Shown here: positions 1 to 31,117 of the stretch, one piece after another | Position numbering within the stretch: the stretch's first letter is position 1 | Layout: each line of letters starts with the position of its first letter | Origin: Macrostomum lignano | Taxonomy: Eukaryota | Length of the DNA: 31,117 nucleotides | Reading direction: 5' to 3' | Assembly: GCA_002269645.1 (NCBI GenBank) | Contig: NIVC01002893.1 | Coordinates: forward strand, 100,335-131,451 | Made by a program: the position numbers and the translations under genes | Notes under the pieces: generated by a model | The model's database searches: none | What the model was told of the DNA's origin: nothing | The model's input: the letters and a program-made list of their open reading frames with translations, nothing else

Positions 1-102
1 CTGAAATGAAAATATATAGTTAATAAAAAAAGAAAGTAAAAACACATCAAATAAAAGACAACACAATGAAAATAATCATTAAAAATGATAGGAAACACTT
101 AC

Positions 103-231
103 TGAGTGGTAGAATGTAGAACATCTTCAGGGTGAAAAAACAGCTGGTTTGTCAGAGACAGCTCATCAGAAGGCATTTAGCAGCCTCAAATGTTTGTGGT
201 GATTGAGCCATTATCTTTATTGAATATATCT
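103..231 (-). CDS. Probable first coding exon (ATG at 176; MPSDELSLTNQLFFHPEDVLHSTT...) of an unidentified gene continuing past the left edge
   Basis: Minus-strand acceptor TTTTCAG at 232-233 and donor GTAAGT at 102-97. The frame is open from ATG 176 to the donor. A further acceptor (ATTTCATTTCAG) sits at positions 1-2, giving a 102-bp intron. No family recognised. Confidence 0.45.
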
Positions 232-793
232 CTGAAAATTAATGGTTAGATGTATTAGTATGGTATGACATATAGTAGCCTATAGTATACTAATATGGTA
301 TATCCTATAATAATATATAGATTAAGCAAAGCCTGCAGTTATTTAATATTATGCATAGTCAAAGTGACTCAAGGAATATATTGTAAGTCCTAACTATTAA
401 TAAAATAATTTTACATTTTGCCATTTCCTACATTGAATTCTTGATGTTTACCTTTAGAAACTTAAATGCATGCATAAAAAACTAATTTATACCAATAATT
501 TTATTTTCTATAAAACATTTTTATCTTCATAAAAGACTACTATAGTATTAGTAGTAATCATAATAAAGCAAAAATTGTAATCAAACTTTTAAGCCTTGAG
601 CCTTAATATCAAGCCTAAGTGGTTAAGCCCAAAAGCATTATTATCATTATTTTATTTGTTATATATATAGACATAAATAGAAAACTTATTGCATAATAGA
701 AAAAAAATTATACAATAGCAATACTCAATAGCAATCTACAAAACTTAATCCACAAGACTAAATATACATATACTTAAAAACATTATCATTGCC

Positions 794-999
794 CAAGCGC
801 CGCGCCGCAGAACGAGTTTTTGCCAGGGGGGCAGGACCAAGTTTCCGAAACTCAAGCCCAGACCCTGTCTTGGACAATGACCAAAAATTTGAGCAAAATA
901 ATGCTGTTGAACGGTATTTGAGGGGGGGGCAATGCCCCCCTAACTCAATGTCAGGGGGGGGGGCAGCTGCCCCCCTGCCCCCCTGTTCCGTGGCGCCTG
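794..999. mobile_element. 206-bp non-autonomous DNA transposon (MITE), hAT-like
   Basis: Perfect 8-bp direct repeat TCATTGCC at 786-793 and 1000-1007. Imperfect TIRs CAAGCGC(CGCGC)CGCAGAAC / CAGGCGCCACGGAAC. Internal GGGGGGCAATGCCCCC and GGGGGCAGCTGCCCCC palindromes. An 8-bp TSD with CAG/CAA ends is typical of hAT. Confidence 0.85.
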
Positions 1000-1293
1000 T
1001 CATTGCCATGTTATTATCATTGAAAACTACCAATCTAGACCTAGCACCTAGACTGAATGGTGTAAGACCAAGACCACCACACACCAAGACTGCCACACTT
1101 GGGAGCTAGGAGAGGAATTTGGCTCAATGTGTTATTAAATGGTGCGAGAGAGAAGATAAGTAGGTAGGAGAGCCAGCAGGACAAGCCTGCGAGAGAAACC
1201 TATGACTAAGCCTATATAGATTAGTATATAGGAAATAGGTTTATGTCATTTAACAAAGTTTAAAATTTCAATGCCTTTATGTCAATGATACAC

Positions 1294-1325
<32 letters not shown>
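1294..1325. repeat. (AAT)n microsatellite
   Basis: About 10 AAT units, read directly. Confidence 0.9.
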
Positions 1326-1980
1326 GCAATAATATTGCTCTATCAAAGGCCTTAAATTTAGAATAATAATGCCAATGACGCCTACCGTTTGTACTAGAAC
1401 ACAAAAAGGGAACTTCCCTTATTCACTTATCGAGTTTAAGTACGATTTTTTGGTTCCCTGTAATACGACACTAAAATTTATAGGCTGTGTGGAACACGTT
1501 TAAATCTGTGACCCCACGCGAAAACGTAAAATTTCTGATATTTTTTATTTTACAGAACTTTTATATTATAAATTTTTACAGCTTAGCAGAATTTTCAAGT
1601 ATCTCATAGAAAATTTAAATAGTGTCTTAATTTATACAGCCAGTTTGTTAAGATTTTTGTGATGAATAAAAAATCGTTTTTTCTAGGAAACCTTCGTCTT
1701 CGCCGAGCAATTATCCTGAGCAAACTGAGCTGGCTTTCAGAATCTTTTGAAGACAATCTATTAGTCTGCTACTATTTTCATGCGTGCAATGTTAGAGAAT
1801 TGAAAGGCCGAACTAAACTGAGCCCTTTAAGGCATTATCGTTGCTCAACCGTTGAATCGATCGCAGTCCATGGCCAAGTTATATTCGCTCACTGTTTAAA
1901 GAAGACCGCAAAATTCAATAGACATCGTACTAAAAAATAGACTTTAGAATAGCGTAGCGTGAAGTAGTAAATACTCTTAC

Positions 1981-2165
1981 CTGGCAATACTATGCATACA
2001 GAGTGATTACGATCATAGCTTGTACATGCAAAAAGGGCCGGCTATGCATGTCACAGACAGCAGACATGCAATTAAACGCTTGCGAGGCACGTCTGCACGC
2101 AATCGATGTACAGATTGTACAGATCGAGTTGCATAAGAGTGCATCCATGTAACGCACACTCAACC
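1981..2165 (-). other. Possible 5' (UTR) exon of the left-edge gene
   Basis: Strong donor CCAG|GTAAGAG at 1981/1980, candidate acceptor GATCAG near 2165, higher GC than the flanks. Upstream boundary uncertain. Confidence 0.3.
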
Positions 2166-2855
2166 TGATCAGCCGGCCAATGCTAAAACTGACTAATACC
2201 GGGACGCCGCGATGTTTTACTTATATAGGTAGGATCATGTTTTTTGAGAGCGTTTATGATGCAAGATACAATTGCATCCGTAGATGATTAAATTTAAATA
2301 ATGCAAGCAAAAACAAGCCAAGCATTAGCTTAAAAGTACAGTGTTTATACATAAAAAGTTAATTATTTTAACCCAGAGAATGGTTAATTAAATTGTTGCA
2401 CTTTTATTTGATGCGAAATGAAATTCAGTGAAACAAACAAGGAAAACTCGTCGTGTGCCGAGCTGGTATCAAAGGAGAATTTAATGGTTTCAATGAAGCT
2501 ATAATACAGTTTTCAGATAGGAAAACAAACTGGTTTTAACTACAGTATGTACAAGTCAAGGACGTACAAAAGTAGACAACCGGGGAGCCGCTTCTTAAGC
2601 TTCTTCACACGCCGTCGAGATTCCAACTTCAAATGCTCTTACATTTTAAAGTGACTTGCCTGCTAAGCTTTCTTAGAATGAGACTTTAAGCGTAAAATCG
2701 GCCTTCAAAAGAATTCTAAGAAACGACTTATACCCCAGGCTTTCTACTTGCAAGTTGCACTTAATAGGAATACAATTCAAACGCACAAAGGGGAGATTAT
2801 TAACTAGAGACGCGGGACAGCAAAGACTGAGGAGCATCAGACATTGGCCGGCCGC

Positions 2856-3464
2856 TCACAGCAGCGCCTTGTGCCGGGTCTCGAACGCTTCCAGCTCGCG
2901 CACAATCTTGGCCCGCTCGCGGAGCGCCTTCCAAGCGGCGTCGCGGTCCTTCTTTAACGGCTGGCGTCGCTTCTGCCGGTAGGCCTGCAGCCTGGCGTGC
3001 GCCTCCACCACGTCGGCGTCGGCCACAGCCAGGCGACGCCGGATGGCCTGCCGCTGCGTGTCCAGCTTGGCCGCCGCGTACAGCCGCCGCAGCGTGGCCC
3101 TGTTGAAGTCGCACAGTCGGCGAAGCTCGCGCTGCCGTCCGCGCAGCGCCGTGGCCACCTCGTCGTCCGGATCGGCCGAGGCCGAGGATGAGGAAGTCAA
3201 CTGGGCGGCCGCGGCGGCTGCGGCGGCGGCAGCTTCAGCGGCGGCGGCTGCGGCCACCGCGCCCTCTGAGTCGCTTTCAGCGCCGGCTCCTCCAGCGCTG
3301 GCGGCGCCGCTGGCGGCCCCGGCAGCTGCGAGCCTGCCGGGCGAGACGCCGTGCCGTTCGAGCTGCTTGCGGAGCCGGCGCTCCAGCTTGCAGCTGTTGG
3401 AAACCCCCAGCAGTTTGGCCAGCTGCTTGGTTGGCAGCGCGGCGAGCTGCGCTGTCTGCTGCAT
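2856..3464 (-). CDS. TADA3: Transcriptional adapter 3 (SAGA/ATAC HAT module), last exon
   Basis: DDEVATALRGRQRELRRL...RRRLAVADADVVEAHARLQAYRQKRRQPLKKDRDAAWKALRER matches the Ada3 C-terminus (human DEVLAELRKRQAELKAL...KKRTPTKKEKDQAWKTLKER). Acceptor CCGCAG|ATG is phase 0; the exact acceptor is less certain. Stop TGA at 2856-2858. Confidence 0.9.
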   Translation of the reverse strand: MQQTAQLAALPTKQLAKLLGVSNSCKLERRLRKQLERHGVSPGRLAAAGAASGAASAGGAGAESDSEGAVAAAAAAEAAAAAAAAAAQLTSSSSASADPDDEVATALRGRQRELRRLCDFNRATLRRLYAAAKLDTQRQAIRRRLAVADADVVEAHARLQAYRQKRRQPLKKDRDAAWKALRERAKIVRELEAFETRHKALL

Positions 3465-3494
3465 CTGCGGTGCGGCGAGATGAGGCTTTGATGG

Positions 3495-4100
3495 CCTGAA
3501 CTCCTTACTGACACAGTCCTGAACTCAATACTGACACAGTCCTGAACTCCCTACTGACACAGTCCTGAACTCACTACTGACACAGTCCTGAACTCAATAC
3601 TGACACAGTCCTGAACTCACTACTGACACAGTCCTGAACTCACTACTGACACAGTCCTGAACTCCCTACTGACACAGTCCTGAACTCACTACTAACACAG
3701 TCCTGAACTCAATACTGACACAGTCCTGAACTCACTACTGACACAGTCCTGAACTCACTACTGACACAGTCCTGAACTACCTACTGATACAGTCCTGAAC
3801 TCACTGCTGACACAGTCCTGAACACCCTACTGACACAGTCCTGAACTCACTACTGACACAGTCCTGAACTCACTACTGACACAGTCCTGAACTCACTACT
3901 GACAAAGTCCTGAACTCAATACTAACACAGTCCTGAACTCACTACTGACAAAGTCCTGAACTCACTACTGACACAGTCCTGAACTCACTACTGACAAAGT
4001 CCTGAACTCACTACTGACACAGTCCTGAACTCACTACTGACACAGTCCTGAACTCACTACTGACACAGTCCTGAACTCACTACTGACAGACCAAACTCAA
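3495..4100. repeat. 23-bp intronic minisatellite (CTGACACAGTCCTGAACTCACTA)n, about 26 copies
   Basis: Tandem periodicity seen directly; fills TADA3 intron 3465-4127. Confidence 0.95.
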
Positions 4101-4127
4101 TACTGACAGCACAGCAGCCGGTCTCAC

Positions 4128-4951
4128 CAGTCCAGGATCGTCAGTGTCGGTCAGGGTCTCCGACTTGCAGACTCCGCTGTCTTCATCGTCATTGGCCACC
4201 AGAGCGGCCACCAGCTGCTGAGCCAGCGGCCCCAAACCGCCCGCATCGGCGCCGGCGCCAGAGTCCGCGCTGCCCAATGGCGTCGAATCGACGCAAATCT
4301 CGGCCTGCAGGCGCATCATGAGAGCGGCGCCATTGTCGCCAGCCGACTGTTGCTGGGAAGAATCGGAGGTTGGCAGCAATCCAGCGTCGATCTCGCCGCC
4401 ATGTTCGGCAATGGCGCCGTTACGACCATTTTTGCCGTTGCTGCTGTTGCTGCTGCTGCTGCTAATGCCGTTGAAGCCGCTGGCCGACTTCGACTCGCCG
4501 TTGCTGGCGACCTCGGCGGCGGCCGAGTTAGGCAGCGGCGGCATCCGGAAAAAGCCGGAGTCTTCGCCGATCTCGTACGATCGAATTAGCAGCTCCAGCG
4601 AGTGCAGATTGTCCTCCGTGATCTCGGCGCAGTACGGCTCCATCAGGGCCCAGAATTTGTTCGGCACCTCGTAGAGACCCGGCGGTGCGTCAGCCTGCTG
4701 CTGAGGTGTCGCCGACTCCGCCGCCGAGTCGGAATTAGCCGAAGCTCCAGCAGGTGCAGAAGCAGCAGCCGCAGCGACAGCAGCCGCCTTGTTCTTCCGC
4801 TGCTGATAGACACCGCCTGGTCGGAGCGGCTTGTTGTTTCCTGGAAAAGCGGCCACCGCGGCGGCGGCCGCGGCTCGTTTAGCCGGCGGCGCCAGAACTT
4901 CATCGGCAGACAGAGGACTGGCTGAGGCGTCGGCAGCGGCTGCGGCACCTG
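4128..4951 (-). CDS. TADA3: TADA3 middle exon
   Basis: VPNKFWALMEPYCAEITEDNLHSLELL...RMPPL and GLGPLAQQLVAALV match Ada3 (human APNRFWASVEPYCADIT...KIPPL; ALTQRLLQALV). NAGNAG acceptor at 4951/4948 (phase 1). Donor CTG|GTGAGA at 4128 (phase 0). Confidence 0.9.
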
Positions 4952-4982
4952 CTGAAGTGTTGCGCTTTTTTTATCACCTTCA

Positions 4983-6038
4983 GATCTATCCTTCGGATCC
5001 GTCCTTCTTATCTATCCGTCCGTCTATCTATCCGTCCTTCGGATCTATCCGTCTATCCGTCCGTTTATCTATCCGTCCTTCGGATCTATCCTTCGGATCT
5101 ACCCTTTGGATCTATTATTCGGATCTACCCTTCGGATCTATCCTTCGGATCTACCCTTCGGATCTATCCTTCGGATCTATCCTTCGTATCCTTCGGATCT
5201 ATCCTTCGGATCTATCCTTCGGATCTATCCTTCGGATCTATCCTTCGGATCTATCCTTCGGATCTATCCTTCGGATCTATCCTTCGGATCTATCCTTCGG
5301 ATCTATCCTTCGGATCTATCCTTCGGATCTATCCTTCGGATCTATCCTTCGGATCTATCCTTCGGATCTATCCTTCGGATCTATCCTTCGGATCTATCCT
5401 TCGGATCTATCCTTCGGATCTATCCTTCGGATCTATCCTTCGGATCTATCCTTCGGATCTATCCTTCGGATCTATCCTTCGGATCTATCCTTCGGATCTA
5501 TCCTTCGGATCTATCCTTCGGATCTATCCTTCGGATCTATCCTTCGGATCTATCCTTCGGATCTATCCTTCGGATCTATCCTTCGGATCTATCCTTCGGA
5601 TCTATCCTTCGGATCTATCCTTCGGATCTATCCTTCGGATCTATCCTTCGGATCTATCCTTCGGATCTATCCTTCGGATCTATCCTTCGGATCTATCCTT
5701 CGGATCTATCCTTCGGATCTATCCTTCGGATCTATCCTTCGGATCTATCCTTCGGATCTATCCTTCGGATCTATCCTTCGGATCTATCCTTCGGATCTAT
5801 CCTTCGGATCTATCCTTCGGATCTATCCTTCGGATCTATCCTTCGGATCTATCCTTCGGATCTATCCTTCGGATCTATCCTTCGGATCTATCCTTCGGAT
5901 CTATCCTTCGGATCTATCCTTCGGATCTATCCTTCGGATCTATCCTTCGGATCTATCCTTCGGATCTATCCTTCGGATCTATCCTTCGGATCTATCCTTC
6001 GGATCTATCCTTCGGATCTATCCTTCGGATCTATCCTT
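4983..6038. repeat. 13-bp intronic minisatellite (GGATCTATCCTTC)n, over 70 near-perfect copies
   Basis: Seen directly; degenerate at the left edge, homogeneous from about 5160. Confidence 0.97.
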
Positions 6039-6193
6039 TAAATCTTTAGCAGTCAGCTAGGACCTGCGGCTTATCATACTAGACTGTATCAGAATTCCCA
6101 CTTAGGAGTAGAACAATTGGAACATCGTGTCACAGTTTTTATTTCAAAGCTGGCAACAAAAACTGAGCCCTGAGCTATTTCTCGTTGTCTCAC

Positions 6194-6515
6194 CGTCAGC
6201 GCTTGTCGAGTCCTCGCGACGCCGCTTCAAGGAGATGGTCAGAGCCAGCGGCTTGCCGGGAACTGACTTGACCACGGCCGCTCCCGGCAGCCATTCTGAC
6301 TTGTTCGACCGGGTGATCAGGCCGCCAGGCAGTGGGGTGCCGCTGATCTCCGCGGCAAGCAGGAAGCTGCGCTTGTTCACATTGGCTAGCAGGGTCTCAG
6401 CCTCCCACTGCAGCCGGTCAATGTCCTCCGGCCGGACAGCTGGCCGGCTCAGCAGGGCAGCGATGCCTGGACACTCGGACTCCAGCGTCACCGACGGCAG
6501 CCACAGCGGGGACAT
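6194..6515 (-). CDS. TADA3: TADA3 first recognisable coding exon (start uncertain; may extend to about 6575 with an upstream exon)
   Basis: CPGIAALLSRPAVRPEDIDRLQWEAETLLANVNKRSFLLAAE matches the Ada3 N-terminus (CPRYTAVL...IEELDTLQLELETLLSSASRRLRVLEAE). Donor GACG|GTGAGA (phase 1) matches the next exon. The three exons total 1755 nt (584 aa). Confidence 0.85.
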
Positions 6516-6616
6516 TGTTGAGTCGGCCGCCGTCTGCCCGCCTCTGTGCGACTGACCGCTCTTGGACTTCGACTGCGGGCATGATGCAGCGATGAAGATG
6601 GCAGATATCTCAGAGA

Positions 6617-7205
6617 ATTCCCATAGACACTGCCTAACAATTCCCATAGACACTGCCTAACAATTCCTATAGACACTGTCTAACAATTCCCATAGACACT
6701 GCCTAACAATTCCTATAGACACTGTCTAACAATTCCCATAGACACTTTCTAACAATTCCTATAGACACTGTCTAACAATTCCCATAGACACCGCCTAACA
6801 ATTCCCACAGACAAATCTTAACAATTCCCATAGACACTGCCTAACAATTCACATATACACCGCCTAACAATTCCCATAGACAAATCTTAACAATTCACAT
6901 AGACAAATCTTAACAATTCCCATAGACAAATCTTAAGAATTCCCATAGACACTGACTAACAATTCCCATAGACACTGACTAACAATTCCCATAGACACTG
7001 ACTAACAATTCCCATAGACACTGACTAACAATTCCCATAGACACTGACTAACAATTCCCATAGACACTGACTAACAATTCCCATAGACACTGCCTAACAA
7101 TTCCCATAGACAAATCTTAACAATTCCCATAGACACTGACTAACAATTCCCATAGACACTGACTAACAATTCCCATAGACACTGACTAACAATTCCAATA
7201 GACAT
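6617..7205. repeat. 23-bp minisatellite (AACAATTCCCATAGACACTGCCT)n, block 1
   Basis: Seen directly; variant units CACTGACT and CAAATCTT. Confidence 0.95.
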
Positions 7206-7881
7206 CAACAAGAACTTCCAGAGACAACACCAAACATTCCCCATAGACATCCACTAACTAGATAGACACCCAAAGCCCATTCCTCTAGCTTACTAACAGT
7301 AGTGAAATCTAACACTGCAGCATTTTTATGACAAAAAACAGCCTGTAGGACGCATTATACATGGCGCAATGAAGCAATCTATGCAGCCGCCACACCTGTA
7401 TGCGTCCGGCATCTTGAAAACACCTGCTATCCATTTTTCAGATCGGTGTTCGCCTACTGTAAGCTGGTTGCCGAGCAGTTCTATAGTCAATTTCATTGCA
7501 AAGTTATAAATGCACTTGACTATGAATGCATTTGGCAAACCAGCTATAAAGACGATAGTTTAAAACTTAAAACTTTCTAAATCACATCATATCTGTTATT
7601 AAAGATAATACAATGAAAAAGCCAAACTATTATTTCAGGAAAAAGAAGACTAAATAAAATAAATTTAAAATGAAACCGTCTATATTTCTGCTTTAGCAAA
7701 AGAAAACAATGCAAAGGTTTGGTGCAAAAAGTGGTGGGGGGAATTCGATAAATCTTTAAGGCTTAGATAAAAAATACAATATCATTGTGCTACTAACAGT
7801 AGCATGTACGGACTTCAAGCCAGTTTGGAACTAAAACATGCAGTTGGCTTATCAAGTTTCTGATAAGAGATGTTTCTGATA

Positions 7882-8345
7882 TTCCCATAGACACCCATAA
7901 CAATTCCCATAGACACCCATAACAATTCCCATAGACACCCATAACAATTCCCATAGACACCCATAACAATTCCCATAGACACCGCCAAACCATCATCATA
8001 GACAATGCCAAACAATTCCCAGAGACACTGCCTAACAATTCCCAGAGACACTGCCTAACAATTCCCATAGACACTGCCTAACAATTCCCATAGACAATGC
8101 CAAACAATTCCCATAGACACTGTCTAACAATTCCCATAGACACTGCCTAACAATTCCCATAGACACCGCCAAACAATTCCCATAGACACCGCCAAACAAT
8201 TCCTATAGACACTGCCCAATAATTCCCATAGACACTGCCCAATAATTCCTATAGACACTGCCTAACAATTCCCACAAACACCGCTTGAAAATTCATTTAG
8301 ACCTAACAATTTTCATAGCCAATGTCTAACAATTCCCAGAGACAC
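7882..8345. repeat. Same 23-bp minisatellite family, block 2
   Basis: Same consensus as 6617-7205, separated from it by about 680 bp of unique sequence. Confidence 0.93.
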
Positions 8346-9134
8346 CGCCTAGACAGATTACAATGCGTATTCTGTATTCACTTTCAGCTACTACTGTTAG
8401 TAAAGAAAAACTTATGATAACAAGTGGGTACAAACTTACAATCAAAATACATACATAGCTACTGATATAAAAGGGCAGTAGTAATTCGAGGTTATTAAAC
8501 AGCTTTTTGAGGAGCTAGGAAGGCAAAAAAATTCCAAATTATCAGCAGTTAGCACACGAACTCTAGTATGTGGCAGCAACATCTTGAGCACAGGGTACAA
8601 TATCATCCCAAAAAACAACAAAAATTGATTGTAAAAAAAGGTCGTCAAGTCAAAAAGTAAACCGATTAGGGGAAAAACTAGAGCATTGAAAAAAGAAGGC
8701 ACAATATGCATATAGGCTTCAGATAAGGATAAATCTCTATCTATATTCTATATATAGAAATCTAAATGGTAAAACAGAGAATAGCAAAGAAAGCTACTGA
8801 CAGGGTAGATCTGCAGCAATTCTGTCTAGATGACACCCGGTCGTCGCAAGTATGTGACAAAAACAATTTGAAAATTTAAAAAATAAATCAGAAAGCCGAT
8901 GATTACCAGCTAAAAACAAAGTAAGCTAAGATACTACATACAAAACATTAAATAATATAAAAACTCTGATTGATGGCTGCATGTCTATACAGATGATGCA
9001 AGGCTTGTGGGCGTGACCGATCCAAACAAGTGCACTGGGTAACTTTTAGTAAGCAACAGATGAACTGGTAGATTGATAGCATTCATTTTGGCTGGTTGGG
9101 GAGCGGTAGATACAGCATAAAGGTAGAAAAGTTG

Positions 9135-9414
9135 AGGGTAGCTGGGTAGATTAGAATGTAGCTGGGTAGATTAGAAGGTAGCTGGGTAGATTAGAGAGTA
9201 GCTGAGTAGATTAGAGAGTAGCTGAGTAGATTAGAAGGTAGCTGGGTAGATTAGAAGGTAGCTGGGTAGATTAGAGAGTAGCTGAGTAGATTAGAGAGTA
9301 GCTGAGTAGATTAGAAGGTAGCTGGGTAGATTAGAAGGTAGCTGGGTAGATTAGAGAGTAGCTGAGTAGATTAGAAGGTAGCTGGGTAGATTAGAGAGTA
9401 GCTGAGTAGATTAA
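9135..9414. repeat. 20-bp minisatellite (GTAGCTG[G/A]GTAGATTAGA[AG/GA])n, about 14 copies
   Basis: Seen directly; two alternating unit types. Confidence 0.93.
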
Positions 9415-9440
9415 AGATATAAGAATAGACATTAAACATA

Positions 9441-9682
9441 AGCAGCTGAGCACAGGCCAGACAGCAGCTGAGCACAGGCCAGACAGCAGCTGAGCACAAG
9501 CCAGACAGCAGCTGAGCACAGGCCAGACAGCAGCTGAGTACAGGCCAGACAGCAGCTGAGCACAGGCCAGACAGCAGCTGAGCACAGGCCAGACAGCAGC
9601 TGAGTACAGGCCAGACAGCAGCTGAGCACAGGCCAGACAGCAGCTGAGCACAGGCCAGACAGCAGCTGAGCACAGGCCAGAC
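9441..9682. repeat. 22-bp minisatellite (CAGCTGAGCACAGGCCAGACAG)n, about 11 copies, just 3' of the ASB stop codon
   Basis: Seen directly. Confidence 0.93.
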
Positions 9683-9691
9683 AACACCCAG

Positions 9692-10112
9692 CTACTCCGG
9701 CCAAGGCCAGGCCGGCAGTCCCAGGCAGAGGAAGTCGCGCAGCCTGCAGGGCAGCCAATTAGCGGTCTGCCTGGCCGCTGTCGGGCCGAGCTGCCGCAGT
9801 CGGCGCCAGACGGCTCGCCTGGCCAACGCAGTCAGCTGCTCCGGCCGCTGCCCCGCAGCCGTGGCGGCCGTCCACGCGGCCAGAGGCGCTTGGCCAGTCG
9901 ACATCGGCCGAGGCGGAGCGGCGCCGAAAGCGAGCAGAACTTCGGCAACTCGGCAGTGGCCGCGAGAGCAGGCAACCGCCAGCGGCGTTTCGGCGGCTGG
10001 ACCGCAGCGGCAGCGGCAGCGGGCCTCCAGATCGGCGCCGGCGCTGGCCAGCAGGATGGCCGCCTCCGGCTGGTTGTGCGCGGACGCATAGTGCAGCGGC
10101 GAGCCCAACCGG
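9692..10112 (-). CDS. Ankyrin-repeat and SOCS-box protein (ASB family), last exon
   Basis: Ankyrin repeats GSPLHYASAHNQPEAAILLASAGAD and ETPLAVACSRGHCRVAEVLLAFGA. C-terminal SOCS-box-like PEQLTALARRAVWRRL...LPCRLRDFL. Acceptor TTCCCACAG at 10113-10114, phase 2. Confidence 0.88.
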
Positions 10113-10361
10113 CTGTGGGAATCCAGCAGCGGAGGAAAGGGCTATGGCATGTTTTTATAGCCCACTACAAATTATTCCATCAATACGCTTACACTGCCGC
10201 TGTCAGTGGCAAAGAACACTTTTGATCCAATTTCTTTAACGACCGTATGGTTTTTTGTGCAGTTTTTTGGTGATGTACTTTTACTGAAAAACTCTAGCCG
10301 TCAAAAACATTTCTTAGAAATATCAATAATAATCGCCCGGTTTGGCAAATGACCTGCCCCA

Positions 10362-11018
10362 AGCCTCACCTGTCCGCCCCTAAGCCTCACCTGTCCGCTC
10401 CTAAGCCTCACCTGTCCGCTCCTAGGCCTCACCTGTCCGCTCCTAAGCCTCAACTGTCCGCTCCTAGGCCTCACCTGTCCGCTCCTAAGCCCACCACCTC
10501 AAGCCTCACCTGCCCACCACCTCAAGCCTCACCTGCCCACCACCTCAAGCCTCACCTGCCCACCACCTCAAGCCTCACCTGCCCACCACCTCAAGCCTCA
10601 CCTGCCCACCACCTCAAGCCTCACCTGCCCACCACCTCAAGCCTCACCTGCCCACCACCTCAAGCCTCACCTGCCCACCACCTCAAGCCTCACCTGCCCA
10701 CCACCTCAAGCCTCACCTGCCCACCACCTCAAGCCTCACCTGCCCACCACCTCAAGCCTCACCTGCCCACCACCTCAAGCCTGACCTGCCCACCACCTCA
10801 AGCCTCACCTGCCCACCAACTCAAGCCTCACCTGCCCACCACCTCAAGCCTCACCTGCCCACCACCTCAAGCCTCACCTGCCCACCACCTCAAGCCTCAC
10901 ATGCCCACCACCTCAAGCCTCACATGCCCACCACCTCAAGCCTCACCTGCCCACCACCTCAAGCCTCACCTGCCCACCACCTCAAGCCTCACCTGCCCAC
11001 CACCTCAAGCCTCACCTG
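10362..11018. repeat. 21/23-bp intronic minisatellite (sense: GTGAGGCTTGAGGTGGTGGGCAG and GTGAGGCTTAGGAGCGGACAG), about 29 copies
   Basis: Seen directly; begins exactly at the exon-intron junction at 11016/11015. Confidence 0.95.
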
Positions 11019-11350
11019 TCCGCCCGATCCAGACAGGCGCCCCGCTCAATCAGCAAGCGCACTAGTGCCAGATGTCCCGATCCCACTGCCATGTGCAGCG
11101 GCGTGGAGCCCCAATCGTTAGCGGCGTCCAACTTGGCGCCACGGCCAATCAGAAAGGCGGCAACCTCGAAGCAACCGGCTGCGCAGGCCTCGTGCAGGCC
11201 GGTGTTGCCGTTTGGGCCGGCGCGCGTGTCGACGCCGAGATCGCCGGCGCCGAGGCTGCGCGCCACGGCTGAGAGGCGGCCAGCGCGCACGTGACCAAGC
11301 CAGCGGGCGGCCTCAGCCTCGCGATGGGCGGCAGTCAATAAGAGCATCAT
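11016..11350 (-). CDS. ASB-family protein, first coding exon (two ankyrin repeats)
   Basis: NTGLHEACAAGCFEVAAFLIGRGAKLD and STPLHMAVGSGHLALVRLLIERGACLD. Donor GACAG|GTGAGG (phase 2) joins exon 2 in frame (756 nt, 251 aa). Start ATG at 11350 is assumed. Confidence 0.85.
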
Positions 11351-11771
11351 TTGTTTGCAATATTCAAAATTCTTCCATTGATTTACTTGTACTACCGCTA
11401 ATAGCAGTGTGAATATATTTTTGAAGCATTTTGGCAAAAATATCTTTTTAAAAACCCTTAACTGCCCCTATAAGTAGCACGGATCTAAAAAAAAGCTAAA
11501 TTAAAATATGCTAGAAACGCTGCTGTATCCAACCCTACAAGCCGCCCCGCTTTACTATCGCGCTCGCTCTGTCTGACCCCCTCTAGCCGCAGGCGCGTCT
11601 TTGCAAACACAATGCTGAAATGTTAGCGAAAAATAAAAAGTTAAATGGAGGCCGGAGTACCACTGGAACTGCAGTAGCTGCGGAAAATGTTGAACAAGTT
11701 AGTAACGAAAATGGCTAATCGAATAATAGGTGACAGACCTTATGGCTTATAAAAGGAGGGCGGTGAGGGGG

Positions 11772-12318
11772 ATTCAAGGACTGCTCATGGGAGCGCAGAG
11801 GCAGATTCAAGGACTGCTCATGGGAGCGCAGAGGCAGATTCAAGGACTGCTCAGGGAGAGCGGAGAGAGGCAGATTCAAGGACTGCTCAGGGAGAGCGGA
11901 GAGAGGCAGATTCAAGGACTGCTCATGGGAGCGCAGAGGCAGATTCAAGGACTGCTCATGGGAGCGCAGAGGCAGATTCAAGGACTGCTCATGGGAGCGC
12001 AGAGGCAGATTCAAGGACTGCTCATGGGAGCGCAGAGGCAGATTCAAGGACTGCTCAGGGAGAGCGGAGAGAGGCAGATTCAAGGACTGCTCAGGGAGAG
12101 CGGAGAGAGGCAGATTCAAGGACTGCTCATGGGAGCGCAGAGGCAGATTCAAGGACTGCTCATGGGAGCGCAGAGGCAGATTCAAGGACTGCTCATGGGA
12201 GCGCAGAGGCAGATTCAAGGACTGCTCATGGGAGCGCAGAGGCAGATTCAAGGACTGCTCATGGGAGCGCAGAGGCAGATTCAAGGACTGCTCAGGGAGA
12301 GCGCAGAGAGGCGGATTT
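11772..12318. repeat. 33/36-bp intergenic minisatellite, 16 units ordered A2-B2-A4-B2-A5-B
   Basis: A = GCAGATTCAAGGACTGCTCATGGGAGCGCAGAG; B = GCAGATTCAAGGACTGCTCAGGGAGAGCGGAGAGAG. Confidence 0.93.
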
Positions 12319-12540
12319 AAGGACACACAGAGAGCACAATTAGTTTATTTCACGCAGTGAAAGGTGAAGCAACGTGACAAATAAAAGCCTAAATAAAATT
12401 TGCAAATGAACCGAACATAAAGACGCAATTAGTTAAGAAATGCCAGTCATTTAACAAAGAAATCCAGCAACTCGAAACCAATATATTTTGCTAGCAAATC
12501 ACTTTTCTAAACACTGCTAAAAGTTCAACCTGCCAAAACG

Positions 12541-12858
12541 TCAAGCGCACAGCAGCAGCGGCACCTCGCTAAGGCTGACCTGAACGTCCACCGGGTCAAA
12601 CAGTTCGTTATCAAGAAAATAAGGCGTCTCTTTTTTCTTTTGCTTCTCCAGCTCTTCCGGCGTAGGCTGCTGGGCCGACGCGGCGGCCTCATTGTTGCGC
12701 AACAGGCGGACGGAGACGCCGCCAGCCAGTAGTTGAGTCTCAGAGCAGTCAGTGTAGAACTGATCGATTCGAGCTGCGGCAGTGGAAGAGTCGCCACCAG
12801 ACAGTCTGGTGCCGATGGCCCGCCACAGCTGGCCGCCTGATAGGCGAGCTGGGAGCAC
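12541..12858 (-). CDS. AGK: Acylglycerol kinase, exon 4 (last)
   Basis: PYFLDNELFDPVDVQVSL resembles the AGK C-terminus (SFSIDSEEYEAMPVEVKL). Acceptor TTGCCAG|GTG at 12859-12860, phase 0. Confidence 0.8.
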   Translation of the reverse strand: MLPARLSGGQLWRAIGTRLSGGDSSTAAARIDQFYTDCSETQLLAGGVSVRLLRNNEAAASAQQPTPEELEKQKKKETPYFLDNELFDPVDVQVSLSEVPLLLCA

Positions 12859-12918
12859 CTGGCAATGAAATGTTGCGGGCAGCCTTCGCTTCTGAGATCC
12901 CAGATCTCAGTCCCTAGA

Positions 12919-13102
12919 AGTAGTAATAGAAAATTACGTCCATACCCACTTTTCAATTGCAAAACACGTAATAAGGTACCCGTCAGAAATTTTATTACGC
13001 ACATACCTTATTTTTGTATTAAAAATCAAGTAGTAAGGTACCGAACCAAATGGTAGGGTATTCTACGGAATTCCAACTACACTGCACCGCACCCACAAAG
13101 AA
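12919..13102 (+). repeat. Left terminal inverted repeat of the mini-Polinton (degenerate similarity extends to about 13190)
   Basis: Reverse-complement match to 14872-15057. Confidence 0.93.
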
Positions 13103-13806
13103 CGAGAAAGAAAAGACCCCAACAACACCGATCAACCAAGTTGCTGAAAAACGACAGCTATTTCTGCATTACAAGAATAGAGGAAACACACACCCACAAA
13201 GAACAAAAGAAAAGATCTTAATAAATTGCAGAAGTCAAAATTGTGCCACAATCCCTCTGCAAGCAAAACCCAGCTCAGAACAGGACACAGGCAGTAAATA
13301 AGCCACGTGCTGCGCCCAGCCTTTTTTGTAACAGGAGTCATTCAAGACCCCAATTTTTTCATTTTCGAGAAAAGACCATTGAGACTTACGAAACTAAGTA
13401 TACTTGAATACAACTTGACTAAAATATAATACGCCAAAAGAAATATGCAGTTTTTAACTCTCAGTCACCGATCGAGAAACCGATCAAATCCAAAAAACCA
13501 GGTAATTGTAAGTGTTGCTGTGACAAGATCCGCCTGAGTTCGGTACTGACGGCCATGCACAATAATAAACTGAACCATCGTAGTAAGAAACAGTCTTTCG
13601 GTCGAATCAAGTTGACATGTCTATATATTTTAACAGATGAGATACACGATTAGTTAATTCATGACGTTAATTTCTTGATGCAAATGAACGCAAAAATGCG
13701 ATTTGACAGTCTTTTAAATAACTTTAAAATTCCCTAACGAATAGTGGATAAATAATTACAATACTAATAATACCAAATTATTTACGAGCTTCGTTCCATT
13801 GCACAG

Positions 13807-14122
13807 TCAGGCGTCCGCAGTCAAATCGCAGTAGTCAACCGTAGTGACTCTTCCCGACTCCTTCTCCCTGAAGAAGAAACGGAAGCAGCCAGCACCTAGG
13901 GCTTGTACAGCCAGGGCGTATTTACCTTCGCAAGCCGTGACATGCTCGGGGTACATATATATCCCGGCGGCGGCCGCGCAAAGACCCCGTTCTTGAACGC
14001 TGCAAAGAGAGAAGACGCAGCCCATTACTACCTCATTAGCCTCTGAATAAACAAAAAGCCCAATGCTTACCATCTCTCACATATCGCTCAGCTAGTTCCT
14101 TCTTTTGCGCGGATTTGTCCAT
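13807..14122 (-). pseudogene. Small unknown ORF inside the element (88-aa ORF 14073-13807, possibly a frameshifted continuation of MDKSAQKKELAERYVRDGKHW starting at 14122)
   Basis: GC-richer, coding-like segment divergent from the protease. No family recognised. Confidence 0.3.
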
Positions 14123-14300
14123 ATTCGTAGTGAGTGAATGCGTTTAGACAAGACTAGAAAATTTTCCGGACTGCTGTCGGTAGGATCTTATATTCAGCAA
14201 AATTACTCATAGGGACGACTGAGATCTCATGTGGTGGATTAGGGAGGGTCAGGGTTGGTTGAGAGGAAGGGGTGGATCGAGTTGGGAGCCACCAACGTAA

Positions 14301-14727
14301 AGGGAGCGAGAAGGGGGGTTCGTTCTACCTAGTCAGCAGAGGGTTTCGCGTTGGCGGCAGCTGCAACCTTTAGATGATAAAGACTATTTCTTTGTGGCGA
14401 ATACAGACACTTCGAATCTTCCTGGTAGGCATTGGGTTGTAGTTTGGGTGAGTAGCAGGCGGGTTAGGGGGGCGCCGTGGACGAAGAGTCGGGGAATATT
14501 TTGATACGCTTGGTTTAAATCCATCGGAAAATATTAGACGGTGGTTGAGGCGAGAATGTGGGGATTTTCAAAATTGGTCCTACAGCCGATTTGCTATTCA
14601 GGATCCTCGGACTGGTCATTGTGGTATTTGGGTGTTGTTTTATTTGTATTTCAAACTGACTGGTGGTGGTGGCCTTCGATTCTTTTTAACGCGTATTCTT
14701 GGTTGTGGGTCTCGTCGAAGGAAATGA
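14301..14727 (+). pseudogene. Adenain-like (clan CE, Polinton PRO-type) cysteine protease, frameshifted
   Basis: First frame: YFFVANTDTSNLPGRHWVVVWV (His at 14430). After one extra G in the G6 run at 14467-14472: GEYFDTLGLNP (Asp at 14503)...WSYSRFAIQDPRTGHCGIWVLFYL (Gln 14599, Cys 14620). Order and spacing match the NTD..PG.HWV / EYFDS.G / Q...S..CG pattern of adenovirus and Polinton proteases. The N-terminus is disrupted (TAA at 14298). Confidence 0.85.
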
Positions 14728-14871
14728 ATTTCGGCGCACGTATTTTTGCCTACGACGCTTTGCAGCACATGTGTTGCCTCTGTTCCTGTAATGCAGAAAT
14801 ATACCGAAAGTGCGTTTTTGGACAAGTTGGTTGGTTGGTTGATCGAAATTGAGATCTTTTCTTCTTTTGGA

Positions 14872-15057
14872 TTCTTTGTGGGTGCGGTGCAGTGTAGTTA
14901 CAATTCCTGTAGAATACCCTACCCTTTGGTTCGGTACCTTACTACTTGATTTTTAATAGAAAAATAGGGTATGTGCGTAATAAAATTTCTGACGGGTACC
15001 TTATTACGTGTTTTGCAATTGAAAAGTGAGGTATGGACGTAATTTTCTATTACTACT
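14872..15057 (-). repeat. Right terminal inverted repeat of the mini-Polinton
   Basis: Reverse-complement match to 12919-13102. Confidence 0.93.
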
Positions 15058-16150
15058 CCTAGATCCTAGATCCTAGATCCTAGATCCTAGATCCCAGATC
15101 CTAGATCACAGATCCTAGATCCAGATCCTAGATCCCAGATCCTAGATCCCAGATCCTAGATCCCAGATCCTAGATCCCAGATCCTAGATCCCAGATCCTA
15201 GATCCCAGATCCTAGATCCTAGATCCTAGATCCTAGATCCCAGATCCCAGATCCTAGATCCTAGATCCCAGATCCTAGATCCTAGATCCCAGATCCTAGA
15301 TCCTAGATCCCAGATCCTAGATCCTAGATCCCAGATCCTAGATCCTAGATCCCAGATCCTAGATCCTAGATCCTAGATCCCAGATCCTAGATCCCAGATC
15401 CTAGATCCCAGATCCTAGATCCCAGATCCTAGATCCTAGATCCTAGATCCCAGATCCTAGATCCCAGATCCTAGATCCCAGATCCTAGATCCCAGATCCT
15501 AGATCCCAGATCCTAGATCCCAGATCCTAGATCCCAGATCCTAGATCCCAGATCCTAGATCCCAGATCCTAGATCCCAGATCCTAGATCCCAGATCCTAG
15601 ATCCCAGATCCTAGATCCCAGATCCTAGATCCCAGATCCTAGATCCCAGATCCTAGATCCCAGATCCTAGATCCCAGATCCTAGATCCCAGATCCTAGAT
15701 CCCAGATCCTAGATCCCAGATCCTAGATCCCAGATCCTAGATCCCAGATCCTAGATCCCAGATCCTAGATCCAGATCCTAGATCCCAGATCCTAGATCCC
15801 AGATCCTAGATCCCAGATCCTAGATCCCAGATCCTAGATCCCAGATCCTAGATCCCAGATCCTAGATCCCAGATCCTAGATCCCAGATCCTAGATCCCAG
15901 ATCCTAGATCCCAGATCCTAGATCCCAGATCCTAGATCCCAGATCCTAGATCCCAGATCCTAGATCCCAGATCCTAGATCCCAGATCCTAGATCCCAGAT
16001 CCTAGATCCCAGATCCTAGATCCCAGATCCTAGATCCCAGATCCTAGATCCCAGATCCTAGATCCCAGATCCTAGATCCCAGATCTAGATCCCAGATCCT
16101 AGATCCCAGATCGATCCCAGATCCTAGATCCCAATAGATCCCAGATCCCC
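15058..16150. repeat. 7/14-bp satellite (GATCCTA GATCCCA)n, about 1.1 kb
   Basis: Seen directly. A residual stub (GAGATCCCAGATCTC) lies left of the Polinton at about 12894-12910. Confidence 0.97.
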
Positions 16151-16202
16151 CAAACCGCCAGTTTCTGGACAATAACGGACCCAATATCCCAGATCCCCAA
16201 AC

Positions 16203-16605
16203 CGCAGCCCGCAACGCCAACCTGCAGCAGTACGCCCCGGCAGTGCCGGTAGGCGTTGGGCTTAGACGAATCCCCAAAGTCGCCGGTACTTCCAGTTGAC
16301 GCCACTGGCCGCAGTCGGGGTTGACGGAGGCGGTCGCCAGCTGCTGCTGCTGCTGTGCTGGCGAGGGTCGCTGGCTGACGCTGAGCAGGCGGCTGCTCAG
16401 ACTGCGTGCCGGGGCGGGAGCCACGCAGCGGGCGCAACCGGGACAAGCCGGCGTCCAGTCAATGACGCAGCCGACTGGGACGGCGGCAGCGGCCGAAGGC
16501 GAGGCGGTCTCGGCCAGCCAGTGCAGACAGCGCTGCGCCACTGTAGGCAGGTTGCGCCGAATGGCCGAGGCTTCGGTGGCGCGCTCGCGCTGTCTAAGAC
16601 TGGAC
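16203..16605 (-). CDS. AGK: AGK exon 3
   Basis: Acceptor GGCAG|G completes TGG, giving LEW-SSLRQR (human LRWGSFRD); also GQWRQLEV (human EVWKDVQL). Phase-0 donor GCG|GTTTGG chosen to match exon 4. Confidence 0.75.
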
Positions 16606-16711
16606 CTGCCATTGAGTTAATCCACAGTGTACAAATCCTTATTTATTTTTAAATCCAAAACTCCTAATACGCTCGTACCAATAATTGTCCATCTTTCAGT
16701 TCCCATTGTAA

Positions 16712-17450
16712 AATCCCAATATCCGAATCTCCAAGCTCAAATCCCAATATCCGAATCTCCAAGCTCAAATCCCAATTTCCGAATCTCCAAGCTCAAATCC
16801 CAATATCCGAATCTCCAAGCTCAAATCCCAATATCCGAATCTCCAAGCACAAATCCCAATATCCGAATCTCCAAGCTCAAATCCCAATATCCGAATCTCC
16901 AAGCTCAAATCCCAATATCCGAATCCCCAAGCTCAAATCCCAATATCCCAATCTCCAAGCTCAAATCCCAATATCCGAATCTCTAAGCTCAAATCCCAAT
17001 ATCCGAATCCCCATTCTGAAATCCCAATATCCGAATCCTCATTTCCAAATCCCAAAATCCGATTCCCCATTTTAATATCTTAATATCTGAATCCCATTCT
17101 AAAATCCAAAAAATTAAAATCCCAATTCTTAAATCCCAATATCCGATTCCCCATTCTCAGATGCCAATATCCAAATCTCCATTCTGAAATCCCAATATCA
17201 GATCCCCCATTCTTAAATCCCAATATCCAAATCCCCATTCTCAAATCCCAATAACCGAATTCTAATTCTAAAATCACAATATCTAAATCCCCATTATCAA
17301 ATCCCAATATCCAAATCCCCATTATCAAATCCCAATATCCAAATCCCCATTCTCAAATGCCAATATCCAAATCCCCATTCTCAAATGCCAATATCCAAAT
17401 CCCCATTCTCAAATCCCAATATCTGAATTCCCATTCTCAAATTCCAATTT
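16712..17450. repeat. 28-bp minisatellite (AAATCCCAATATCCGAATCTCCAAGCTC)n, grading into degenerate variants
   Basis: Seen directly in AGK intron 2. Confidence 0.92.
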
Positions 17451-17519
17451 TTAACCTCTTATCTACGAGTGTAGGAATCTTAATACGCTGCATATGCAAT
17501 AAATATGGCCAAAACGCAC

Positions 17520-17956
17520 CACTCGAGCGCGGTCAGGCAGTAGGTGTCCCTCGGCAGCTCAGAATCGCCCCCTAGTCTGACTCGAACTCGCATGGGTCGA
17601 ACAGCAGCTATTCGCTTAGTAGTTGTTGCAGTATTATTGAAATTTGCGGAAGTCGCCTGCAGCAGGGCTTCCACAGTCCGCCGGCAAGCCTCCGGCAGGC
17701 CTTCGGCGGGACTTGCGCCGCCGCCAACGCCAGTCGACACTGTCGACGTCGAATCGCTGCGCCGGCCAAGCGGAGCGGCGGCAACCGGCAGGCGAGCGGC
17801 AACTCGGCGAGAGTCTGGCCGGCGGAGCAGACCCGTGACCGCCTGCATCAGGGTGCCATCGCCGCCTGCAACCAGCACAGCGTCAGTGCTGTTGAGGTCC
17901 AGCACCTCCATGAAGCCTTTGTTCTCGTCCTCCGCGTCGCCTTCAACTAGTTGCAC
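17520..17956 (-). CDS. AGK: AGK exon 2 (DAG-kinase catalytic motif)
   Basis: [23 protein letters not shown]...LPVAAAPLG matches AGK [23 protein letters not shown]...IPIGFIPLG. Acceptor CTGCAG|GTG; donor TG|GTGCGT. Confidence 0.92.
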
Positions 17957-18044
17957 CTGCAGCAGGCAGACGACAAGTGAATGATGGAGCACGGATTAAG
18001 GAATTCTGATTAGGAGATTTTCAATAGATCGCAATGTTTTTACC

Positions 18045-18620
18045 CCAAGTTTCCAGGAAATTGGAATCTTTGAGTTTCCAGGAAATTGGAATCTTTGAGT
18101 TTCCAGGAAATTGGAATCTTTGAGTTTCCAGGAAATTGGAATCTATAAGTTTCTAGGAAATTGGAATGTTTGAGTTTCTAGGAAATTGGAATCTCTGAGT
18201 TTCTAGGAAACTGAAATCTTTAACTTTCTAGGAAATGGGAACCCCACCCCATTTTCCACGAAATTGGAAGCTCTTGGTTTCTAGGAAATTAGAACTTCGA
18301 GTTTCCAGGAAATTGGAATCTTTCAGTTTCCAGGAAATTGGAATCTTTGAGTTTCCAGGAAATTGGAATCTTTGAGTTTCCAGGAAATTGGAATCTTTGA
18401 GTTTCCGGGAAATTGGAATCTCTAAGTTTGTAGGAAATTGGAATGTTTGAGTTTCTAGGAAATTGGAATCTCTGAGTTTCTAGGAAACTGAAATCTTTAA
18501 CTTTCTAGGAAATGGGAACCCCCACCCAATTTTCCACGAAATTGGAAGCTCTTGGTTTCTAGGAAATTAAAACTTCGAGCTTTCCAAGAAAAAATACTAA
18601 ATTTCTAGGAAATTGGAATC
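18045..18620. repeat. 25-bp minisatellite (GTTTCCAGGAAATTGGAATCTTTGA)n with a higher-order duplication of about 277 bp
   Basis: Period 25 at 18061/18086/18111. The variant block at about 18161 recurs at about 18438. Confidence 0.9.
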
Positions 18621-18769
18621 ATTTCTTAGTTTCTAGCAAATTTGAACCTCTGCGGCCTTTTCAGAAAATTTGAACCCGCACCTTAGATATCTAGGAAATT
18701 ATACTATTACAGACCTGGAATTCCTTAATGGAAATTAAAAGTCCAAAACTTTAGATATCAGACCGCTAA

Positions 18770-19750
18770 CCCAAGAGCTCCCAGCCTACCCAACCGCAGA
18801 GATCCCAGCCCTCCAACCCAAGAGATCCCAGCCCTCCAACACCAGAGATCCCAGCTTACCCAACCCAAGAGATCTCAGCCTACCCAACCCAAGAGATCCC
18901 AGCCCTCCAACACCAGAGATCTCAGCCTACTTAACCCAAGAGATCTCAGCTCTCCAACCCCAAGAGATACCAGCCTACCCAACCCAAGAGATCTCAGCTC
19001 TCCAACCCCAAGAGATCCCAGCCTACCCAACCCAAGAGATCCCAGCCTAGCCTACCCAACCCAAAGATCCCAGCCTATCCCAGCCCTCCAACCCCAGAGA
19101 TCCCAGCCTACCCAACCCCAGAGATCCCTGCCCTCCAACCCCAAGAGATGCCAGCCCTCCAACCGCAGAGATCCCAGCCTACCCACTCCAAAGATCCCAG
19201 CCCTCCAACCCCAGAGATCTCATCCCTCGAAAACCAGAGATCCCAGCCCTCCAAAACCAGAGATCCCAGCCCTTCAACACCAGAGATCCCAGCCCTCCAA
19301 CCCCAGAGATTTCAGCCTACCCAACCCCAAAGATCCCAGCCTACCCAACCCCAAAGATCCCAGCCTACCCAACCCCAAAGATCCCAGTCCTCCAACTCCA
19401 GAGATCCCAGTCTCCAACCCCAGAGATCCCAGCCTACCCACTCCAAAGATCCCAGCCCTCCAACCCCAGAGATCTCATCCCTCGAACACCAAAGATCCCA
19501 GCCCTCCAAAACCAGAGATCCAAGCCCTTCAACACCAGAGATCCCAGTCCTCCAATACGAGAGATCCCAGCCCTCCAACCCCAGAGATTTCAGCCTACCC
19601 AACCCCAAAGATCCCAGCCTACCCAACCCCAAAGATCCCAGTCCTCCAACTCCAGAGATCCCAGTCCTCCAACCCCAGAGATCCCAGCCCTCCAACCCCA
19701 GAGATCCCAGTCCTCCAACTCCAGAGATCCCAGCCCTCCAACTCCAGAGA
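18770..19750. repeat. 23-24-bp minisatellite (CCCAGCCCTCCAACCCCAGAGAT)n with a higher-order duplication of about 256 bp
   Basis: Seen directly; starts at the AGK exon-1 donor. Confidence 0.92.
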
Positions 19751-19762
19751 TGAAAGTCCAAC

Positions 19763-20074
19763 CTCAAAGCCAGCCAAATGCAGCATAGGCGACAGAGCCT
19801 TCTCAAACCAGGCGCTCTGAGCTGCCCTAGGATTAAACAGCACTGTAACCCGACGCGGCTGCTGTTGCTGCTGTGACTGCGGCCTACGCTGGCCCGTCTG
19901 CTGCCACTGGCCGCTGACGGGCGCATCGCCGAACGCCTTCGCCCATCGACAATGCTGGCGAAGTTCGGCTCGCTCCGCCTGCCGTGTGTAGAGCCAGTTG
20001 GCCAGCCACCCAGCCGCTAGGGCGCCGGCCGCGCACTTCTTCGGGTTCTCGCGGATAACGCGTAGGATAGGCAT
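19763..20074 (-). CDS. AGK: AGK exon 1 (alternative in-frame ATG at 20116)
   Basis: MPILRVIRENPKKCAAGALAAGWLANWLY...KAFGD...RVTVLFNPRA...FEKALSPMLHLAGFE parallels human MTVFFKTLRNHWKKTTAG...HWLY...QVFGN...KATVFLNPAA...FEKNAAPILHLSGMD. Donor GAG|GTTGGA. The four exons total 1470 nt (489 aa). Confidence 0.92.
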
Positions 20075-20199
20075 GCAAAATAAAATGCGCGAAAAACATC
20101 TGACTAGACTACTCATCTGCTATGAGGTCAGTAGCATGCAATAAATTGATACTGCTTAATTGAAATTTCACGGTTAAAAAACTGGTAAAACTTACAAGA

Positions 20200-20388
20200 T
20201 TAGATGGAAATCGACCCTATGAGATTCGTGTTTAGGTGGGAATCGACCCTATGAGATTCGTCTTTAAAAGGGAATCGATCCTATGAGATTCGTGTTTAGA
20301 TGGGAATCGACCCTATGAGATTCGTTCTTAGATGGGAATCGACCCTGAGATTCGTTCTTAGATGGGAATCGACCCTGAGATTCGTCCT
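20200..20388. repeat. 32-bp minisatellite (GGGAATCGACCCTATGAGATTCGTGTTTAGAT)n, about 6 copies, upstream of AGK
   Basis: Period 32 at 20221/20253/20285; each unit contains the inverted pair GAATC...GATTC. Confidence 0.88.
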
Positions 20389-21079
20389 TTCGAGAGTTAG
20401 CAATTTTTTTAAAAGAACTGAGGTTAACCAAAACCATAGTTATTGAAGGCGGACAACAAAATCTCACAGATTAATCATATAATTCTATATAACTGCACAA
20501 GTGATGACTAGGCTGAGTTTGTGACACAAAAGTGCAAGCATAATAAACATGAAAAAATTGCATAAAAATTATGTACCAATATGCAGAACAAAAAGTGTCA
20601 ATTGATGCGAAAAAACAAATAGAAAAATTACTGCAAAACTTTCATAATCATCCATCGTGACTAATATAAAATTCGAACGCAAAAGTGAAGTCTCTAATCT
20701 CCAGGAGAGATTGGCCACTCAGCAGCACATTTGCGTGTAAGCTACTTATAGTAGAAACGTTTCGAAGAAGCTTTAGAGACAAAATCTGTGCCAGATTAAT
20801 CAACAGAGAAATATGATTATGGGTTGAGCAAGATTGCATAGTAATCTCATGCTCAAATATGAGTTCAGTGTCCACGCAGATACACGAAGAAAGACAACAC
20901 TCAAAAATAGTGTAAGAAGACAACGCAACAACATGCAGCTTACTGGCAGTAGTATAGGGCGCAAAAAGTTTATTTTATTTAAAATATTTAATATCAACGC
21001 TGCTTAATACGAGTTGTACTAGAATGCCATTAAAAATATATACTGAAAAATAGAGGTGACTCAGGGGCGGTAGAGAAGG

Positions 21080-22020
21080 CAATGACCGACAGGCAATGAT
21101 CATAAGTGGTAGGGGGCAATGACCGACAGGCAATGATCATAAGGGGCAATGACAGACAGGCAATGATCATAAGGGGCAATGACAGACAGGCAATGATCAT
21201 AAGGGGCAATGACAGACAGGCAATGATCATAGGGGGGGGGGAATGACCGACAGGCAATGATCATAAGGGGGAATGACAGACAGGCAATGATCATAAGGGG
21301 GATGACCGACAGGCAATGATCATAAGGGGCAATGACAGACAGGCAATGATCATAAGGGGGGATGACCGACAGGCAATGATCATAAGGGGGAATGACCGAC
21401 AGGCAATGATCATAAGGGGGATGACCGACAGGCAATGATCAAAAAGGGCAATGACCGACAGGCAATGATCAAAAAAGGGCAATGACCGACAGGCAATGAT
21501 CATAAGGGGGATGACCGACAGGCAATGATCAAAAAAGGGCAATGACCGACAGGCAATGATCATAAGTGGTAGGGGCAATGACCGACAGGCAATGATCATA
21601 AGGGGCAATGACAGACAGGCAATGATCATAAGGGGCAATGACAGACAGGCAATGATCATAAGGGGGAATGACCGACAGGCAATGATCATAAGGGGGAATG
21701 ACAGACAGGCAATGATCATAAGGGGGGATGACCGACAGGCAATGATCATAAGGGGCAATGACAGACAGGCAATGATCATAAGGGGGATGACCGACAGGCA
21801 ATGATCATAAGGGGGAATGACCGACAGGCAATGATCATAAGGGGGGATGACCGACAGGCAATGATCAAAAAAGGGCAATGACCGACAGGCAATGATAAAA
21901 AAGGGCAATGACCGACAGGCAATGATCATAAGGGGGATGACCGACAGGCAATGATCAAAAAAGGGCAATGACCGACAGGCAATGATCACAAGAGGTAGGA
22001 GGCAATGACCAACACGCAAT
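21080..22020. repeat. 30-bp minisatellite (GGCAATGATCATAAGGGGCAATGACAGACA)n, about 30 copies
   Basis: Seen directly, 3' of the zinc-finger gene. Confidence 0.95.
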
Positions 22021-22090
22021 GACCAAAGAAAAGAATGGAGTATGGACGGACTCCCAGTGTAAACAAGCAAGTTAATCAGACACCAATCAA

Positions 22091-22574
22091 TCACTCCGGA
22101 CCGTTTGCCTGTTCCAACGCTTCGGCGCAAACTTCGCCAATAACGGCACTCTCAGACGTCTCCATCTCGGACAAGCGAGGCGCTTCGGCGTTCTTCGAAT
22201 CGACCGGCTGCTCAAGCTGGTCATCTGGCACATTCGACGCCTCCAGCTGTGGAGGCGGCAAATCCCGATTATCGTGATCCCCATTGCGATCATCAGACTC
22301 CGGCAGCTGGGGTTCGTGCTTCAAAGAATCGTTTGAATGTCGTTTAGCAACGGTGCCAGCAGCCTCGTCGTGATGCAGTCGCTGGTGCCGAGTCAGGGCG
22401 TTGATCTGCACGAACCAGGCGCCGCAGATGTCGCACTCGTGAGTAACGGCTGGCCTCACGCCGCCGGGTCCGCTGTGCACATTCTGAATGTGATTCTGCA
22501 GATGGACTCGCTGGTTGAAACGGGCGCCGCAGGTTACACAGTGTGAGTGTGGGTGCGGTAGTGTCAGGTTGCAG
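22091..22574 (-). CDS. C2H2 zinc-finger protein, exon 3 (probably last)
   Basis: Acceptor CCCGCAG|C (phase 2). Fingers CVTCGARFNQRVHLQNHIQNVH and CDICGAWFVQINALTRHQRLH. Stop TGA at 22091. Confidence 0.8.
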
Positions 22575-22639
22575 CTGCGGGACGAATTAGGGGACGCGAT
22601 TTAAGTCGGTTTGAGGCCAACATGCGATTGATCTTCAGG

Positions 22640-23465
22640 GTGGGGTTATGTGACTATTCTCACTTCTCAGGGTGAGATTGTGAGGCGAATCTCAGGGTGA
22701 GGTTGTGAGGCGATTCTCAGGTTAAGATTTTGAAGCGAATCCAGGGTGAGATTGTGACGATGAGGCGATCCTCAGGGTGAGGTTTTGTGATACTATTCTC
22801 AGGATGAGATTCTAAGGCATTCTCATGGTGAGATTATAAGGCGATTCTTGGGGTGACATTATGAGACGATTCTCAGGTGAGATTGTGAGGCGATTCTCTG
22901 GGTGAGATTGTGAGACTATTCTCAGGGTGAGGTTGTGAGGCGATTCTCAGGGTGAGGTTGTGAGGCGATTCTCAGGGTGAGATTTTGAGGCGAATCTCAG
23001 GGTGAGATTATGACGATGAGGCGATCCTCAGGGTGAGGTTGTGATACTATTCTCAGGTGAGATTGTGAGACTATTCTCAGGTGAGATTGTGAGACTATTC
23101 TCAGGTGAGATTGTGAGGCGATTCTCAAGGTGAGATTATGAGGCAATTCTTGGTGTGAGATTGTGAGGCGATTTTAAGGGTGAGATTGTGAGGCGATTTT
23201 AAGGGTGAGATTGTGAGGCGATTTTAAGGGTGAGATTGTGAGGGGATTCTCAGGGTGAGATTGTGAGGGGATTCTCAGGGTGAGATTGTGAGGCTATTCT
23301 CAGGTGAGATTGTGAGACTATTCTCAGGTGAGATTGTGAGGCGATTCACAAGGTGAGATTATGAGGCGATTCTTGTTGTGAGATTGTGAGGGGATTCTCA
23401 AGGTGAGATTGTGAGGCGATTCTAAGGGTGAGATTGAGACTTATTCTCAGGGTGAGATTTTGAGT
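22640..23465. repeat. 24-25-bp intronic minisatellite (GAGATTGTGAGGCGATTCTCAGGGT)n
   Basis: Period 25 at 23161/23186/23211. Confidence 0.92.
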
Positions 23466-23547
23466 ATTAGCGGCTGTGAAGCGGCTTAAAAATCACATTG
23501 AACAAATAAAGGGGGCGTTTTGTCCAACAGCCGGGGCAAAAACTCAC

Positions 23548-24104
23548 CGATAAGAGAATCGCTTATGACACTTGTCGCACTTGAATCTTTTATTAGTGTC
23601 GTGCAACTTCATGTGCCGCCTCAGGCTGGCCTGATGCGGAAAACAGGTGCTGCAAACTCTGCACAGCCAGGGCTTGGCGCTGTCCTCGCCAAGGTAGGCC
23701 TCGTCTTCCATTAATTCGACGCCATTTGGCGGTAGAGTATGCTGCTGCTGCTGCTTTTGGTGATGATGCTGATTGGGAGTCTGGGACTGACGGCCGATAA
23801 GTGGCGCAACGGCATCGACGCCCAGGAAAGCGGCAGCCCGAGCAACCTGGCGCTGTTGGATACCGCGTTGGCAACGGCGTTTATTATAGTTGCTATGGGT
23901 ACTGTTGTTATTGTTATTATTGTTGCCATGGAGACCGTTGGGGTAACTGGCGGCTGGCGATCTGGCAGCGGTAGAGGCAACCGGCATTGCGGTAATGTAC
24001 TCAGTAGGGAATACGGGCTGGTTAGGAATTGCGGCAATAGGCCCGTGACTGCCGCTCTCAAGCATTGAGGACAGGTTGCCAAGCAGTACGGAGTCCATTG
24101 CGAT
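23548..24104 (-). CDS. C2H2 zinc-finger protein, exon 2
   Basis: Acceptor TTACAG|ATC (phase 0). KPWLCRVCSTCFPHQASLRRHMKLH and FKCDKCHKRFSYR. Donor CG|GTGAGT (phase 2). Confidence 0.88.
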
Positions 24105-24144
24105 CTGTAATACGTAATGGTGCATAGGTTGGTTAAGGTATCGA

Positions 24145-25100
24145 GTAGCCCTATACTTTGGTGGCGGGTGGCTCTATATTGGGGTGGCGGGTAGCCCTAT
24201 ATTGGGGTGGTGGGTAGCCCTATATTGGGGTGGTGGGTAGCCCTATATTGGAGTGGCGGATAAACCAATATTGGGGTGGTGGGTAGCCCTATATTGGGTT
24301 GTTGGGTAGCCCTATATTAGGGTGGCGGTGGCCTCTATTGTATATTGGGGTGGTGAGTAACTCTATAATGGGGTGGTGGGTAGCCCTTTATTGGGATGGT
24401 GGGTAGCCCTTTATTGGGATGGTGGATAGCCCTATATTGGGGTTGCGGGTGGCCCTATATTGGGGTGGCGGGTGGCCCTATATTGGGGTGGCGGGTGGCC
24501 CTATATTGGGGTGGCGGGTAGCCCTATATTGGGTTGTTGGGTAGCCCTATATTAGGGTGGCGGTGGCCTATATTGTATATTGGGGTGGTGGGTAACTCTA
24601 TAATGGGGTGGTGGGTAGCCCTATATTGGGGTGGCGGGTAGCCCTATATTGGGGTGGTGGGTAGCCCTTTATTGGGATGGTGGGTAGCCCTTTATTGGGA
24701 TGGTGGATAGCCTTATATTGGGGTTGCGGGTGGCCCTATATTGGGGTGGCGGGTAGCCCTATATTGGGGTGGTGGGTAGCCCTTTATTGGGATGGTGGGT
24801 AGCCCTTTATTGGGATGGTGGATAGCCCTATATTGGGGTTGCGGGTGGCCCTATATTGGGGTGGCGGGTGGCCCTATATTGGGGTGGCGGATAGCCCTAT
24901 ATTGGGGTGGCGGGTAAATCAATATTGGGGTGGAGGTAAGCCCTATATTGGGTTGTTGGGTAGCCCTATATTAGGGTGGCGTTGGAGTGGTGAGTAACTC
25001 TACATATATTGGGGTGGTGGGTAGCCCTATATTGGGGTTGCGTTTGGGTGGTGAGTAACTCTATATTGGGGTGGTGGGTGGCCCTTTATTGGGGTAGCGG
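24145..25100. repeat. 23-bp G-rich intronic minisatellite (GGGTAGCCCTATATTGGGGTGG[C/T])n, about 40 copies
   Basis: Period 23 at 24181/24204/24227. Confidence 0.94.
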
Positions 25101-25234
25101 GCTAAATTAGCTAAATTGAGAATTTAAATACACAACATAGCGCTAGCTTCTAACGATGCTACTAATTAAGTAGGCACATAAGCCTGCTTACGCAATCGAG
25201 CTTATTCTTAGTTAAGCTACAGTGCTCCGGTTAC

Positions 25235-25654
25235 CTTGGACTCGATGGAGCCAGCGAGGGAGGTTGCAGCGGCCGAGACGGCAGCGGAGACGGCAGCGGA
25301 GACGGCGGCAGCGTTGGCGTGATTTTCAGTTCCGTCTACAACCGCAGGCAGAGCGGTGAGCAGCAGAGAGTCTTCAGTTTCGCCGCAGTGATAAAGCAGC
25401 CTGTGCTCCTCCATCAGGTGCTTCTCCGTGGTGACGGCGCTGCAAACGGCGCAGGTGTGCAGGGTGTAGAATATTGGCTCGCCAGGATGCGCCTCGGCGA
25501 TGTGCTGCTGCAGCCGCTTCTGGGCCAGGGTTAGAAAAGTGCACTGGGGACAGCGCAACACGTGCACCAGCATCTTGTCCAGGTTGCCCAGCTGTAGTTG
25601 TTGTTGCTGCTGCTGCTGCTGCGGAAGCAGCGGTTCGACAGCGGCAGATGCCAT
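25235..25654 (-). CDS. C2H2 zinc-finger protein, exon 1
   Basis: ATG at 25654, poly-Gln tract, fingers CPQCTFLTLAQKRLQQHIAEAH and CAVCSAVTTEKHLMEEHRLLYH. Donor AAG|GTAACC (phase 0). The three exons total 1461 nt (486 aa). Confidence 0.88.
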
Positions 25655-26930
25655 TGCTGTAATTTATTGCTGCTGCCAGGGATCACTCAAGCTGAAATTT
25701 ATTAACTCGATAAATTAATAATCCTATTTGGATTAAGAAAATGGCGATTAGCAATTTATTAAGAGACGCGCAAAAATTGTCAGACCGAGAAGCGAGTCCG
25801 GAACTCAATATTTTGATGAAGATATTTATATACATTTATGCGAGCGTGTGAGTGTGCGGTCCTTTCCTTTCTCTCTCTCTCTCTCTCTTGGGAAGAGCAT
25901 CTTAGCGAGGGGGTCTGGCAATGCGAGTGGAGGATACAAGGGAGAGTGGCAGTGAGAGAGGGAGGGAGAGACAGACAGACAGAAGAGAAAGAGACTACGA
26001 AGCAAAGGGAGAAAAAGGGTCCCTTTTCCCTTCTCCCCCCCCACAAGCCATTCCCCGATCCCATTCTAGAGTTGAAGGATTTGTGTGTGTATGTGAGGGG
26101 GGAAAGACAGACAGAACAGAGAGAAAGAGAAAAGAGAGAGGGGATCTAGGATGAGGTTGGCGCCCGGCTGCTTCCTTTTTTGCCTCGCCCCCATTTCGCC
26201 CTGAGTCTGCTGGCCTTTATACACACTTAGGAGGGGAAAAGGGGAGCTGGCTGGCGCAGTTTGGGCAGAGTAGAAAAAAAGAAGAAAGAGAACTGAAAGG
26301 ATACAGAAGGGAGCGACCTAACACACTGCGGAATGATGGAAATAGGAGAGGCTGAGGGGAGCGAAGTCCCCCGCAATACGCCCTTCTCTTCTGAACAACA
26401 TTCAGTCATTCTATCTCATTTTCTCTGCCTGTCTCCGTTCGCGATTCTTTCAGCTGCTTTCTATTTTTTTCTCCCCAATAGCCTGGCAACTCCGTCCCTC
26501 AGTTCGGCGCGGGATGGGCTGGAACAGAAGTACGAGGAAAGCATAAAAAAGAGAGAAAGGCAAAGGAAGCACACAACACTCACACGAATGCGCTGAGAGA
26601 TAGACAGAGAGAAAGAGTGACAGAAAGAGCTGGGCAAGACAGGAAAGTCAGCAAAAAGAAGAAAGGCAAGACTACCCCCCCCCTCTCCGAAGGGAAAAGT
26701 AAAGTCGAGCGCCTGAGCGCGCGCACAAAACAAGTAAGAGAAAAAAGGAGAAAAAACTGTAGAGATGGAAAAGGGTGGAAAACCAGACCGGGCAGGGGGG
26801 GGGGGGTGGGGGTGGAGAAGCAAAGAAACAAATTCGCGTCCAGTAAAAAAGGAAAAGAAAGTACGTAAGAGACTACAGAGACGAGATAGGGAGAAGGAGA
26901 GGATAGAGGGAGAGAGGATGAGAGACGGAA

Positions 26931-26933
<3 letters not shown>

Positions 26934-27022
<89 letters not shown>
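26934..27022. repeat. (GA)n microsatellite, about 44 units, within a purine-rich (plus-strand) region upstream of the zinc-finger gene
   Basis: Seen directly. Confidence 0.97.
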
Positions 27023-27027
<5 letters not shown>

Positions 27028-29319
27028 TATAGTGATAATAATATAGAATATAGTGATGAAGGGCAAACCCCTCGGAGCTTAAGGAGATAAAGAGAAAGCG
27101 ATAGCCAAAATCGATTTAGCGAGCCTCGAGACGAAAAAAACACACACAACACAAGAGAGGCAGGACGGAAGAGAATGGGGGAGTGGAGAGAAGACGGAGA
27201 GCAAGGGTGGTTGAAGTGGTGAAAAAGAGAAATATGGGCCTAGGCGAGCAAAGGCAACACGCAGCAGGGAATACGAGACGCGCAGAGAATGCTTTGCATT
27301 TCCAATTCTAAACCAGAGCGCCCAACCTTAGAGATGCTGTCCTAAGTCCTCAGTCCTCAGTCACCTTTTAGTTAGGCAGTGAGCAGGCTTGAGAAGATTG
27401 TATCCTCGCTGCTCCGAGCCGTTCCACTCTTTCCTAGCGATTCTACTTCTACTTAAGATATGATTTATGATGAGTCTGTAAGCTCTCTATTTGCTACAAA
27501 TGGTTTCCGTCTATATGAATTGCTGTTTACTTTTACTGCTCCACAAACATACAACAACACACCGAAATAGCTGAGTTTTTTTCGATTGATGCCCACTTTT
27601 TAAACTTGTAGTTAAGAACTTTCATTTTGTTAAATAAGTTCTATTAAAGATCTTGGGCGTTAAAGTTCGACACACTTCTCCGCATTACTTCTTGAATAGG
27701 GGATTGGAATGGGTCTGTGACATCTTTGCACCCATCACTAGTTAGACTGCATAGACACTTTAAAAGGCAAAGCCAGCATCAATAACATTCTGTACTTTGA
27801 ATTTGGAATGCTTTCCATAATTATCAGCCTACTAATAGTAGTCTATAGTTTGAAATTCTAACAGAATTACTAGCAGACTAGTATTGAAAATTTTATTTTT
27901 AAACTTACACAATGGCTCTTTGAAAGATTAGTTCAAACACAAGTGGTTTACAAAGTGGTTTAGGTGTCACTTATAAAAAAATCTGGGTATTTTATAGCTA
28001 TAATTAATATAAACTTGTAGTTGTTAAGTGAAATAATTTATAGGGTTTTTAACCATGATAGATTTTTTTCAATTTAGCATTATTTAAATTTTAATGTTCT
28101 TTCCATAGATTTTTATCAATGTAGAAGGCCTTCATTATTTTTTGCTTTTAATAAAACTTTGTACAAAATAAATTTCTTGAGAATCTACAAGAAATAATTT
28201 GTTCAAATATATAGATAATTTTCATACTACTTGCATTTGCTTTTTAATTTAAATGAACCACAGATTTAGTAAAATAGATATAATTTTTAGCAATACAGTA
28301 TCAACTAACAGCTTAGTGACTAACTTTGTAATTGCTTATTGAAAGGCCTGCCGCCTGGTCTAGTGTGAAGTGTGTTAAAAATAAATATTGAGAATTGTTT
28401 AATGACAATAAAATTTTCTGAGTGAAGTTAAAGAAAAACATACTATATATACTATTAATAAGTAGAATACTAAAGAGATCAAAGTAAAATAAAGAAAAAC
28501 TTAAAAATATATACACTGTATATATAATAAGGTTATGACCTTCAAATCTTAGTAAAGCCTAAGGACTGGATAGTTGAATACCTAGATAACTACGAGCTAC
28601 TAAGAGATTTATAAAAAGAGTTATTCTTGGAAAAAAGAAATTCCACACTAGTAATAGACCAATTGGTATAATAAAAATGCTACAAACATAACAATAGGTG
28701 CGACTATGAAGTAAGAAATATTAGGCATATAGTTAAACTTTTTTCACACTTATTCTAATAATTATGCTCAGAGTTACTCTTGAGAACTTAGGTTAAAAGC
28801 CAGTAAATATATTACAGTCTTGTTATAAATTAGTGACCTTTATTAAAATAACTTAAGAGAGAATCATAACATTTGATATAACTTACTAGCAATGACAAGA
28901 TTTGAAATTAAGTCAACTCTATAACAATTTTGGTAGCAACAATAGAAAATTTTAAAAGGACAAATCTAAATATACTAAATAAAGAACTACTATAATAACT
29001 TTGGCTGCTTTGAAATAGAAGCATTGCAATAACTAATTATATTTATATTAGTAAATCATTCTTAAATGTCTATCCTTTTTTTATTCAATCTTCACTTATT
29101 TTTAAAAACAAAACCTCTAAACTATTCTACAACTTTTTTAATAGCATATTCAAGTGTTTTTTCTCCAAGGTTATTAGTAGTTTTTGTCAAATAATTAAAG
29201 TCAAGTATTACCTTATGCTTTATTTCCATATCATTTATCATTTCAACTACTTTGTTAACTAGAGCATTTCTCTGACCAGAGCAAAGCATCACTAGAAGAC
29301 TAAAAAGCACTTGGGAAAT

Positions 29320-29620
29320 GGGCCATAGCCCAGCGGTAGCGCAGCTGCTCTGGTGTGCCGCGACCCAGGCTCGATTCCAAGTGCAGCCACATTAATTTGG
29401 GGCTGGATTGGAATCTTGGCTTGGCTCAATTGTGCAATTAACGGCCTTGAGAGCCAACCCCCCAAGGCGCAGTGAAGTGTACATGCCTAACAATTGATAA
29501 AGTTAGGGCCGCTGTACACTCCTATGTGAGTGTGTGCTTGCGTAACATATCCGCGCGCTTGTATGCCTGCTCAAGGGAGTCGGCAGAATTTTATCTGCTG
29601 TCAGTTTATCTGATAGTGAT
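29320..29620 (+). mobile_element. tRNA-derived SINE-like element (tRNA-like head 29320-29389 plus GC-richer body)
   Basis: Pol III A-box-like TAGCCCAGCGG (29326-29336) and B-box-like GGCTCGATTCC (29368-29378) at tRNA spacing. Acceptor and anticodon stems do not pair properly. The GC-rich body continues about 230 bp within AT-rich flanks. No TSD found. Confidence 0.65.
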
Positions 29621-31117
29621 TTAGCTGCAAAAATATGATATAGTTATTTTGTCTACTACAAAATATTTAATATAATATCAGTGCTATAGAATTAAAATAA
29701 GATAGTAATAGGATAATAGACTTATTTTTTTAATAAGTGATAATTAAAAACTATTATTAGAAATATAAGCATATCTAAAATAATAATTCCCATACATCTT
29801 ACCACTAATTATTTTGTTTATATTTTTAACAACTTATCAATGGTTGATTGAAATTTTGGTTGAAAAATTGGTTGATTGATTAAAAATCATCTAATTAAAA
29901 ATGCAGTCATCCATTAAAATACACTGATAAAAAGATGGTTAAAATAAAAATTGCTTTCATTTGCACTGCCTTAAAATAACATCTAGAAAATGAGACAAGA
30001 GGTCAAGGCATACTTTAGATAGAAGAAAATGTTTAAATGTGTCTATATTCCTAGTGGTTTAAGTAAAAGAATTTGAGCCTTAAAATTATGCCTTTAAATA
30101 GATACAAAGTACAATTTTATACTGTCTGGCAAAAAACCCAGTCTATCATTTTATTAGTATTCAAATTGATTGGTAGTCCAATTGTCTACATCCAAATCAA
30201 ATAGTGATAGTAAAATCATAGCAATTCATTATTGTACACCTTCTATTACATGTAGAGCAATATTACCTTTAAAGCAAAGGCAAAGATTTGTTATATCTAT
30301 ATCACTCAGCTTTGTAACATAGGTAGAAGTAGAACTTATTTTTACTTTTAACAATAAACAATAGATAGAAACCCTTGTTATAACTTTTTTTCCTATAGCC
30401 TGGGACAAGGGAATACAATCTAGAGATCCCAAGATCCTGAATAGGCCAAGATCCTTGATTAGGCCTAAATCCTAGGATCACAATTGTCTAGGTCTAGGAT
30501 TAGAAAATCCTAGGATTTCCCTTTGGGATCTTAATCCCACTTTGCAATGATTAAATCATTCATTCCTAAGTAATAACATTTATAATAAAGATAAGACACA
30601 TTCCAAAATATAAGCATCAAATTGAATTGATCAAATATTCAGTTTGAATTGAAATTAGAGAGCTGACAATCTAAATACTAAATAATTACTTTATTGTAGG
30701 GTGAAGATTTGGAGCAAATCAATATTTGAATATTGGTCCTTGTGGCTCATAAATAAAAAGAAGGAATAAGGGATAAAAAGGAATTAGAAGATTAAGGACT
30801 GAGAAGTTTGCATTTAAAGAGTTAAGAGTTTTAGGGGTTGTTGGATTGTGACTCATAAATGAAGAAAGGAATTTAGGATGGGAATAACACATATAACTTC
30901 TTAAAGAAAGGCAGGGATACATGAGCAATTTCAAGCATAGCATGCTTAGATTGAGTAGTAAGGCTTTAGGAGGCTTGGGGGCTTTAAGAACCTTAGAGTC
31001 TTTAAAAATGGAGCACTAAGATTGATTAGTAAATTACTTAAGTAGTTTTCTACCTTCAAAACTCTGGCCATAGTTTGGATTAGAACAATGGGACTTTGCT
31101 TTTTGACTATAACCCAA

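Follow-up and report, generated by a model that had tools for sequence, protein, structure and literature searches.

The window (the whole stretch of 31,117 nucleotides that was analysed) contains on its minus strand a gene for acylglycerol kinase (AGK), in which the exon at 17528-17956 matches the human protein 7CGP_B (E 1.1e-9) and the Pfam domain DAGK_cat. The last coding intron of this gene carries a Polinton/Maverick relic of 2,139 bp, which makes up 64% of the intron and lies antisense to AGK, with the 3' splice site of the intron at a distance of 60 bp. This placement, proposed in a preliminary description of the sequence, was borne out by the exon match and the intron borders. The features of the locus are as follows.

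12859-16221, minus strand: last coding intron of AGK, 3,363 bp, GT-AG, with the stop-carrying exon next to it
12913-12918, plus strand: left TSD, CCTAGA, from the comparison of the flanks
12919-13103, plus strand: core of the left TIR, approximately 185 bp, starting with AGTAGT, 96% identical to the right TIR
13104-13190, plus strand: degenerate extension of the TIR, consisting of the inverted 3' end of the protease gene together with the spacer that follows, 77-91% over ungapped pieces
13191-14366, plus strand: interior of the left arm, without a recognisable gene, a mosaic of repeats known from other Polinton-bearing loci
13519-13803, no strand assigned: nested repeat of approximately 280 bp in the left arm, ends approximate
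14366-14367, plus strand: internal junction, where the left arm is fused to codon 48 of the protease with one shared base
14367-14790, plus strand: protease pseudogene, 5'-truncated, with two frameshifts
14873-15057, minus strand: core of the right TIR, ending with ACTACT
15058-15063, plus strand: right TSD, CCTAGA, also the first unit of an intronic minisatellite

A contig from run X16, which was guessed to be an RNA run, has a length of 1,396 bp and a depth of 43; it covers 12472-12861 and then continues with the exon from approximately 16222, according to a match of the letters by eye. As this contig joins AGK exons, at least one AGK copy appears to be spliced across the element. At 16235-16238 a run of four C was observed in the AGK copy of the window and in the copy on contig C1729, and five C in two other copies and in the contig guessed to be RNA. 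The frame of the last AGK exon would be shifted by this difference, and the shorter run is either a homopolymer assembly error or the mark of a broken paralog. In the genes of the window, nearly all introns contain a minisatellite of their own with a period of 13-33 bp (3495-25099), and the minus-strand exons at 9700-11340 and 22090-25680 look by eye like ankyrin-repeat and C2H2 zinc-finger genes.

The element spans 12919-15057, and its terminal motifs, its TIRs and the exact 6-bp TSD were all confirmed as they had been described. In the first 180 alignment columns of the TIR pair 173 are identical (96.1%; 5 substitutions and 2 gaps), and the cumulative identity falls to approximately 86% by column 300. 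When flank lengths from 2 to 19 were compared, the flanks matched only at a length of 6. A 7/14-bp minisatellite at 15057-16148 has the right copy of CCTAGA as its first unit, which makes a chance match of the flanks likelier than 4^-6. The phase of the 7-bp array would be kept after excision of the element together with one 6-mer, which fits a TSD of 6 bp. The copy thus has the terminal motif of a Polinton, a TIR length within 100-1500 bp and a 6-bp TSD, and it departs from an autonomous Polinton in its size, in the absence of pPolB and integrase and in its broken protease.

An element with the same TIR and within the range of 15-20 kb, for which a search had been suggested, is found once at full length in the assembly (G000:C2529:17164-35936; 18,773 bp; TSD CAGGTC; hereafter the 18.8-kb sister). 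Pfam domains assigned to its ORFs are DNA_pol_B_2 (E 5e-12) with an Endonuclease_7 domain, rve with Chromo, Phospholip_A2_4, dUTPase, dNK and TBP, and weak matches to Pox_A32 and Adeno_PX were obtained under the Pfam cut-off. Its integrase is accordingly of the rve and chromo type, and its ATPase is A32-like. A 441-aa ORF resembles double-jelly-roll capsid clusters (score 0.98), and the minor capsid was assigned from its position alone. The protease ORF matches the ASFV protease S273R (E 3.2e-6); a protein homolog search with it gave three unnamed matches among 307 candidates. The pPolB gene (L022:7085 onward; G000:C2529:23084-27384) is split over two frames near the C-terminus, which may be genuine or due to an indel in the assembly, and the sister is thus full-length, not intact as assembled.

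Comparison with this sister explains what is left inside the AGK-intron copy. The right arm (14366-15057) shows 96.1% identity to the last 692 bp of the sister, and 14367-14790 aligns to codons 48-187 of its 187-codon protease ORF, so that 47 codons are lost. The viral-type protease remnant that had been noticed in the letters is therefore confirmed by way of the sister ORF. It has frameshifts near 14467 and 14722, and its codons differ from those of the sister by 3 synonymous and 9 non-synonymous changes, a pattern as would be expected for neutral decay. Alignment to the 18.8-kb sister is confined to the TIRs and the protease end, and DNA of pPolB, integrase, ATPase and capsid is absent, in agreement with the first reading of the sequence. 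Judged on the map of the sister, approximately 16.4 kb would be missing at 14366|14367. In a Pfam scan of nine ORFs within the element, including the protease fragments, none was above the cut-off.

The interior of the left arm is missing from the 18.8-kb sister; it has counterparts at a 2.85-kb sister site (five duplicates; 81-90%) and in the nested sister C1157/C1638 (91.6%). No full-length copy with this type of left arm was found in the interior search, in which all 39 candidates were scored. The nested sister has a 290-bp gap in common with the AGK-intron copy and runs from the same left arm into a match to the left module of the full-length copy. A tblastx comparison of the left arm with the sister loci led to no gene assignment, as most of the long matches contain stops and no frame is prominent. 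Matches of 81-86% to the segment 13391-14366 lie within or beside genes of Polinton families that are more distantly related (C870, C12, C1113). The segment may be a small element with mobility of its own or a terminal module that is shared; the nested repeat is missing at the matching place in the C1113 and C12 loci.

The TIR was detected at at least 40 places in the assembly (40 of 71 candidates scored), and a 17-bp terminal word gave 40 exact matches compared to none in the control. As the right-interior search likewise scored 40 of 54 candidates, the site counts are lower bounds; for the 2.1-kb form the junction pattern search makes up for this partial scoring. Based on distinct flanks, at least 17 sites were distinguished among the stretches fetched: six with two ends, seven with one end, three stubs of 27-39 bp and one without a TIR. 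For the seven one-ended sites the partner end was not found within 10-20 kb inward and may be farther off. All six two-ended sites have a TSD of 6 bp (CCTAGA, GGCAGC, TTCGTT, GATTAT, CAGGTC and AATCTC) and no other length was seen, GGCAGC being obtained when an 8-bp terminal addition is allowed and AATCTC when the ends of two contigs are paired. A Polinton/Maverick origin had been suggested for the AGK-intron element, with the TSD lengths of sister copies as a check. Together with the same TIR on a sister that carries the core genes, these lengths show that the element is of Polinton/Maverick origin.

Near-identical 2.1-kb interiors occur five times, on C2893 (twice), C1907, C1729 and C642, and no further such copy was detected in the interior search with all of its candidates scored. 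Five copies that show, along the element, 2-6 substitutions against the window might suggest a mobile non-autonomous mini-family of MITE-like character with a fixed 2.1-kb structure that was amplified in trans. The AGK flanks are common to all five, with C642 cut by the contig end and showing the left flank only, and the last AGK exon was found in all five candidate copies, each time running into the element. A 20-mer across the junction gave exact matches only at these five AGK-locus copies and none for the reversed control; four additional matches in the assembly have two mismatches. The other short elements, of 2.85 kb (five copies) and 1.89 kb (two copies), likewise each represent one site with its own breakpoints. 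Because of the common flanks and the junction found exactly there only, the five copies represent a single insertion that was duplicated with its locus, and a mobile 2.1-kb family is highly improbable; as an account of the five matches in this assembly it was rejected. A single copy of the form had been named in advance as the outcome that would speak against a mobile family. One of the other AGK copies with the same insertion lies inverted at approximately 22 kb on the same contig (C2893:87189-92904, corresponding to window 12340-16500). Sister sites also mostly occur 2-5 times, indicating that the assembly has widespread duplication or uncollapsed haplotypes.

In a repeat-rich region with homopolymer differences between copies, a full-length element could in principle have been collapsed or misjoined by the assembler. 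The same junction is present in five copies on four contigs, and a contig from a run of another study spans it (13971-14578, depth 7, 8 differing letters, 4 gaps), which argues against a misjoin. We consider such an artefact the least probable of the explanations, slightly less probable even than amplification in trans. The empty allele that the preliminary description proposed to type did not turn up: neither an empty nor a longer allele was present in the five assembly copies, and no empty allele was seen among the contigs listed for three likely-DNA runs. In these three runs, contigs continue unbroken from the host exon for 28-29 bases into the element, under the 31-base bridging threshold, which gives only a slight indication that an empty allele is not common. 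In total, four of the 24 listed runs were compared with the window.

The element thus descends from a Polinton, without being autonomous itself and without forming a mobile family of non-autonomous copies. The explanation that we favour, with a probability of roughly 0.75, is that it is a non-coding relic at a single site, left after a long copy had integrated and approximately 16 kb of its middle had been deleted in place in the last AGK intron. A long Polinton copy would have inserted once into this intron, the retroviral-like integrase of the family creating the 6-bp TSD, as the TSD itself suggests. Ahead of the duplication of the AGK locus, one deletion of the end-joining type, with a single shared base, would then have brought the left arm up against codon 48 of the protease. 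The remnant would now be carried passively and spliced out with the intron. From one shared base, no mechanism can be pinpointed. The order of events finds some room in the TIRs: if these were identical at insertion, their divergence is approximately ten times that among the five copies, leaving time for the deletion between insertion and duplication.

The 2.85-kb site has the same left arm as the AGK-intron copy, breaks elsewhere and keeps interior pieces that the latter has lost. Neither form can be derived from the other, so that their common parent would have been long, and the parent of the AGK-intron copy was probably long as well. The long precursor at the AGK site itself is inferred, as none of the five assembly copies has a longer allele.

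Alternatively, the element may have been born short, as a 2.1-kb defective genome produced when the polymerase jumped in the course of protein-primed replication, and the integrase of a helper element would have inserted it a single time. The clean ends and TSD agree with this, and the junction is already present in all five copies. At four of the six two-ended sites pPolB, integrase and ATPase are absent and both ends and the TSD are kept, although TIR-based searching favours sites with ends and biases this count. Lengthening of the TIRs at one site (729 bp) and inverted duplications in sisters also look like errors of replication, not of host repair. On the other hand, one-ended and stub copies point to frequent deletion after insertion in this family, as the loss of an end most simply comes after insertion, and in-place decay would then be common. 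The 2.85-kb site, with two separate deletions at microhomologies of 8 bp and 2 bp, fits a stepwise decay, and no feature of the sequence calls for a helper. We regard an origin as a short genome as unlikely, with perhaps one chance in several. Somewhat more doubtful still is the broader idea that the family, when it replicates, sheds mini-genomes of 2-4 kb that resemble defective-interfering ones, consist of TIR and scraps and are inserted whole by a helper integrase, the 2.1-, 2.85- and 1.9-kb elements being separate captures. Of the two possibilities that the preliminary description had left side by side, deletion of a full element in place is thus favoured and the mobile satellite-like form is not, since the 2.1-kb form is confined to a single insertion site; the deletion would more likely have followed integration than preceded it.

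Several sister loci have features of their own. At the GATTAT site (C3475, C1378, C1839) versions of 4.1, 14.2 and 14.7 kb with the lengthened TIRs were observed, all without core genes, the extra DNA including tandem repeats and a transposase-like ORF. The site looked at first as if it showed deletion in place directly; this was rejected, as its extra DNA is without Polinton core genes. In the 1.89-kb element (C1391, C273; TSD TTCGTT) one TIR is 4-7 substitutions away from that of the AGK-intron copy in 180 columns and the other 13-14, and it is possibly a recombinant of two arm types. A mosaic Polinton at C889:27537-43192, which has lost its right TIR, is 96% identical to the 18.8-kb copy in its structural module and approximately 64-75% in its replication module, suggesting that modules may be exchanged between subfamilies.

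The excerpt of PMC8097293 describes animal Polintons with (AGT)2//(ACT)2 ends and a perfect 6-bp TSD, and states that 96% of vertebrate copies are defective and that intact vertebrate elements average approximately 17 kb. The AGK-intron copy is similar to these in its AGTAGT//ACTACT ends, long TIRs, 6-bp TSD and a cysteine-protease gene near one end, and the size of the 18.8-kb sister is close to that mean. In comparison to the intact elements in the same excerpt, the copy lacks pPolB, integrase, ATPase and capsid and belongs with the defective fossils. The ranges given in the part of bioRxiv 2023.08.22.554363 that we used are 13-25 kb for Polintons, 100-1500 bp for their TIRs and 5-8 bp for their TSDs. 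Polinton remnants and TIR-only insertions are described for the C. elegans eri-6/7 locus in the corresponding part of bioRxiv 10.1101/2024.01.15.575659, and as in AGK these are deleted Polinton pieces with TIRs in or beside host genes. In that account the eri-6/7 TIRs rearranged the gene and serve trans-splicing, whereas the contig guessed to be RNA suggests ordinary splicing across the AGK element.

Little of the life cycle of Polintons in animals has been observed. Integration of short genomes in trans, if it took place, would be evidence at the genome level that defective-interfering particles and integration by helpers occur in Polintons. We take the "N" in names such as Polinton-1N1_DR to stand for non-autonomous. 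This name is given in an excerpt of PMC9341505, and named families of this kind, likened here by name only, share with the AGK relic a short or coreless form and a Polinton origin. As far as that excerpt goes, the Polinton-1N1_DR type is catalogued as a repeat family, whereas the AGK relic is a single insertion whose junction is its own. The apparent absence of non-autonomous Polinton copies in anole, mentioned in an excerpt of PMC3014272, suggests that such families are not universal. Excerpts of PMC5499653, PMC6431247 and PMC11296320 added nothing on short Polinton forms. The AGK-intron element was not described in the literature that we searched, and Repbase-type catalogues may already list the family.

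The relic by itself matters little, as defective Polintons are the norm and AGK is spliced free of the element. It may serve as a marker, with insertion and deletion dated before the duplication of the AGK locus, and it leads to a family of Polintons that occupies at least 17 sites in the genome, one of them with a full-length copy. The TBP-like gene of that full-length sister is a more curious lead than the relic, and a TBP-like gene of Polintons was not reported in the literature searched. Its ORF (L022:4609-5595) matches Pfam TBP (E 8.8e-7) and Atlas TBP clusters (0.92), which are mostly viral, and overlaps the deoxynucleoside-kinase ORF in an element that also has the dUTPase. The TBP-like gene recurs in the sister loci C1090, C889, C48, C322 and C102.

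Follow-up and report, generated by a model that had tools for sequence, protein, structure and literature searches.

Animal Mavericks and Related Defective Elements

Mavericks are recognized by a 5'-(AGT)2//(ACT)2-3' motif at their ends and by a 6-bp target duplication, their terminal inverted repeats range from 46 to 1,447 bp, and intact vertebrate copies measure 12.7–24.6 kb and are reported to be intronless, while 96% of vertebrate Maverick loci are degraded (accessible text of PMC8097293). The protease of full-size elements is a virion maturation enzyme (accessible parts of PMC5499653; bioRxiv 10.1101/2023.08.22.554363). Defective forms include polymerase-less, apparently mobile Pieris polintons with terminal repeats, and in some butterfly polintons adenain lies at the very end of the element, within the terminal repeats (available portion of bioRxiv 10.1101/2025.02.07.637071). 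Defective Polinton remnants are likewise described from Caenorhabditis elegans (available portion of bioRxiv 10.1101/2024.01.15.575659).

Here we describe an element of Macrostomum lignano, found within a stretch of 31,117 nucleotides (the window). It resembles animal Mavericks/Polintons (adintoviruses) in its (AGT)2//(ACT)2 ends, its 6-bp target duplication, and its adenain-type protease, and its inverted repeats fall within the length range given above. Unlike Mavericks, it has no polymerase, integrase, ATPase, or capsid genes, and it is 2.1 kb long, in contrast to the 12.7–24.6 kb of intact vertebrate copies. It shares a defective state with the Pieris and C. elegans cases, and terminal repeats with the former; however, those cases either exceed 12 kb or are remnants with a single end, whereas the present element is a 2-kb, two-gene unit. 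We consider it likely to be a decaying, non-autonomous Maverick derivative that has been internally reduced and whose protease is broken in three places.

No description of Macrostomum Polinton/Maverick elements was found in the literature searched, most subscription papers and Repbase, which includes non-autonomous Polintons, lying outside its reach. The words "Maverick" and "Polinton" are absent from the three supplement files of PMC5730564, and the accessible part of bioRxiv 10.1101/2022.07.12.499685 held nothing relevant. The comparison also drew on the available portions of PMC6431247, PMC8502044, PMC3014272, and PMC12220804.

A Short Element With Maverick Ends in a Host Intron

The window was compared with short-read contigs from four (X1, X4, X6, and X11) of 20 matching runs; such contigs carry no strand, start, or level information for transcripts. 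X1, although labelled "DNA?", joins host exons across an intron and must therefore contain RNA, whereas X4 behaves as DNA. The element and its surroundings comprise the following features.

12859–16221, minus strand: host intron (GT-AG) containing the element and a 14-bp-period satellite; spliced join in X1, X6, and X11
12913–12918, plus strand: left copy of the target-site duplication CCTAGA, 6 bp
12919–15057, no strand assigned: whole element, 2,139 bp, a likely non-autonomous Maverick/Polinton derivative, delimited by its ends, its inverted repeats, and X4 contigs starting at 12919
12919–13190, plus strand: left terminal inverted repeat, 272-bp arm
14770–15057, minus strand: right terminal inverted repeat, 288-bp arm, its inner end overlapping the final protease codons
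15058–15063, plus strand: right copy of the target-site duplication, CCTAGA, which recurs as a unit in the flanking satellite

Three features place the element among the Mavericks/Polintons: terminal inverted repeats, the 5'-(AGT)2//(ACT)2-3' motif, and a 6-bp target duplication. The termini read AGTAGT on the left and ACTACT on the right, and the repeat arms are 96% alike over their outer 170 bp and 87% alike across 288 columns. Because the right CCTAGA is also a satellite unit, it is weaker evidence for a target duplication. Three X4 contigs begin exactly at 12919 with different flanks; therefore, the same end is present at other loci.

Stop-to-stop frames to the left of the protease reach at most 92 aa, and Pfam gave no match in the six scanned of 11 such frames; the element is therefore not autonomous. 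Within those bounds (frames of at most 92 aa, six of 11 scanned), neither a protein-primed polymerase B nor a retroviral-like integrase was found; major and minor capsid genes and a packaging ATPase are also missing, and 2.1 kb leaves no room for any such set. Rfam found nothing within the element.

The left repeat differs in length among copies. Its inner part (13090–13190) is a diverged inverted copy of about 14770–14870, including the last protease codons, and is flanked by 27-bp direct repeats; this stretch is absent from sister contigs of X1, X4, and X11, and therefore repeat length varies among copies. Every contig of X1, X4, and X6 that covers position 13190 has another letter there, and the letter in the window is a probable assembly error. 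Past the left repeat, at 13219, contigs from X1 and X6 lead into at least 255 other letters, so that the same end joins a different interior. Further inward, 13519–13600 is common to a variant that diverges at 13519 (X1 has a loose end there, and substitutions cluster in X1, X4, and X6); either a nested repeat or a deletion breakpoint may be involved.

The element lies in an intron of a minus-strand gene with a DAGK_cat exon at 17480–17995, and contigs of X1, X6, and X11 directly join the exons on either side of the intron. Minus-strand exons in the window carry Ada3, ankyrin, DAGK_cat, and C2H2 zinc-finger domains; the last exons of the host gene have no Pfam match. The Ada3-domain exon (2856–3524) is 100% identical to Macrostomum lignano proteins in NCBI and UniRef. 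The Ada3 gene (2856–6600) is matched by four NCBI accessions, all in one 90% cluster, and the host region is therefore duplicated in the assembly. Almost every inter-exon gap from 3495 to 25099 contains a minisatellite of its own (periods 13–33 bp, several of them 23 bp), and the insertion point of the element coincides with the start of the 14-bp-period array at 15057–16148. In a host exon, a C run (16235–16238) is one base shorter than in the RNA contigs of X1, X6, and X11, which shifts the frame into the last exon. An assembly slip or a paralogous allele is the probable cause; the end of the alternative frame may resemble acylglycerol kinase.

The Protease Is of the Adenain Type

The gene at the right end of the element is divided as follows.

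14164–14365, plus strand: N-terminus region, with no match to relatives; ATG 14229 in frame, closed by TAA 14298–14300
14301–14451, plus strand: first protease piece, carrying the NTD motif and His 14430, recognizable from about 14360
14452–14493, plus strand: first frame change, between His and Asp, with the G6 run 14467–14472 inside
14473–14721, plus strand: second protease piece, carrying Asp 14503, Gln 14599, and Cys 14620; frame ends at TGA 14725–14727
14723–14791, plus strand: third protease piece, comprising the C-terminal helix and lying in a third frame; stop TAA 14789–14791

An earlier note on this DNA, made from the letters alone, had proposed an adenain-like cysteine protease with all catalytic residues present, and its codon assignments are correct: PGRHW from 14421 (His 14430), EYFD from 14494 (Asp 14503), IQDP from 14596 (Gln 14599), and GHCG from 14614 (Cys 14620). 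The four residues stand in the His-Asp-Gln-Cys order of clan CE and are invariant columns in a 20-row alignment. When the frame change was read through with an inserted X, the resulting 140-aa protein matched 426 proteins at E ≤ 1e-3 (HMMER, 1.84 billion representatives; best 4.5e-38), the best relative being 58% identical. As judged from these alignments, the similarity is far beyond chance. The Pfam C48 score of 18.4 bits (E = 0.002) lies under the curated 20.7 and there was no C5 match; the C5 threshold is passed by two of the 10 best relatives, and C5 occurs in 25–38% of members among the Atlas neighbours of the relative P0002. African swine fever virus (ASFV) pS273R was matched by sequence as well (E = 1.3e-4).

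Structure prediction gave a model with a pLDDT of 83.6. Among viral folds, the top Foldseek match was the adenain of the Terrapene box turtle adintovirus (A0A5H3CM23; E 3.6e-5, 26% identity), and the nearest PDB entries were the CidB DUB, pS273R, and Ulp1. The predicted fold is thus that of clan CE and of adenain type, and with these fold matches and 426 relatives the proposed Polinton/Maverick origin of the gene stands. The window gene shares its His-Asp-Gln-Cys order and fold with the Terrapene adenain, pS273R, and Ulp1/SENP, but unlike them it is divided among three frames and is missing the helix and strand at the N-terminus. Its closest relatives come from Logan contigs (P0002, P0156, and P0157); P0002 is 58% identical and has the same long His-Asp loop. 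Together with the window protease these three form one clade (support 95/88, bootstrap unsettled), but unlike the window gene they are single open frames of 183–190 aa.

Several searches were negative or yielded chance matches. A word-indexed protein search with the X read-through protein retained 0 of 129 candidates. Viral contigs held nine distant proteases (24–33% identity); the alignment of close relatives matched none among these contigs, and the end motif of the element is likewise absent there. A metagenome locus (L001) was rejected as a chance match, and matches to toxin A (E ≥ 0.2) were rejected as chance similarity over a short stretch.

Deubiquitinase and deSUMOylase activities are a clan-level property, and the presence of Ulp1/SENP and CE-clan deubiquitinases among the fold neighbours might suggest that the host has domesticated the protease for such a function. 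The same neighbours would be expected of any adenain, however, and the gene is broken and lies antisense in a host intron, within intact transposon ends. Domestication is therefore highly improbable.

Three Lesions Divide the Protease Gene

As far as its sequence tells, the window does not encode a complete clan CE domain in one reading frame, and three lesions account for this. The first concerns the N-terminus, which the earlier note had thought disrupted. TAA 14298–14300 is present as described, and upstream of about 14360 no relative was matched in any frame. A profile of 136 relatives begins to match the window only at its position 35 of 173; for a profile built from the three closest relatives, the match begins only at position 49 of 190. 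The first-strand motif of the family, found in 97 of the 137 relatives with enough upstream sequence, is absent here in all frames; in the model of the intact relative P0002, the N-terminal helix (H10–23) and strand (E27–34) are confidently modelled. The ATG at 14229 was considered as the true N-terminus and rejected. Its spacing to the V-x-P and NTD motifs equals that of the relatives, and its reading frame meets the TAA after 23 codons; the segment scores no better than shuffles (1,823 of 3,000 reach its score), and we regard the agreement in spacing as coincidence or as an unrecognizable remnant.

The second lesion separates His, in one frame, from Asp, Gln, and Cys, all in the next. The earlier note had ascribed this break to one extra G in the G6 run; the frame change is real, but by sequence alone it can be placed anywhere within 14452–14493, and the G run is singled out in this interval because copies differ in length there. 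With X inserted, the His-Asp loop aligns without gaps to P0002 and P0156.

Finally, a further frame change near 14722, absent from the earlier note, puts the C-terminal helix (14723–14791) out of frame. The 22 codons 14723–14788 match the last helix of the relatives (+14.7 bits), a score reached by two of 5,000 shuffles and by none of 7,606 22-mers of the window.

The earlier note had suggested that the homopolymer indel might be a long-read error, and the window does differ from the contigs at the C run 16235–16238 and at 13190, so that errors in the assembly might mask an intact gene. The contigs speak against this. Pieces identical to the window span TAA 14298 in all four runs, and gap-free pieces cross 14722 in X1, X6, and X11. 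At the G run there are no length differences in these same three runs (0 of 170, 33, and 28 depth, respectively). Among the contig pieces listed none bridges 14407–14630, and support at the G run is by depth arithmetic: the depths of the four X1 contigs sum only if a contig with window-private letters covers the run. Thus the stop recurs in four of four runs and both frame changes, indirectly in the case of the G run, in three of four. Since the window apparently slips elsewhere (16235–16238 and 13190), agreement at the protease sites is the more telling. Moreover, a homopolymer slip cannot explain a missing N-terminus. We regard assembly error as very unlikely.

Alternatively, the G run could be a site of transcriptional or ribosomal slippage that yields an active protease from the window copy, as had also been suggested. 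The break seems to be common to more than one copy type, being constant in X1, X6, and X11, and a sister type 89% alike shows zero net length change. Yet the three closest relatives keep an open frame through the His-Asp loop, some X4 copies differ at the run, and two further lesions would persist after any slip there; we give this reading almost no weight. What fits is the earlier note's fallback, a decaying copy: the three lesions are reproduced in short-read contigs, the one at the G run indirectly.

A Second Gene on the Minus Strand

The protease had been described as the only retained cargo of the element. This is contradicted by a spliced 51-codon gene at 14122–13896 on the minus strand.

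13896–14122, minus strand: small divergent gene with two exons and 51 codons, from ATG 14122 to stop TAG 13896–13898
14000–14070, minus strand: intron of the small gene, 71-nt GT-AG; the donor is GTAAG, the acceptor is rich in pyrimidines, and contigs from sister copies show it removed

Splicing is seen as a joint 14000→14073 (14001–14072 skipped) in X1 (depth 64) and X6 (depth 7), with a matching loose end in X11. The spliced contigs bear the letters of sister copies, and window-type contigs are unspliced there. This intron sets the element apart from intact vertebrate Mavericks, reported intronless (accessible text of PMC8097293). The predicted protein is basic (10 of 51 codons Lys/Arg; pI 9.9), and its exon 2 has no Pfam match and scores only 0.80 against the Atlas. 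A possible second donor-acceptor pair lies at 13868–13925, with no matching joint among the contig joints listed.

Five of the seven listed substitutions in the small gene are synonymous (40 best-supported of 161 rows; binomial P = 0.013 against 25%), one substitution in the intron and one past the stop being left out of the count. In the protease core (14440–14708), three of 12 listed substitutions are synonymous, about the neutral share (again the 40 best-supported of 161 rows). At six sites all X4 cover differs from the window, and all six differences change the residue; zero synonymous of six has P = 0.18 under neutrality (same best-supported 40 of 161 rows), and all these substitution counts are weak evidence.

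Sister Copies and the Question of a Selected Family

Other copies differ from the window at each lesion. Four X4 contigs (178 of 252 depth) have another length than the window at the G run, as does one (172 of 411 depth) at 14722; therefore, copies without each of these breaks exist. The segment 14164–14365 is replaced by a different sequence in other copies (joint 14163→14366, loose ends), and the last codons of this alternative 5' segment are open in the His frame. Together, these observations make an intact protease elsewhere in the family possible. Other sister types are damaged. Pieces about 89% alike to the window have the same length from 14366 past the Asp codon (X1, X4, and X11), whereas in X1 and X11 another type falls short by 11 bases at its 3' end; by these lengths both types are also out of frame. 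As a rough measure, the host region itself being duplicated, window-type internal contigs in X4 have 2.5–3.2 times the depth of the host exon contig. None of the pieces compared spans the whole element; other copies may share its 2-kb internal structure.

One interpretation of these data is a helper-dependent miniature family, either a satellite or a segment of a multipartite element sharing its ends, that keeps the protease and the small spliced basic protein by selection, with the window copy as a dead member. The multi-copy state of the internal parts in X4, the copies lacking each frame break, the splicing of the small gene in two studies together with its mostly synonymous listed substitutions, and the different sequence that follows the left repeat from 13219 in X1 and X6 would all fit such a family. 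Against it, the window-type broken 5' segment itself stands at raised depth in X4 (103 versus 40 for the host exon contig, roughly 2.6-fold, with the same duplication of the host region), and the reading frame is broken in two or more sister types, so copies have spread without a working protease. In addition, the spliced and open-frame pieces may derive from full-size elements. We therefore consider a selected miniature family improbable, although less so than the assembly-error, slippage, and domestication readings discussed above.

A Probable Passenger Copy and Its Protease Beside the Right Repeat

Under the preferred reading, that of a decaying non-autonomous derivative, a full-size relative would have supplied, in trans, the enzymes that recognized the ends of the element and copied and inserted it. 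What survives would be those ends and a terminal gene block, made up of the small minus-strand gene and the divergently oriented protease. The protease most likely survived because it adjoins the right inverted repeat. Its stop lies inside that repeat, and a deletion that spares the right end would tend to spare the protease too. We know of no role in cis for a maturation protease; on this reading the gene is dispensable in cis and has decayed, and the window copy would make no active enzyme. We take the window copy for an ordinary passenger in decay rather than an enzyme retained for its function. Neither a full-size partner nor a deletion breakpoint was found in the window or in the contigs of X1, X4, X6, and X11.

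Degraded, non-autonomous Mavericks are common, and as read here the element is of little import in itself. It nevertheless documents that the regeneration model Macrostomum lignano has a Maverick family that is multi-copy and transcribed, and it reveals a spliceosomal-type intron within a group whose genes are reported to be intronless. Should selection turn out to maintain both genes in 2-kb copies, such copies would be a compact system in which to study whether Maverick satellites exist and what genes packaging by a helper requires.
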